A DNA stretch of 64,000 nt from Candidatus Aegiribacteria sp. MLS_C (GTDB lineage: Bacteria > Fermentibacterota > Fermentibacteria > Fermentibacterales > JCC-6): positions 10,780 through 74,779 of the forward strand of contig LQBI01000007.1 of assembly GCA_002030045.1 (NCBI GenBank), read 5' to 3'. Shown piece after piece: positions 1 to 64,000 of this stretch. Position numbers and translations under genes: made by a program. The number at the start of each line of letters is the position of its first letter. The first letter of the stretch is position 1. The notes beneath the pieces are model-generated. The model was not told the origin of the DNA. It did no database searches and saw only the letters and a program-made list of their open reading frames with translations.

Positions 1-95
1 CTGGCGTCGAAAAGCGAGTTAACGGCCGCCTGTGCGTCCTTGAGAGTGAGTCCCGCCTGCTTGGCGAGCTTCCTGGCCAGTTCGGTCTTCGTCAT
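1..95 (-). CDS. hup: HU family DNA-binding protein (N-terminal part; runs off window start)
   Basis: Reverse strand reads MTKTELARKLAKQAGLTLKDAQAAVNSLFDA, a typical HU N-terminus, with AAGGAGG RBS upstream; not in ORF track. Confidence 0.85.
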   Translation of the reverse strand, partial: MTKTELARKLAKQAGLTLKDAQAAVNSLFDA

Positions 96-499
96 CTTCT
101 CCTCCTTGGTTGACGGTTCATGGTCCAGCCCCTGAATTCATATCAAGATAAGTCTGAGCTGACGATGCTGTCAATGATCCGTTCTATGTATGGAGGGGCC
201 TGCCATGGGATGGAGAAAGAGATCCGTCGGGAAGGTGCTATGCAGTCGGAAGGGGCGGGACGAGAGCCCAGCAGCACGGTCGCCAGCGGAAGCATGCTTG
301 GCTGGCACTTTTCGCCGGGGGTATGGTGCAAATGTTCTGTTCCGCGATCGCCCAGGGATCCGGGGGTCCGAGTTGCAGGCAGATGTGATCATCCGCGGGG
401 AACCGCATGCCGCGACCGGGGAGCGCCGGCTCGTTCTAACTCCAGACTCCCCACGGCACAGGGGAGGACTCTGCCGACCTGTGACATGCGGAGGAAAAC

Positions 500-1201
500 C
501 TAAATGTGAAGGAGCTTTCGGATCTCGTTCCTCCTGACCCTGAGCCACCTGCGGAAGTACAGGAGCAGGGGGACCACCAGGACCAGGCATCCGAATACGA
601 CCGCGGACCAGCTGATGTGCCAGCTCCGGTGGAAATGGCGGTTGATGAGAAGCTCCAGCCCCACAGCCAGGACGCCCCCGGTCGTCATGGAGGCTATGAC
701 GCTTCCGATGGCGGACAGTTTCAGTTTCCTGGCCGTGACAAGGGCCAGCGCCAGGACGGTTCCGGTCAGCAGAGTCACCGGGAGGGCCAGGGGAAGGAAC
801 CAGGCCGGCCCCGGCGTGAACCTGTCCAGTAAGTAGAGGAACAGGCAGACCGCGGCGGTCTGGGCCGGGAGGTATACCCATGTTCTGCGGGAGAGCAGCG
901 CGCCCATGATCACCGAGACCCAGGTGAACGCGATGAAGACCACCGGGTAGTGTGCCCAGGAAATGGACATGCCTGAAGCCATGTCGGCGGCCAGCACCAC
1001 CAGGATACCAGTCACCGCCATGAGGGAGAATGCTTCCAGAAGCCATCGTCGAATGCTCCGTTCCGCCTCCCGCGCCTTGCGCTGGAGCTGCTCGGGAGTC
1101 ACTCTGTCCTCTTCGGTCCAGGGAGGAATGGGGTTCCCGCAAAGCGGGCAGGAGCGGGAGTCCTCCTCAACCTCTACCTTGCAGTGCTCGCAGAGCTTCA
1201 T
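500..1201 (-). CDS. Zn-ribbon membrane protein (DUF6320-like)
   Basis: N-terminal CxxC...CPLC followed by about 6 TM helices; overlaps upstream gene stop. Confidence 0.7.
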   Translation of the reverse strand: MKLCEHCKVEVEEDSRSCPLCGNPIPPWTEEDRVTPEQLQRKAREAERSIRRWLLEAFSLMAVTGILVVLAADMASGMSISWAHYPVVFIAFTWVSVIMGALLSRRTWVYLPAQTAAVCLFLYLLDRFTPGPAWFLPLALPVTLLTGTVLALALVTARKLKLSAIGSVIASMTTGGVLAVGLELLINRHFHRSWHISWSAVVFGCLVLVVPLLLYFRRWLRVRRNEIRKLLHI

Positions 1202-2508
1202 GGATTACCGCTCCTTTCAGACACACTCACCCGCACGCCTTCATCTGAAATATGACGGAAGAAGAGCATCTCCGTCTCCCTGCTGCGGATCACGCTCCCG
1301 AAACTCACGTTGAGTTCATCCCCGTAACTGAATACCGCGCAGCTGCTCTTCATCCTGGTGTTCGGACCCAGCATGAGGCCGAACCTCTCGATGTGAGGGC
1401 CCGTCCCTTCCGGCACGGAAATGCGCCCGAGATTGGTGAGCACGCCGGAGTAGAGCCTCTCGCCCAGCCATCTGCGAACGAACAGGAGGAGCAGGTCCTT
1501 CAGGAACAGCGGCAGGACCCTGACCAATGGGTTCCTCTGCGCCCTCACGTTCCTCGCTATCTGCCGTCCCAGCTCCCTGCGGTCAGCCTGCAGGACCATG
1601 CTGTGGTGGACCCTCTGAACGATCTCCCGGAAGCTGTAGTCCCCGAGTCTCAGATCGATCTCGGGGGAGACGTAGAGGGAGAAGTTGCGCATGGTCCTGG
1701 AGGGATGGAACCGTCTCATGTCGACCGGTACCTCGATGCGCAGGATTCCCCTGCCCTCTGAACCATCCGTGCCGCCGGCCCGGACCCGTGCCAGTGCATG
1801 CATGTACACGGCGACCAGGTACTCGGTGAGACTGGCTCCATGGCCGCGGGCCCGGAGCAGGACTTCATTCACGGGCATCCTTCCGGTGATCACACGGTAG
1901 ATCGACAGCGGCGGGTCGGGAAGGTGGTATGCTGGGGAGAGTCTCTTCGGGCCGGGCACGTCTATGTCGCAGTACCTGCAGTAAGCGTCCTCGAATTCCT
2001 CCGGCGAGGGCGGTTCGTCCGGGTCGAGGAAAGGTTCACTGCTCGCGACCCGGATACCTCTCTGCCGAAGGTACTCGGTAACGAGGGTTCCGAAGAAACG
2101 CATGGCTCCGGAGCCGTCGGTGAGCACGTGGGAGAAATCAACTGCCATAGTCCTGCCTCCGGCCTGCACCCGGAGAAGGTGGCCGCTTCCGGTGGGCCCC
2201 GGCAGCACCGAACCCGGCACATCCCCGAGCGGACGAAGTTCGGGTATCTCATCGTCCCGCTGCAGGTAGTACCAGAAGAGGCCGCGCTTCAGATGGACCT
2301 GGAAGTAGGGGAACCGTGGGAAGACCTTCCGAAGCGCCATCTGCAGAGCGGCAACACGGATGGGAGCGTCGAGCGTCGCCGAAAGCCGGTAGACGTCCGG
2401 TGACCAGTCCGAGAGGGAGGCGGGATAGATGCGCGCCGCGTTGTCCAGGGTCAGCCAGTCCCGGCGGGAATCTTCGTTCCCCGGCTTCCGGTCATCAGCC
2501 GTGGCCAT
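1198..2508 (-). CDS. CoA-dependent acyltransferase (alcohol acetyltransferase/condensation-domain family)
   Basis: LDNAARIY N-terminus, HxxxDG motif (HVLTDG), PVDMRRFHPSRTMRNF. Confidence 0.75.
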   Translation of the reverse strand: MATADDRKPGNEDSRRDWLTLDNAARIYPASLSDWSPDVYRLSATLDAPIRVAALQMALRKVFPRFPYFQVHLKRGLFWYYLQRDDEIPELRPLGDVPGSVLPGPTGSGHLLRVQAGGRTMAVDFSHVLTDGSGAMRFFGTLVTEYLRQRGIRVASSEPFLDPDEPPSPEEFEDAYCRYCDIDVPGPKRLSPAYHLPDPPLSIYRVITGRMPVNEVLLRARGHGASLTEYLVAVYMHALARVRAGGTDGSEGRGILRIEVPVDMRRFHPSRTMRNFSLYVSPEIDLRLGDYSFREIVQRVHHSMVLQADRRELGRQIARNVRAQRNPLVRVLPLFLKDLLLLFVRRWLGERLYSGVLTNLGRISVPEGTGPHIERFGLMLGPNTRMKSSCAVFSYGDELNVSFGSVIRSRETEMLFFRHISDEGVRVSVSERSGNP

Positions 2509-3124
2509 GAATTATCTCCATCAGGGGATCCCGCCCGAGCACGAAATAGTACAGACACGTTCCGAACAGGCCGTGAAACAGTCCCGGGGCCCAGAGATTC
2601 CCGGTCCGGAAGTAGACGGTGGCAGTGATGAGCGCCAGAACGAAGGCGGCTCCCGTCAGCGCCGGTGAGGAAGCGTGGGCCGCTGCGAACAGAAGCGCTG
2701 CCAGGATGACCGTGACGGATTCGGGCAACCGGCTGTGCTTCCTTATGTTGCCGGCGATCAGGACCACTACCAGGAATTGCTGGACGAGTCCCCACAGAGG
2801 GTAGAGCAGGAGTACCGGCACAATGTGCCAGTTAAGCGCCATGCTGCCTGTCAGCTTGCCGTACGCCGCGAAGCCAAGTACAGAGAGGACCATGAAAGGT
2901 GTGAGAAGCCCTATGGCGCGTCCGAACCCCCTCCTCGTGAATCCCCAGTCGGCAGGGGCCGAGGGATCGGATGACGCTCGGACCAGAACGAAACCCGTCC
3001 AGAAGAGGGAAGCTGCCACAACATATACCAGCTGAAGGTCCAGCCGGTCGGCCAGGATGAAGTTGCCGAGACCGGTCAGCAGCACGAATGCGATCTCCCA
3101 TCGAGAGGTGTTCTTTGCAGTCAT
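2495..3124 (-). CDS. CPBP (CAAX/Abi) family intramembrane protease-like protein
   Basis: Multi-TM protein with LFAAAH and GLFHG motifs; the EE motif appears as QQ. Confidence 0.65.
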   Translation of the reverse strand: MTAKNTSRWEIAFVLLTGLGNFILADRLDLQLVYVVAASLFWTGFVLVRASSDPSAPADWGFTRRGFGRAIGLLTPFMVLSVLGFAAYGKLTGSMALNWHIVPVLLLYPLWGLVQQFLVVVLIAGNIRKHSRLPESVTVILAALLFAAAHASSPALTGAAFVLALITATVYFRTGNLWAPGLFHGLFGTCLYYFVLGRDPLMEIIHGHG

Positions 3125-3370
3125 CTCTTCCGCTCTCCGGTCCGGCCTGTTGTTTCCTTCACTCCATCGGTTCCCGAATACTCCCCGGAGGAGCAGGATA
3201 GCATGAGACTGGTCCTCGCTTCCTCCACGAGATCATGAGTAACCCTGCTGTAAGAAATATCCTCCTAATTAGATAAGTCATTCTCATTGCCTCGTTACAT
3301 GATACCGAAGCGGGTCCAGAGGGTCAACGAGCCGGGGGTCATTAGAAAAATGAATGTCTGCCGAAGAAAA

Positions 3371-3478
3371 GGGGAGGCACTTATGCCTCCCCCGGGTATG
3401 CCCATGCAAAGAAGGGGAGGCACGTATGCCTCCCCTGCACAGACAAGAAATAAGGAGGGGAGGCACGAAGCCTCCCCC
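3371..3478 (-). repeat. Three tandem GGGGAGGC-loop-GCCTCCCC hairpins with 43-nt period (tandem terminators of the RRM gene)
   Basis: Copies start at 3371, 3414 and 3457; each is followed by a pyrimidine run on the minus strand. Confidence 0.8.
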
Positions 3479-3508
3479 TTCTAAAGAAGAACTGAGTCAG
3501 TTCGTTCT

Positions 3509-3757
3509 CTATCTTTCGTTGGCGAAATCGACCCTGAGCTGACGACCGTCCATTTCCTGTCCGTTCATCGCCTTCTGGGCAGCGATCGCACCATTCTCGG
3601 TCTCGAAGGTCACAAAACCGAATCCCCGGGACCTGCCAGTGTCTCTTTCACAGATGACCTTGGCCTCTTCCACTGTACCGTGTTCCTGGAAAGCCTTGCC
3701 GAGACTCTCGTCATCAGTCGCCCAGGCCAATCCTCCAACAAACAGCTTCTTGCTCAT
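3509..3757 (-). CDS. RRM RNA-binding protein, copy 1
   Basis: [10 protein letters not shown] (RNP2) and RGFGFVTF (RNP1); start chosen by alignment with copy 2. Confidence 0.93.
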
Positions 3758-4010
3758 TCGAACTCCGTTCACGGGACTTCCGTCCCTCCGTACCAAGCGG
3801 CATCATTGCCGCTTCTGCCCCTGAAGCAGGGGCGCGCTAACCGGGATGCGGCCCGGAACCGTGCTGCATGACCGCAGCAATTTCCTGAAGAGTGTTTTTC
3901 TCAGTGTGTGATGATGGTCCTGGAATTCTTTACAAAAAAGCCGGTTAAGAAATCACGCAGACTATCTTGAAACACGGAAAAAGTATTAAAAATATCTATC
4001 TTTCATATTA
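3758..4010 (-). promoter_or_regulatory. Long structured 5' leader of RRM copy 1 (candidate cis-regulatory RNA)
   Basis: Four hairpins conserved in order with the leader at 5203-5485. Confidence 0.55.
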
Positions 4011-4017
4011 CTGTGGT

Positions 4018-4045
4018 AATATACATTTAAGTATTTGATTGGCAA
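4018..4045 (-). promoter_or_regulatory. Sigma70-type promoter TTGCCA-N16-TATATT
   Basis: Identical -35/-10 boxes and spacing at 5491-5518 while the spacer sequence differs. Confidence 0.65.
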
Positions 4046-4299
4046 GCCCCGGCCAGATCCCCTGATCCGCTGCTGTAACTTCATGCCTCCCGGTCATATC
4101 TGCAGGGGATGCCAGACAGGATGATCCCGCTGTTCCCGGGAGAAGGGTATTGCGGCAGGATTGTCCGGTCTATGATGAGCGATGGTGTTTCATGTGGATT
4201 TCCTCTCCGGGACGGGAAATGACCTTTGAGTCCATACCGCCGAAACTTCGCCGCGATCTTGACCCGAGTCGGTGTGATGATTTGCCGTTCTGACTGATC

Positions 4300-4737
4300 T
4301 CAGCCGCCGGTCCCGGCTATGAAGTCCTTCACCTTCCCCTCGATGAGGTCCCTCGTCTTCCGGAAGAACTCCAGCCGCTCCTCATCGCTTCCCTGGAAGG
4401 AGGCCGGGTCTTCGATGTCCCAGAACTCCCTGACCCCGGCCCAGGGGTAGATGGGGCACCTGTCCTCGGCCTTGCGGCAGACGGTGATGAGATAGCCTAT
4501 GTGAACCTGCTTCCTGAAGAACTCGTCGATGAGGCTCTTGGAGCGGTGCCCCATTGCCTCCAGGTCCAGTCCCTTCTCCCGCATCACCTTGAGGGTGAGG
4601 GGGTGTATCGGGGAAGGTTCCAGCCCTGCGCTGAAGACCTCGAAGCGGTCGCCGCCGTATTCCCTGAGGAACGCCTCCGCCATCTGGCTGCGTGCGGAAT
4701 TCCCCGTACATAGGAAGAGCACCCTTGTCCGGTCCAT
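4300..4737 (-). CDS. arsC: Arsenate reductase ArsC (LMW-PTP fold, thioredoxin-coupled)
   Basis: CTGNSARSQMAE active-site loop, TVC...CP and EDP motifs. Confidence 0.88.
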   Translation of the reverse strand: MDRTRVLFLCTGNSARSQMAEAFLREYGGDRFEVFSAGLEPSPIHPLTLKVMREKGLDLEAMGHRSKSLIDEFFRKQVHIGYLITVCRKAEDRCPIYPWAGVREFWDIEDPASFQGSDEERLEFFRKTRDLIEGKVKDFIAGTGG

Positions 4738-4893
4738 GAGACATCCTTCCTGTGTAAGACCAGGCCGGAGGAAGATAGGACCTCTGTGTTAACCTTCGAT
4801 TAAGTGCCGGTAGATACTCCAGCCGACGTATCGAGTGGACAGTGTGTCTTTCCCGCCGTGCTCTCCAATGAGGGTATCCAGGCATATAAAGAA

Positions 4894-4917
4894 GGGGGAG
4901 GCACGAATGCCTCCCCC
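4894..4917 (-). terminator. Terminator hairpin of RRM copy 2
   Basis: GGGGGAGGCA-cgaa-TGCCTCCCCC followed by TTCTTT on the minus strand; same family as 3371-3478. Confidence 0.75.
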
Positions 4918-4941
4918 TCGATCTACCTGAAGATTACTTTG

Positions 4942-5202
4942 TTAGTTTCTCTTCGGCTTGTCGTTGGCGAAATCGACCCTGACCTGACGTCCGTCGAGTT
5001 CCTTTCCGTCCATCGCGTCCTTGGCGGCCTTGGCCGCCTCCTCCGTCTGGAAAGTCACGAAACCGAATCCCCTGGACCTGCCAGAGTCTCTTTCGGTGAC
5101 GACGTTGGCCTCTTCCACGACACCGAACTTCTCGAAAGCCTTCTCGAGACTCTCGTCATCAGTGCCCCAGGTCAACCCTCCAACAAACAGCTTCTTACCC
5201 AT
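4942..5202 (-). CDS. RRM RNA-binding protein, copy 2
   Basis: [10 protein letters not shown] and RGFGFVTF; clear paralogue of 3509-3757. Confidence 0.93.
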   Translation of the reverse strand: MGKKLFVGGLTWGTDDESLEKAFEKFGVVEEANVVTERDSGRSRGFGFVTFQTEEAAKAAKDAMDGKELDGRQVRVDFANDKPKRN

Positions 5203-5485
5203 TCGAACTCCTGTTCCCGGGACCTACCGTCCCTGAGTACCGTGCGCCCCTGATAACCCGGCATTCTCGCCGCAGGCTCCCGGACCGCATCCGCCCCCGG
5301 TGGGGGCATGTAAACCGGGTCTCGGCCCGGCACCGTGCTGCATGACAGCAGCAATCCCATGTGAAACCAGTTGTTATTCATCTTATGTCGCCGCAGTTCC
5401 GAATTAATGAGGTTGGAAGGTCTCAGAAACCGGTGAAAAGCCTTGAAGCATAAGAACTGTTCAAATAACCATCTTTCACATTGCT
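5203..5485 (-). promoter_or_regulatory. Long structured 5' leader of RRM copy 2
   Basis: Hairpins at 5219-5233, 5293-5307, 5315-5330 and 5336-5353 match copy 1. Confidence 0.55.
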
Positions 5486-5490
5486 GGAGC

Positions 5491-5518
5491 AATATACACT
5501 CCGCTTTTCAAATGGCAA
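5491..5518 (-). promoter_or_regulatory. Sigma70-type promoter TTGCCA-N16-TATATT
   Basis: Conserved with 4018-4045. Confidence 0.65.
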
Positions 5519-5996
5519 GCCCCGTGGCAGAGCGGTTCGGGATCGCGGTACAACGGCATCCGCATAGTGCGTTCGGAAGGAGGAAGACATGATTCGGCGG
5601 CATTCGTCGGAAATGTGATGAAGCACGGCCGCATGACCATTCTGCCTGCGGATGCCCTTCCGGGGACCCCGGGCGCAGGCCTGCAGCGATAACGCCGGCC
5701 CATCGTCCCTGGACAGGACTTCCATGCATGCGTTCTCCGGCATAACGGGGTTCCGGAGGGTCAGGTCATTGCTCTGGAAGATGCGGACCTCGCAGGTGGA
5801 GTCCCCGTAAAGTCGTGGACGCGGCGGGGCAACCGTTCAACCTTCAGGATATTCAGCGGGTCCGCGGCGGACACGGCAATGGCGAGGATGGCGAGGTGTC
5901 CTGCCGTTGCCGCATCCTTTCCAGCCTGCGAAGTACGCTGTTGTCCTGGAAGTCATGTGGAACCGGGGATCGTGAGCCGGAAAGGGATGCTGATGG

Positions 5997-6908
5997 TCAC
6001 CTCTCGTGTATCACTGCGGCCCTGGCGCGTTTCCTTACCTGGGAGAGGAATATGCCGGAGATGATTATGGCCATGCCGATCGTCTTCCTGAGCGTGAAGG
6101 TCTCACCCAGCATGAGATAGGCGGTTATCGCGGTCACCACCGGTATGATGTTGGTGAAGATGTTGGTCCTGCCTATTCCCAGCTCCCTTATGGCCACGGT
6201 TATGAAGATGAACGCCAGGGAGGATCCGAACACGGCAAGCATGACCAGGTCCAGGATCACATGGGTCGGTGGGTCCACCGCCAGGGTGTCCCCCAGTTCG
6301 AATCCGAGAACCAGCGGAAGGAAGTAGAAACCCCCGACGGTGTTCTGTATCCTGACGATGGTCAGGGGTCTGTAGCGGTGGGACATCCTCTTCACGACGA
6401 GACTGTAACCCACCGCTGATATCACTGCGAAGAGGAGGAACAGCAGCCCGGCGGTGGAAGCCTCCAGCCTGGAGTCGCCGGTGGTAGTGAACACCGCCAG
6501 GCCGAGGAAGGAGAATACAAGCCCTGCTGTGTTCACCATGGAGAGCTTTTCCCTGTAGACCATGTAGGCGAAGAAGGGAGAGACCACCGGTATAAGCCCT
6601 ATCATTATGGAGGCAAGTGTGGAGGAGACCCTGAGCAGGCCCAGGCTCTCGCCGATGAAGTAGCAGAAGGGCTCCAGGAAGGCCAGCAGGAGGAACATGG
6701 GCCAGTCCTTCCTGTCCACCCTCTCGCCCCTGCCCGTGAACTTCGCGTACAGGTTCAGGAAGACGGCGGAGATGGCCAGCCTGAAAAGGAGGGTGGTGAA
6801 GGGCCCGTAGTACTGGAAGACTATCTTGGTCCATACGAAGGATACTCCCCAGAAGAACATTGCTCCCAGGGTCCCGAGGTATACTCCGAGCTTCCTGAAA
6901 TTCGTCAT
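5997..6908 (-). CDS. DMT/EamA family transporter
   Basis: About 10 TM helices with FWGVSF and GE motifs; start MTNFRK preferred over the longer ORF-track start. Confidence 0.88.
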   Translation of the reverse strand: MTNFRKLGVYLGTLGAMFFWGVSFVWTKIVFQYYGPFTTLLFRLAISAVFLNLYAKFTGRGERVDRKDWPMFLLLAFLEPFCYFIGESLGLLRVSSTLASIMIGLIPVVSPFFAYMVYREKLSMVNTAGLVFSFLGLAVFTTTGDSRLEASTAGLLFLLFAVISAVGYSLVVKRMSHRYRPLTIVRIQNTVGGFYFLPLVLGFELGDTLAVDPPTHVILDLVMLAVFGSSLAFIFITVAIRELGIGRTNIFTNIIPVVTAITAYLMLGETFTLRKTIGMAIIISGIFLSQVRKRARAAVIHER

Positions 6909-7052
6909 GACCGTCCTTTTCCAGAGGATGTCGATCAGTCCCGGGGTCTTCTGCGCAATCCCGCCGCCGGGGGCGCGGGCCTTGACGGTACCGGGAAGAA
7001 TAACGAAAAACCGGTGCAGCCGGATAGATACCGCGTGCTCGAAACGACCCAC

Positions 7053-7082
7053 TTGACACCGGAAATCGGGGGGGATTATCTT
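7053..7082 (+). promoter_or_regulatory. Promoter of the rex-mbx operon (TTGACA-N18-TATCTT)
   Basis: Consensus -35 and near-consensus -10 immediately upstream of the Rex box. Confidence 0.6.
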
Positions 7083-7090
7083 CGCTTAAA

Positions 7091-7108
7091 TTGTGAATGT
7101 GAACACAA
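7091..7108 (+). promoter_or_regulatory. Rex operator
   Basis: TTGTGAAtgtgAACACAA versus the Rex consensus TTGTGAA-N4-TTCACAA (2 mismatches), between the promoter and the rex RBS. Confidence 0.75.
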
Positions 7109-7123
7109 TCACATGGAGGTTGG

Positions 7124-7780
7124 ATGACGTACAGGGACGTTCCCACCGAGACGATGGACAGACTTTTCCTCTACATGAGGGCTCTCACATGCCTCAGGAG
7201 GGAGAAGTCCGAGACGGTCTCATCCAGCCGCCTTGCTGAGATCTGCAATGTGAACGCGCCCAAGGTGAGAAAGGACCTGTCCTACTTCGGGGAGTTCGGC
7301 GTCAGGGGAGTGGGTTACAACGTCAACGAACTCCTGGACCATATTCGCAGGATACTGAAGCTGGACCGGTCAGTGAACGTGGCCCTGATCGGAGCCGGGA
7401 ACATCGGAAGGGCCCTGATAACCCACTCGTCCTTCCAGCTGGAGGGATTCAACATCTCCATGGCCTTCGACATAGACCGGGAGAAGATCGGCACAAGGGT
7501 CGGCTCCATAACCGTCGAGGACATGATGGACTTCCCCGACAGGGTCGAGGAGGAGGGAATAGACCTGGCCATCCTGGCGGTGCCGGAGGAAGTGGCTCCG
7601 GAGATAGCCCGAATAATAGCCGACACGAACATCATCTCCATACTGTCCTTCGCACCCTGCGAACTCTGCATGCCTGAAAACGTGAAGGTCACATGCGTCG
7701 ACCTGAGCATGGAAATGGCGCGTCTGCTCTACAATTCCAGGCAGACCGTCACAAGGAAGAAGAAGGAAAGGAAACCCTGA
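7124..7780 (+). CDS. rex: Redox-sensing transcriptional repressor Rex
   Basis: VRKDLSYFGEFGVRGVGY wHTH motif and IGAGNIGRAL Rossmann motif. Confidence 0.95.
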   Translation: MTYRDVPTETMDRLFLYMRALTCLRREKSETVSSSRLAEICNVNAPKVRKDLSYFGEFGVRGVGYNVNELLDHIRRILKLDRSVNVALIGAGNIGRALITHSSFQLEGFNISMAFDIDREKIGTRVGSITVEDMMDFPDRVEEEGIDLAILAVPEEVAPEIARIIADTNIISILSFAPCELCMPENVKVTCVDLSMEMARLLYNSRQTVTRKKKERKP

Positions 7781-7781
7781 G

Positions 7782-8342
7782 TTGAGCGTTGAAGAACGAG
7801 AAGGCGCGGCGGCGGGACCGGTGGACGACGAGGGCGCGGCAGGGACCGGCGGTTTTCGAAGCGCCCTGTACATGTTCGTTCTGCTGTTCCTTACATGGAT
7901 ACTGCTCACCTTCAGCCTGGACTGGCAGGAGCTGGCAGCCGGTGCCGTGGTCTCCCTGGTGATAACCCTGTTCTTCGAAGGCAGCTACAGGGCCATCGGC
8001 CTTCCCACCCTTTCCCCCAGGAGGCTCTGGTACATGCTTGTCTACGTGGTGGTCCTGGGCTGGGCGATCATCAAGGCCAACCTGGACGTCGCCATCAGGA
8101 TACTGAACCCGAAGCTTCCCATCAGGCCCGGCATAGTGGTCATAAGGACCGGGCTCACCAGCAGCATGGCGAAGCTGGTGCTGGCGAACTCCATAACCCT
8201 CACTCCCGGCACCTTCACCCTGGACGTGATAGGCGACAGGCTGCTGATCCACTGGATAGACGTCAGGGCCGAAGGCCTGGAGGAGGCCACGGGAATAATA
8301 AGCGGGACGTTCGAGCGTTACCTTAAGGAGATCTTCGAATGA
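7782..8342 (+). CDS. mnhE: Na+/H+ antiporter subunit E (MbxA-like)
   Basis: ANSITLTPGT and LLIHWIDV motifs. Confidence 0.9.
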   Translation: MSVEEREGAAAGPVDDEGAAGTGGFRSALYMFVLLFLTWILLTFSLDWQELAAGAVVSLVITLFFEGSYRAIGLPTLSPRRLWYMLVYVVVLGWAIIKANLDVAIRILNPKLPIRPGIVVIRTGLTSSMAKLVLANSITLTPGTFTLDVIGDRLLIHWIDVRAEGLEEATGIISGTFERYLKEIFE

Positions 8343-8599
8343 CGGAGACAGTGGCACTGGTATACGCGGGAGTCATGGGCCTCGGCATCCTGCTCTGCCT
8401 TCTGAGGCTCCTGATGGGCCCCACGGCTGCTGACAGGGCTGTCGCATCCGACACCGCATGCACCGTAACCACGGCGCTTCTGGTGCTGATGGCCCACGTT
8501 TTCAAGAGGTACATCTACCTTGATGTGTCGCTCGTGTACGCCCTTCTGACGTTCATCGGCGCGGTGGCCATCGCCCGCTATCTCGAGAGGGGGATCTGA
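8339..8599 (+). CDS. mnhF: Antiporter subunit F (MbxB-like)
   Basis: GPTAADRAVASD; 3 TM helices. Confidence 0.9.
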   Translation: MTETVALVYAGVMGLGILLCLLRLLMGPTAADRAVASDTACTVTTALLVLMAHVFKRYIYLDVSLVYALLTFIGAVAIARYLERGI

Positions 8600-8941
8600 A
8601 TGGTTCTGGAAGCCGTGGGAACCGTGGTCACAGGCATCGGCGCGGCATTCCTCCTCGTGGGAAGCCTGGGAGTCTTCAGAATGCCCGATGTCTACAACAG
8701 GCTTCAGGCCGGGACGAAGTGCACCACTCTGGGTGCGTGCCTGGCCATCGTGGGAGTCGGCATAATGGAGCCTTCGTGGCTGCCCAAGACCCTGCTGATA
8801 GCCGGGTTCATACTCCTTACCAACCCCATCTCGAACCATGCCCTGGGGAGGGCTTCGCGCAAGAGCGGCGTGGAACTGTGCCGGAGGTCGGTAGTGGACA
8901 TGACCGATTCCCTGGGCGAATACGGGAAGGAGGGGGAATGA
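8600..8941 (+). CDS. mnhG: Antiporter subunit G (MbxC-like)
   Basis: RMPDVYNRLQAGTK and TNPISNHAL. Confidence 0.9.
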   Translation: MVLEAVGTVVTGIGAAFLLVGSLGVFRMPDVYNRLQAGTKCTTLGACLAIVGVGIMEPSWLPKTLLIAGFILLTNPISNHALGRASRKSGVELCRRSVVDMTDSLGEYGKEGE

Positions 8942-9177
8942 TCTTCCTGGTTGCATTCCTTGTGCTGGTCATGCTGGCGGCAGCCATCGCGGCGTTTTTC
9001 TTCAGGGACCTGCTCAGCGCGGTGATAGCCTCCTGCATAGTCAGCCTGATCGCATCCATCATCTTCTTCCTCCTCCAGGCGCCGGACGTGGCAATGGCCG
9101 AGGCATCGATAGGGGCGGCCCTGCTCACAGCGATCCTCATCATAGCCATTCGAAGGACCGGGAGGTACGAGGAATGA
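8938..9177 (+). CDS. MbxD/MbhD-like subunit (DUF4040)
   Basis: MIFLVAF...QAPDVAMAEASIGA; ATGA overlap with the mnhG stop. Confidence 0.85.
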   Translation: MIFLVAFLVLVMLAAAIAAFFFRDLLSAVIASCIVSLIASIIFFLLQAPDVAMAEASIGAALLTAILIIAIRRTGRYEE

Positions 9178-9860
9178 GAGTTCTTCTGAGTCTCGCGGTG
9201 GTCGCCGTCCTTGCTGCCGGGATCGTCACCGTGCTTCGGGACGTTCCCTTCGGCGGAAACTCCAGTCGGCTGGGGTCGCACTTCGTCGAGAACGGCAGGG
9301 AGGATACAGGCGCGGCCAACATCGTCACCTCGGTGGTCCTTGGCTACAGGGGCTTCGACACCCTCGGGGAGGTAACGGTGCTGTTCGTTGCGGCAGTTGG
9401 TCTGGGGGCGCTCCTGGTCGCAGGGGAGAAGAACGCTCCCCGTAAGCTGGAGAAGGCCAGTATGGTCCTCACGACAGGAAGCAGGTTCCTGTTCCCGCTA
9501 ATCCTCCTGTTCGGTGCCTACATCTTCATTCACGGGCACCTTACGCCCGGAGGAGGCTTCCAGGGCGGAGCGATCATCGCGTCGGGATACCTGCTGGTCT
9601 ACCTGGGTTCCAGGGACCGGCGTCTCGGTAAGAACTGGGCCGCCTCCATCGAGACCGGGGGAGGTCTGACCTTCGTCCTGCTTGGACTGGCCGGGCTCAC
9701 CGCGGCGGGGCACTGGTTCCTCTCGAATTTCCTTCCCCTTGGTGTTCCGGGTCAGCTGCTGAGCGCCGGAATAATACCGATCATCTACGTCGCCATCGGC
9801 CTCAAGGTCGGAGTGGAACTCACCGGGGTCATCGACAGCCTGATGGGGGGTACCGAATGA
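9174..9860 (+). CDS. mnhB: Antiporter subunit B (fused MbxE/F-like)
   Basis: NIVTSVVLGYRGFDTLGE and HGHLTPGGGFQGG. Confidence 0.9.
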   Translation: MRVLLSLAVVAVLAAGIVTVLRDVPFGGNSSRLGSHFVENGREDTGAANIVTSVVLGYRGFDTLGEVTVLFVAAVGLGALLVAGEKNAPRKLEKASMVLTTGSRFLFPLILLFGAYIFIHGHLTPGGGFQGGAIIASGYLLVYLGSRDRRLGKNWAASIETGGGLTFVLLGLAGLTAAGHWFLSNFLPLGVPGQLLSAGIIPIIYVAIGLKVGVELTGVIDSLMGGTE

Positions 9861-10216
9861 CCTTCCTGAACGAGTACGCCTTTTACATAGGAGCCTTCGG
9901 CCTGATCCTCATCGGTCTTCTGACTATCCTGCTGCGGCACCATCTCATCAAGCTGATAATCGGCCTCAGCATCATGGAGACGGGCATCAACCTGTTCCTG
10001 ATCGCCATCGGCTACATCTCAAGGGGTACGGCCCCCATCTTCCCGGTGGACGGCGGCGCCGGAACCGTCATGGTGGATCCGGTACCGCAGGCGCTGGTCC
10101 TGACGGCCATCGTCATCGGGGTCGCCGTCCTCGCCATGGCACTGGGAATGGCCATCAGGCTCCATGGGCACTACGGCACCCTGGACATGCGCAGAATAAA
10201 GGAGCTGAAATGGTAA
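9857..10216 (+). CDS. mnhC: Antiporter subunit C (MbxG-like)
   Basis: DPVPQALVLTAIVIG. Confidence 0.92.
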   Translation: MTFLNEYAFYIGAFGLILIGLLTILLRHHLIKLIIGLSIMETGINLFLIAIGYISRGTAPIFPVDGGAGTVMVDPVPQALVLTAIVIGVAVLAMALGMAIRLHGHYGTLDMRRIKELKW

Positions 10217-11676
10217 ACCCTGTTCTTCTCCTGGCCGTGCCGATGGGGCTTGCCTTCACCGTACCGGTGATCGAACGCATCACCGGCAGGGTCTCCCGCT
10301 GGGTGCCCGTTGCGGCCATGCTGTTCAACCTGGTCCTCTGCGTGAGGCTCATTCCCGCGGTGCTGGAAGGTCCCGTGATCGTCCAGCTGGGCGGATTCGT
10401 ACCGCCCTTCGGCATCAACCTCTACGTGGGGCCCCTGGGGCTGTTCTTCGCCGGTCTGATCGCACTGGCCGGGCTGGTGATCTCCGTCTACAGCCTGACC
10501 TACATACGGACCGGACCCCTGGCCCGTTACCACATGCTCTACATCCTGCTCCTGGTGGGCGCCACAGGCGTGGCGCTGACCGGGGACCTCTTCAACCTCT
10601 TCGTCTTCTTCGAGATACTGTGCATCTCCTCCTATGCCCTTGTGGCCTACAACGGTGACCGGGCAGGACTCGAGTCCTCGGTCAAGTACCTCATTCAGGG
10701 ATCGGTGGGCTCCAGCATGCTCCTTGTCGGCATCGGAATGCTGTACGGAATCTTCGGGACCCTCAATATGGCGGACATCGCCCGAAGCGTGGGTATGGTG
10801 GACCAGGGGGTGCTCTTCGTCCCCCTGATCTTCATGCTGGGAGGACTCGGGGTGGAAGCCGCCATCTTCCCGATGAACGCCTGGCTGCCGGACGCGCATT
10901 CCTCGGCCCCCTCTTCCATCAGCGCCGTCCTGTCAGGCATAGCCATCGAGGTCGGACTCTACGCGGTGGCCCGAATGGTCTTCACCGTCTTCGGAATCTC
11001 GGACCTGTTCCTTTTCCTTGCCTTCCTCGGTGTCCTCACTCTGCTTATCGGGGAGATGTGCGCCTTCGCCCAGAGCAACATCAAGCGGATGCTGGCCTAT
11101 TCGAGCATCGGCCAGATAGGGCTGATCCTCTTCGCCCTGGCCGTGGCGTCCGGAGTCACGGTGACCGGCGGCCTCTTCCAGTTCGTCAACCACACCTTCA
11201 GCAAGGGGCTGCTGTTCCTTTCCGCCGGTTACCTTATCTACCGAAGCGGTTCCATGGAGATCTCCTCCCTTCAGGGGATGGGGCGTCGAATGCCCCTCAC
11301 CTCCCTGGCCTTCACCGTGGGGTCCTTCTCCCTGGTGGGCCTGCCCCCTTTCGCCGGCTTCCCGGGCAAGTTCCTGATCGTCCGCGGTGCGCTGGAACGG
11401 GGAGGGACGGTGATAGTTGTCCTCACCGGCCTGGTGCTGCTTTGTACGATCCTGGAGGGTGCCTACTTCTTCCGGGTGGTGCAGGCGCTCTACTTCCGGG
11501 AAGGGATATCCGGAGGCTCCGGCGAGAGGGCCCCGGCGGCGGCAGCGGTGGCCATGATACTGCTCATGATGCTCATACTGGCGCTGGGTGCTTATCCGCA
11601 GTTCGCGGAAACCTTCCTCCGCTCCGCCGCCTCGGACCTCATGGGCGCGGTTGAACACGTTGGGAGCGTGCTGTGA
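10210..11676 (+). CDS. mnhD: Antiporter subunit D (MbxH-like proton-translocating subunit)
   Basis: GDLFNLFVFFEI, WLPDAH and KRMLAYSS. Confidence 0.9.
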   Translation: MVNPVLLLAVPMGLAFTVPVIERITGRVSRWVPVAAMLFNLVLCVRLIPAVLEGPVIVQLGGFVPPFGINLYVGPLGLFFAGLIALAGLVISVYSLTYIRTGPLARYHMLYILLLVGATGVALTGDLFNLFVFFEILCISSYALVAYNGDRAGLESSVKYLIQGSVGSSMLLVGIGMLYGIFGTLNMADIARSVGMVDQGVLFVPLIFMLGGLGVEAAIFPMNAWLPDAHSSAPSSISAVLSGIAIEVGLYAVARMVFTVFGISDLFLFLAFLGVLTLLIGEMCAFAQSNIKRMLAYSSIGQIGLILFALAVASGVTVTGGLFQFVNHTFSKGLLFLSAGYLIYRSGSMEISSLQGMGRRMPLTSLAFTVGSFSLVGLPPFAGFPGKFLIVRGALERGGTVIVVLTGLVLLCTILEGAYFFRVVQALYFREGISGGSGERAPAAAAVAMILLMMLILALGAYPQFAETFLRSAASDLMGAVEHVGSVL

Positions 11677-13538
11677 TGACGGGTGTAGAGATCATTCTTG
11701 CAGCGGCATTCGCCGGAGCCCTTCTGACCTGGTTCATCGGCCGCACCTCCTCCACCGCGGGAAGCGCGTTCGCGGTGGCGGTACTCCTCGCTCTGACGGC
11801 CCTGGTCGCCCTCCTGCACGGCCGGGTGTACGAGACCGTTTTCTACAGAGGTTTCCTGGGCCTTCCCATGAGCCTGAGGACGGATTCCCTCTCCTGGTTC
11901 TTCGCCATGGCCACCACGGTGCTTGCGGCTCTCTCGGGCATCTTCTCCCTCAGCTACATGAAGGACCGGAAGAACACCGGGTTCTTCAATACGATGCTCC
12001 TGCTGGTTAACGCAGCCATGCTGGGCGTGGTCTTCTCCGGAGACCTGCTCTCCTTCTTCATCTTCTGGGAGATAATGAGCTGGTCCACCTTCCTCCTCAT
12101 AAGCTTCAACCGGGGACAGGGCGTCAACGCCGGCCTGAAGTACATCGTCATGTCCCTTGTGGGATCCATGGCCATGCTTGTAGGGATCGGGTGGCTGCTG
12201 GGCGCCTTCGGGACCCTGAACATCGCCCGGCTGTCGGAGCTGATACCCTCCGCCTCCGGCGGTCATCAGCTCGTACTCCTTCTCCTGTTCGGCATCGCCT
12301 TCGGGATCAAGAACGCCGTGATGCCGCTGCATACATGGCTGCCGGACGCCTACACCGAGGCCCCGTCCCCGTTCACCGCCGTCCTCTCAGGCATGCTGAC
12401 GCGAATGGGCATCTTCGGCTTCCTGCTGATACTCTACGTTATGGCAGGAGCCGCCCGTGTGCTTCATTCACCGGGATCGACGGTCCCGACGTACAACGTG
12501 GTCCTCGCCTGGCTGGGAGCCGTAACCATAGTCGTCCCGACGTTCATCGCAATGCTTCAGAACGACGCCAAGAGACTCCTTGCATGGCACGGCATCGGAC
12601 AGGGCGGGTACATGATTCTGGGCATGGCATTCGGGACCGGCATGGGCCTGGCGGGGGGTATCTTCCACACACTGAACCACGCCATCTACATCGTCCTGCT
12701 CTTCATGAGCGTGGGGGCGGTCCAGCACCGGACCGGCGGCGTGCGGGACCTGAACTCGCTGGGCGGACTGGCCAGGAAGATGCCGGTGGCCTTCATCGGT
12801 GCCCTGATGGGAATATCCGGCCTGATCGGTGTGCCCCTGACCAACGGCTTCGTCTCCAAGTGGATGATCTACCGGACACTGATCCTGGGCGGGGCGCCGT
12901 TCCTGGCGTTCGCCGCGCTAATAGGGTCCTGGGGAACGATCCTTTCGGTCTACAAGTTCCTGCACAACGTCTTCCTGGGCCAGCTGCCATCGAAGTACGA
13001 GAATGTCCGGTCGTCGCCCGTCAGCATGAAGATACCCATCCTGGTGCTCTCCTTCGCCATACTCCTGTTCGGGATCCTTCCGGGCCTGCCTCTGAAGGTG
13101 ATCGACGGCATCGTCGTCTCCTTCGGTCTGCCGTCCCTGGACGTTTCCCTCTGGGGTATCGCCTCCGAAGCGGGCACGCTCAACACTGTGAACCTCTTCG
13201 CCGCCCTTGCTGTGGGCGTCCTGGTGGTCCTGGCATTCGTCCGGATACTTGGGAGGAGCGAAAGGGTCGGCCAGGACAGCAATTACTCCGCCGGATGCGG
13301 CGTCCCCCGGGATCGCTACAACTACACGGCAAGGTACTACGATCCGCTGTTCCGAATGATCTCCCCCTACCTGAAGGATTTCTTCAGCACCCTGTACGAC
13401 GGGCTGGCACGGGGGATCGGCTCCCTGTGCGAAGCCGTAAGGATGATCTATACCGGGTACGTCTCCAGTTATGTCATGTACATTCTTCTTTTCATCTCGG
13501 CGATGATCTTCATCCATCTAACCTGGAATCCGTGGTGA
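11673..13538 (+). CDS. Second antiporter-like subunit (MbxH'/NuoL-like)
   Basis: FFIFWEIM, PLHTWLPDAY, NGFVSKW and a long C-terminal extension. Confidence 0.87.
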   Translation: MMTGVEIILAAAFAGALLTWFIGRTSSTAGSAFAVAVLLALTALVALLHGRVYETVFYRGFLGLPMSLRTDSLSWFFAMATTVLAALSGIFSLSYMKDRKNTGFFNTMLLLVNAAMLGVVFSGDLLSFFIFWEIMSWSTFLLISFNRGQGVNAGLKYIVMSLVGSMAMLVGIGWLLGAFGTLNIARLSELIPSASGGHQLVLLLLFGIAFGIKNAVMPLHTWLPDAYTEAPSPFTAVLSGMLTRMGIFGFLLILYVMAGAARVLHSPGSTVPTYNVVLAWLGAVTIVVPTFIAMLQNDAKRLLAWHGIGQGGYMILGMAFGTGMGLAGGIFHTLNHAIYIVLLFMSVGAVQHRTGGVRDLNSLGGLARKMPVAFIGALMGISGLIGVPLTNGFVSKWMIYRTLILGGAPFLAFAALIGSWGTILSVYKFLHNVFLGQLPSKYENVRSSPVSMKIPILVLSFAILLFGILPGLPLKVIDGIVVSFGLPSLDVSLWGIASEAGTLNTVNLFAALAVGVLVVLAFVRILGRSERVGQDSNYSAGCGVPRDRYNYTARYYDPLFRMISPYLKDFFSTLYDGLARGIGSLCEAVRMIYTGYVSSYVMYILLFISAMIFIHLTWNPW

Positions 13539-14428
13539 CGAAGATGATCTGGTATGTACTTTCACCGCTGATAGCACTGGTCGTGGGCATACTCCTGATG
13601 GGGCTGTCGCGAAAGCTCCTGGCCAGGATCCACTGGCGCGTCGGTCCTCCGATCCTGCAGCCAGTGATCGACCTGATCCGGTTCCTGAGCCAGAAGAGCG
13701 CCTCCCATGGCTTCCTCTTCGATTCGGGACTGATACTCTCGCTGGCGGGATCCCTGGTGCTCACACTCTTCCTCCCGCTGGGCCAGTACACTCCGATGAG
13801 CGGGTCCGGCGGGCTTCTGGTGATCCTCTACGTGATGCTGCTGGGCCCTCTCGGAATAGCCTTCAGCAGCGGGGGTGCGGCCAATCCTTACGCCAGCATC
13901 GGCATCTCAAGGAAGCTGATGCTGGCCATGGGCTACGAGCTGCCGCTGCTGCTCATCGTGCTGACGGTGATGACCGGATACCGTACGATCTCCATCGTGG
14001 AAGTCGTGAGGATCCAGCAGGCCCAGGGATGGGCCATCGCCACCTTCCCGCTCCTTCTCTCGGCGCTGGCCTACATCCTCATCCTTCCGGCCATCCTGGG
14101 AATGAGGCCCTTCGAGGTGGTGGGCGCCGCCCAGGAGATATCCTCGGGACCCGTGGTGGAGTTCGGCGGACCCCACCTGGCCCTTTCCACACTTCAGCAC
14201 GCTCTGACGACCTACATCGGCCTTTCCCTCTTCGTGAACCTGATGCTGGGAGGGGGTTCGAATCCCGTATTCTTCCTCCTGAAGATGCTGGTGGTCTTCG
14301 TCCTGTGCCTCTGCGTCCATGCGGTCTTCCCGCGATTCAGAGTGGACCAGGCGATACGGTACCTCTGGCGCTGGCCTGCCCTCGTTGCCATGGCGGGCCT
14401 GGTGCTGACGGTACTCATGGGAGGTTAG
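13535..14428 (+). CDS. nuoH: NuoH-like membrane subunit (MbxM)
   Basis: RKLLARIHWRVGPP, EISSGPVVEFGG and PRFRVDQ; start is GTG 13535 (GTGA overlap) or ATG 13544. Confidence 0.87.
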   Translation: MTKMIWYVLSPLIALVVGILLMGLSRKLLARIHWRVGPPILQPVIDLIRFLSQKSASHGFLFDSGLILSLAGSLVLTLFLPLGQYTPMSGSGGLLVILYVMLLGPLGIAFSSGGAANPYASIGISRKLMLAMGYELPLLLIVLTVMTGYRTISIVEVVRIQQAQGWAIATFPLLLSALAYILILPAILGMRPFEVVGAAQEISSGPVVEFGGPHLALSTLQHALTTYIGLSLFVNLMLGGGSNPVFFLLKMLVVFVLCLCVHAVFPRFRVDQAIRYLWRWPALVAMAGLVLTVLMGG

Positions 14429-14431
14429 CGC

Positions 14432-14989
14432 ATGGACCGGAACCAACTAGTCAAATGGCTCGAGTCTCCCGCGAAGATGGGTCACAAGTATTCCCTGCAC
14501 GCGGTGTATTTCTGTACGGGGTGCGGGATCATAGAGGTCCCGCCCTCCATAACGGCAAGGTGGGACGCGGAGAGGTTCGGCGTGCTGCCCTCCGCCTCGC
14601 CCAGGCATGCCAACCTCTTCCTGATAACCGGCTACGTATCCGTGAAGACGCTCCGGGCGATCATCCAGACCTACGACCAGATGCCGGAGCCCAAGTACGC
14701 GGTAGGGTTCGGTTCGTGTCCCATAAACGGCGGAATGTACTGGGACTCCTACAACACCATAAAGCACCTGGACAAGTACATACCCATAGACGGCTGGATA
14801 GCGGGATGCATGCCCCGTCCCGAGGCGATATTCGTTGCGGTGACCCATCTCTGGACCCTGATAGACAAGGACATGGCGGACGGCTACAAGAGGTACAGGA
14901 AGCACTACGCCGCCTACAGGGCCAACCAGGAGAAGGCCCTGCCGGGTCTTGACTGGCCGCCGCTCTTTCCCCTGGAGGGTTCCGAATGA
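14432..14989 (+). CDS. nuoB: NuoB-like [4Fe-4S] subunit (MbxJ)
   Basis: FCTGCGIIE, GSCPINGG and GCMPRPEA; the CxxC form is Mbx-type rather than the CC of complex I. Confidence 0.9.
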   Translation: MDRNQLVKWLESPAKMGHKYSLHAVYFCTGCGIIEVPPSITARWDAERFGVLPSASPRHANLFLITGYVSVKTLRAIIQTYDQMPEPKYAVGFGSCPINGGMYWDSYNTIKHLDKYIPIDGWIAGCMPRPEAIFVAVTHLWTLIDKDMADGYKRYRKHYAAYRANQEKALPGLDWPPLFPLEGSE

Positions 14990-15507
14990 GGGATATGGGG
15001 ACACTGCTTGAACAGCTGACCTCGACTTTCGACGGGGTCCGGGCAAGACTGGACGATGACGGCAGGATGAGGCTGGAGGCGGAAAAGGAATCGGTGATGT
15101 CCCTCCTCAGCTTCCTGAGGGATTCAGGTTTTGACTTCCTTCAGATGGTTTCCTGCGTGGACTGGATCGACCGCGGCAGTATGGAGCTGGTGTACGTTCT
15201 CTCCAGTTATCCCTCCACGGATGGCGGGAGCGGGGACCTCCTCTACTGCATCCTCAAGGTGGAGCTGCCCAGGGACCGGGCACGGACGGTCTCTGTGATA
15301 CCGCTCTACGAATGCGCGGAACCGTACGAGAGGGAGATACATGAGCTGTTCGGGGTCGACTTCCACGGCCATCCCCGTCTCACGCCGCTTTTGCTGGAGC
15401 GGGAATATCCGGTCCCGCCCTTCAGGAAGGACTTCGACACCAGGAAGTACGTGAGCGATTTCTTCGACAGCATCCCTCCTGTGGAAGAGGAGGGAGGAGC
15501 ACAATGA
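14986..15507 (+). CDS. nuoC: NuoC-like subunit (MbxK)
   Basis: YEREIHELFGVDFHGHP and PPFRKDF. Confidence 0.88.
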   Translation: MRDMGTLLEQLTSTFDGVRARLDDDGRMRLEAEKESVMSLLSFLRDSGFDFLQMVSCVDWIDRGSMELVYVLSSYPSTDGGSGDLLYCILKVELPRDRARTVSVIPLYECAEPYEREIHELFGVDFHGHPRLTPLLLEREYPVPPFRKDFDTRKYVSDFFDSIPPVEEEGGAQ

Positions 15508-16601
15508 GAGAACTCGAACTTTACTTCGGTCCCCAGCACCTTGGCATGGTGGGCAACTTCAGCATAACCCTCCAGGTGGAGGGCGACAGGGTGGTGAAGG
15601 CCGATGCCAACCCGGGATTCCTGCACAGGGGCTTCGAGAAGCTCATGGAGCAGAGGAGCTGGATAAAGAACTTCCCCATGGTGTGCAGGATGAACGTGGT
15701 GGAGCCGGACTCCATGGAGATGATATACGCCATGGGTGTGGAGAAGCTGGCGGGAATAGAGGTCCCGGAGCGGGCCCAGTTCGTTCGGAGCATCTACCTG
15801 GAGCTGGCAAGGGTCGGATCCCACCTTTTCGGGCTCTGGGCCTACGCCAACATGCTGGGGTTCGACACGGTTGCCCAGTGGGCCATGTACCACAGGGACC
15901 TTGTCCTGGACCTCTTCGAGGAGCTGACCGGAGGCAGGGTCTACCACATCTACATCTGGCCGGGAGGCGTAAGGCGGGACTTCCCCGCCGGCTTCGAGAA
16001 GAGGATGGTGGAGACCCTACATTCCATAGGCGGTTGCGTGCCCGACTACGACGACACCTTCTTCAACAACTCCCTCTTCCGCAGCCGGGCATCGGGAGTG
16101 GGTACCGTGACCAGGGAACAGGCCCTGAGGATGGGCGGCAGCGGACAGGTCCTGCGGGCCACCGGCGTACCCTTCGACGTACGCAAGGCCGAGCCCTACG
16201 CCGCCTATTCCAGTGTGCCGTGGGAAGTGCCCACCAGGGAGAAGGGCGATGCCTACTCCCGTATATGGGTAGTTCGTGACGAGATGATAGAGAGCGTCCA
16301 CATGATCTTCAAGCTGCTTGACTCCATGCCGGGAGGCAGCGTCTACACGCGGATACCGAATCCCTTCAAGTGGCGCATCCCCGAGGGGGATGCCTACGTG
16401 CGCTGTGAATCTTCAAGGGGAGAGCTGGGACTGTACCTGGTGAGCGACGGGGGCGACAAGCCCTACAGGGCCCACTTCAGGACGCCCTCCTACCCCCACG
16501 GGCTCACCGTGCTGGAACACGCCCTGGAAGGGGCGAACATATCCGATGTGGGGAACATCATGATAAGTCTTTACGTGGTCGCTCCGGAAATTGACAGGTG
16601 A
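15504..16601 (+). CDS. nuoD: NuoD-like large subunit (MbxL), no NiFe ligands
   Basis: FGPQH, GFLHRGFEKL, ESSRGE and C-terminal APEIDR. Confidence 0.9.
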   Translation: MRELELYFGPQHLGMVGNFSITLQVEGDRVVKADANPGFLHRGFEKLMEQRSWIKNFPMVCRMNVVEPDSMEMIYAMGVEKLAGIEVPERAQFVRSIYLELARVGSHLFGLWAYANMLGFDTVAQWAMYHRDLVLDLFEELTGGRVYHIYIWPGGVRRDFPAGFEKRMVETLHSIGGCVPDYDDTFFNNSLFRSRASGVGTVTREQALRMGGSGQVLRATGVPFDVRKAEPYAAYSSVPWEVPTREKGDAYSRIWVVRDEMIESVHMIFKLLDSMPGGSVYTRIPNPFKWRIPEGDAYVRCESSRGELGLYLVSDGGDKPYRAHFRTPSYPHGLTVLEHALEGANISDVGNIMISLYVVAPEIDR

Positions 16602-16623
16602 ATGATGCGCGGGGGTGTCGACA

Positions 16624-18474
16624 ATGGCTAGACCGAGTCTGCTGAAGCCCTTCAGGGCGGTGAGGTTCCTGTTCAGGAAACCGAGGACGCTCAGGTACCC
16701 CTTCCAGCTCAAGGAGCCGGCCGCAAGGTACAGGGGTTTCCACCTGAACGACTGGGACCTCTGCACGGGGTGCGGGAACTGCGCCGACATATGTCCCAAC
16801 GAGGCCATCGAGATGGTTCCTCAGCCCGACCTGATCCCGGAACCCGGGACCAAGAACGAGAGGCCGCGCCTCGATTACGGGAGGTGCTGTTTCTGCGGGC
16901 TCTGCGTCGACATATGCCCGCCGGCCTCCCTGAGGCTCTCCCGGGACTACTTCCACATACATTTCGATCCCGGCACCTTTGTCTTCACTCCCAGGGACGA
17001 GAAGACAGACGACAGTAACTTCGTGCCGGACGAGGGCTACTCGGTGCTGAAGGCCAGCCTCAGCCACAGGAAGAGGGATTACGAGGGGTTCAGCTCCGAC
17101 CTGGACTACGCGCTCTTCGACCCTCAGCGGGTGGAGATGCCTGAGCTGCCGCCGGAGGAGAGGAAGAAGTCGTTCATAGAACAGGTGCTCGGCTACAGCA
17201 GGGAGCAGGCGGTCAGAGAGGCCGAGAGATGCCTGGAATGCCGTCTCTGCGAGGAGGCCTGTCCTGCGGGACTGAGAATATCCGAGTACGTGGAGGCCAT
17301 CTACAGGGACGAACCGGAGGAATCTCTGAGGATAATCCTGGAGGACAATCCGATACCTTCCATCTGCGGCAGGATCTGCATGAAGCACTGCGAGGACGCC
17401 TGTTCTCTCAGGTTCAGGGGTGAATCCGTGGCCATAAGGTGGCTCAAGAGGTTCGCGGCGGATTCGGTGCGCAGCTTCCGTGACGCCCTGGAGGCCTCTC
17501 CCGGCGAACCGACAGGTAGGAGGATAGCGGTGGTGGGCGCGGGTCCCAGCGGCCTGTCGGCCGCCTACTTCCTGAGGCTCCTGGGACACGGGGTCACCGT
17601 GTTCGACGAGAGGGAGGCGGGAGGCGGAATAATCAGGACAGGGCCTCCGCGGTACAGGCTGCCCATGGAGAGCATAGACAGGGACGTGGACTACATAGCC
17701 TCGCTTGGAGTGGAGTTCCGCTTCAACACCAGAGTGGGCAGGGATATCCGGTTCGCCGACCTGCAGAATGATTTCGATGCGGTCTTCATAGGGACCGGCT
17801 ATACCATCAGCCGCTCCACGAGGGTGGAGAACGCCGACAGGTGCCTGCTGGCGCTGGATTTCCTGGAGAGGAACAAGACCGGTGACCCGGTGAAGGTGAC
17901 GACGGAAGTCATAGTCATAGGCGGAGGCAACGTGGCCATGGACGTGGCACGGGAGGCTCTGAGGCTCCAGTACATCCAGCACCCCGGCGTCGAATGCAGC
18001 GTGAAGACGGTTTCCCTGGAGGACTGGGACCAGATGCCCGCCACCGAGGAGGAGATCCGGGAAGCCCGTGAGGAGGGAATAGTCTTCAATCCGGCCTGGG
18101 GTCCGGACATGGTCCTGCTGGACGGCGGCGGCGGCATCATCGGACTGCAGTGCAAGAAGGTCAGGTCTGTATTCGACGGCGAGGGCCGCTTCGCACCCAC
18201 CTTCTACGAAGAGCAGAAGATGGTCATTCCCGGGTCCATGATTATCGAGGCCATCGGCCAGGGAGCGGACCTGTCCTTCATTCCGGAGGAGCTGCTGAAG
18301 GACCTGGAGTACACTCCTAGAAGGAAGGTCAGCGTGGATGAGAACGGCATGACCTCCATCAGAGGGATCTTCGCCGGAGGCGACATCGTCAACGTCAACA
18401 TGGACGCCGTCACGGCCATCCGGGACGCCAGGACCGCCGCCGAGGGAATCGACAGGTGGCTCGCCGGCAGGTAA
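16624..18474 (+). CDS. Fusion of NuoI/MbxN-like 2x[4Fe-4S] domain and GltD/SudA(NfnL)-like FAD/NAD(P)H oxidoreductase
   Basis: CTGCGNCADICP and CCFCGLCVDICP; EAERCLEC...CEEACP, CGRIC...CEDAC, VGAGPSG, IGGGNVAMD and FAGGDIV. Confidence 0.9.
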   Translation: MARPSLLKPFRAVRFLFRKPRTLRYPFQLKEPAARYRGFHLNDWDLCTGCGNCADICPNEAIEMVPQPDLIPEPGTKNERPRLDYGRCCFCGLCVDICPPASLRLSRDYFHIHFDPGTFVFTPRDEKTDDSNFVPDEGYSVLKASLSHRKRDYEGFSSDLDYALFDPQRVEMPELPPEERKKSFIEQVLGYSREQAVREAERCLECRLCEEACPAGLRISEYVEAIYRDEPEESLRIILEDNPIPSICGRICMKHCEDACSLRFRGESVAIRWLKRFAADSVRSFRDALEASPGEPTGRRIAVVGAGPSGLSAAYFLRLLGHGVTVFDEREAGGGIIRTGPPRYRLPMESIDRDVDYIASLGVEFRFNTRVGRDIRFADLQNDFDAVFIGTGYTISRSTRVENADRCLLALDFLERNKTGDPVKVTTEVIVIGGGNVAMDVAREALRLQYIQHPGVECSVKTVSLEDWDQMPATEEEIREAREEGIVFNPAWGPDMVLLDGGGGIIGLQCKKVRSVFDGEGRFAPTFYEEQKMVIPGSMIIEAIGQGADLSFIPEELLKDLEYTPRRKVSVDENGMTSIRGIFAGGDIVNVNMDAVTAIRDARTAAEGIDRWLAGR

Positions 18475-18713
18475 TGGAAGCTGGCCCATGCGGTAACTGA
18501 CGGTCTGCTCAGGGAACAGGTCCATCGTCTTCAGAACGTAGCAGGCATGTTGAGCGTTCAATTCACGTTGCCCGTGAGCGGATGCACTGTGCGGAAACCC
18601 GGTGTGCTGAGCGGGAATGGATGTATATTCGGTCCCGTGACCGGGATTTGCTCCTGTATGTATCATCCCGGCCGTACAATAAGGATCCTGTCAGGATCAT
18701 GAGAGGTGGTACG

Positions 18714-19367
18714 ATGGGAACTGCAGCCAGGACAGCCGGTGCCATCATCCTGCTTGCGACGGTCTCCTCCGCGGCATACGCCGATTCCCCCCTGACGTCC
18801 ACTCCCTTCCACGAGGCTTACATGGACCTGCCGGTGATCAACAGGCACGTCGGGAGCGTCATGAACAGGGACATATACGGTATCCTCCGTTCCGAAGAGT
18901 ACCCGATTCATGTGAAGGCGGCGCTTATCAACGCCATGGGGTGGGACTTCGGGGGGCAGAGCAACGCGGCGCTGTTCATGTTCTACTTCATGGAGGACAC
19001 GGGTCTGGATGCCGTCGTGCCGGAGGACATGACCGGTGAGGAGCTTCTGCTTCTGGCCTACATGGTGAGCATGGACGACTACTTCACCATGAGCCCCATA
19101 GAGACCGATGGGGAGGGGGTACTGGGAATGTCCGGCGCGGACCTGGCCAGGCTTGCGGCCGAGAGGGTGCCCGAGGACTTCACCGTGCGGTTGATCAGCG
19201 CCCTGATACTGTCGCAGGAGGCCATGGGCCACGACTGGGGAAAGGTCTTCGAGCTTTGCGATTCAGTCATGAGGGAGGACCTGGACCGGAACATGCGCGG
19301 CGACGCCATCGGTATCATAATGGACTACATAAGCCTCTACTACGACTATTCCAGGGGGATCCAATGA
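18714..19367 (+). CDS. Secreted hypothetical protein
   Basis: GAGGTGG RBS, signal peptide, then DSPLTSTPFHEAY. Confidence 0.7.
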   Translation: MGTAARTAGAIILLATVSSAAYADSPLTSTPFHEAYMDLPVINRHVGSVMNRDIYGILRSEEYPIHVKAALINAMGWDFGGQSNAALFMFYFMEDTGLDAVVPEDMTGEELLLLAYMVSMDDYFTMSPIETDGEGVLGMSGADLARLAAERVPEDFTVRLISALILSQEAMGHDWGKVFELCDSVMREDLDRNMRGDAIGIIMDYISLYYDYSRGIQ

Positions 19368-19431
19368 CGCTGCCTCCGGTAGCAGGCTCATCATGTTCCG
19401 GGAGGTGTTTTTTCCCGGCGTGGAGGATGAC

Positions 19432-20037
19432 ATGATCCAGGTCCTGTGCATCGCGATGGTGCTGACGGTTCCCCACGACGATTTCCTCGACGAGCTTGAC
19501 GAGCAGTACCGGAGCATGGTCATGGAGATCATTCCGAGCGACTACGGTTCCGTCGGAACGGGGACCCTGATGGAGGAAGCGGCGGTGATCGCGGGCAGCG
19601 TCTATTCCACGGGAGCCGGGGCGATCCACGACCTTGCCGTCGAACTCACGGCTATGCTCCCGGCGGTGGACCAGGGAATACTGGACGGCATGGTCCAGAG
19701 GGATGGGGTGGACATCCAGGCCCTGGGGCTGATGCGCCTGCTGGCCGAGCAGGGTACCGGCGATCTCGACGGATACCTCTATCTGCTCCGTTTCTGGGAC
19801 CCGGCCATCGCCGCAGGCTATACCAAATCCATCATGCTGGCCAGGTCCCTGCCACCCGGGGAGTACGGCGGAAGGACCATCGCGGAGAGGCTGGTGCCGG
19901 ACCGCTACTACTATCTCGACGGTGACTACGCGTCACCTGTGATAGCCATCGTGTCTCTCCGGGACCTCTTCACCGTCAAGCTCGTACTGCAGGAGTCCGG
20001 ATGCTTCCTCCCGGTCCGTTTCATCTGGTACGAGTGA
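19432..20037 (+). CDS. Hypothetical exported protein
   Basis: GGAGG RBS, hydrophobic N-terminus, genome-like codon usage. Confidence 0.6.
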   Translation: MIQVLCIAMVLTVPHDDFLDELDEQYRSMVMEIIPSDYGSVGTGTLMEEAAVIAGSVYSTGAGAIHDLAVELTAMLPAVDQGILDGMVQRDGVDIQALGLMRLLAEQGTGDLDGYLYLLRFWDPAIAAGYTKSIMLARSLPPGEYGGRTIAERLVPDRYYYLDGDYASPVIAIVSLRDLFTVKLVLQESGCFLPVRFIWYE

Positions 20038-20257
20038 TGCGGGCCGGTGCCGTGAACCGCGCGGGGAGGACCGATCTAGCCGTCGTATTCCATTGCCGCC
20101 GGAATTCCTGAGCCTTCCGGTATACCATTGCCGCGGGTGCATCAATTTTGCATCTTGTGTCTGCCCGCAGAGTCTCGAGAACTTTTTCACCGGTCTTCGT
20201 GTTGTGTTATAAGTATGCAATTCATTCGGAACCCAATTACAGACCCTGGAGGTCGAA

Positions 20258-22456
20258 ATGCTCAGAGTGATGATTACCTGTTCGCTCCTTGCGTCTTTCG
20301 CATTCGCGGAAGTACTCTATCGATCCGGGGAGCAGGTGGAACCGGCCCTGTACCTGGGCACTGACGGCGAGGGCATTCTCGTCGAGTTCAACTTGCCCGC
20401 GCTGACCGCGGAGGAGCTGGTCGTGGGTGAATACGGTCCGGGCACCGTGATGAGGATCCCCGGAGAGGGAGTAGGAATGCCCGTAGGCGCTCCGGACCTC
20501 CCGGTGATCCGGCGGATGGTCCTGTTGCCCAATACAGGCGACGTCTCGATCGAGATCGTGTCCTCCGAATGCACCTCTCTCGGTATCTACGACATTCCTC
20601 CGTTCCAGGAGTTCCCCATCAGGAGCGGCGGAGCCGCCCCCTACAGGATAGACGACGGCATATACTCGAGTTCGGATCTGTATCCATACCAGCCGGTGGT
20701 CCTGGACAGGATAAGCATCCTCAGGGACATCAGGGTGGCCTGGGTTTACTTCTCACCGGTGCAGTACGATCCCGTGACCGGCCAGACTTTGCTCAACACA
20801 TCGGTCACCGCCAGGCTCGTGGTCTCCGGCAGCGGCGAGAACGAGATATACAGGCCCTTCAGGGGCTACACCAGGAGCTTCATGCCCCTGTACGAGCAGG
20901 TGCTGGGCTTCCAGGGCGGAGGCACCGACGTCATCGACGGCTCCTACCTGGTCATCGGGCCCCAGGAGGGGATCGACCTGGTCTCCGGCCTTGTGGAATG
21001 GAAGAGGCAGAAGGGCCTGGAGGTCTTCATAGGCACCGTCCCAGAGATAGGCGGGACGGCCGCCGAGATAGACGACTACATAGAGGACGCCTACAACACA
21101 TGGCCGAACCCTCCCGAATGGGTGCTGCTGGTGGGCGACGAGTACAACGTGCCGGTCTACTACTCCAGCGGCACCGCGGCCGACAACCAGTACGGGGTCA
21201 TCGGCACCGGATACGACCCCAGCGTCCACATCGGAAGGCTCTGCTCAGACACCGGCGACCTCCCCTACGTGGGCTGGAAGATAGAGGCCTACGAGAACGA
21301 TCCCTTCGAGCCGGATCCCAGCTGGTTCCAGTACGCCATAAGCATCGGCTCGACTGATTTCCAGGATCCCTGGATGTCCTGGAGGTACGAACAGATATTC
21401 GAGGCTCACGGCATGCCCACCACGCTCTACTGCAACAACACCTCCTACGGCGGCATACCGCCTACCATAGCCCTGATATCCGCCGACGTGAACAGCGGTA
21501 TCTCCCTGCTCAGCTACATCGGCCACGGAAGCACCCAGTCCTGGGGCACAACCGGCTTCAGCAACAGCGATGTTGCCGCGCTTTCCAACGACCGCAGGCT
21601 GCCGTGGATAAGCTCCATAGCCTGCTACAACTCAGAGTTCCAGGGAGGCACGACCTGTTTCGGCGAGGCCTGGATGAACGAGGGGGACGTAAACGACCCG
21701 AAGGGAGCCATAGGCTTCATGGGTGCCACCACCGGCAGCCCGGTGGGTCCCACCGACTCCCTGGCCCTCTACCAGTTCCGCGGGTACTTCGAAGAGGAAA
21801 TGTACCACATGGGCGCCGCCTTCGACTACGGCAAGATCATGGCCTACTACATCTTCGGCTGCCCGGAGATGGACATCTTCTGCACTACCGGACCGCTGGT
21901 GCATCTCGCCGTCGACCACCCCGACTGCATCGAACCCGGTCCCTGGACGGTGACCGTGACCGCCGACGGCGTTCCCGTGGAAGGCGCCCTGGTTGGAATA
22001 GTCCAGGACACCACCTTCCTCGAGAGCGGCTACACGGACGCTTCAGGTGCGGCAGCCCTGGATATCCCCGCCATTCCCGGCACCGACTGGGTGACGGTCA
22101 CGGCCACGGCCCACAACCTCTACCCGTGGGTCGGTTCCGTTCCGGTATCCGGCCTGGGTGTCGAGGAGGGAACGAACCCCGGCGTGTTCAGTCTGTCCGT
22201 GGGACCCAACCCGTTCTCCTCGGCGGCCACATTCAGCTACACCCTGCCGGTGTCAGGCCGAATGTCGCTGGACGTCTACGACCTCACCGGCAGGCTGGTG
22301 ACAAGCGTGGTCTCCGGAGAGCAGCCGGCTGGATCCCATTCCGTACAGTGGCAGGGAACCGGTGACGGCGGAAGTCCTGTACCGGGAGGAATGTACCTTG
22401 TGAGGCTCACGGCAGGCGGCGAGGCGCTTAACAGGTCCTGCGTCCTGATCCGCTGA
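20258..22456 (+). CDS. C25 (gingipain-like) cysteine peptidase with propeptide, Ig-like domain and FlgD-Ig/T9SS-like C-terminal domain
   Basis: Signal peptide; YIGHGS and SIACYNS His/Cys dyad; PNPF...YDLTGRLV...GMYLVRL tail. Confidence 0.88.
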   Translation: MLRVMITCSLLASFAFAEVLYRSGEQVEPALYLGTDGEGILVEFNLPALTAEELVVGEYGPGTVMRIPGEGVGMPVGAPDLPVIRRMVLLPNTGDVSIEIVSSECTSLGIYDIPPFQEFPIRSGGAAPYRIDDGIYSSSDLYPYQPVVLDRISILRDIRVAWVYFSPVQYDPVTGQTLLNTSVTARLVVSGSGENEIYRPFRGYTRSFMPLYEQVLGFQGGGTDVIDGSYLVIGPQEGIDLVSGLVEWKRQKGLEVFIGTVPEIGGTAAEIDDYIEDAYNTWPNPPEWVLLVGDEYNVPVYYSSGTAADNQYGVIGTGYDPSVHIGRLCSDTGDLPYVGWKIEAYENDPFEPDPSWFQYAISIGSTDFQDPWMSWRYEQIFEAHGMPTTLYCNNTSYGGIPPTIALISADVNSGISLLSYIGHGSTQSWGTTGFSNSDVAALSNDRRLPWISSIACYNSEFQGGTTCFGEAWMNEGDVNDPKGAIGFMGATTGSPVGPTDSLALYQFRGYFEEEMYHMGAAFDYGKIMAYYIFGCPEMDIFCTTGPLVHLAVDHPDCIEPGPWTVTVTADGVPVEGALVGIVQDTTFLESGYTDASGAAALDIPAIPGTDWVTVTATAHNLYPWVGSVPVSGLGVEEGTNPGVFSLSVGPNPFSSAATFSYTLPVSGRMSLDVYDLTGRLVTSVVSGEQPAGSHSVQWQGTGDGGSPVPGGMYLVRLTAGGEALNRSCVLIR

Positions 22457-22473
22457 CAGTATTCCTGGACCAC

Positions 22474-22500
22474 AGGGGCGCATACCGCTGCGCCCCTTTT
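22474..22500 (+). terminator. Intrinsic terminator
   Basis: AGGGGCGCA-taccgc-TGCGCCCCT followed by TTT. Confidence 0.75.
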
Positions 22501-22515
22501 CCGTTGGGGGACATT

Positions 22516-23319
22516 ATGCTCTTGCCCGCGATCGGTATCATAGGCTGCATGGGTGGCTTCATGGAATACGCAGGAAGCCTTCTGGAGACGCCACCCGGCA
22601 CCATCCTCCGCAGCGACTCGGCAGTGACCCCCGAGGAGATGCTGTCCGCTCTCTCAGAAGCGGACGTGGTCTTCCTGGGGGAGAAGCACGACGACCCGCT
22701 GGCCCACAGGTGGGAACTCTTCATCTGGACGCGCCTGGCCGGGTCCGACAGGGCACTGGCGCTGGAGATGTTCGAGACCGACGTGCAGGAGCTGCTTGAC
22801 GGCTACCTTTCCGGCGGAGTCACACGGGAGGAGTTCCTGGAGGGGAGCAGGCCCTGGAGCAACTACGCAACGGATTACTCGCTGATGGTGGAGTACGCCA
22901 GGCTCAAGGGGTACAGGGTCATAGCCGCCAACGTGCCCAGGCGATTCGCCTCGGACGTGGCCAGGGATGGGTGGGACGCTCTGTCCGATGAGGAATGGTT
23001 CAGGGAGGTTACGGTGGATTCCTCCGACTCCGGCTACAGGGAGCGTTTCCTGGAAACCATGGGTATCGTCGGGGGGCAGATGCACGAGATGCCCATGGAC
23101 CCCATGAACATGTACAGGGCGCAGAGCCTCAAGGACGCGGTAATGGCCCGATCAGTCGATGGCGAGAGGTGCGTCTTCGTCTGCGGGAGCTTCCACAGCG
23201 ACTACAGGTCCGGCATTCCCGACCAGCTGGCCGGAGGTACCACCTTTCTGACCGTCAGGATGCTTACGGATGGGGAGGAGTACTCACCGGAGCTGGCGGA
23301 CTTCGTGATAGTGCCGTGA
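22516..23319 (+). CDS. ChaN/PhuW family lipoprotein
   Basis: VVFLGEKHDD, LALEMF, AANVPR and CGSFH; possible lipobox IIGC; start uncertain. Confidence 0.8.
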   Translation: MLLPAIGIIGCMGGFMEYAGSLLETPPGTILRSDSAVTPEEMLSALSEADVVFLGEKHDDPLAHRWELFIWTRLAGSDRALALEMFETDVQELLDGYLSGGVTREEFLEGSRPWSNYATDYSLMVEYARLKGYRVIAANVPRRFASDVARDGWDALSDEEWFREVTVDSSDSGYRERFLETMGIVGGQMHEMPMDPMNMYRAQSLKDAVMARSVDGERCVFVCGSFHSDYRSGIPDQLAGGTTFLTVRMLTDGEEYSPELADFVIVP

Positions 23320-23780
23320 CTCGCGTAAAAGACGGCAGGGTGGCACCTGCAGCGGTACTCCTGCTCCTTTTCGCAGCGGCTGCTCCGGCCGACCTCTTCG
23401 TCTGGACACCGGCCGGGGTCGATACCCTCATTCCGCTTGGCGGAGAATTCCCCGTACTCTATGTACTGAGCCAGTCCATGGGCTACGGGTATTCCGTCCA
23501 CCTTGCGCTGGTGGACCATATGGGCACCGGTCTGCCTGACTCCTTCTGCGTATTCGGTGAGGTGCTGGTGGAACCGGACGACTACCTCGACACCCTTGAA
23601 GCATGCGGCCTGCAGCCTCTGCTCGAGGGCCCCTTGCCTGTCCTGGACATGGAACGTTCCGGGCTGCCCGACACTCTTGAGCTGCTGCTGGTGGACTTCC
23701 CGTTCCGGGCGGAACCGGATACGGCCATCGGCCTCTGGATACTGACCGATGGCCGGTATATCCGTATGGAGGGACCCTGA
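23316..23780 (+). CDS. Hypothetical exported protein
   Basis: GTGA overlap with the upstream stop; signal-like AAVLLLLFAAAAPA. Confidence 0.55.
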   Translation: MTRVKDGRVAPAAVLLLLFAAAAPADLFVWTPAGVDTLIPLGGEFPVLYVLSQSMGYGYSVHLALVDHMGTGLPDSFCVFGEVLVEPDDYLDTLEACGLQPLLEGPLPVLDMERSGLPDTLELLLVDFPFRAEPDTAIGLWILTDGRYIRMEGP

Positions 23781-24029
23781 GACACGGTAGATTACCGCCA
23801 GGCGATGCCGTACTTTTGCTCAGTTGAGTTTATCCTGCGGAAGCAGGCCTGTTCCGAGGGACTCCTGCCGTCGTATGGGGAACCTGTTCGTGACGCGTTC
23901 CAGGCGGCGGACACGGACCGTGCGAGCATGCATCATGATTGACCGCTGTGTCCTTTTCCGGGTATCTTTCCAGTGTAAATGCGCCTTCACGGCCGACGGG
24001 TTTCCTATGGCCCCAAATCCATTGGAGGT

Positions 24030-24698
24030 ATGAGGACAGTGTTTCTTCTGCTGGCCGCTCTGGCCGTTCCCGGTGTTCAGACGGAGGGAACAGCCTCGTC
24101 GGAGGAATGGTTCCCGATGACCTTCGAGGAGTCTCTGGAAGGGGTCAGCGAGGACTGCCCCGGGTGGATAACGGACAACCAGGTACTTATGGACGTGGCA
24201 TTCGTGGGATTCGACGGGGAAGTGCACTTCGGACAGCTTGTCGTGGATGCCCGGGTCGTGGTCGATCTGCAGCTGGTGTTCACTCAGATGCTGCTTACTG
24301 GATTCCCCCTTGAGTCGGTGGTCCCGATATGCGAGTACGGCTGGGACGACGGTCTATCCATGGCAGACAACAACACATCGGGCTTCAACTACAGGACCGT
24401 GGCCGGCACCGACAGACTTTCCCGCCACGCCTACGGCCTGGCCATAGACATAAACCCGGTACAGAACCCGTACTGCACCGGCGACAGGATATCTCCGGCC
24501 GGGGCGGTCCACGATCCTTCCGTTTCCGGTACGCTCTATGCCGGGCATCCCGTGGTGCTGCTCTTCAAGGAGCTGGGATGGAGATGGGGAGGGGACTGGA
24601 CCGAGAAGGACTACCAGCATTTCGACCTGCAGATCAAGCCGATGGCTCTGGAAGGCGTTGAACACCGCCGTTGCTGGCCTCCATGGAGGGTATTATGA
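24030..24698 (+). CDS. M15 family metallopeptidase (cell-wall carboxypeptidase-like)
   Basis: FNYR, SRHAYGLAIDINP, WGGDW and DYQHF; signal peptide. Confidence 0.87.
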   Translation: MRTVFLLLAALAVPGVQTEGTASSEEWFPMTFEESLEGVSEDCPGWITDNQVLMDVAFVGFDGEVHFGQLVVDARVVVDLQLVFTQMLLTGFPLESVVPICEYGWDDGLSMADNNTSGFNYRTVAGTDRLSRHAYGLAIDINPVQNPYCTGDRISPAGAVHDPSVSGTLYAGHPVVLLFKELGWRWGGDWTEKDYQHFDLQIKPMALEGVEHRRCWPPWRVL

Positions 24699-26110
24699 AG
24701 ATCATCGCAGCTTTGCCCTTTTTTCTCCTTGTATATTCCGCACCTGCCCTTGCAGTGAACGGTGACGGTCTCGAGGCTCGAGTGGAACTCTGCTACGCTA
24801 CCTCGGTGAACATGCCGGAGACGGAGTTCGGTCCCGAGAACGTGTTCGACGGGGACACCGCCACCTGCTGGGCCACCATGCCCGGGGCAGCTCCGGACGA
24901 AGGGCTTTTCTTCTCCTTCGTCGAGCCGAAAACGATCAGCACCATAATGGTGGACCTGGTTCCGGCGGGGGACGGTTACGAGGGGATAGAGACATACCAG
25001 ATCTACGTCAACGGCCTGGAGGGCGGAACCTACTCGGGAAGCGACGCTCCCGTCTGGATCAGTACTCGTGTGAAATCGTTGTTCATCAGGATAAACACGA
25101 CGGATTCCATGCAATTGGACGTCGATGGGATCCGGTATACCGGGGACCTGCCTGTGGGCATAAGGGAGGTCACAATGACGGTGGAGGTATCAGAAGCGGG
25201 AGATCTCGCCCCTTTGAGGATCGTCCCCATCGGCAGAGCGGCGGGAAGCGTAAGGGCCAGTTCGAGCCTCGAGCCCGAGGAGGCCTACTCGCCGGATTTC
25301 CTTTTCGATTCACGTCCGGCCTTCGGCTGGGCCGACGGCAATGAAGAGGATACCGGGGAGGGGGAGAACCTGGTCTTCACACTGGACGAGCCCGTGAGAA
25401 TAGAGCAGCTGAGGATATGGAACGGCTACCAGAGGTCCGAGACGCATTTCCTGCACAACGAGAGGGCCTCCCGTATCTCCTTCGGGACCTGCCTGGAGAA
25501 TCCCGGAGTGTACCGGCTGGAGGATTCGATGGAGCCCCAGGTGGTGACCCTTGACCATCCTCTCGAGGGCGACTGCTTCGAGCTGGACTTTCTGGATGTC
25601 TATTCAGGCGAAGTCTACCGGGACCTGGTCATCAGCGAGTTCCGTTTCTTCGACGGCGAGAACTGGTTCATACTCGATACCGGGACCAGCGAGGAGCGCA
25701 AGTTCGCCATACTGGAATGGGCCGAAGGCGCCGAGTTCGGGAGGATTCTGGACCGGCAGCTCTACCTCGGCGCCATGGAGAACGGCGACAGCTGGGAACC
25801 CCATGCACAGACACTGGTGCTGCGTTCCAACGGGAGTTTCATAGTCTGGATGGAGGACTACTGGGTCGACGGCGAGGAACACATGTACGCCGACGGCAAC
25901 TGGCAGGTCATCGACGGCAGCACGGTCCGCATCTTCGGCCGTCTGCAGAGGGTATCCAGGACCGGTATGGAACCCTACGACCCCTACGCCGGTTCCTGGC
26001 CCGACCAGGGACAGGATACGCAGCGTCTCACCGTCTTCAGCGACACGCTCCGCATGAGCGGGAACACGGTCTCCAGCGACAGGGGCCTCTTCCAGGACTT
26101 CAGTTTCTAG
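24695..26110 (+). CDS. Secreted protein with two discoidin-like glycan-binding domains
   Basis: Repeated motif: PENVFDGDTATCWA and PDFLFDSRPAFGWA; also IWNGYQRS and ISEFRF. Confidence 0.65.
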   Translation: MKIIAALPFFLLVYSAPALAVNGDGLEARVELCYATSVNMPETEFGPENVFDGDTATCWATMPGAAPDEGLFFSFVEPKTISTIMVDLVPAGDGYEGIETYQIYVNGLEGGTYSGSDAPVWISTRVKSLFIRINTTDSMQLDVDGIRYTGDLPVGIREVTMTVEVSEAGDLAPLRIVPIGRAAGSVRASSSLEPEEAYSPDFLFDSRPAFGWADGNEEDTGEGENLVFTLDEPVRIEQLRIWNGYQRSETHFLHNERASRISFGTCLENPGVYRLEDSMEPQVVTLDHPLEGDCFELDFLDVYSGEVYRDLVISEFRFFDGENWFILDTGTSEERKFAILEWAEGAEFGRILDRQLYLGAMENGDSWEPHAQTLVLRSNGSFIVWMEDYWVDGEEHMYADGNWQVIDGSTVRIFGRLQRVSRTGMEPYDPYAGSWPDQGQDTQRLTVFSDTLRMSGNTVSSDRGLFQDFSF

Positions 26111-26122
26111 GGGAGACAGTCA

Positions 26123-27715
26123 TTGTCCCGCGAACCGCTCGGGCCGCGGTACCTCCCGGTGCTGCTCCTGCTCCTCGCCGTTTCCGCCGGGTCCGGTCTG
26201 CTTGCAGTTCTGCGGAGCGACCATCCCACCGGCTGGGACGGCTACTACTACCTGGTGCAGGTCCGGACCCTGCTCTCGGAGGGCGAAATGCACTCGCCGG
26301 AGTACTCCCCCGTCTACATACCGATGATCCTCTTCCGGCTGCTGACCGGCAGCTGCCTGTGGGCCTTCAGGCTCACGGCGGTGCTGGCGCGGGTGCTCTT
26401 CGTGCTGTCGGTCTTCGTTCTTTCACGGACCCTCGTAAGGTCGTGGGGAGGAGGGGGGGATGAACCTGCGTTAACGGCCCTGGCCGCGGCTGCGATGGCG
26501 GTCATGAGCCCTTCGCTGGATTTCTTCTCCGCACAGTTCCCCAAGAACCTGCTGGGCTTCTGTCTTCTGCTGTTCTTCGCCTCTTCGGTCATCGTCCTGT
26601 CCGGCCGGTGGCAGAGGGGGGCTTTCAGGGTTAACGCACCGGGTCTTTCGGTCTCCCTGCTCCTTTTCGCCGCCACGTTCCTGACACACCGCTTCTCCGC
26701 GGTGCTGGCAGTGGCCTTCATGCTGCTGTACCTTGTTCCCCCGGTCTTCCGTGGTTCCGAAAGACGGATTCCCGCCGTGGCGACGGCAGCAGCTGCTCTG
26801 CTCCTCGCCGTCCTGACGGTCCTCTCCGGCAGGATTCCCCTGGCACCCTCGCTGCGGGACCTGGAGAGGGTTACAGGGGACCTGTCGGCCTCACCCTCCC
26901 TGGTACCCCTGGAATTCGTGCGAAGCTTCGGCAGTTTCAGGATGTCCCTTCCCTGGCTGCTGGAGACCGGGGCAGCATCCCTGGCACCCGTGCTGTCCGC
27001 GGTACTCCTGCTGATCCCCGCGGTTCGGGACAGGGTCCGTCCGGGCGGGGGATACGCCTCGGTGCTTGTTCTGTCGATGGTGGGGCTGTTCCCATTCCTG
27101 GAGTTCTCCCTGACGGGTCTTGCGTACAGGCTCCTTTTCGCAACACTCCTGCTCTTCCCCTTGGTATGCCTTCCGTGGCTGGTCGGGACGGTGCGGTTCC
27201 TGCGCCGGAGATCAGGAGGAAGGGTCCTTCCGGCGGTGGGACTCACGGCTGTCCTGGCCGGTATGTCGTTCCTGACGGCTCCGTCGTACGACCCGGTTCT
27301 CCACGACCCGCCCTACGACCGCTACGAGGAGATCTCTGACAGGGTGGCTGAACTCCTTTCCGGCAGTGACTTCGAGCTTGTGGTCGCTCACCGTTCTCTG
27401 GCGGAGGTCATTACCTTCAGGCACGGTATCGACGCCCTGCCATGGGCCCCTGAGGAGAGGTTCACACGGGAAAGGGTATGGCGTGTCACCGCGGGGGTGA
27501 TGAGGGGGGAGTTCGCCTGGTATCTGGGGAGCGGAGCCATGGACAGTCTGTACCGGAGGCTGCCAGGGGACTACGCACTGCTGCGGGAGGACGCGTGGGA
27601 GAGCTTCCTCGAAGGGATAGCGGGCGATCCTGCCCTGCTGGAGGCGGTGGGGACCTGGAGGAATCCCATGGACGTGAGACCCGGGTACCTGGTGGGAGAC
27701 TCCTCCAGGAAATGA
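26123..27715 (+). CDS. Polytopic membrane protein (possible GT-C-like fold)
   Basis: GWDGYYY loop after TM1, more than 10 TM helices, soluble C-terminus. Confidence 0.6.
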   Translation: MSREPLGPRYLPVLLLLLAVSAGSGLLAVLRSDHPTGWDGYYYLVQVRTLLSEGEMHSPEYSPVYIPMILFRLLTGSCLWAFRLTAVLARVLFVLSVFVLSRTLVRSWGGGGDEPALTALAAAAMAVMSPSLDFFSAQFPKNLLGFCLLLFFASSVIVLSGRWQRGAFRVNAPGLSVSLLLFAATFLTHRFSAVLAVAFMLLYLVPPVFRGSERRIPAVATAAAALLLAVLTVLSGRIPLAPSLRDLERVTGDLSASPSLVPLEFVRSFGSFRMSLPWLLETGAASLAPVLSAVLLLIPAVRDRVRPGGGYASVLVLSMVGLFPFLEFSLTGLAYRLLFATLLLFPLVCLPWLVGTVRFLRRRSGGRVLPAVGLTAVLAGMSFLTAPSYDPVLHDPPYDRYEEISDRVAELLSGSDFELVVAHRSLAEVITFRHGIDALPWAPEERFTRERVWRVTAGVMRGEFAWYLGSGAMDSLYRRLPGDYALLREDAWESFLEGIAGDPALLEAVGTWRNPMDVRPGYLVGDSSRK

Positions 27716-27770
27716 CGATTCGGTGTTTCCGTGTATATTCTGGCCCTGTCGTTCGAGAGGGGTTTATGAG

Positions 27771-28547
27771 TTGATAGAGGTACGCGACCTGGTCAAGACC
27801 TTCAGGCTCACCCGCAGGCAGCGCAGGGAGGAGGGCTGGCCGAAGGACGTCCGCGAGATAAGGGCGGTCGAAGGCGTCAGCTTCACCTGCAGGCCGGGCA
27901 GGATATTCACGCTGCTGGGGCCCAACGGCGCCGGCAAGACCACCGTCCTCAGGATTATAGCCACCCTCATGGAGCCCGATTCGGGCAGCATAAGCGTCTG
28001 CGGATTCGATACCGTCGAGCAGCCGGGCAATGTCAGGGCCAGGATCGGATTCCTTACCGGCAGCACCCGTCTCTACGACCGGCTCACGGTTTCGGAACTG
28101 ATCAGGTACTACGCCGACCTCCACGGAATGGAGGCGGACCACTACAGGAAACGCAGGGACGAGCTGTTCGACATGCTGGACATGCACGAGATAGCCGGCA
28201 GGAGGATCGGAAAGCTCTCCACAGGCATGAAGCAGAAGGTCTCCATCGTCAGGACCGTGATACACGATCCAGAGGTCATGATATTCGACGAGCCCACGGT
28301 GGGCCTGGACGTGATCACCTCCCGCAGCATCATAGAACTGATCCACAGCTGCAAAGAAAGGGGAAGGACGGTCATCTTCTCCACCCACATCATGAGCGAG
28401 GTGAGCAGGCTCTCCGACGACCTGGCCATACTCCACAGGGGCAGGCTGCTCTACAACGACACGTACGAATCCTTCACCGGGGGCATGAAGACTCCGTCGG
28501 TTGAGGAGGAGTTCGTAAGGGTACTGGTCGGGGAGGTGGAGGAATAG
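27771..28547 (+). CDS. natA: ABC exporter ATP-binding subunit (NatA-like)
   Basis: GPNGAGKTT, LSTGMKQK, FDEPT and FSTH; TTG start assumed. Confidence 0.85.
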   Translation: MIEVRDLVKTFRLTRRQRREEGWPKDVREIRAVEGVSFTCRPGRIFTLLGPNGAGKTTVLRIIATLMEPDSGSISVCGFDTVEQPGNVRARIGFLTGSTRLYDRLTVSELIRYYADLHGMEADHYRKRRDELFDMLDMHEIAGRRIGKLSTGMKQKVSIVRTVIHDPEVMIFDEPTVGLDVITSRSIIELIHSCKERGRTVIFSTHIMSEVSRLSDDLAILHRGRLLYNDTYESFTGGMKTPSVEEEFVRVLVGEVEE

Positions 28548-29737
28548 GCATCGCATTCACGATCTTCCGCAAGGAACTGAAGGACTCCCTCCGGGACCGC
28601 AGGACCCTCTTCATGCTGGTGGTCCTTCCCATGCTGATGTTCCCTGTTCTGATCGGGCTCACATCCAGTTTCATAGCCTCCCACGAGGCCCGGGCCCATG
28701 AGAGGACCATGACCGTGGCGGTCTTCATGCAGGGCAACCGGCCGGGATTCGCCGATTTCCTGGAGGGGAGCGAGTCGGTGCAGATATTACCTGTAGAGGA
28801 CCTGGACGAGGCCAGGGAGCTTGTGCGGAGCGACAGTCTGGACGCGGTGATAGTCTTCGAGGAGGATTTCGACAGAGTTGTCCGGGACCTGGGCACCGGC
28901 GGCGTCGAACTGTGCATCAAGCTCACGGAGGACAGCGAGATAGAGCGGGGAAGGCTGCTGGACGCACTGTCGGCCTACGGCGACACGCTCCGGGAGGAGA
29001 GGTTCCGTTCGCTTGACCTGGAAGTATCCGTCTGCCAGGTGCTGGAGGTGGACACGGTGAACATGGCCACAGTGCGGGAGAGGTTCGCCGACGTGGCCGG
29101 CGGAATACTGCCCTACATGTTCGTGATCTTCTGCTTCATGGGAGCTATGTACCCGGCAATCGACCTGGCCGCCGGTGAGAAGGAGAGGGGGACCCTGGAG
29201 ACGCTGCTGACCTCTCCGGTGAACAGGATGCAGATACTGGTGGGCAAGGTGGGCGTGGTGATACTCACCGGCATCACCTCGGCGGCGGTCTCCTTCGTTG
29301 GTCTCTACGCCGGTGTGAGGTACATGGGATCGATACCCCCGGAGCTCTTCCACCTGCTACTGTCGATACTCAGACCTGGAACGGTGCTGTTCCTCCTGAC
29401 CCTGCTCCTGCCCCTTACCGTTTTCTTCGCGTCGCTTCTTTTGTCGCTGTCCTTCACCGCAAGGTCGTACAAGGAGGCGCAGAGCAAGCTCGGTCCCCTG
29501 ATGCCGGTGATAATCATCCCCGCATTCATAGGCATGCTCCCGGGAATAGGCTTCAACGCGCTCACGGCGGTGATACCTGTGCTCAACGTCACGCTGGCTA
29601 CGAAGCAGGTAATCGCGGGACATGCGGACCCCCTGCTGATAGGCCTGGTCTACGCATCTCTGGTCCTGTACGCGGCACTTGGGCTGTTCATATGCTCCAG
29701 GGTCTTCTCAAGGGAGAGCGTCATTTTCGGAAGCTGA
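28544..29737 (+). CDS. natB: ABC exporter permease (NatB-like); conserved N-terminus begins at ATA 28544
   Basis: IFRKELKDSLRDRRTL and AGEKERGTLETLL; first ATG only at 28613. Confidence 0.8.
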   Translation: MGIAFTIFRKELKDSLRDRRTLFMLVVLPMLMFPVLIGLTSSFIASHEARAHERTMTVAVFMQGNRPGFADFLEGSESVQILPVEDLDEARELVRSDSLDAVIVFEEDFDRVVRDLGTGGVELCIKLTEDSEIERGRLLDALSAYGDTLREERFRSLDLEVSVCQVLEVDTVNMATVRERFADVAGGILPYMFVIFCFMGAMYPAIDLAAGEKERGTLETLLTSPVNRMQILVGKVGVVILTGITSAAVSFVGLYAGVRYMGSIPPELFHLLLSILRPGTVLFLLTLLLPLTVFFASLLLSLSFTARSYKEAQSKLGPLMPVIIIPAFIGMLPGIGFNALTAVIPVLNVTLATKQVIAGHADPLLIGLVYASLVLYAALGLFICSRVFSRESVIFGS

Positions 29738-29750
29738 TCTTTCAGCGACC

Positions 29751-30779
29751 TCAGGAAATGTGGAACATGGATTTCCTTATCTCGCCCTTATCAAGCTCCA
29801 GCCTGCGCCATCCGCTATGGTCGTTCAGGCCCTGCCAGCGCCGCTCTTCCGTTATGTAGTGCCAGTCCTTGTCCACCTGGTAGTACAACTGAAGGTCCCG
29901 TGTCTCTATGATGTTGACTATCTCGTTGTTGTGGTAGCGGTTGGCGTCGAAATCGGTTATGGCGTTCTGGCCCATCTCGGAGTACACCTCGTTGAGGTCC
30001 AGCAGCAGGTCGTGGATCCTGGAGTCCATGTCCACGGCGTTCAGGCCCACCGCCCTGGCCTCCCTGGCTATGATGGGGTAGTCGTGGGATGGATACCATG
30101 AGTTCAGCGCGTGTGATATCCTCTCGATGGTGCCTTCGTCCTCGATATGGAAGCTGAGTATGTCCCTGGAAAGCTTCACGGAAAGGGAGTTGGACCTGTC
30201 GGCGTCCCCTATCACCAGGGGATGTATGTACTGGTAGAGCGACTGGTAGGGGTTCCCGGACTGTGAGTCCTTCTCGTCGCGCCAGAGCTTGATAACCCTG
30301 TTCATTGCGTCCAGGGATACCGCCACCCTGTTGTTGTCACGGTCCAGGGGAGAGAGTTTGTGTGTTATTGATGTATCCACCGCCGTGAGGTAGGCCATGG
30401 GTCCCATTATTATCCTGTCGGCTCCCAGGGCGATCATGGTGGCGGCCGAGGCGCATTCCAGCGGGATGAGGGCCACCAGCTCCTCGCAGTACATCCGCAG
30501 AAGGCTCACTATTCGAAGGCTCGCCTGCCCGTTGCCGCCGTTGGACTTGAGGAAGATGTAGAGCCTGTTCCTCTTGCCGGTGCGCTCCAGCATCTGGTAG
30601 AAACCCATGACGTCGTTGCCGCAGACGCTTCCGTCGGGATTGTTCCAGTAGGTGATGAGATCCCCGTCCAGCATTCCGTCGATCTCCTTGATAAGCTCCT
30701 GTGTCTGGTCGAAGAGCACCGGCGGCTGCTTCAGGACGGGACCATCGACACTGTTCTGCTGAGAATCGCTGCCGTTCAA
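29751..30779 (-). CDS. SDH-family ClpP-fold serine protease
   Basis: SNGG, SAATMIALGAD and SHDYPI motifs. Confidence 0.8.
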   Translation of the reverse strand: MNGSDSQQNSVDGPVLKQPPVLFDQTQELIKEIDGMLDGDLITYWNNPDGSVCGNDVMGFYQMLERTGKRNRLYIFLKSNGGNGQASLRIVSLLRMYCEELVALIPLECASAATMIALGADRIIMGPMAYLTAVDTSITHKLSPLDRDNNRVAVSLDAMNRVIKLWRDEKDSQSGNPYQSLYQYIHPLVIGDADRSNSLSVKLSRDILSFHIEDEGTIERISHALNSWYPSHDYPIIAREARAVGLNAVDMDSRIHDLLLDLNEVYSEMGQNAITDFDANRYHNNEIVNIIETRDLQLYYQVDKDWHYITEERRWQGLNDHSGWRRLELDKGEIRKSMFHIS

Positions 30780-30926
30780 TTGGATCCCCTCTCCATGGAT
30801 GCGGTTGCTAATGACGAACGAAGTAATATAGAGGACTCGGCCTGCGAAAGTGAATCAACTCAAGCGGTGAACAACCTGAAGCAGGTGAATCATCTCATGC
30901 CGTTGATTCGCCGCTTTCCCGGGCCG

Positions 30927-31721
30927 TTACTGTTCCGGATTCGAATGGAAGCTCCAAGTTGATGCGTCGCGTTCTTCGTATGTGCCGGGGTCATCGGGAG
31001 GGTAGTGAATTCCGCTCATTGAATAGATCGCCTCCGCGCGCAGGGACGTGAGTCTCCGTCCGCCGTGGAAGGGTCCCTCGTAGAGGAACTCTACATACCC
31101 GATGAAAGGGATGTGACTGCTGAAAAAGCCGGGATGCTCCTGCTCTAGCCATCGGCAGGCGGCGTCCTCGTCGCTCTTCCATGGGACTTCCATTTCGGCG
31201 TATTCCGCGATGAGTTCGGAGTAGGCGTCCGTTTCCAGGGCCGGGACTCGCAGGTAAACGTAGAAGTTGCTGCCGGGTTGATCCGGGCGGGTCGCCGCGG
31301 GATCCGTTCCATGATTGAGAACTTGCCAGCTCGACCAGTTGTTCATGTCCGCCGAGTACCTGACGTAAATGTCTCCCCGGTACGGCGTGATGGTCTGGCC
31401 GTTGTCCAGGACCACCTCACCGGGAGCCGGAATCAGGGCGACTGATAAATGAACTGCTGCAGGGGCCCTCCATGAAAGCCCGAGAGCCATGGGCCGTGTC
31501 CGGACCCAGCCGTTTCTGATGGATTGCGGGTCCCCGTCCCATCCGAGCCCTTCCGCAGTAATGGTGATTATTTCCGGATCCGACCAGGAGGCCAGTTCGA
31601 TTGCTTCTGCATGGTTTGAAAGGTCGATCTCAAGTGTCTTGAGATCGATGATGGACGGCACCGCAGTTCCGGCAGTCACCACAAGCAGCACCGCTGCTCC
31701 GAGGAAGGCTTCCCTTTTCAT
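30927..31721 (-). CDS. Secreted hypothetical protein
   Basis: Signal peptide MKREAFLGAAVLLVV; long ORF. Confidence 0.6.
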   Translation of the reverse strand: MKREAFLGAAVLLVVTAGTAVPSIIDLKTLEIDLSNHAEAIELASWSDPEIITITAEGLGWDGDPQSIRNGWVRTRPMALGLSWRAPAAVHLSVALIPAPGEVVLDNGQTITPYRGDIYVRYSADMNNWSSWQVLNHGTDPAATRPDQPGSNFYVYLRVPALETDAYSELIAEYAEMEVPWKSDEDAACRWLEQEHPGFFSSHIPFIGYVEFLYEGPFHGGRRLTSLRAEAIYSMSGIHYPPDDPGTYEERDASTWSFHSNPEQ

Positions 31722-31973
31722 GACGGTTCCCTTTCACCTGGTTCGGATCACTGGATCATACCGGAATCAGTTCCTTGACGATACACCGCCGCGGGGGGGA
31801 GTATTCCCTTTTGCTGCAGGTGACGGTCGGTCCTGGAGCGCGGAGTTTCAGTCGTCAGACGTTTCTCATCTGCTCGCCATGGGACCGGAGTACGAGATGA
31901 GAGCAGTCCGCTGCTCCGGTGGACGTAACTGTGTTCGTGCTGAAGTCCCGGTCAGGTGCCTGTGTCCGGAGTA

Positions 31974-32684
31974 TCATGACCTGCTGATGAGATCTTTTTC
32001 CCGTTCCTCTATCATATCGAGCATCTCGTCCCCGCCTGCAGCCGACAGGAGCTCTTCGATGAACCGGTCCGAGCGCAGCATCCTGCTCAGTCTGGCCAGC
32101 ACGTGAAGATGTTCGTTGGCTTCGGGAAATACAAGTAGGAAGAAGAGTGCGGTAAGCCTGCCGTGTTCCTCGCCGAAGGGGAGAGGGTGGGGAGGTCGGA
32201 AGAGCATCAGAAGGCTCTGCTCTACGTAGAGCTGTTTCACGTTCAGGGGATGTGTCAGGGCCACTCCGCACCGAAGGGCCGTGCTGCAGGCCTCCTCCCT
32301 TCGGATCAGCTGGTCCAGCAGGGCCTTCTCGTCGTAAATAGCGCCTGTGGATACCGCCTCGGCGGCCATGGTCCTCAGCATGCTGGACCCGGTGCCCACC
32401 CTGGGAGGGAACACTATTCGGCCGAAGAGCTTGTCGGTGACGAGAAGCCGGGAGGGATCAAGGCCGATGGTCTCCGCGTTGGACTGTTCCGCCGCCGCCA
32501 GCTTCTCCGCGGCAAGGCTGCCGAACTCCCTCGTGAGCCATTCCATTATGTCGCTGCGGAGATAGCATCGCCTGCCCTGGCGAAGGACAGTCCTGAGCCC
32601 TGCCTTCTCCACCTCTCTGGAGGCCTCCTTCAGGCCCATCCCAAGGCACCTGGCCGTATCCGTCAGCGTCAGATAGTCCTCCAT
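31974..32684 (-). CDS. PTS EIIA (Ntr/Fru-type) protein with N-terminal excisionase-like HTH
   Basis: YLTLTDTARCLG HTH; REEACSTALRCGVALTHP (phospho-His) and HLHVLARLSR. Confidence 0.8.
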   Translation of the reverse strand: MEDYLTLTDTARCLGMGLKEASREVEKAGLRTVLRQGRRCYLRSDIMEWLTREFGSLAAEKLAAAEQSNAETIGLDPSRLLVTDKLFGRIVFPPRVGTGSSMLRTMAAEAVSTGAIYDEKALLDQLIRREEACSTALRCGVALTHPLNVKQLYVEQSLLMLFRPPHPLPFGEEHGRLTALFFLLVFPEANEHLHVLARLSRMLRSDRFIEELLSAAGGDEMLDMIEEREKDLISRS

Positions 32685-32971
32685 GTCCCTTCAGTCTATC
32701 TTTTGGGAGGACCGGTTATCCTCCCGCCCATTTCCTGCGGGGATTTACGGAAGGACAATATACCCTGTTCCGCGGTCCGTCAAAACTGTTCCCCCTGGCA
32801 TCATCAGCTTCCGACTCCGAACTTGCCCCAGGCTTACAGTGATCCCGCTGTGTTTCGTAAAGTGTAACCGGTTCGCATGCCATTGACTGGGAGTTTCCAG
32901 AAACACATTGACCGGGAGTCTCCGTCAGCCTAGATTCATTTCATCTTTTCAAACATGAATAGGGGGGTTGA

Positions 32972-33985
32972 ATGAAACTGCTCGTATTTTTCCTTCTGGC
33001 CGCGTCAGTCGCGGTCTGTACCGCCGATCCCGTGGTCGACCGGACGCTTGACGCACCTGCCGGCGATATCACCGGCCTCGGGTTAGGAGGCGGCTACCTC
33101 CGGGCCCTGGACAGGACCTCGGAGACCGTTTACAGGATGGACCCGGTCACCGGAGCCGTGAGCCTTTCATGGGCGGTGACCCAGACCGGGACTAGGATAC
33201 CCACGGGACTTACATTCCTGAACGACTGCGTGTTCGTTGCGGCCGGCACTGCCACCGGTACCGCCGCCTGCGCCTACAGATACTCGTCCTCCGGTAGTTA
33301 CGTAAGCTGCTTCTCGCAGGACTGTTGAGGCAGCGGCCCGGACCAGGAGGTTTCTGGTCTTGCCACCAACGGTACATACCTTTACGGGGCCGGCATCGAC
33401 TCCTATACCATGAACGAGACCGTGGAGAGGTACAGCTACACAGGCTCGCAGCAGGCTGGTCCGAACCTCTTCCAGCCCGTAGGGCTCCCGGTCTTCTTCG
33501 ACATCTGATACATGCAGGATGACATCCGGTTCGACTGCAACGACGCGGATTCTCCGGTTAAGGCCTTCAACACCGGCGGTGCTCTCACCGACTGCATCCG
33601 GAACACGGTCATACCTGCGGCCCGCGGTCTCGCTTTCGAGAGCGACCAGTTCATGCGGGTGAGCAACATGTACGAAGACAGGATATACAGGATTAACCTG
33701 AATCCAACCGGTACAGCCGAAGGCGGCTGCGGGACCTCGGTATCGCTCTGCAGCGACATCAACCCCTTCAGTTCCGTGGTGACCGTAACCGGGACCGGTC
33801 TTACACCCGATGCGTTCCTGGAGGTCTACGACATGGCCGGCAGGGCGGTCATCAGCGCGCCCTTCTGCGGTTCCTTCACCTGGGCAGCGACTTCGAGTGC
33901 AGGTAAACCCGTTCCGGCTGGAGCCTACATTGCCGTCGTCAGGGACGGAGAAAGCTTCGAAAGCCTGAGAATAGTCAGGCTCTGA
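32972..33985 (+). CDS. Secreted beta-propeller with C-terminal sorting domain, interrupted by two in-frame TGA codons (candidate selenoprotein; this copy may be decaying)
   Basis: ORFs 32972-33328 and 33512-33985 are in the same frame; the only stops are TGA 33326 and TGA 33506; signal peptide at the N-terminus and INPF..YDMAGR..GAY tail at the C-terminus. Confidence 0.6.
33329..33364 (+). promoter_or_regulatory. Candidate bacterial SECIS element
   Basis: GGACCAGGA-GGT-TTCTGGTCT stem begins 11 nt after the TGA; outer GGCA/TGCC pairing. Confidence 0.6.
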
Positions 33986-34060
33986 AGCGGAAGGTCCTCA
34001 GGCCAAGGGACCCCGGGCACCGGACGGCCGGGGCCCTTCCCTGCCGGTGTCATGAACTGC

Positions 34061-34090
34061 TTGACAGCGGCAGCTCAGGCGGAGTATGCT
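34061..34090 (+). promoter_or_regulatory. Sigma70-type promoter TTGACA-N18-TATGCT
   Basis: Consensus -35 upstream of the C25 gene. Confidence 0.45.
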
Positions 34091-34189
34091 CCTATGTCAA
34101 AGTATTGATTACAATGGTATTAGGTATGCGGTTCCCTACTGCTGTCCTGGCGAATAACCATCACCGGTTCAATGAGAGAAGGTCGTTCC

Positions 34190-36601
34190 ATGAAGAGGCT
34201 GTCTTTCCTGGCCATGTTATTCCTGCTGCCCGCGGCTGTACTGGCGGGCAGCATGACGGTGAACATTCCCTTCGATCCCTCCGAGGTCTCGGTCTCGGAA
34301 AGGGGACCCGTCACATCCGTGGTGCATCCCATGGGATACGTCACGTACACGCCTGGGCTGCCCTGCCTTCCGTTCCTTCCGGTAAGGGTAGCCCTTCCCA
34401 CCGGATGCAGGGCCACCGGAATCACCGTCCTCGAGGAGAGCTACTCCACACTGGACGGTACCAGGTACGTGGCACCCTCGTCCGGCTGCTTCCCTCTCTC
34501 CAGGCCCGATCTTGCAGTCCCCGCGGAAGCCGATCCTCACGTGTACAGCCGGGACGGTTTCTTTCCCGAACGGCCGGTGATGATAAACGGTTCCAGTGTT
34601 CTCTGGGGAATACCGATAGCCTACATGACCGTATTTCCCGCCAGGTGGAACCCGGTGAGCGGCGAGCTGGAACTGCTTGACCACCTGCTGATCGAGGTGG
34701 AGTACGAGGAGGACCAGTCGGTCCGGCTGGTGCAGAGACGAACCGGGACCAGCGAGGAAAGGGCCATGGAGATGGTCCGCGGGATCGTCGTGAACCCATC
34801 CGACGTGTCCCCCTCCGGCGCCGTAATCGTCGAACCCAGGGAACTGGAGTACGGCCAGTACGTGATAGTGACCCATCCGGACTACGAAGCCGCCTTGGAC
34901 GACCTGGCCGCCTGGAAGACCTCCAAGGGAATACCGGCCAGGATCTACACCACGACCTGGGTGGAGCAGAACTATTCCTTCTGGGATCTTCCCCAGGACA
35001 TTAGGGCCTTCCTCACCGACTGCCGTGACGAGGGCGCAGACTACGTACTCATAGTTGGCGATGACGACATGGTCGCCTGCAGGGACGCCCGGATCGCCAC
35101 CTTCGGGTACCTGGAGGACGCCCCGTCCGACCTCTACTTCTCCGACATCAACGACACCGCTCCCGGCGCTGACCTGTGGGACACCAACTACAACCACATC
35201 TGGGGGGAACCCGCCGACAGCATAGACTACCATCCCGACCTCTGGGTGGGCAGGGCCAGCGTGAACTCGGTTTCGGAAGCCGAACTCTGGGTACAGAAGG
35301 CACTGTTCTACGAGCACATGACTAGCTGGCCGGGAATGACCGACTACTTCGACACGGCTCCGGTGGAGATGCGTATCGGCCACAGCACCCAGCTGCTATT
35401 CTCGCCCCCGTACTACGGCGCGGTGAGCGCCGAGATCATCTCCGGCTACGTACCGCCGGAGTGGGAGATTGAGAAGTGCTACGAGATGACGGGCAACAAC
35501 AGCCACGCCATAACCGATGCTATGTTCAACGCGGGGCCCCACCACGCCTATGTGGCTGCCCATGGAAGCCAGACCAGCTTCTCGGTACCGGGGGGCAGCT
35601 ATACCACAGGCGACGTCATGGGTTTGACCAACATCTCCGACCAGGGCAGCGTGGCCATAATAAGCGCTATATGCTGTCTCACCGGGCACCTTGACGGCTC
35701 AGAGTGCTTCACCGACGCCTGGCAGGCCAGTCCCCAGGGCGGAGGCTTCGCCATGATGAACGCCCGGGAAGGCTGGGGTCACTACGGCGATCCGGGAATG
35801 GGTCCCAGCGAGAGGATCTGCGAGAAGTTCTACTACAGGTACCTCATCGAGGGCTACTACGAGCTGGGAATGGCCCACCTGACCGCCAAGGACTACTTCA
35901 CACCGCCCTCCGCCTTCGTTGACAGTTTCGACCTCGACGGCAACGAGGAGGAAACCCTGGACTGGTGCCTGAAGGTCTACAACCTCTTCGGCGACCCGGA
36001 GCTGCCCATGTGGACTCTGGAGTCCATGGACCTGTCCGTAAGCCATCCTGCGGGCATCAACCAGGCAGGCGTGGTACATGTGGAGGTTACCAGCGGTGGC
36101 GGTCCCCTTCAGGACGCCAGGGTGTGTCTTCAGAAGGGCGACTGGCAGACCGGGGACATATACGAGGTTGCTTACACCGACGGTTCCGGCGCTGCCGACA
36201 TATACGTGAACCCGGCTTCGACCGGCACCATGGACATCCACGTGTGGGCCCACAACCACGACACCTATTCCGGAGCCATCGCGGTAACCGGGGTAGGGGT
36301 GGAAGAGGCACCGATACCGGTCTGGAGCAACGGACTTGACCCGATAGCTCCCAGCCCCGCAGCAGGCAGCGCCCTGGTCCGCTTCAGCCTTGCCGCTCCC
36401 GGACATGCCAGGGTGGACGTGTTCGACATCTCCGGAAGGATAGTGGCGACCCTCGCCTCGGAAGAGCTTGCTGCTGGAGCCCACAGTCTGGTATGGAACC
36501 TGGAGGACGGTTCAGGCAGGCCGGTACCGGCAGGTCTCTACCGTATCAGGCTGTCCTCGGGCTCCTTCGTGGAAAGTGCCGGAATGGTGGTTATCAGGTA
36601 G
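34190..36601 (+). CDS. Second C25 (gingipain-like) cysteine peptidase with FlgD-Ig/T9SS-like C-terminal domain
   Basis: WKTSKG, PSDLYF, VGRASV, AAHGS, AICCLTG and YNLFGDPEL; FDISGR..GLYRIRL tail. Confidence 0.88.
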   Translation: MKRLSFLAMLFLLPAAVLAGSMTVNIPFDPSEVSVSERGPVTSVVHPMGYVTYTPGLPCLPFLPVRVALPTGCRATGITVLEESYSTLDGTRYVAPSSGCFPLSRPDLAVPAEADPHVYSRDGFFPERPVMINGSSVLWGIPIAYMTVFPARWNPVSGELELLDHLLIEVEYEEDQSVRLVQRRTGTSEERAMEMVRGIVVNPSDVSPSGAVIVEPRELEYGQYVIVTHPDYEAALDDLAAWKTSKGIPARIYTTTWVEQNYSFWDLPQDIRAFLTDCRDEGADYVLIVGDDDMVACRDARIATFGYLEDAPSDLYFSDINDTAPGADLWDTNYNHIWGEPADSIDYHPDLWVGRASVNSVSEAELWVQKALFYEHMTSWPGMTDYFDTAPVEMRIGHSTQLLFSPPYYGAVSAEIISGYVPPEWEIEKCYEMTGNNSHAITDAMFNAGPHHAYVAAHGSQTSFSVPGGSYTTGDVMGLTNISDQGSVAIISAICCLTGHLDGSECFTDAWQASPQGGGFAMMNAREGWGHYGDPGMGPSERICEKFYYRYLIEGYYELGMAHLTAKDYFTPPSAFVDSFDLDGNEEETLDWCLKVYNLFGDPELPMWTLESMDLSVSHPAGINQAGVVHVEVTSGGGPLQDARVCLQKGDWQTGDIYEVAYTDGSGAADIYVNPASTGTMDIHVWAHNHDTYSGAIAVTGVGVEEAPIPVWSNGLDPIAPSPAAGSALVRFSLAAPGHARVDVFDISGRIVATLASEELAAGAHSLVWNLEDGSGRPVPAGLYRIRLSSGSFVESAGMVVIR

Positions 36602-36620
36602 GATAAGCCGTAATGAGGAG

Positions 36621-36657
36621 ACCGGGGGGCGGTTGATACCGCTCCCCGGTTGTGCTT
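36621..36657 (+). terminator. Intrinsic terminator
   Basis: ACCGGGGGGCGGT-tgat-ACCGCTCCCCGGT followed by TGTGCTT. Confidence 0.65.
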
Positions 36658-36699
36658 CAGCCGGCATTGCCGTGAAGGTTTCGAAGGATAGGGTCAGGT

Positions 36700-36877
36700 T
36701 CTTCTTATCGTGTCCACCCGGTAGCCGGAATGACCGAGAAGGCTGAATCCTCCGCCGGCAGAGATGGATCTTCCTGCCGCACGCCGTGCAGTCGAGCGAA
36801 TGCACCATGGCGTTCACCGGGACGAAGGATTCGCAGCCGGGACAGGTCAGTCCCGCCTCGATGCATATGCCGATCAT
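36700..36877 (-). pseudogene. Possible remnant of a Zn-ribbon protein gene
   Basis: MIGICIEAGLTCPGC...CTACG with RBS, then the frame loses protein-like character; end coordinate approximate. Confidence 0.3.
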
Positions 36878-37034
36878 TGTTCCCCTCTCTTCGGAATTCC
36901 ACGAACACTTGTTTACTATATCCTGCCATATCTATCCGGTACAGCCGGTGGAAAGAGGGCTGGTCATCGCACATGCGTGTATGCTATTATCATTCCCATG
37001 ATGTTATACCGCACGAGGAAAGGCTGTAGTTTGC

Positions 37035-37802
37035 ATGGACTATGAGCAGAAATACTCTATAATAGGGATCGACTGCTCCACTCAGCCTGCCAGGACCGGT
37101 CTGGTCTTCGCAAGGTACCACAACCGGAGGATCGATCTGGTCCATCACATCAACGCCGGTGACATTGACGACTACAGCCCGCTGCCCGACCACAGATGGT
37201 ATCCGCTGGCGAAGCTTTGCCAGGACTGGATAGGGGAGGGGGACAACGTCCTGTTCTGCATGGATTCGCCGCTGGGCTGGCCGGACACCATGCGTGAGGT
37301 TCTGCCCGGGCACATGGCAGGTGAACTGCTTGGAGCCGAATCGAAGGACCTCTTCAACAGGGCGACCGACCTGTTCATAGACGAGACCATACAGAAACGC
37401 CCGCTGGAGGTGGGTGCCAACCTGATAGCAAGGACAGCTGCGGCGGCTCTGGAACTCCTCACGACACTGAGGGTCATGTTGAGGATGGACCTTCCGCTCC
37501 TTTGGGAACAGGGTCCCCTGGAACGGTCCGGTGTGATAGAGGTGTACCCGGTGGCCACCATAATCGGCAGGGTGGGTGCCGGCACCAAACTGAACTTCAA
37601 GACCAAGAGCGACATCCTGCTCCCCATACTCGAGATGGATTTCGGACTGGAGTCAATAGACCTTCTGGCAGGTTCCGACGACCACATGCTGGACGCGGCG
37701 ATGTGCGTGCTGGCCGGGGCGGACTTCATCGAGAAACGATGTCACAGCCCGAAGGATTTCGAGAAGGCGAAGAGAGAGGGCTGGATATGGTTCTCCAGTT
37801 GA
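37035..37802 (+). CDS. DUF429 family protein (predicted RNase H-like nuclease)
   Basis: IIGID, MDSPLGWP, RATD, IEVYP, DAAMC and EGWIW. Confidence 0.82.
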   Translation: MDYEQKYSIIGIDCSTQPARTGLVFARYHNRRIDLVHHINAGDIDDYSPLPDHRWYPLAKLCQDWIGEGDNVLFCMDSPLGWPDTMREVLPGHMAGELLGAESKDLFNRATDLFIDETIQKRPLEVGANLIARTAAAALELLTTLRVMLRMDLPLLWEQGPLERSGVIEVYPVATIIGRVGAGTKLNFKTKSDILLPILEMDFGLESIDLLAGSDDHMLDAAMCVLAGADFIEKRCHSPKDFEKAKREGWIWFSS

Positions 37803-37845
37803 TACGGAGAGCAGTATCTTCGAAATCCTGCAGGAGGTATTGCGC

Positions 37846-39309
37846 ATGAGATTCCCTGTAGAGACTCTGACTCTGCTGATGCTGACAGGAGCGATGGAGG
37901 CCCAGGCACCGGACACCCTGTGGACGGAGACCTTCGGAGGCAGCCTCGAGGAACACTGCTACGACTGTGTTCTAACGTCCGACGGCGGTTTCGCCATGGT
38001 CGGTTTCACAAGTTCCGCCGGGGCCGGGGAGGACGATGTCTGGCTGGTTAGGACCGACTCCTCCGGCAACATGCTATGGCAGCAGACCTACGGAGGAACC
38101 AGCGACGACCGGGGATACTCCCTCGCCCAGACATCGGACGGAGGTTTCATCCTGGGTGGATGGACCTTCAGTTTCGGCGCCGGAATGGCCGATATATGGC
38201 TCATCAAGACCGACGGGAACGGCAACCTGGAATGGGACCGGGAGTTCGGGACAACCAGCGGCTTCGAGAGGTGCTATCCCGTAATCCAGACCTCCGACGG
38301 ATCGTACGTGATTGCCGGGGAAACCGACAATAACGGCACGACTTACAGCGACATCTGGCTCCTGAAGACGGACGGCGACGGTGATATCCTGTGGGACAGC
38401 ACCTTCGGAGGCGCAAGGGACGATTTCGGTCTGGACGTCATTGAGATGGACAGCGGGGATTACGCGGTTGCCGGATGGACCTGCTACGTGAACGGGACCT
38501 GCGACCTGAAGCTCTTCACCACCGACCAGAACGGTGTCCTTGTGGACGAATCCCTGATAGGAGGTGCCGGAACAGATCAGTGCAGGGCGCTGACCCAGCT
38601 CCCGGACGGCGATCTCATGGTGGTCGGCGAGACCAACTCGACGGCGTCAGGTCTCTTCGACGCATGGCTGGTGAGGGCGGATCAGGAGTGCAACCTGGTC
38701 TGGGAGAATACATACGGGAGCGACGGGCAGGACGATTTCGGCAACGACATCTGCATACTGTCCGACGGGAACGTCGCCGTGTGCGGTCTTACCAAGCCAT
38801 CTGGCGGGATCAATGAGGACCTGTGGCTCTTCCTCACCGATACCGCGGGATCACAGCAGTGGCATACCACCTTCGGCGGTTCGGGATCCGAGACCGGCGA
38901 GGCTATTGTGGAGACCGACGACGGAGGCGTGGCCGTTGCCGGCTGCACCGGATCCTTCGGAGCCGGTTCCACCGATTTCTGGCTTCTGAGGACCGAGGGG
39001 TTCCAGTCCGTGGGACAACAGCAGGCATCTTCCGGATGCCTGCAGGTCCTCTCGGCCGCTCCGAACCCCTTCACGTGCTCCTGCAGGGTGACTGTCGGCT
39101 GTGCTGAAGCGGTTGATGCAGAGGTGTTCTCGATTGACGGAAGGCTGGTGCGCGAACTGCAAAGCGCTCCGGTAGCTCCGGGTACCTGGGAGATCCGCTG
39201 GGACGGTACGGCTCTCGGGGGAGACCCCGTTCCGCCGGGCGTGTACATCCTGAGAATGGTGACGGACGGTGGCGCAGCTTCCGTCAAGCTCTACAGAATG
39301 CTGATGTAG
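37846..39309 (+). CDS. Secreted beta-propeller repeat protein with FlgD-Ig/T9SS-like C-terminal domain
   Basis: Repeats of the form TFGG..D..QTSDGG..AG..DIWLIKTD.G; APNPF...GVYILR tail. Confidence 0.85.
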   Translation: MRFPVETLTLLMLTGAMEAQAPDTLWTETFGGSLEEHCYDCVLTSDGGFAMVGFTSSAGAGEDDVWLVRTDSSGNMLWQQTYGGTSDDRGYSLAQTSDGGFILGGWTFSFGAGMADIWLIKTDGNGNLEWDREFGTTSGFERCYPVIQTSDGSYVIAGETDNNGTTYSDIWLLKTDGDGDILWDSTFGGARDDFGLDVIEMDSGDYAVAGWTCYVNGTCDLKLFTTDQNGVLVDESLIGGAGTDQCRALTQLPDGDLMVVGETNSTASGLFDAWLVRADQECNLVWENTYGSDGQDDFGNDICILSDGNVAVCGLTKPSGGINEDLWLFLTDTAGSQQWHTTFGGSGSETGEAIVETDDGGVAVAGCTGSFGAGSTDFWLLRTEGFQSVGQQQASSGCLQVLSAAPNPFTCSCRVTVGCAEAVDAEVFSIDGRLVRELQSAPVAPGTWEIRWDGTALGGDPVPPGVYILRMVTDGGAASVKLYRMLM

Positions 39310-39330
39310 CGTCAGAACGGAGTGTGGCCG

Positions 39331-39867
39331 ATGAAGAAATGGCCGCTGTTAGCTTTCCTGCTGATTGCCCTTCCAGCAGGCGCCTCCGCCGGTACCGTGG
39401 ATGAGGTGAGGGCTTTCTACAACGAAGTGAAGGAGGATCTGGACGGGTATTACCTTACCGAGGTCGTGGTGAACCGGGACTACCTGATGTACCCGGCGCT
39501 GGGCAACTACCAGGAGACGCTAAGGTTCTACTGGAGGAGCGAGGCCGGGTTCGACAGGCTCGTTCTTGCAACATGGTCCTCCGAGTGGGCGGCGCACACT
39601 GAGTACGGCGAGGTGCTGTACCGTGTTGACGAGGTCAATGAGGGCGACCCGGAAGTGGTCGCATTCCAGTTCGTAGCCTTCGACAACTACGATGAGTACG
39701 GCGCCGAGAGCCGATGGTACTACGACGAAGGCCTCCTGGTTGAGGCCTCCGGAATCAGCCGCAGCCCCGAGGGCGAAGTACGGTTCGTCCCCGAGGCGGG
39801 CGAGGAGAGATCCTACGGCCACAACCACGAGGAACTTCTGGAGATGTTCATTTCGATACACCATTGA
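39331..39867 (+). CDS. Secreted hypothetical protein (paralogue A)
   Basis: Signal peptide; YPALGNYQETLRFYW. Confidence 0.7.
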   Translation: MKKWPLLAFLLIALPAGASAGTVDEVRAFYNEVKEDLDGYYLTEVVVNRDYLMYPALGNYQETLRFYWRSEAGFDRLVLATWSSEWAAHTEYGEVLYRVDEVNEGDPEVVAFQFVAFDNYDEYGAESRWYYDEGLLVEASGISRSPEGEVRFVPEAGEERSYGHNHEELLEMFISIHH

Positions 39868-39899
39868 TCATCTGGACAGCCCTGTCATGAGGGAGGAAC

Positions 39900-40469
39900 A
39901 TGACACCTCACGGGTTCAGAATGATGCCTGTCATCATGCTTGCGGGAACCCTGATCGCCGGCGGTGTACCGGACATACTGGATCTTTACGAACAGGTAAC
40001 TGACCGTCTCGACGACGAATACGGCATTTACAGGACCGTACTTTCCGTCAACACCGAGGATGCCATCTACCCCGCCGTCGGCCATTACCAGGAGACTGTC
40101 ACATTCCACTGGGCCTCCGAGGGCGGCTACTCATGGCCGCTGCTGGCTGTATGGACCGATGAGCAAGCCAATGCCTCGATATACGGTGAGATACTCTTCG
40201 AACACTCTTTTCCGGAGATCGAGTCAGGTCAGGACCAGGCCGTATACCAGTACGTCTTCCACCATGACTGGAACGGCGACGGAACCAGCTATACGTGGTA
40301 CTGGTCGGACGGCCTGCCTCTGCAGAGCACAGGTCTCACAGTCACTGCGGAGGGCGATACCCTGGAGTTCACGCCCGAAAGTCCCGGGAGCTACTGGTTC
40401 TGCAGAACATCGAAGTACATGCTGGAACTCTTCCGACTCATACACGGCCGGTCGGGGCCGTTGAGGTGA
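39900..40469 (+). CDS. Secreted hypothetical protein (paralogue B)
   Basis: Signal peptide; YPAVGHYQETVTFHW aligns with the preceding gene. Confidence 0.7.
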   Translation: MTPHGFRMMPVIMLAGTLIAGGVPDILDLYEQVTDRLDDEYGIYRTVLSVNTEDAIYPAVGHYQETVTFHWASEGGYSWPLLAVWTDEQANASIYGEILFEHSFPEIESGQDQAVYQYVFHHDWNGDGTSYTWYWSDGLPLQSTGLTVTAEGDTLEFTPESPGSYWFCRTSKYMLELFRLIHGRSGPLR

Positions 40470-40529
40470 GGAATATATCCCGGTAACAGGTGTATCACAG
40501 CAGGCATTTCAATGTGGAAGGAGTGCGAT

Positions 40530-41258
40530 ATGAGGTACCTGTGCGGAGTATTGCTCATGGCGGCCCTGGCGCTTGCCACCGGGGGTTGCGGGAAGGAAGA
40601 GGCCGAGTACTACGGCACCGTGAGCGTAACCGGCAGCGGCGCAGCCTACGGTGAGGCGGATGTCGCGTCCATAGTCTTCGGTGTGGACATCATCGAGGAA
40701 GATCCCGGAGTTGCCGTCGACAGGGCGGCGGAACTGATGGACCGGGCATTCGCCGCAGCACTTGAGCAGGGCGTGGCCGAGGAGGATATGAAGACCACTT
40801 CCTACAGCCTCTGGGCGGAGGAGCAGTACGACTACGCCACCTATGTGTACAGCGGTGACGTGAACTACCATGTGACCCACTACGCTCAGGTCGAAGTGAG
40901 GGATCTCGAACGGGTCGGAGAGGTTCTCTCCGAGCTGGTGAATTCTGGGTCGAACACGATTCAGAGCGTCAGCTTCAGGGTGGAAGACAGCCGGTCCCTG
41001 GTGGAGGACGCCAGGTCGTCGGCTATGGAGAACGCGAGGACTAAGGCCGAGCAGCTGGCTGCCGAGCTTGGTATGGAAGTGGGGGAAGCCACCTACGTGA
41101 GTGAGTACATGGACTATTACTATCCCATGTCAGGAGCGGCGGATTTCACTACCGTCAGCAGGGGCGAGACGGCTCCTTCGATATCCGCTGGAGCGCAGAG
41201 CGTATCCCTCAGCGTCCAGGTTACCTTCGAGCTGAAGCAGCCCCCGGGATCTCTGTAA
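40530..41258 (+). CDS. SIMPL (DUF541) domain lipoprotein
   Basis: Lipobox TGGC; VSVTGSG, ARTKAEQLA and VQVTFEL. Confidence 0.85.
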   Translation: MRYLCGVLLMAALALATGGCGKEEAEYYGTVSVTGSGAAYGEADVASIVFGVDIIEEDPGVAVDRAAELMDRAFAAALEQGVAEEDMKTTSYSLWAEEQYDYATYVYSGDVNYHVTHYAQVEVRDLERVGEVLSELVNSGSNTIQSVSFRVEDSRSLVEDARSSAMENARTKAEQLAAELGMEVGEATYVSEYMDYYYPMSGAADFTTVSRGETAPSISAGAQSVSLSVQVTFELKQPPGSL

Positions 41259-41317
41259 AGAGTATATTCCTCCGTTTCGAACAGACCTTTGCAGGAATTG
41301 GATCGGAGGAAAACCAC

Positions 41318-41608
41318 ATGTCGAACTCCTGGGATGGTGTCCTGGAGACTGAGGAGTACAGGACGACCCTGGCCAGGGCCGAGGCCCTGGCCTCCGACAA
41401 CTTATGGATACTGAACCCTGACAACGAGCGGGTCGAGAAGGTGGTCGGTCTCATGACAATGAACTACACCGGAACCGGCGAGTACTACTGCCCCTGCAAA
41501 CAGAGCCACCCGCTCGACCCGGAGAGGGACACGGTCTGTCCATGCCCGGAACTCCGCCAGGAGATACGCGATACGGGACACTGCTTCTGCCGGCTCTTCT
41601 ACCGCTGA
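41318..41608 (+). CDS. Ferredoxin-thioredoxin reductase catalytic subunit-like protein
   Basis: YCPC...VCPC...GHCFCRLF Cys pattern. Confidence 0.85.
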   Translation: MSNSWDGVLETEEYRTTLARAEALASDNLWILNPDNERVEKVVGLMTMNYTGTGEYYCPCKQSHPLDPERDTVCPCPELRQEIRDTGHCFCRLFYR

Positions 41609-41734
41609 TGTCCCATTTTCGTGCCGGGCCTGGATAATGGGACATTATCAAATAATCTCAGCCTCAGATTGGGTTTCTGTCCGTAACTGGTTTTCGATGT
41701 CACTTTTTCCAGGCCCGGCACCAGAATGGGACAT
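41608..41734. repeat. Inverted doublet of a 38-bp REP-like palindromic element
   Basis: 41608-41645 and 41697-41734 are inverted copies, each bounded by ATGTCCCATT/AATGGGACAT-type inverted repeats. Confidence 0.75.
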
Positions 41735-41743
41735 TTTTCAGGG

Positions 41744-41771
41744 TTGTCAATTTATTAGGTGGGCGTATATT
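41744..41771 (+). promoter_or_regulatory. Sigma70-type promoter TTGTCA-N16-TATATT
   Basis: Same architecture as the RRM promoters. Confidence 0.5.
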
Positions 41772-41775
41772 CCTT

Positions 41776-41995
41776 GCCGAAGCTGCTGCTTCAAATCCAG
41801 CAACTCCAACGCCGATCCTCAGGTCGGCACAGACGAAAGGAGGTACAATGAGCAATTTGCGTAACCGGCAGGGGTGTCGGGCTACCTAGCCTCCTTAGCT
41901 CTTCACACTACATCTTAGCAGGACGGCAGGGGTAACCGCGCAGCGCCTGAGTCGCGTTGTACCCAGGGTATGGGTGCCCCTGCCGGTTTCTTATT
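41776..41995 (+). ncRNA. Candidate structured RNA or leader containing a 13-codon ORF
   Basis: AACCGGCAGGGG (41863) pairs with CCCCTGCCGGTT (41977-41988) and closes two internal hairpins; T-rich tail. Confidence 0.4.
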
Positions 41996-42074
41996 AAAGG
42001 GTTGTATGAGTGTACATAAAGCCTGCATATCGCCCTTCTGACGGGCGGGGCTCGGTGGTCAGCATGGAGGGTTT

Positions 42075-45017
42075 ATGGAAGAGATACTTTATCGCGAACT
42101 TCGGGATTTGGACATCGACGGGGTCACTCGAATGTGGCGGGAGAGCCTGGATGGCTGGCCGCCGGGATTCTTCGGCGGGTCCGGAATAACAGCAGAGACT
42201 GTGCGCAGGGAGGAGAGGAGTTCGAACAAGCTCTTCACAATCCTCGCGCTGTTCGGCGACAGGGTCGTGGGATACTGCCTGGTGAGCCCCTACGGCGGTG
42301 AGCCGGATGCCTCCTACGTGAACCTGGTAAACGTGGTGCCCGACATGCACGGAAGGGGCATAGGCAAGGCCCTTCTACTTGACGCTGTGGCTCGATCGTC
42401 CGAGCTGGGCCTTTACAGGATTGACCTGCATACCTGGCCGGCCAACATGAAGGCGGTCCCGCTCTACAAGAAGACCGGTTTCTTCTGGGTACCGGACACC
42501 AGCGTTTATATGCAGAACTACATGCCTTTTCTCCTGGGAATGAACGAGTTCAGGGATTTCCTGGAAGGTGAGGACTGGTACAGTTGCCTGCGCAGGGAGC
42601 TTACTGAGGAGCAGGATCGGCAGCGTACCGATTCCGGAAGGGATGTCTTCACCTACTGGTTCAGGATGGGCGACCGGGAGTTCCTGGCCGAGTTCGACAG
42701 GAGCGGCAGGATACTGTCCAGACTGGAGTACCCCGGTTTAAGGGCCTGCATCGAGGTGGACGACGGAAGGGACTACTTCGTCGGCCGCCAGTACACCGTG
42801 GAAATATCGGGCCATGGTTTCGACACCGCTGGCGTGGAAGTGGAATACAGCCATTCCATACGCTGCAGCGGGATCCGTGACGGAAGGCTGAACATGGAGC
42901 CCCTTGCCGTCAGGGTCGAGAAGAGCCCCTACGAGATCGCTGACAGGCTCAGGGTGGAACTCCCGGACGGACTTCCCGCGCTGGGTCTGGGAGTATGCGG
43001 TTCCGAGGAGGTCAGGCTCGCATCTCCACCGTTCCTCTACCTGGCTCCGGGCAGCAGTGAAGTATCCTTCGAACTCAGGAAGCTTTCAGGCAGGACCTCC
43101 GTCATCCTCAGCTGGTCGGTGGAGGGAAGGTCCGGGCAGCATGAGCTGGATCTGTCGGCCGATACCTACCAGAGCTTCACTCTACAGCTGCCGGAACTCT
43201 GTCGCGGAGTGCACCTGATGACCCTTCGTCTCGGGGAGTCCTCCCATTCGGAGACCGTGGTGCTGATAGTGGGTTCCCACACCGGTCCTCCCGAAACGGT
43301 TGACACCAGGGGCAGCGCCCTGGTCCTGGGAGGGGACATGGTTCTCTCCTTCAACAGGAAGGGTGGCAGAACCAGTGTCTGGGTACCCGGCGCAGGTGGA
43401 AAGCCCGAGAGACTGGGAAGCTTCTTCATCTGTGCCGGTCCACCGGTCTCGTGGAACTCCGATCTTCCCCGGCAGACCTATGAGCTAGAACTCGGAGAGG
43501 GCCAGGTCACCGGAAGCGCCTCATGGCCCTCAAGACCGGGGATGACTCACTTCGTGAACGTGAGGCTTGACCGGGAGGGATTCATCGAGACCTGCTCGCG
43601 GGTTCACAACGGATCGACGGAGCCCAGGACGGCCATGTTCAGCGCCGACAGCGGCTGGGCAGAGTGCTTCGAGCCCAGGACGGACCTCCTTCCCATGCCC
43701 GACGGGCTGATGGCTGAGCAGAGAGTGTACAATCAGGTGCCCGACTGGGCCGAGGACCTTACATCCTCCACTTCCGGACTGGCGGCCCCCTGGACTGGTG
43801 TCACCGGGGGGTGCGGTTCGGCCATGAATTACTTCCCCGGCTGGACGGAGCTGGAACACGACATGCCCGGCACCGGGCAGGAGACCATCCCTCAGGGGGG
43901 ATCCCTCGTTTCTCCGCCTTTCATGATACTGTTTTCGAAGGGCGGTGTGAAGCATCTCCTGGCCAGGGCCGGGAACCTCGGCTGGAAGACCGGCGGATGG
44001 GACCGCAGGATACCCTTCTTCCGGCACGATCTCGAGCCGGTCATGGGGTCGGGAGCCGAGTTCACGCTGGGCCATCCGCTCCACGGCGGGAGGACCGGAT
44101 CCCTGGAGATCGACGGTGAGAGGAAAGCCGGCGGCGAGGTAAGGACGGGCCACGGGCTGTCGGCGAAACTCGAGGGGAAGGGTCGCGTCAGGGTCGGACT
44201 CTCGCTGGCCGGAAGGTCCATGGAGTACCCCGTGTTCCTCGTTCAGAAGAATTCCTCGGTTGATAGAGCCGGAGAACCCCCGGGCGAGCTGCTGCTGACG
44301 AATGACAGGGTCAGGGCGGTCATCGATCCCCGGGCCTGCGGACAGGTCCATTCGCTGGAGATGGACGGGACCGAGTACCTGTTCTCGTCGCATCCGGTAC
44401 CCTCGGAGTTCTGCTGGGAGAAACCATGGTTCGGCGGTATCGTACCCAGGGTCTCCGGTACCAGGGGTCACCCATACCCGCTTCAGGATTCGGTTCCCTT
44501 GGTCGAGGAATACACCAGGGAACATGCCGGTCTGAGCGAAAGGGGGTGGAGGATGTCCTGGCGCATCGACAGGCGGCATTACGGCTCGCTGTCGCTCACC
44601 TGGACCGTCAGTCTGTTCCCCTCGGTGCCTCTGCTCAGGACACTGCTTGAACTGGATGCGACGGCGGGTGCCTTCCATCCAGGCGAGCTTGACTTCCGTG
44701 GATTCCTGGCCCCCGGCGGCAGCCGTGACGGTGCACTTCTGACCTGTGACAGTTTTCCCGCCCTTGTCCAGGGAAGGGACCATGCGGGAGCCTGGACGGA
44801 CATGGGGAAGTGGGCCCGGGTGGCCAGGGGGAACGCTTTCGTAGAGGGATACTCCCTGGGAGAAGGCGTCTTCTTCTGTGAGGACTATGGCAGGCATGGA
44901 TGCCACCTATCCGTGATCGGGACCCACGACAGACCCAGGAGGATGGAGATGCTCTGGCTGTTCGGTTCAGTGCGGGAGGATGACGATCTGGCCCGGATCG
45001 TCAGGGCCCACAGATAG
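42075..45017 (+). CDS. Large protein with N-terminal GNAT acetyltransferase domain
   Basis: VNVVPDMHGRGIGKALL and NMKAVPLYKKTGF; remainder unassigned. Confidence 0.75.
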   Translation: MEEILYRELRDLDIDGVTRMWRESLDGWPPGFFGGSGITAETVRREERSSNKLFTILALFGDRVVGYCLVSPYGGEPDASYVNLVNVVPDMHGRGIGKALLLDAVARSSELGLYRIDLHTWPANMKAVPLYKKTGFFWVPDTSVYMQNYMPFLLGMNEFRDFLEGEDWYSCLRRELTEEQDRQRTDSGRDVFTYWFRMGDREFLAEFDRSGRILSRLEYPGLRACIEVDDGRDYFVGRQYTVEISGHGFDTAGVEVEYSHSIRCSGIRDGRLNMEPLAVRVEKSPYEIADRLRVELPDGLPALGLGVCGSEEVRLASPPFLYLAPGSSEVSFELRKLSGRTSVILSWSVEGRSGQHELDLSADTYQSFTLQLPELCRGVHLMTLRLGESSHSETVVLIVGSHTGPPETVDTRGSALVLGGDMVLSFNRKGGRTSVWVPGAGGKPERLGSFFICAGPPVSWNSDLPRQTYELELGEGQVTGSASWPSRPGMTHFVNVRLDREGFIETCSRVHNGSTEPRTAMFSADSGWAECFEPRTDLLPMPDGLMAEQRVYNQVPDWAEDLTSSTSGLAAPWTGVTGGCGSAMNYFPGWTELEHDMPGTGQETIPQGGSLVSPPFMILFSKGGVKHLLARAGNLGWKTGGWDRRIPFFRHDLEPVMGSGAEFTLGHPLHGGRTGSLEIDGERKAGGEVRTGHGLSAKLEGKGRVRVGLSLAGRSMEYPVFLVQKNSSVDRAGEPPGELLLTNDRVRAVIDPRACGQVHSLEMDGTEYLFSSHPVPSEFCWEKPWFGGIVPRVSGTRGHPYPLQDSVPLVEEYTREHAGLSERGWRMSWRIDRRHYGSLSLTWTVSLFPSVPLLRTLLELDATAGAFHPGELDFRGFLAPGGSRDGALLTCDSFPALVQGRDHAGAWTDMGKWARVARGNAFVEGYSLGEGVFFCEDYGRHGCHLSVIGTHDRPRRMEMLWLFGSVREDDDLARIVRAHR

Positions 45018-45130
45018 AATGACGGGACGCGGCATCAAAAAGGCTGTGTCCCGTTTCAGCGGGTTTTCATGAGGGCATTCGAAGGCTATCGGGCATTCTC
45101 CCGACCTGAAGCCACTGATCCGGTAACGGA

Positions 45131-46042
45131 CTACGGACAGAACCTGCACGCTGCGAAGCTCCTGGAATCCTTGGCCTCCCTCCAGCCTGAGGCCCTCCGC
45201 CATGCTTCCTCTGAAGGTCTGTCCTCCCTCGGTCCGTCACCTGTCAGGAAAGGGCACGGAAGCAATGTGCCTCCAGCCGTGAGGAAAACGCAGCCGGCAA
45301 GGGGACATCCCCTGGGTTCACGGACGAGTACCGGCCGGCCTTCAGGTGAGAGCGTGTAAGGAGAGGATGGATGTCCAAGCGCCAGGTTCTCAACCCTGCC
45401 GATCGATTGACCCTCCGGATCGTATCGGCCGAAGACGACCTGTCTTCTCTTCCAGCCATTGAGTACAGCCAGTTCCTCGAATGCTTCTCCATCCCTCTCG
45501 GATGATTTCCACAGCGTAAGAACGACCTCCACCATGGCTGGGGAGCGCCTGCGGAGGGTGTCGATGGCATCCATTACATCATCGAAGCTGTCTCTGTCCC
45601 TCAGCGGCTTCCATGACGCCTCCGTAGCCGCCGGGATCGACACTATCCATCTGTCGACTTTCATCCCGGCGATCCCGCCTGTCAATCCCAGACCTATCGT
45701 GCTTATGGACGTCATCATGCACCGTTCCGCGGCTGCGGCCACCAGTTCCTGCAGCAGCGGGGATGCCAGTGGATCTGAATGTCTTCCCGTGAAATGCACC
45801 GTAACAGGTTTCGAAGGAGCCGAATCCAGCCATTCCTCAAGGAGGGTGGGCGCCATTACCGCCGGTACCTCAGGCCTGACGCAGCCGGTACAATGCCCGG
45901 TACAGCCCTGGGTGGGTTCAACCATTATCCCCCTGGGCATGCCTTTCACTCTGCAACCTGTGGCGGTGATGAGGAGTTTGAGGGGCCAGATCGGTCCCCT
46001 CCTCTTCAGGACCGTCAGGGCGGTAGCGGCGGTTCTCAGCAT
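45131..46042 (-). CDS. Divergent radical SAM protein with SPASM/twitch-like C-terminus
   Basis: EPTQGCTGHCTGC (CxxxCxxC); GCP...G.LLPCP...CRFCP; start uncertain. Confidence 0.65.
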   Translation of the reverse strand: MLRTAATALTVLKRRGPIWPLKLLITATGCRVKGMPRGIMVEPTQGCTGHCTGCVRPEVPAVMAPTLLEEWLDSAPSKPVTVHFTGRHSDPLASPLLQELVAAAAERCMMTSISTIGLGLTGGIAGMKVDRWIVSIPAATEASWKPLRDRDSFDDVMDAIDTLRRRSPAMVEVVLTLWKSSERDGEAFEELAVLNGWKRRQVVFGRYDPEGQSIGRVENLALGHPSSPYTLSPEGRPVLVREPRGCPLAGCVFLTAGGTLLPCPFLTGDGPREDRPSEEAWRRASGWREAKDSRSFAACRFCP

Positions 46043-46172
46043 CCTCTGCCTTTCCACGGGGGACTTGGTTCGGGAATGTATTGATAACATGCCTCTGGTT
46101 CCCTGAACAGTAGCTTCCATTCGCTCAGGAAGGCTTATACGTTTCGCATCACTTGCATGGAGGGGAGTCGTT

Positions 46173-46723
46173 GTGGCTGGATGCAAGTGGATGATCCTCG
46201 CGCCTCTGTTCCTGGTTATCATCACCGCCTGCGGAGATGGCGGGGATGCCGAACTGTCGGCGTCCCCAGCTTCCGAGGATATCAGGATCCCCTTGATCGT
46301 GGATCCCATCGGTTTCGCCCTCCTCGGCGACGGCGGGATATGCGTCATCGATCCCTGGAGGGGCGGATTCCTCACCTGGAACGCCGACCATTCGTCCCAG
46401 GTCTCGGGGTTGAGTGCACAGACAACACCCCTGCTCTCTGCCGGGGACTTGACGATTCCGGGTTCGTCGCCGGACAGGCGGGTTACGTGAACGTCTACGG
46501 GGTCATCAGGGCGCATGTCCGAATGCTCAGGTACGATCTTCGGCGGGAACCTTCGCATGTCTGCATTGAGACAGGTGAAATCATCATACCAGATGGTTCA
46601 GAAGCCGCCCGCCTTCCCGTCCGGTTCCACCACCGGCAGTCCAGTCTCGCCTCGTTCCAGCTGGGTGCTGTCCTGCCATTGCCAAGGAAGACTACCCTGA
46701 GGAAGTTCCGTATCGTCCTGTAG
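46173..46723 (+). pseudogene. Possible frameshifted or truncated lipoprotein gene
   Basis: Lipobox ITAC; ORF ends at 46490 and protein-like sequence continues in another frame. Confidence 0.3.
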
Positions 46724-46851
46724 TCGTCCTCCTCCGGGAAGGGTCTGCCCGGAGCTCCACTTCGACACCTCCGTTCACAGGGTCATCAGTATTATAATCC
46801 TGCAGGTCAGAGCTGCTGTTCCGGGACCTGTTCAACCGGGGGGATGCTTGC

Positions 46852-47265
46852 ATGAAGCTTTTGCCGGTCGCAACGACCGTTCTGGTGTCGATTCTCCTGA
46901 TATCCTGCGGTAGAAGGATACTTCCGTCCCATGAGCTGGTCCTTGACAGGGTTGATTCCCTGGAAACCGGTTTCTCTGGAGGTGTGCTCAGTATCGGTAT
47001 ACAGAGCAGTTTCGGTATCGGTTCCTGTATCCTGGAGTTCTCCGGGGAGGTTGCAGCGGATTCGCTGAGGGTGAGCCTGGAGTACGGAGAAGGGCTTGGG
47101 TATTCCATGTGCGAATACCTGGATGTCGTCGCCGGCAGTGGGACGTGTGATGCCGATACCCTCTTCAACGGTTCGGTCAGACTGGAGGCAGGATCGATGA
47201 CGCTGCCTCTTGAGGGACCGGTGGATTCGGTATCGGTGACCTGGATAGATTACTACCGGTCCTGA
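46852..47265 (+). CDS. Hypothetical lipoprotein
   Basis: Lipobox LISC; C-terminal WIDYYR. Confidence 0.65.
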   Translation: MKLLPVATTVLVSILLISCGRRILPSHELVLDRVDSLETGFSGGVLSIGIQSSFGIGSCILEFSGEVAADSLRVSLEYGEGLGYSMCEYLDVVAGSGTCDADTLFNGSVRLEAGSMTLPLEGPVDSVSVTWIDYYRS

Positions 47266-47580
47266 GCCGTCCGGAGGACTGCCCGCCCCGCCGGGTTTGC
47301 CGGTTCCTGCCGGTCATCCTTTGAATACCCGCAGACGCATTCTGAAGAAGGGTCCGAAGAACTGCCGGAAAGGATCATCTGAATATACCGGTCTGCTTTC
47401 TCGTCGTGCCGAAGAGCTTCCCGGGTTCCATGGAGCTTTCTTGCAGCAGGCCGACAGGGTCTGAACGAACGTCGGGAACGTTGCTGGAGGGTCTTACCCT
47501 TGACAGCCCCTACCGTAGAGTCCTGCGGGCGTCGAGCCATTTCAGGTCATGGACTGATCATCGGGAGGGGAGAGTGACAA

Positions 47581-48151
47581 ATGAGGGTACTGATACCGTT
47601 TCCTGTCGTTCTTCTGGGTACCGCACCGGTGGTACCGGGTATTGATATCGATGACACTTTCGGATCCCTGCTGCCGGAACAGGCTTTCTTCTCCCCGGAC
47701 ACGGGGGACGGGGGGCTCCTGGTCCCTCGACATGTCAATGATGGCCGACGGCACACTCATGATGGCGGGTTACGGGTCCTCCGGAAGGAATGGCTGCGAC
47801 ATCTTGGTGGGAAGGATGGACGTGGAGGGTAAACTGCCGGGTTCCCGGACCTTCGGCGGCGAGAACGACGACATTTCCTTCTCAACGGTATCATCCATAG
47901 ATGGTCCTGTGATAGCTTGAAGTACCGCGTCCACGCCTGCCGCGAGGAACGATCTGCTGATCATGTGCTTGTCTCCCGAGGGGAACGAGATCTGGTCCCT
48001 GAATCACGGCGGACAGGGGAACGAAGCTGCCGAGAACATAACAGATGCCCCCGGTGGTGGTTTCTACGTGTCCGGCTATACTTCCATCAGGGGTTCGGGT
48101 GACACGGGCATCCTGGTACTCGGGGTTGAAGGGTCAGGACAGCTTCACTGA
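47581..48151 (+). pseudogene. Degraded beta-propeller secreted protein (relative of 37846-39309)
   Basis: Fragments TFGGENDD, HGGQGNEAAENI and GGFYVSGYT; frameshift near 47700; TGA 47918 sits where the repeat has Gly. Confidence 0.65.
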
Positions 48152-48401
48152 GAAGGCGGTGTATGACCTGGCCGGCTCGAATAAGCACCGTCTTCGGCCG
48201 GATTCATCTATTGAGAGGTCGAAGAGCGTCGGTATCGGGCCAGTTTATTCCGCATGTCCCCGCCGGGTCATGGAATGCTGCATCATTTGCGACAACAACG
48301 GGTCCGGGTATGGTACGCCGTATCACATCGACCTGATTGACAGCGCGGACGGGGTTTGAATATTCTCACAGTTCCGATACCGATCACCGCGAAGGGGTCC
48401 C

Positions 48402-51400
48402 ATGGAAATCTCACCAGAGGTTCTTGACAGGTTCGGAATACCAAGGGTCTCCTCCCTATCCTTCATCGACGACCTCACAGGGCTCCCAAATCGGAGATTC
48501 CTCCGCAGGGTACTCGACAAGCTGATAGACACCGGAAGTCCGTTCTGCGTCCTGTTTATCGACCTGGACAGTTTCAAGCAGGTTAATGATTCAGCGGGAC
48601 ACGAGGAGGGGGACCGCCTCCTCCGAAGGCTGGGGGAGCTTCTGAGGGACTCCCTGCGGAAAAGGGACCTTGTCGCACGCTATGGGGGGGACGAGTTTGT
48701 GGTGATCCTGTCCTCCGGCGAGCGGGAAGAAGGAATTCTGGTGGCCGAGAAGGTGATCGAATCGATCGAGAGGGAGCTTGGTTCCCTGTGGGGTGTATCA
48801 GCCAGCATAGGCATCGCCTGCTATCCGGAACACACGATGGTGGCCAGTGATCTCATATCCATGTCTGACAACGCCATGTATTGCGCTAAGACCTCCGGCA
48901 GGTCGTGCTGGCGGTTGGCTTCCCCCGAGAGCAGCAGCGTATTCTGGCACGAGGATGTGTTCCTGGCGAGGAACCGTGAACTCGACAGGGCCACGGAGAT
49001 ACTGAGGGACCCTGACCGGAACTCCCTCCTCCTGATTACCGGCAGGATGGGATCGGGGAAGACCTCCTTCCTGGGTGTCGTCGGGGAGAAGTTCGAGGAC
49101 AGGAGAGTTCTCAGGATCGAAGGTCGACCGGAGCTGTCCGAAATACCATGGGCGGCACTGTCAACCTCCATCAGGAAGCATGCGCCCGATTTCCCTGGAG
49201 TGCGCATGTCCAGCCTCTGGTCGAACCTGCTTGGAAGGCTTATGCCCGATGTATTCGGCGAATCCGATCTCAGGGACAGCATAATGGACCGTTTCGCACT
49301 TCTGGACGCCTTCTCCAGGCTCCTGCAGGGCTGGGCGCCTGTGCTGTGCCTGGTCGACAACGCCCAGTGGCTGGACAGAGATACGGTTTCGATGCTGAGC
49401 TATGCGCTGCAGACTGGTGTTGTATCGGGCTTCTCCGTATGTGCCGCAGTCCTCGAGGAGGATGATGACGGCGGTGGAGAGGTAGCGGAACTGCTGCGAA
49501 GGATACCCTTCGCACGGGAGATAGAGATGGGACCGATGTCATTGTTCCAGACATCGGAACTGATCAAGGGCAGGCTGGGCGTTTCAAGGGAAGTTGATGA
49601 GTTTGCGGGTACGGTCCATAGATTTTCCGGCGGTAATCCGCTGTTCGCCTGCGAGTACATAAGGACCATACTGGATTCGGGCATGCTCAAGGTCGATGAC
49701 GGAAAACTGCTGCCCTTCGCCCAGCCGGCCTCAGTTCCGGATCGAATAAGGAACATAGTCACCAGGAAGATAAGAACGCTGGGTTCCGAGACCAGGAAGC
49801 TGCTCCAGCAGGCTTCGGTCATCAGGAAGGAACCTCTGGAGCTGGACCTGCTCGAAGAAATGTCAGGAAAGACGGAGGGTGAGGTCCTGAGTTCCCTGGA
49901 TGAGGGTAAGCGCAGTGGAATTCTGAGGACGGGTCCGGAAGACTCCATGTCCTTCTACTTCACGAACGAAGCCTTCAGGGAACAGGTTTACTCCAGCGCG
50001 GGAAGCCGGACCGTCACAGGTTACCATGCGCATGTGGCCGAAAGGAGGATTAGGGAAGAAGACCATCTGAATGCGGGCTATCACCTGAACAGGGCGGGAA
50101 GGAACCTGGAGGCCCTGGATATCTACCGGGAGGGCGCCGAAGCATATCTGCGAAAGGGACTTCCCGGCGCGGCAGTCTCATGCCTGGAGCAGGCGGACAG
50201 GCTCAGCCGCGAAATACCGGAAGCAAAGCTCTCCTTAAGCGAACTCTGTGATTTCAAGTACGATCTGCTGAACGCCTACAGACTCGCCGGGGACTGGAAG
50301 AAAACCGGAGAGATATCACTCCAGCATGCATCCCTGGCCGAAGAACTGGGACGGACGAAAAAGGCTTTGTCCAGCAGGATCCTGGCCGCCGACTGCCATA
50401 GGATGGACGGCAGGTATGTGGATGCTCTGGTCGAGCTTGAAAAACTGGAACCCGGTCTGGAAGGTCTGTTTCTGGTGGACCTGCTGACAAGGGAAGCGGA
50501 CAGTCTGAGCCGACTGGGAATGGCCGGGAAGGCGATGGAAAGACTGGACAGGGCCGAAGCCATCCTCGAGAGTGAGACCGGGGACACGTCCGTTGCCAGA
50601 GCGGACACCCTGCATCAAAGGCTCATCGTCACGATATCGGTGGAGAGAATGGACGGGATCGATGGACTCATCCGCGAAAACCTCGCGGTAGCAGAGAGGA
50701 ATACCTGGATACCCTGGTGGAACTTCTACGACATAGCCGAGACGTACCTCCTCGCCGGGGAACCGGGGTACGCGGTGGAGGTTTTCCGAAAGGCACTGGA
50801 CAGAGCGGAACTGACCGCCTCCCTGCACGGTATCATGCTGATCAAGGCCGAAATGGCGGATGCCCTGTTCCATGACCTTCGTCTGGAGGCGGCGTCCGGT
50901 ATCCTTGATGAGGTCGAGGATCTCGCACGAAGGTTCGGAGAACTCAAGGTCCTGGATGATGCAACCCTCATAAGGGTGGAACTCTCCATGGAGACCGGTA
51001 ACCTTGGACTTGCAAGGAACGGAGTGAACGGACTACTGTGCAGGCGTCCGGAGGACCCCGCAGCCGCAGTTGTGAACTCTTTCCTGCTGGAACAGGAGAA
51101 TGATCTGGAGGGTTCTCTCGAAGAGATTCGAAGAACCCTTGATCTCCTGCAGGGCAGCAGCATGAGTTCCATAATCGATACTTCGGTCATGACAACTCTG
51201 GACGAGATAAGACTTCAGGAAGCATGGACCTCTTCTCTCATGGAAGGTTCCGACTTCGAGGCAATTATTCGCGGAATGATGCCCGGTCTCAATCGCAGGG
51301 CATCCTGCAGGGCCGCTGGACTCCTTGCCGGCTGGCTTCATGAGAGAGGCAGGACCGAAGAGGCGGAGGAGATCATCTCGAAGGCGCTGAATAACCCGGA

Positions 51401-51503
51401 CTGGAGCAGGATGAGACTGTTCCGTTACCGGAACCTGATAATCCGGTCCCAGTGGGACATAGAAGCGGCTGAGGAAGCCCACGGGCTGATACGGGACTCC
51501 TGA
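48402..51503 (+). CDS. GGDEF diguanylate cyclase fused to STAND-type (AAA_16-like) ATPase and TPR-like helical region
   Basis: DDLTGLPNRR, DLDSFKQVND, RKRD I-site, RYGGDEF; GRMGSGKT, VDNAQWLD and SGGNPLF. Confidence 0.85.
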   Translation: MEISPEVLDRFGIPRVSSLSFIDDLTGLPNRRFLRRVLDKLIDTGSPFCVLFIDLDSFKQVNDSAGHEEGDRLLRRLGELLRDSLRKRDLVARYGGDEFVVILSSGEREEGILVAEKVIESIERELGSLWGVSASIGIACYPEHTMVASDLISMSDNAMYCAKTSGRSCWRLASPESSSVFWHEDVFLARNRELDRATEILRDPDRNSLLLITGRMGSGKTSFLGVVGEKFEDRRVLRIEGRPELSEIPWAALSTSIRKHAPDFPGVRMSSLWSNLLGRLMPDVFGESDLRDSIMDRFALLDAFSRLLQGWAPVLCLVDNAQWLDRDTVSMLSYALQTGVVSGFSVCAAVLEEDDDGGGEVAELLRRIPFAREIEMGPMSLFQTSELIKGRLGVSREVDEFAGTVHRFSGGNPLFACEYIRTILDSGMLKVDDGKLLPFAQPASVPDRIRNIVTRKIRTLGSETRKLLQQASVIRKEPLELDLLEEMSGKTEGEVLSSLDEGKRSGILRTGPEDSMSFYFTNEAFREQVYSSAGSRTVTGYHAHVAERRIREEDHLNAGYHLNRAGRNLEALDIYREGAEAYLRKGLPGAAVSCLEQADRLSREIPEAKLSLSELCDFKYDLLNAYRLAGDWKKTGEISLQHASLAEELGRTKKALSSRILAADCHRMDGRYVDALVELEKLEPGLEGLFLVDLLTREADSLSRLGMAGKAMERLDRAEAILESETGDTSVARADTLHQRLIVTISVERMDGIDGLIRENLAVAERNTWIPWWNFYDIAETYLLAGEPGYAVEVFRKALDRAELTASLHGIMLIKAEMADALFHDLRLEAASGILDEVEDLARRFGELKVLDDATLIRVELSMETGNLGLARNGVNGLLCRRPEDPAAAVVNSFLLEQENDLEGSLEEIRRTLDLLQGSSMSSIIDTSVMTTLDEIRLQEAWTSSLMEGSDFEAIIRGMMPGLNRRASCRAAGLLAGWLHERGRTEEAEEIISKALNNPDWSRMRLFRYRNLIIRSQWDIEAAEEAHGLIRDS

Positions 51504-51568
51504 TCTCCGGAGCGCTCCTGAAACCGTCATACTGTAATGAAGTCGATATCAACACTCCGGCAACGCAA

Positions 51569-51691
51569 ATGTTCCGTTTTCCGGGCCAGGAGCATGCTTC
51601 CGCCCGGAATCGATGCAGGAATGTCCCATTTTCCGGGCCCGGCACGAGCTTCCGGCCGGCACCGGAATGGGACATTTTCGGAATGGAACTT
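51569..51691. repeat. Nested copies of the REP-like palindromic element
   Basis: Inner ATGTCCCATT...AATGGGACAT at 51621-51675 lies inside a degenerate ATGTTCCGTT...GGAATGGAACT copy. Confidence 0.7.
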
Positions 51692-51759
51692 TTCCGTTAT
51701 TCTTGGAGTAGCCCATGCAGACCCGATAATTCCAGAACCTGACAGAGGAGGATTGACCA

Positions 51760-52398
51760 ATGAAGAAAAAGGCTGCTCTGACTTTCCTCTCGATCCTTGC
51801 GGTATCAGTCGCAGGATGCAGCATCGACGATCCGCTCACTCTGCTCAGGTGCAGGTTCAGGGTCGAGAATACCGAGGATTTCGCCCTGGCCGGGATCCTG
51901 CTGGACGATCTGGAATCCCTGTCAGCGTCCCAGGTTGCGGAGCTTGTCTCCCTGTGGGCCTCGGGCAGCTTACCCGTGGATTTCACCCTCAATATAGGCA
52001 TCTTCAATCCCAACGACGGCTCCACAGGTCCGGACATCATTCCGGTATCCCTCACCGAGTTCGTCTGGGACCTCTATCTCGATACCGATCCCGAAGACGG
52101 TTTCGACACCACCTGGGTAGCTTCCGGGACTCTGGCACAGCCCCTGGAGATACCGGGTTCCGGGGAGACCGTCCTTCTGCCGCTGGACATCAGCTTCGAC
52201 GCAGTTGCGCTCATGAGCGAACTGGGCGCGCTGCAGTTCATAGACCTGGCTCTGGCGATAGGAGGAATAGACTCGGGTCTCAGGGACGACGACCACCTGG
52301 GCAGGATACTGGTGGTGGGGGTCCCGACCATATCCACCCCCGTGGGGCCGATGACATACTCCGGTGCCCTGAACATCAATCTGGACTGGGTGGACTGA
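51760..52398 (+). CDS. Lipoprotein (LEA_2-like)
   Basis: GAGGAGG RBS, lipobox VAGC, FTLNIGIFNPN. Confidence 0.7.
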   Translation: MKKKAALTFLSILAVSVAGCSIDDPLTLLRCRFRVENTEDFALAGILLDDLESLSASQVAELVSLWASGSLPVDFTLNIGIFNPNDGSTGPDIIPVSLTEFVWDLYLDTDPEDGFDTTWVASGTLAQPLEIPGSGETVLLPLDISFDAVALMSELGALQFIDLALAIGGIDSGLRDDDHLGRILVVGVPTISTPVGPMTYSGALNINLDWVD

Positions 52399-52454
52399 GG
52401 TCCCGGTCTCTTGCCCGTTGATGGCCTCGTTTGTATTATTGACCTCCATCAAGA

Positions 52455-52529
52455 GGCGGCGTAGCCAAGTGGGAAGGCAGAGGACTGCAAATCCTCCATT
52501 CATCGGTTCGAATCCGATCGCCGCCTCCA
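52455..52529 (+). tRNA. tRNA-Cys (GCA)
   Basis: GGCGGCG/CGCCGCC acceptor stem, GAGGA-CTGCAAA-TCCTC anticodon arm, GGTTCGAATCC T loop, encoded CCA. Confidence 0.96.
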
Positions 52530-52551
52530 GCTCTTTTCCCGATTGGTCGAC

Positions 52552-52695
52552 ATGAGAAGGATCCCGATCTGGCTCAGCATAGCTCTGGTAGTTTCAGCTT
52601 CGGCCATGACCGTGTCGGGTTACATCTGGGGCGATCCACTGGTGATATGGCAGAAGGCGGCAAGCATATGTCTCGAGTGCATCGGGGTAGGGTGA
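52552..52695 (+). CDS. Small membrane CxxC protein (CD1871A-like), 47 aa
   Basis: MRRIPIWLSIALVV...WQKAASICLECIGVG; below the ORF-track size cutoff. Confidence 0.8.
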   Translation: MRRIPIWLSIALVVSASAMTVSGYIWGDPLVIWQKAASICLECIGVG

Positions 52696-52711
52696 CGGGA
52701 CCGACCGGGGA

Positions 52712-53587
52712 ATGACCGTTCGGGAGAGGTACAGGAAGTCGGTCCAGCTGGGGACCCTGGTCCTTACCAATCTGTACCTTCAGGGCTGGATCCAGGGGAC
52801 CATCTTCACGGGCAGGTCCAAGGTGTTCCCGATCCCGGGCCTCCACTGCTATTCCTGTCCCTCCAGCGTACTCACCTGCCCGGTGGGTTCCATGCAGAAC
52901 ATCCTGTCCTACGAAGGATTCCTGGGCGGCCTGTCTACGGGACGGCCCGACGCGGTCATCCTGCTTGGAATAGTGGGCTTCCTGCTGGTCCTTGGCTTCC
53001 TGGCCGGCAGGTTCGCCTGCGGCTGGTTCTGTCCCTTTGGTCTTCTCCAGGACCTGCTGTACCGCATACCGTCCCCCAAGTTCGGGATCCCCTCATCCTG
53101 GCGGGACGCCAAATATGCAGTTCTCCTGATATTCGTCATATTGCTGCCCCTCACCCTCAGGACCGTACCCGGGGCCGGCGGCGACCCGTGGTTCTGCAAG
53201 GCCGTCTGTCCCGCCGGGACCCTCACCGCAGGAATACCCCTGGTTCTGCACGATGGAGGGGAGACGCTGCAGACAGGCTTCCTGTTCACCTGGAAGACCG
53301 TTGTCATGGTGCTTGTCCTGTTGTGGGCAGTGACCACCAAAAGGGTTTTCTGCAGGGTCATCTGTCCGCTGGGCGCCTTCTGGGGTCTGGCGGGAAGGGT
53401 GTCGGTATTCAGAATGAGGGTGGACAGCAGCTGCATAAGGTGCGACAGATGCCGGGATGTCTGCCCGGTGGACATAGCCATATACAAAGAACCGGATTCG
53501 GCGGAGTGCATAAGGTGCGGGAGATGCATCGACATCTGTCCCGTGGGCGCCATCCATCATGACACGAGGAGGGGGGACGCTGAATGA
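52712..53587 (+). CDS. Membrane 4Fe-4S binding protein (NapH/YccM-like)
   Basis: CYSCP, CGWFCPFG, CKAVCP, CRVICP and two CxxCxxCxxxCP motifs. Confidence 0.85.
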   Translation: MTVRERYRKSVQLGTLVLTNLYLQGWIQGTIFTGRSKVFPIPGLHCYSCPSSVLTCPVGSMQNILSYEGFLGGLSTGRPDAVILLGIVGFLLVLGFLAGRFACGWFCPFGLLQDLLYRIPSPKFGIPSSWRDAKYAVLLIFVILLPLTLRTVPGAGGDPWFCKAVCPAGTLTAGIPLVLHDGGETLQTGFLFTWKTVVMVLVLLWAVTTKRVFCRVICPLGAFWGLAGRVSVFRMRVDSSCIRCDRCRDVCPVDIAIYKEPDSAECIRCGRCIDICPVGAIHHDTRRGDAE

Positions 53588-54402
53588 CCCCCCGCTACGG
53601 GAGAGTGTCTGACTACCTCTGGATACTCATCGTCGCAGGCTTAATCTATCCGGTGGTCAGGTATTCGACCGGTCCTTCATTGAATGCCGGACCCGTTGAA
53701 CAGGGTCCGCTGCTCGTGGGGCTTCCGGCACTGGACAGCCTGCTGGAGGATTCCAGGGGAAGGCCGGTGCTGATGAACTTCTGGGCTACCTGGTGCACCC
53801 CCTGCATCGGCGAGCTTCCCGGCATCGATAACGTCTACCGCTCCATGCAGGGCGAGGCCTGCGCCGTGGCGGTCGACATCGGCGACCCCAGGCTCGAGAC
53901 GGTACTGGACTTCAGGGAGGACATGTCCCTGTCCATGCCCGTAGTATGGCTGGACGAGAATGACGCTGCGATCCTCAAGGGAAGGTGGGACCTTCCCGAT
54001 GTGCTTCCGGTGAGCATCGTGCTGGATGCCGAGGGAACCGAGACCGTAAGGGTGGCCGGTGTCAGGGACGAGAGTTTTTTCCTGGAGGCCCTGTCCGGGA
54101 TCGTTCCGGAGGACACTGCTTCGACCGGCACGACTTCCGATGACCGGCTCCATATAAACCTCGTGGGAACCCCCGGCGATTCCATGACCGCCGCTCTGAT
54201 GGACCTCTCGCTGGAACTCGCAGGCGAGGATGGAGTCGATTTCTTCGATCCGGCGGCACCGGCCGACAGCGCCATGATGATGGAACTCCACCTTCCGTTC
54301 ACAGGTGTTCCATACGCCCAGCCCTGCATCGGTTCCGCATGCGGCAGGATCTCGAGGACACCGGAGGAGCTGGTCCTGACCGTGGGCTCCCTGGCAAATT
54401 GA
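53584..54402 (+). CDS. TlpA family disulfide reductase with extra C-terminal domain
   Basis: NFWATWCTPC; TM anchor. Confidence 0.85.
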   Translation: MTPRYGRVSDYLWILIVAGLIYPVVRYSTGPSLNAGPVEQGPLLVGLPALDSLLEDSRGRPVLMNFWATWCTPCIGELPGIDNVYRSMQGEACAVAVDIGDPRLETVLDFREDMSLSMPVVWLDENDAAILKGRWDLPDVLPVSIVLDAEGTETVRVAGVRDESFFLEALSGIVPEDTASTGTTSDDRLHINLVGTPGDSMTAALMDLSLELAGEDGVDFFDPAAPADSAMMMELHLPFTGVPYAQPCIGSACGRISRTPEELVLTVGSLAN

Positions 54403-55409
54403 GAAAACCCGCCGTATCCGTCCTGCTTCCCTTCAGCAATGACGCAGAGTACCTGGACGGTGCTCTGGAGTCGCTCTCCTGCCAGACGATGGAGGACTTC
54501 GAGGTGCTGATGGTGGACGACGGTTCATTCGATGGCTCGAAAGCCATAGCCGCCGACAGGTGCCGGTCCGACGGCAGGTTCAGGATCCTCCGGAACACCG
54601 GCATCGGCCTTGTGGACGCCCTGAACTCAGGACTCTCAGAATGCCTGGGAGAATGGGTGGCCAGAATGGACGCCGACGATGTCTGCGAGCCCGGGAGACT
54701 GGATGAGCAGCTGCGGGAAGCCATGGCCAGGGGCCCGGGAACTGTTGTGACCTGCAGGGTCAGGTGTTTTCCCGAGGATGGAATAACCGACGGGTACAGG
54801 TCGTACGAGGAATGGATCAACAGCCTGGTGTCGCCCGAGGAAATCCAGAGGAACATCTTCGTGGAGAGTCCTGTACCGCATCCCACTGCATTCTACCACA
54901 GGGAGAGGGTGATCTCCGAAGGAGGCTACATGGAGCGCATTCTGCCGGAGGACTACGAACTGTGGCTTCGACTTTGGAGCAGGGGATACCGCTTCAGCAG
55001 GGTCCCCCTGGTCCTTCTCAGGTGGAGGGACAGGCCGGACAGGTTCTCGAGGCATTCACCCGCCTATTCCCTCACGAACTTCTACCGGCTGAAGGCCAGA
55101 TATCTCCGATACGTGCCCTGCATGGCCGGGAGGAGGGTGTTCGTGGCCGGAGGAGGGCAGACAGCGCGCAGGCTGGGAAAATGCCTGCAGGAGAATGGTT
55201 TCTTCATAGAGGCTTTCCTTGTCCCCGGCCCCCCGGGGTCGCGCTCCCGGCTGCGGGGCAGACCGGTACTGGACACCTCGGTCCTGGAGAACAGGCGGGG
55301 AATACCGGTTGTCATAGCTTCAAGGGAGCCCGGGGCCAGGAAAAGGATCGCAGACCTGCTGACCGGAATGGGACTCAGGGAGTGGCACGATTTCCTGGCC
55401 TGCGCGTGA
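54399..55409 (+). CDS. Glycosyltransferase family 2
   Basis: VSVLLP, VDDGSFD, RMDADD and EDYELW; TTG start overlapping the upstream stop. Confidence 0.87.
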   Translation: MRKPAVSVLLPFSNDAEYLDGALESLSCQTMEDFEVLMVDDGSFDGSKAIAADRCRSDGRFRILRNTGIGLVDALNSGLSECLGEWVARMDADDVCEPGRLDEQLREAMARGPGTVVTCRVRCFPEDGITDGYRSYEEWINSLVSPEEIQRNIFVESPVPHPTAFYHRERVISEGGYMERILPEDYELWLRLWSRGYRFSRVPLVLLRWRDRPDRFSRHSPAYSLTNFYRLKARYLRYVPCMAGRRVFVAGGGQTARRLGKCLQENGFFIEAFLVPGPPGSRSRLRGRPVLDTSVLENRRGIPVVIASREPGARKRIADLLTGMGLREWHDFLACA

Positions 55410-55501
55410 GGGGGCCGGGTATTTTGTCAATTCAACTTTTAGGATATATTAAACAGCGAGGGTTTTCAGATCGTGACCAAAACACTTCCGGGAGGTTGAA
55501 A

Positions 55502-55843
55502 TTGAAGATCAAAGAGGAGATGAAAGGCGATGTGGTGGTCATAGGTCTTTCAGGAAAGGTTATCGGTGGTCCCGAGCTGGTGGAGGTCAAGGACGCCTTC
55601 CAGAAAGCCGTCGACCAGGGACACAGCAAGGTCCTCCTCGATCTGGGCAAGGTCAGCTGGATGGACAGTTCCGGTCTCGGAGTGATCGTCTCGGGTCACA
55701 CGACCCTCTCCAGGGCCGGTGGAGCGCTGAAGATCCTCAATGCCACGAAGAAGATCCATGAGCTTTTCATAATAACCAAGCTGATAACCATCTTCGATAC
55801 CTACACTGACGAGCAGGAAGCGCTGAAGAGCTTTGGAGACTGA
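55502..55843 (+). CDS. STAS-domain anti-sigma factor antagonist (RsbV/SpoIIAA-like)
   Basis: DLGKVSWMDSSGLG phosphoserine motif; GGAGG RBS and TTG start. Confidence 0.9.
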   Translation: MKIKEEMKGDVVVIGLSGKVIGGPELVEVKDAFQKAVDQGHSKVLLDLGKVSWMDSSGLGVIVSGHTTLSRAGGALKILNATKKIHELFIITKLITIFDTYTDEQEALKSFGD

Positions 55844-55845
55844 CC

Positions 55846-56259
55846 GTGCTACCCATTGAGATTCGCTTTCCCAGCGATCCGTCGGTACTGGAGCCGGTGC
55901 AGCAGATAATCGAAGCTGTTGGAAGGTCGGCCGACGTGGAGGAGGACGAGCTGTCCTCACTTTCCGTAGCGGTTGTGGAACTGGTGAAGAACGCAATGGA
56001 GCACGGGAACGGGAACGATCCCGACAAGATGGTGACTGTCAGCTTCAGCATTTTCCCCAACAGAATACGGTTCCTGATAGACGATGAGGGCACTTGGGAA
56101 CCGGAGAAGGCCCTGGGCTTCAATCCGGGCGAGGGGGACGAACTCCTTTCCACGAGGGGGCGCGGCATACTCATCTCCCGCAATCTGGCCAAATGGGTCG
56201 AATTCGGACTTACTCCGGAAGGAAAGACCAGGGTAACGCTGATCTGGCCCATTGCCTGA
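55846..56259 (+). CDS. Anti-sigma factor Ser kinase (RsbW-like HATPase)
   Basis: ELVKNAMEHGN, DDEG and RGRGI. Confidence 0.87.
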   Translation: MLPIEIRFPSDPSVLEPVQQIIEAVGRSADVEEDELSSLSVAVVELVKNAMEHGNGNDPDKMVTVSFSIFPNRIRFLIDDEGTWEPEKALGFNPGEGDELLSTRGRGILISRNLAKWVEFGLTPEGKTRVTLIWPIA

Positions 56260-56274
56260 AGGTAACCGTTCCAA

Positions 56275-59200
56275 GTGAACAGCTTTACTCTATCGGTGGT
56301 TTTCGAGGGCAGGGAACTGCCCGGCGGTATCGAGAGCGTTCTCCGGGCCGACGTACAGCAGCTGGTACCGCCCAGGTGGGCCGATTCCCTCCTGATCACC
56401 GAACCCGGGAACGGTATTCCCGACGGCCTTATCCTGGTGGTGAACGGTAAACTCTCGCCCAGGCTTCGGAGCCACTACTACCGCTGCTTCAGGCACGGCG
56501 TGCCGGTCACCGCGCTCTGCTACCGCAGGGAACCCGAGGACGACGCCGTTGTAAAGGCGCTTTCGGCGGCCGACCGCTGCTGGAGCTTCATGTCGGTGAA
56601 CGACGGCCGTGAGCGGATCAGGACCAGTGTGCAGGAATGGCTCAAAGGACTCAACCGGGAATCTTTCCCCTACCCCGAGGGCCGTGACCTCATAGACTCC
56701 TACGGTGACGTCGAGGTACTCGAGGTGGACAGCGATTCCCTGGAGAAGGCCCGGGAGGTCTTTGTCCGCAGGGGTTTCGTCTGCCTCAGCGGACCACTGG
56801 GCGCCGGCAAGACCACCATTGCCCGCAAGCTCCTCGGTGAGGCCTTCGCCTCGGGTCTCAATCCTGTCGAGATGATCACCAGGGACCTGGATTTCCGTGA
56901 AGTGGTACGCCTGCTTACGGGTCCGGAGGACTGCGCCGTGTTCCTCGACATCGATACTCTGAGGCGTCTGGTGGGCATCTACCCGTCCCGCCTCTGGTCG
57001 CTGGTGATATCCCTCATGATAAGGGCCACCGAGACCAGGCACAGGCTCATACTCGCCACCTCCTCGACGGAGATCGCCGGAATATTCGCCGGCCACGACG
57101 ACGCCCACGTGAACCTGCCGGAACCATCCAGGGAGAGACGGTGGAGGCTGGAGGAGGGCAGGCAGGCTCTGGAATGGTTCAGGGAGATGGATTCCCTGGA
57201 CAAGGCCGAACTGCTCCTCATGGCGGCTTTCGACCCCCTGGTGGCAGAGGCCGTCTTCAAGAGGGTCCTGTTCCGGCTCCTGGACCGGCTCATGGTCCAG
57301 GAGCGCAAGCGGTTCCCGACCAGTGAAGAGCTTGAGGACTTCTATCTGAGGAGCATGGCTTCCCGAGGGATCGCTCCCTTCCGCAGGATCAGTGGAAAGG
57401 GGGAAGTGTACCTCGCCGTGAGCGATTCGGTGAAGATGTGGGCCATCGACCAGGGCATCAGGGAGCTTCTCGAGAAGGATTCCCCGGTCATCAGGGCTTT
57501 CATCGATACGCTGATGGAGAACGAGGAGCCCAACATCAGGAGGGCCGGCTACTTCCTCGCGGGCTTCTACGGAAGCCTCTCCGACGAGGTCAAGGCGAAA
57601 CTGCTCCTGCATATAGCATCGGAGAAGACCCGTCTCGTGCTTCAGGATGTTCTCAACACGCTGCTCAGCCGCCGGGAGGACCTGGACGATTCCATAGTCA
57701 GCATGTTCGGTGTGATGATGGCAAGGGGCAGCGGGGAGGTGAGGGAATCGGTAGCTGAGACACTGGGCCGGAAGTGGGTCCTGGAGTCCCGAAGGCTCCG
57801 GGGCATCGTGGAACAGGCCGCAGAGGACCCCGAGCCCTCCGTAAGAGGCAGGTTCCTGGAGGGCCTCACTATGTGGGGGATTTCCGGAAGGGGCATGGAG
57901 ATGTACAGGTCCTTCCTCGAGGATGATTCCTTCGAGGTCCGGCGGGACCTGATGCTCCACCTGGGAAGCGAGTTCCCACAGCTTGATGCAAAGGAGCTGG
58001 CCGTCCTCAACGATGTGCTGGAAAAGGGCGACCCGCGTCATATGACCAGCCTTATAATGGGGCTCCTGGACAGGAAACCTGAGGATTTCAATCAGGTGTT
58101 CAACGACCTGCTGTGGGTGCTCATGGAGAGGCTTCCACCCGGCGGCAAGGGACAGCTTGCATGGAGGATAGGCGCCAGGCTCAGGTTCTTCAGTCCCGAA
58201 GTCAGGGCTTCTCTGAGGAGCGACCTCAGCGAGGAGGACACGCTCCTTGTCACGAGATGCATGCTTATGAACTACTCGTTCCTTTTCGAGGAGGAGAAGA
58301 GGACCCTCTGGGAACTCGCAGGGGAGAGGACAGCCAGGAACAGGGAGTTCGCCAGCATGGTCCTCCGATACTACAACATCATGGAGGAGGAAATGAGGGA
58401 CAGGCTCCTCCGCAGCGTTCTGGAATCCGACAGACCCGAGGGCAGGGACGCCCTGAGCCAGCTTGTATGCCTAGGCAGGACCGATCTCACGGAGGCTTCG
58501 GCCAGACTGGCCGCCAGCATTCTGAAGAGCAGCGATTTCGAGAAGAGGGCGGCGCTGCCCTTCTTTCTGCTCTGGAACATGGAAGACCTCGGCGGTACGG
58601 CGGAAGACTGCCTCGGATCACTGGTAAGGGATCCCTCGTCCTACGTCAGGAGAAGACTGGCTTCTTCGATCAGGGACCTGGGCGGTGAAGACGGGTTTTT
58701 CACGGAACTACTCGATTCGCTGGCATCTGACGAGAAGCGGGCGGTGAGGGCCGAGGTGGCGCTCTGCCTGGGCGAGCTGGAGAAGGCGGATTCCCCCGAG
58801 GTGAGCCAGGTCCTGGCCTGCCTGCTGCGGGATGAAGATACCTTTGTACGTCTCAGCGGTCTTTCCGGTCTGCTTAACAACGTGATGGTCTCCCGGGACA
58901 AACTCAGGCCCATCATGCTCTCGGCGCTTTCAGACCCGGCTCCCGATGTCAGGATCGAGGCTATCAAGGGACTTCGGCGGCGCCCCGACCTCCAGTCTGC
59001 GGAGGGCGTGGACGGAATTCTTGCGGACCGTTTCGCCGACCCCGACAGGAACGTGCGCATGGAGGTGGTACGCCTGGTGACAGATACTCCAGGGCTGCTG
59101 GGTTCCGAGGTGATAAGGAAGAGGATGCCGGACATCCTCCTGGACAGGCTCTCCACGGGACACGCCATTTCCGAGGAACTCAACATGGCAAGGAAGATAC

Positions 59201-59889
59201 AGCTCGATCTACTGCCCGACCGCCCTCCAACCCCCGACAAGTGCGACATAGAGATATTCTACAGACCCGCCAGGGAGGTAGGCGGCGATTATTTCGACTT
59301 CTTCCAGCTGCCGGACCGCAACCTTGGCCTGGCCATAGCGGACGTGGCGGGCAAGGGGATCCCGGCGGCTCTCACCATGGCCGGCCTGAAAGGCAACCTG
59401 AAAGCATACGTCCAGAGCATCTATTCGATCAGCGAGATCATGCAGAAGGTCAACGAGTCGTCGGTGCTGGGAGAGGGGGATCCCATTATGACCGGACTCT
59501 TCTACGGCGTTCTGGACACCGATTCGGGAACCCTCACGTACGTCAACGCAGGCCACAATCCCCCTCTCCTTCTCAAGAGGGACGGTGCAACGAGGTGGCT
59601 GGACAGGGGCGGCCTTATTCTGGGACTGTCGAGCGGGGCCAGGTACGAGCACGAATCCGTTGGAGTCGATTCGGGAGATGTCCTGGTGCTGTACACCGAC
59701 GGCCTGACGGAGGCCATGGACCATTCGGGCAGGGAGTTCGGGACCGAAAGGCTGATGAGCGTGGTCCGCGAGAACAGGGACCTATCAGCCCACCAGATCT
59801 CCAGCGGCATTCTCGAGGCAGTCAACGGTCATGCCGGAGAACTGTCCCAGAGCGACGACCAGACACTGGTAGTGCTGAAGTACAGATGA
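56275..59889 (+). CDS. Multidomain protein: STAND-like P-loop NTPase, HEAT repeats and SpoIIE/RsbU PP2C phosphatase
   Basis: SGPLGAGKTT; repeated DPxxxVR HEAT motifs; ARKIQ, VGGDYFD, ADVAGKG, NAGHNPP, YTDGLTE and DDQT. Confidence 0.85.
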   Translation: MNSFTLSVVFEGRELPGGIESVLRADVQQLVPPRWADSLLITEPGNGIPDGLILVVNGKLSPRLRSHYYRCFRHGVPVTALCYRREPEDDAVVKALSAADRCWSFMSVNDGRERIRTSVQEWLKGLNRESFPYPEGRDLIDSYGDVEVLEVDSDSLEKAREVFVRRGFVCLSGPLGAGKTTIARKLLGEAFASGLNPVEMITRDLDFREVVRLLTGPEDCAVFLDIDTLRRLVGIYPSRLWSLVISLMIRATETRHRLILATSSTEIAGIFAGHDDAHVNLPEPSRERRWRLEEGRQALEWFREMDSLDKAELLLMAAFDPLVAEAVFKRVLFRLLDRLMVQERKRFPTSEELEDFYLRSMASRGIAPFRRISGKGEVYLAVSDSVKMWAIDQGIRELLEKDSPVIRAFIDTLMENEEPNIRRAGYFLAGFYGSLSDEVKAKLLLHIASEKTRLVLQDVLNTLLSRREDLDDSIVSMFGVMMARGSGEVRESVAETLGRKWVLESRRLRGIVEQAAEDPEPSVRGRFLEGLTMWGISGRGMEMYRSFLEDDSFEVRRDLMLHLGSEFPQLDAKELAVLNDVLEKGDPRHMTSLIMGLLDRKPEDFNQVFNDLLWVLMERLPPGGKGQLAWRIGARLRFFSPEVRASLRSDLSEEDTLLVTRCMLMNYSFLFEEEKRTLWELAGERTARNREFASMVLRYYNIMEEEMRDRLLRSVLESDRPEGRDALSQLVCLGRTDLTEASARLAASILKSSDFEKRAALPFFLLWNMEDLGGTAEDCLGSLVRDPSSYVRRRLASSIRDLGGEDGFFTELLDSLASDEKRAVRAEVALCLGELEKADSPEVSQVLACLLRDEDTFVRLSGLSGLLNNVMVSRDKLRPIMLSALSDPAPDVRIEAIKGLRRRPDLQSAEGVDGILADRFADPDRNVRMEVVRLVTDTPGLLGSEVIRKRMPDILLDRLSTGHAISEELNMARKIQLDLLPDRPPTPDKCDIEIFYRPAREVGGDYFDFFQLPDRNLGLAIADVAGKGIPAALTMAGLKGNLKAYVQSIYSISEIMQKVNESSVLGEGDPIMTGLFYGVLDTDSGTLTYVNAGHNPPLLLKRDGATRWLDRGGLILGLSSGARYEHESVGVDSGDVLVLYTDGLTEAMDHSGREFGTERLMSVVRENRDLSAHQISSGILEAVNGHAGELSQSDDQTLVVLKYR

Positions 59890-60009
59890 CCGGTGGTGCT
59901 CAAGTAAATATGACCGGCGGTGCTCAAGTAAGTATGACCGGTGGTGCTGAAGTAAAGATGATCGGTGGTGCTGAAGTAAAGATGACTGGTGGTGCTTAAG
60001 TAAAGATGA
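59866..60009 (+). repeat. Six tandem copies of a 24-bp unit spanning a stop/start junction
   Basis: Unit approximately CCGGTGGTGCTGAAGTAAAGATGA; copies end at 59889, 59913, 59937, 59961, 59985 and 60009. Confidence 0.92.
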
Positions 60010-60779
60010 GACGCACGGTATACCTCCTTTCGGACTTCGGGGAATCGGATACCTATGTGGGGCAGATGAAGGCTGTGCTGGATTCCCTGGCTCCCTACGG
60101 AACGGGAATGATCGACCTGACCCATGAAGTGGAGCGCGGATCGGTCACCGAGGGCGCCTTCCACCTCCGGGCAGCGGCGCCTTTCCTGCCAGCAGGTTCG
60201 GTGGTGCTGGCAGTGGTCGATCCCGGAGTGGGTACGGACAGGAGGGGACTGGCGGTCATATCCCGGGGTGTACACTTCGTCGGTCCGGACAACGGGCTCT
60301 TCGGCCTCCTGGAAGTGGAGAAAGCGTGGGAGCTGCCTCCGCCGCCTTCGGGATCGAGCCGCACCTTCCACGGAAGGGATCTCTTCGCGCCGTCCGCGGC
60401 GAGGATACTCCTGGACCCGGGCTGGACCGGTTCCCTCCGGCCTTTGTGCCCGTCCACCATGGTCGGTACCGGTGTGGAGCTTCCCTCGCTCAGGGATGGA
60501 GGGCTGGAGGTGACCGTGATCCATACGGACCGATTCGGGAACGTGGTGCTCTGGATGGACCCCGATGAATACGAAGACCTGGTACCCTCCGGCGTGGTGC
60601 TTCCCGACGGCGGGGAACGGTCACTGACACCGGCGGCGACCTATGGCACCAGCCGGGGACTGCTCTACCTGAGGGGCAGCCAGGGGTTCATGGAACTGGC
60701 CTTCAGCGGCGGCAGCGCAGCAGGAGTCCTGGGCATCTCTCCCGGGGACAGGATCGTGTTGAGGTTGAGCAGGGCATGA
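60006..60779 (+). CDS. SAM hydroxide adenosyltransferase / chlorinase family (DUF62)
   Basis: LSDFG, VVDPGVGTDR, GPDNG, TFHGRDLFAP and DRFGN. Confidence 0.9.
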   Translation: MRRTVYLLSDFGESDTYVGQMKAVLDSLAPYGTGMIDLTHEVERGSVTEGAFHLRAAAPFLPAGSVVLAVVDPGVGTDRRGLAVISRGVHFVGPDNGLFGLLEVEKAWELPPPPSGSSRTFHGRDLFAPSAARILLDPGWTGSLRPLCPSTMVGTGVELPSLRDGGLEVTVIHTDRFGNVVLWMDPDEYEDLVPSGVVLPDGGERSLTPAATYGTSRGLLYLRGSQGFMELAFSGGSAAGVLGISPGDRIVLRLSRA

Positions 60780-61930
60780 AGTACATCAGCCTGCTGCTGC
60801 ACGTGTACCAGCCGCCTACGCAGGACATCCGCCTGGTGGAACGTATAGACAGGGAGTGCTACCGTCCCCTTTCCGGGCTGCTCGCCTCCTCCGGGCACGG
60901 GGTCGGTCTCAACATTTGCTATTCCCTCACCGAGCACCTGGAGAGGCTGGGTTCCCCCACGCTGGAAAGGCTGTCCTCCGCGGTGGACCTGGAGTTCACA
61001 GACTCCGGAGCCTACCATCCCATATTCCCCCTCGTCGACCGTGAAGATGTTGTGAGACAGCTCAGGCTCAACAGGGAAGGGAATTCCAGGGTGCTCGGAA
61101 GCGTCTACGCACCATCCGGAGTATTCCCTCCCGAGATGGCCTATTCAGAAGCTCTGCCCGCGGTGTTCCGTAGCCTGGGGTACTGCTGGACGGTCACCGA
61201 CGACCTCCCCTGGGCGTCATCCGGCAGAAAGGTGCCCTGCGACAGCATCCCCGTTTCCCGGGGAGTTTCCGTGCTCCTGCGCAGCAATTTCTGGAGCAAC
61301 AGGATCTCCTTCCACGGTGAGGACGGAAGTAAGACGGCTGACGAGATCCTGAGCGGAATGAGGAAATGGACAGGGGAGGGGGACGCATACCTGCTTATAG
61401 CAATGGACGGAGAGACATTCGGGCATCACCGCAGGGGGGCCGTCGAGAACTTCCTGGCCCCTTTCCTGGAGAGGATCGAAGTTAACCCTGACATGGAACT
61501 CGTGACTCCGGGAAGGCTTCCGGACATATTTCCGGAACTGCCCGTACCCGTGCCGTCGGGCAGCTGGTCCACCACGGCGCCGGACATGGCCAGAGGAGTT
61601 CCGTGGCCGCTGTGGGACGACCCGGACAACCGGATACATGCACATCTCTGGAAACTGCTTCGGGAGGTGAGGGCCGCGGCACGGTCCTGTACTTCGGAGA
61701 GGGTTGCCAAACATGCGGATAAGATGTTATACTCGTGCCCGTTTTGGTGGGCTTCGGAAGGAAGGTTCGATGCACTTCAGGTCCGCCGGGGCCTGATGGC
61801 CGTTCTCGAGACCGCCAGGGCCGTGTACGACGAGACCGGTGACCGCGGAATGCTGGACAGCGCGCTCACATCCGCATTCACAGTACCGGTGGTAACCGGA
61901 GAGGATATTGCAGATGCCCAAGAAGGATAG
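60776..61930 (+). CDS. Glycoside hydrolase family 57
   Basis: LHVYQP, YHPIFP, FPPEMA, MDGETFGHH and SCPFWW. Confidence 0.87.
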   Translation: MKYISLLLHVYQPPTQDIRLVERIDRECYRPLSGLLASSGHGVGLNICYSLTEHLERLGSPTLERLSSAVDLEFTDSGAYHPIFPLVDREDVVRQLRLNREGNSRVLGSVYAPSGVFPPEMAYSEALPAVFRSLGYCWTVTDDLPWASSGRKVPCDSIPVSRGVSVLLRSNFWSNRISFHGEDGSKTADEILSGMRKWTGEGDAYLLIAMDGETFGHHRRGAVENFLAPFLERIEVNPDMELVTPGRLPDIFPELPVPVPSGSWSTTAPDMARGVPWPLWDDPDNRIHAHLWKLLREVRAAARSCTSERVAKHADKMLYSCPFWWASEGRFDALQVRRGLMAVLETARAVYDETGDRGMLDSALTSAFTVPVVTGEDIADAQEG

Positions 61931-62114
61931 GACCTTTGCCGCGAAACTGGCCCACGAGGCCAGGACGCTTCACAAGACCGACTGCCCCGTCTGTGGCAAG
62001 GAACTCGTACCGGTGGTCCTCTACGCCGCAAGGTACAACGAAGACGGACACTGGAGACCTCAGCGCCGCAGGGTCAAGGTCTGCGACTGCAACAGGGAAG
62101 AGATCTACGGTTAA
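61914..62114 (+). CDS. Small Zn-ribbon protein
   Basis: CPVC...CDC; overlaps the GH57 end. Confidence 0.6.
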   Translation: MPKKDRTFAAKLAHEARTLHKTDCPVCGKELVPVVLYAARYNEDGHWRPQRRRVKVCDCNREEIYG

Positions 62115-62128
62115 ACAGGTACCGCAGC

Positions 62129-63016
62129 ATGGGTACATCCGGGGCTCTACTCCTCACGGCCGGTTTCGGCACGAGGGCAGAGCCCCTTTCTCTTGTCCGG
62201 CCGAAATGCCTTCTCCCATGGGGGGAAACCACTGTACTCGGTTTCCTGGCGGAAAGGGCGGCTGCGCTGGATCCCGGCCTCATAGCCCTGAACGCCTCAC
62301 GTTGTCCCGAGCTTGTACTCTCGGCGCTGGACCAGGTGTGGCCGAGGGATAGATGTCGCTTATATTTCGAGGAAAGGCCGCTGGGTACTGCCGCGACGCT
62401 GTCCAGGCACTGCGGGCTGCTGTCCTCCGGTACATGGATGCTGGGGAATACCGACATGGTGATACCGGAACTGGACCTTCACGCGATGCTGAGAAGACAC
62501 AGGGAGAGCGGTGCGGCGTGGACGGCGCTGACGGGTGTGTTACCTGCTGGAGGGGATTACCGCCCCCTTCATGCGGACCGTTGCGGAAGGTTCGGACATG
62601 GCGGGGAGACCGGTACTCACTACCTGGGTATCAGCTTCATAGAGCCTTCGGTCTCCAGGCTCGCCATGGAGACGCAGTGCAGCGGAGGGCTCTTCACGGA
62701 ACTTGCGCCCCTTGCGGCCGGGAAATGCGGGGACCTCCTGGTCTTCCATCATGAAGGCCGGTGGCTGGACATGGGCAGGATGGAGCGTCTCAGGGAGAAC
62801 ATCCTCAGCGGAGGCAGTTTCGTTCATCCCACGGCCTGCATCTCCAGCGACGCGGTCCTCAGCGGATCATATCACATAGGAAGGGGCTGCATGCTTGGTG
62901 GCGGGACCGAACTTCATGACAGCGTGATGCTGGAGGGTTCGACGCTGGAAAGCGGCAGGCTTGAGAGTACCATACTTTCCTGGTACTGCAGCAGCCCGGA
63001 AGGAAAACCAAGGTGA
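62129..63016 (+). CDS. Sugar-phosphate nucleotidyltransferase (MurU-like)
   Basis: LLTAGFGTR..PLS..PKCLLP, EERPLGTA and WLDMG. Confidence 0.82.
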   Translation: MGTSGALLLTAGFGTRAEPLSLVRPKCLLPWGETTVLGFLAERAAALDPGLIALNASRCPELVLSALDQVWPRDRCRLYFEERPLGTAATLSRHCGLLSSGTWMLGNTDMVIPELDLHAMLRRHRESGAAWTALTGVLPAGGDYRPLHADRCGRFGHGGETGTHYLGISFIEPSVSRLAMETQCSGGLFTELAPLAAGKCGDLLVFHHEGRWLDMGRMERLRENILSGGSFVHPTACISSDAVLSGSYHIGRGCMLGGGTELHDSVMLEGSTLESGRLESTILSWYCSSPEGKPR

Positions 63017-64000
63017 AGGCGATGTCACCGGAGCTGGCGTCCTGGCTGCGCGGCCGGACGGACGACAGCGTAACAGTGAAGAGACTGCACGGTGACGTAT
63101 CCGGAAGGCTCTTCTGGAGGGTCTTCACGGGGAACGGTACGCATGTCCTGATGGACAGCGGCAAGATACCGGTCTGGCCATGGATCGACATACACGAACT
63201 ACTGAGGGCCAACGGTTTCAGGGTCCCCGCCATAAGGGAGATCGATACCCGGCGTGGATGGGTTCTTCAGGAGGACCTGGGCAGCCGCAGGCTTCTGGAC
63301 GTTGACGACGGTCAGTACATGAAGCTCCTGGACGAGGCCTCGGACATAATCGTCGCCATGCAGCGGAGACTGGACGGAAGGACCTGCGCCGATTCCATAG
63401 CCGGCAGGAGGAGCTTCACACCGGCTTTCTTCATGGCGGAACTGGAGAACACCCTGGAAACCCTCTTCTTCAGGCTCCTGGGAGTGCCGATGAACGAACT
63501 CCTGGAGCTTCAGAGGGAGATGAGGACCCTATGCGAGAGCATCGATCCCTCAAGCGTCTTCGTCCACAGGGACTTCCACAGTTCCAACCTCATGGTGGTT
63601 GACGGCAGGCTGGTCATGGTCGACTGGCAGGACGCCAGGTTCGGCCCGCCCGCCTACGACATAGTGAGCCTTGTTCGGGACAGTTACCGCGATCCCGGTC
63701 ACGTCTGGGAGGACAGGGCCAGGAAATTCACGCTGGCCAAGGGGAACATGAACATGTTCCAGATAGCAAGGACCGCATGCCAGAGGAGTCTGAAGGCCAC
63801 AGGCACCTTCAGTTTCCATTACAGGAAAACCGGGGATACAAGATACCTGGGTTACATCCCCAGGACCCTGAGATACCTGGCGGACTACGCACGTATATGT
63901 CCGCAGCTCGACGGCCTGGTGAGGAAGACCTACAGAACACTGGACAAGTATCACGGCGAGATAGACCTGAGGGATTTCAGGTCCGCCAACATTCCCGAAG
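63013..64000 (+). CDS. APH-family phosphotransferase (AmgK-like), runs off window end
   Basis: LHGDVSGRLFWR, QEDLG, HRDFHSSNL and DWQDARFGPPAYDIVSL; open to 64000; not in ORF track. Confidence 0.82.
   Translation, partial: MKAMSPELASWLRGRTDDSVTVKRLHGDVSGRLFWRVFTGNGTHVLMDSGKIPVWPWIDIHELLRANGFRVPAIREIDTRRGWVLQEDLGSRRLLDVDDGQYMKLLDEASDIIVAMQRRLDGRTCADSIAGRRSFTPAFFMAELENTLETLFFRLLGVPMNELLELQREMRTLCESIDPSSVFVHRDFHSSNLMVVDGRLVMVDWQDARFGPPAYDIVSLVRDSYRDPGHVWEDRARKFTLAKGNMNMFQIARTACQRSLKATGTFSFHYRKTGDTRYLGYIPRTLRYLADYARICPQLDGLVRKTYRTLDKYHGEIDLRDFRSANIPE

Follow-up and report, generated by a model that had tools for sequence, protein, structure and literature searches.

Evidence for a new family of predicted exported propeller selenoproteins, with a probably decaying member in Candidatus Aegiribacteria sp. 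MLS_C

A selenocysteine can stand directly beside a cysteine; mammalian thioredoxin reductase, for example, ends in GCUG. In bacteria, selenoproteins with an adjacent Cys-Sec pair (CU) are represented in Table 1 of PMC13188914 by KCU-star/DUF466, SaoC, SaoL, HgcA, and MbdU, and the same table includes selenoproteins that are exported or belong to the outer membrane, among them a TonB-dependent receptor of the FCYXU type (NF049945), the MtrB/PioB-like GSU2204, and DsbA/DsbG-like proteins. According to PMC13188914 and the deep-Sep paper, thioredoxin-like folds predominate among the catalogued bacterial selenoproteins, nearly all of which have Cys homologues. Section 5 of PMC13188914 gives four rules for a bacterial SECIS: the loop has 3-9 nt, the first two of them G; the stem has 4-16 bp; the spacing is 16-37 nt; and the energy does not exceed -7.5 kcal/mol. 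Here we describe a locus that would add an exported propeller family to these systems. Taken as a whole, the statement that the family is a new exported selenoprotein family, that its first UGA encodes selenocysteine, and that the copy described here is decaying is one that we favor with moderate confidence.

The locus lies in a window (the whole stretch of DNA analyzed) of 64,000 nucleotides with a G+C content of 60%, from a genome of 2.98 Mb in 35 contigs that is 97.65% complete. From an ATG at 32972, a 118-aa ORF runs to ...FSQDC and is followed by a TGA at 33326-33328 (codon 119); the in-frame continuation past this TGA, GSGPDQEVSGLATNGTYLY, carries the frame on to the TGA at 33983-33985. 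The in-frame TGA codons inside 32972-33985 are codon 119 and codon 179 (33506-33508). A sequence-only reading of this DNA had pointed to the FSQDC-TGA junction, the continuing frame, and a 9-bp stem with a GGT loop at an 11-nt offset, and had added the second TGA at 33506 as a caveat; all of these elements are present, the second TGA being in frame. The features of the gene are as follows.

32961-32967, + strand: Shine-Dalgarno-like AGGGGGG, 4 nt upstream of the ATG, read from the sequence
32972-33028, + strand: predicted N-terminal signal peptide, MKLLVFFLLAASVAVCTAD, assigned by eye, with an approximate boundary
33029-33706, + strand: predicted five-bladed beta-propeller, approximately residues 20-245, with NHL/DUF6923-like repeats (AlphaFold2, Foldseek, and profile matches)
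33101-33103, + strand: CGG (Arg44) where relatives have a conserved Trp (sequence comparison)
33323-33328, + strand: Cys118 (TGT) and the TGA of codon 119, very likely read as selenocysteine (63/63 homologues)
33340-33360, + strand: SECIS-like hairpin, a 9-bp stem with a GGU apical loop 20 nt after the UGA (covariation, synonymous constraint, energy, and consensus rules)
33506-33508, + strand: further TGA in the frame at codon 179, a probable premature stop (Gly/Ala in orthologues; no SECIS)
33527-33529, 33599-33601, and 33656-33658, + strand: further CGG codons for conserved Trp (sequence comparison)
33743-33982, + strand: predicted C-terminal beta-sandwich of the T9SS type A sorting/FlgD-Ig kind, residues ~258-337 (TIGR04183 and strands of the model)
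33983-33985, + strand: terminating TGA, with no SECIS-like hairpin after it

Comparative evidence leads us to regard the first TGA, with high confidence, as a selenocysteine codon served by a working SECIS. A TGA is found in the same loop in every homologue read (33/33, 12/12, and 18/18 in three sets), and these 63 homologues represent 14 genera and share 25-67% identity with the window protein. All of them have a Cys at position -1 (C-U-G-S) or -3 (C-G-G-U-G-N or C-S-G-U-G-G) relative to the TGA, and Cys118 and Gly120 are invariant in the family alignment; that both spacings, CU and CxxU, occur at a single site is in keeping with a function of paired Cys and Sec. The sequence-only reading had looked to homologues to decide whether this codon stands for Sec or for Trp, Gly, or Arg, and none of those three residues occurs at the position among the 63. 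Two paralogues in the same genome (37% and 33% identity to the window protein) have one in-frame TGA each, and a third, at 28% identity, has no TGA.

The family is widespread within its phylum. Thirty-four of 41 genomes (the organism's own and forty relatives) give a family match, and a hand count among the matches listed for these genomes found 103 propeller-covering matches with a TGA versus five without. At E <= 1e-20, a match is present in 70/70 genomes available for the phylum, which comprise 14 genera of a single order; the best E value is 2e-86 or lower in 66 of these, and the other four are weak (1e-21 to 1e-24). Each genome has from 1 to 10 matches, and the TGA is present in every one of the phylum matches listed, beyond which there are 100 further matches. 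Among the best 150 of 17,227 matches, which were the ones inspected, no homologue with Cys in place of Sec was seen, so Cys forms may exist among the others. The Cys-containing homologues that the sequence-only reading had named as possible support did not appear: the seven TGA-free homologues of full length that were read lack both residues at the site, and in most of them the loop is shorter. Homologues with Cys for Sec are a usual, not a necessary, feature of selenoprotein families.

Downstream of the first TGA, a spacer of 11 nt (33329-33339) leads to a stem of nine pairs, two of them G-U, that is formed by the 5' arm GGACCAGGA (33340-33348) and the 3' arm TTCTGGTCT (33352-33360) around the loop GGT (33349-33351). 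This hairpin agrees with all four published rules, as given in the section of PMC13188914 cited above (loop GGU, stem 9 bp, spacing 20 nt, energy -10.6 kcal/mol), and the SECIS of the organism's own selD has a similar 3-nt loop, GGC, 22 nt after the UGA. A stem of at least 7 bp with a GGT loop at such a distance follows 23 of the 89,975 TGA triplets in the genome, the three family paralogues included. Folded as a single sequence, the 48 nt after the TGA show no advantage over dinucleotide shuffles, of which 65 in 200 are as good (z = -0.36); as this approach fails to separate the hairpin from shuffles, it carries no weight. Rfam gave no match within 33200-33700.

The hairpin is kept, with compensatory changes, across the relatives; the sequence-only reading had named a covarying hairpin as support for its proposal. 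In the first set of homologues, its loop begins 17 or 20 nt after the UGA in 33/33; in 27 of the 33, a 3-nt loop is closed by 7-10 uninterrupted pairs, in five a 6-7-bp stem encloses a 7-nt loop with GGU in it, and in one the stem is interrupted. GGT is the loop sequence in 31 and GGC in two. In a loop-anchored alignment, standard pairs make up 94.7% of 225 cells, compared with 36-53% after a shift of the 3' partners by 1-3 columns; the register was picked between two offsets by best pairing, so pairing is slightly favored in this figure. Both sides of the stem change at six of the nine pairs (e.g., A-U, U-A, C-G), and the covariation score was reached by 0/500 shuffles, a control that can be inflated by the kinship of these related sequences. 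The same stretch stands out at the codon level: in the 12 orthologues, codon identity at identical residues is 0.768 (474/617) in the 11 codons after the TGA versus 0.512 elsewhere, the four top-ranking windows of 329 lie over this stretch, and the codons GAC, GTT, and GGT of the stem do not vary. Seventeen of the 18 further homologues pass the hairpin filter; the one that fails has GGU in the middle of a 7-nt loop, with neither of the loop's first two nucleotides a G. A covariance model of the family hairpin recovers the three paralogues used to build it, and the next match in the genome scores 21.5 bits; the next two matches have no TGA upstream, and nothing else in the genome is comparable.

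The genome encodes the machinery for selenocysteine insertion. Matches to selA (511 bits), selB (298 bits), and selD (323 bits) are all above their cut-offs, as is the tRNA-Sec (75 bits), and the selD gene is itself interrupted by one TGA. In the same order, selA was found in 32/35 genomes, and the three genomes with no match are only 61-73% complete. The sequence-only reading had named this machinery as something to look for, and selA, selB, selD, and tRNA-Sec all proved to be present in the lineage; together with the conservation of the TGA and the covarying hairpin, they support its proposal of a Cys-UGA selenoprotein. A changed genetic code in which TGA is a sense codon can be ruled out, as TGA is the main terminator: it ends 65 of the 95 stop-to-stop frames of at least 200 codons in the window, so a reassigned code is not the answer, and several of the family genes themselves end in TGA.

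The AlphaFold2 model of the window protein (mean pLDDT 82.4) has 20 strands in five four-stranded blades (residues 21-242), followed by strands of a beta-sandwich at residues 258-336; a helix of low pLDDT at residues 3-11 falls in the signal peptide region. Foldseek likewise found propellers, with PorZ the best by E-value and glutaminyl cyclases the best by overlay. By sequence profile, PF21959 matches 16 of 19 family members at E <= 0.01 (best 3e-7), the window copy not being among them, NHL (PF01436) matches two of the 19, and the family profile matches designed Pizza/NHL-type chains with an E of 1e-9. Searched with Pfam and NCBIfam, the window protein gives weak matches to its tail only, that to TIGR04183 having an E of 2.7e-4 and 20.8 bits, below the cut-off of 23. 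Of the 19 family members scanned, 18 are matched by TIGR04183 at E <= 0.01, the lowest E being 4.8e-9, and 10 by PF18962. SprA is found in the genome (403 bits summed; cut-off 200), and the PorV-like matches there are below the cut-off. 

In the model, the Sec loop follows the final strand of blade 2 and leads into blade 3 at its first and innermost strand, and by the usual topology of propellers it would lie on the face around the central channel. Some subfamilies have no tail and have lipoprotein-like N-termini, and others end in a short W..IK..F motif; both kinds keep the Sec codon and the hairpin. Within 1.5-kb flanks of the family genes, there is no recurring gene for a redox partner. An EIIA/HTH gene and a C25 peptidase gene neighbor the window copy, an arrangement common only to the two closest orthologues, and a true glutaminyl cyclase gene adjoins one subfamily.

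The window copy itself is probably decaying and losing its function, a conclusion suggested by the second TGA, four Trp-to-Arg changes, and faster divergence. Codon 179 is Gly (GGC or GGT) in eight and Ala in four of the 12 orthologues, and Gly in the two closest database fragments, P0005 (76% identity) and P0006 (62%); DNA for P0005, the closest relative, was not found in the metagenome contigs, and a scan of genome contigs gave one locus (L066) that lies outside the comparisons made here. Four Trp residues that are conserved in the orthologue group are Arg (CGG) in the window copy. A genome-wide reading of CGG as Trp is ruled out, as the neighboring genes retain TGG at 12/12 and 11/12 orthologous Trp positions. 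The window copy is also about nine identity points further from L039-L044 than are its sisters L037 and L038, which have the same gene neighbors and a single TGA each. Against decay, it keeps the SECIS and the Cys, and it departs from the family at nine conserved columns, no more than do some distant, presumably working members. Two intact Sec paralogues are present in the same genome. The sequence-only reading had envisaged a single chain of 337 aa; with a second TGA at a conserved Gly/Ala position and no SECIS to follow it, the window copy probably cannot make this chain.

Other readings of the second TGA leave the family and its Sec codon in place. It could reflect an error in the consensus or an allele of a minority strain, the real gene being intact and encoding a 337-aa protein with a single Sec, which we consider unlikely but rank as the main rival. 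The read depth is only ~8-12, and Logan contigs break at 33415-33444, where the depth falls from 11.9 to 8.5, hinting at strain variation just upstream; in addition, the window copy retains its SECIS, Cys, signal peptide, and tail intact, and this TGA is unique to it, no other copy read having a stop inside the propeller. Yet contigs from two public runs match the window letter for letter across 33506, although these runs are perhaps not independent and may be the window's own source (depth ~8). Moreover, the change from GGC or GGT to TGA requires two substitutions, and the four Trp-to-Arg replacements and the faster divergence point independently to a constraint that has been relaxed. It is far less probable that both TGAs are decoded as selenocysteine. 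Proteins with two Sec residues do exist (PMC13188914, Table 1), and the sequence that follows the second TGA can be drawn as a stem-loop, but its loop, ACUGCAA, has no G at the first two positions, its folding is unremarkable (z = -0.24 to -0.33), the covariance model of the family hairpin has no match there, and none of the 12 orthologues or the two closest fragments has Cys or TGA at codon 179. We thus found no SECIS-like element after the second TGA.

The first TGA, for its part, might be read through without selenocysteine, either under a changed code (as Trp or Gly) or by near-cognate decoding stimulated by the hairpin. A downstream hairpin can stimulate read-through, and all homologues keep the frame open past the TGA, as such a reading would have it; it is nonetheless highly improbable, given that TGA is the commonest terminator in the window and ends family genes too, that the full Sec machinery is present, that the loop, spacing, and stem are those of a bacterial SECIS and resemble the organism's own selD element, and that an invariant adjoining Cys is typical of Sec redox sites. 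We give almost no credence to the view that no recoding takes place at all, with the TGA a true stop and the pieces separate small genes or dead remnants. Public gene calls do list only the pieces, but the first 118 residues cannot close a propeller in the AlphaFold2 model, the downstream pieces lack signal peptides, and conservation of the frame, the TGA, and the hairpin extends to 63/63 homologues across a phylum.

In the reading that we prefer, that of a selenoprotein family with a decaying copy in the window, the UGA at codon 119 would be read as selenocysteine by SelB and tRNA-Sec, guided by the GGU-loop hairpin that starts 11 nt downstream. Intact members would combine a signal peptide with a five-bladed NHL/DUF6923-like propeller and a C-terminal sorting domain of the T9SS type; given this sorting domain, the protein is expected on or outside the cell surface, where it would be delivered by the T9SS. 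The Cys and Sec would form the working site, perhaps as a selenenylsulfide or as a site that binds a soft metal. In the window copy, the second TGA (codon 179) would not encode Sec, and the copy would be losing its function. A bolder and distinctly more tentative proposal is that this is the first selenoprotein delivered by the T9SS, a propeller enzyme of the surface that applies Cys-Sec chemistry to extracellular chalcogen or soft-metal compounds, possibly polysulfide, selenium species, mercury, or arsenic, and that it explains why the Sec machinery is retained in this uncultured phylum, with one to about ten copies of the family per genome. As no Cys form was seen, this chemistry might be one in which sulfur cannot replace selenium.

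The family is very probably a new selenoprotein family that employs a known kind of recoding. None of the NCBIfam selenoprotein models of release 20.0 matches any of the 19 family members, and the 119 prokaryotic selenoprotein families of the 2026 catalogue, as given in Table 1 of PMC13188914, contain none that is named for a propeller, NHL repeats, or the T9SS. Nor do propeller, T9SS, NHL, or signal peptide occur as terms in the texts of PMC13188914, the BSepDB paper, and the deep-Sep paper. Literature on selenoproteins in combination with T9SS, propeller, or NHL yielded nothing relevant; the BSepDB entries and Table S2 of the deep-Sep paper could list the family. In the parts of PMC13188914, PMC13326102, PMC12013277, and the Omnitrophota preprint that the comparison took in, we found no description of it, in agreement with the candidate new family of the sequence-only reading.

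As that reading had predicted, annotation splits the gene: public gene calls break at the TGA, and public protein sets hold the family only as pieces, either C-terminal ones of ~190-220 aa or N-terminal ones that end exactly at ...C, of which word-indexed protein searches return C-terminal fragments only, with lengths of 191-204 aa. With fragments as the only public gene calls, hundreds of database entries for this family are truncated. Unlike most catalogued bacterial selenoproteins, it has neither a thioredoxin-like fold nor a Cys homologue among the matches inspected. Selenoprotein finders that work by homology and rely on Cys homologues would miss it. The family also has putative export signals and multiple copies per genome, and each of the 70 genomes available for the phylum gives a match. 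It is a concrete target for studying the role of selenium outside the bacterial cell, and the window locus appears to present a selenoprotein gene in the course of loss.

Several known systems resemble the family in part. The fold of plant/bacterial-type glutaminyl cyclases is also five-bladed. Overlays on members of this group (PF05096; PDB 3mbr, 2iwa, and 3nol) give a TM by target of 0.66-0.73 and an rmsd of 3.2-4.0 over ~245 columns; these enzymes have no Sec, however, and membership of the family in PF05096 is rejected, as only the fold is alike, with a probability of 5% in hhalign against a true cyclase and no Pfam match. PorZ (PDB 5m11) and the NHL/SGL cargo clusters of the Atlas, where the neighbors of the family combine Por_Secre_tail with NHL or SGL, share with it the predicted architecture of signal peptide, propeller, and type A sorting tail. 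They differ in having neither Sec nor a CU loop, and PorZ, which has two propellers, overlays poorly (TM 0.34 and 0.19; rmsd 17.9). Like NF049945, GSU2204, and the DsbA/DsbG-like proteins, the Sec protein is predicted to leave the cytoplasm, whereas those proteins have other folds and routes, and none of them is a T9SS cargo or a propeller by the names and domain identifiers in Table 1 of PMC13188914. NCBIfam models of the CU selenoprotein families match none of the 19 members, and the family departs from those proteins in its predicted five-bladed propeller, where they have thioredoxin-like, ferredoxin-like, or small metal-binding domains, and in its putative signal peptide, its T9SS-type tail, and the want of a Cys homologue among the matches inspected. 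What it shares with them is a Cys beside the Sec (CxxU in a sister group), a SECIS directly downstream of the UGA, and a Cys-Sec pair that is probably a selenenylsulfide or a metal-binding site.

Four tryptophan codons conserved across the orthologue group are replaced by CGG, encoding arginine, in the window copy of the selenoprotein propeller family:

33101-33103, 33527-33529, 33599-33601 and 33656-33658: Arg-CGG in place of Trp

The genes neighbouring this copy retain TGG. Relaxed constraint is the only account that we can offer for the uniform TGG-to-CGG pattern. Within the same gene, the Logan contigs of both public sequencing runs covering it end and begin at 33415-33444, with an overlap of 30 nt, and their depth falls across this interval from approximately 11.9 to 8.5; the contig break and the decrease in depth may reflect strain variation within the gene.

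Other ORFs in the window include the following:

34172-36601: C25 (gingipain-like) peptidase that carries a propeptide and ends in a FlgD-Ig tail, the next gene downstream of the window copy
20213-22456: a second ORF, whose match to PorU, the sortase of the T9SS, is weak (E 2e-13, far under the cut-off)
24662-26110: ORF matching NF047619 (E 5e-36), the NADase-type glycan-binding (discoid) domain, and unrelated to the selenoprotein finding

Elsewhere in the genome, selD is itself a selenoprotein gene, and its SECIS element has a 3-nt GGC loop, located 22 nt past the UGA:

G000:C32:128345-129268: selD (...GPCAG-TGA-AGKL...)

Some family variants (homologue loci L067-L075 and L077-L078, and database proteins P0033 and P0038) lack the C-terminal T9SS sorting domain. 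One tail-less variant has lipoprotein-like N-termini and stops just past the propeller; another terminates in a short ...W.x.IK.x.F motif that is also found in TGA-free relatives. In family f3 (L049-L054), signal-peptide cleavage is predicted at ...SA|QTV, which would leave glutamine as the N-terminal residue; N-terminal glutamine has been reported for Porphyromonas T9SS cargo.

A glutaminyl cyclase gene lies immediately upstream of the gene for the C-G-G-U subfamily, a sister group within the selenoprotein family, in four related genomes (L058, L060, L061 and L063), and is of the true plant/bacterial type:

L060:3198-3869, minus strand: glutaminyl cyclase (PF05096, E 1.9e-72)

The glutaminyl cyclase fold is the best overlay for the selenoprotein propeller, although the two share no sequence relationship.
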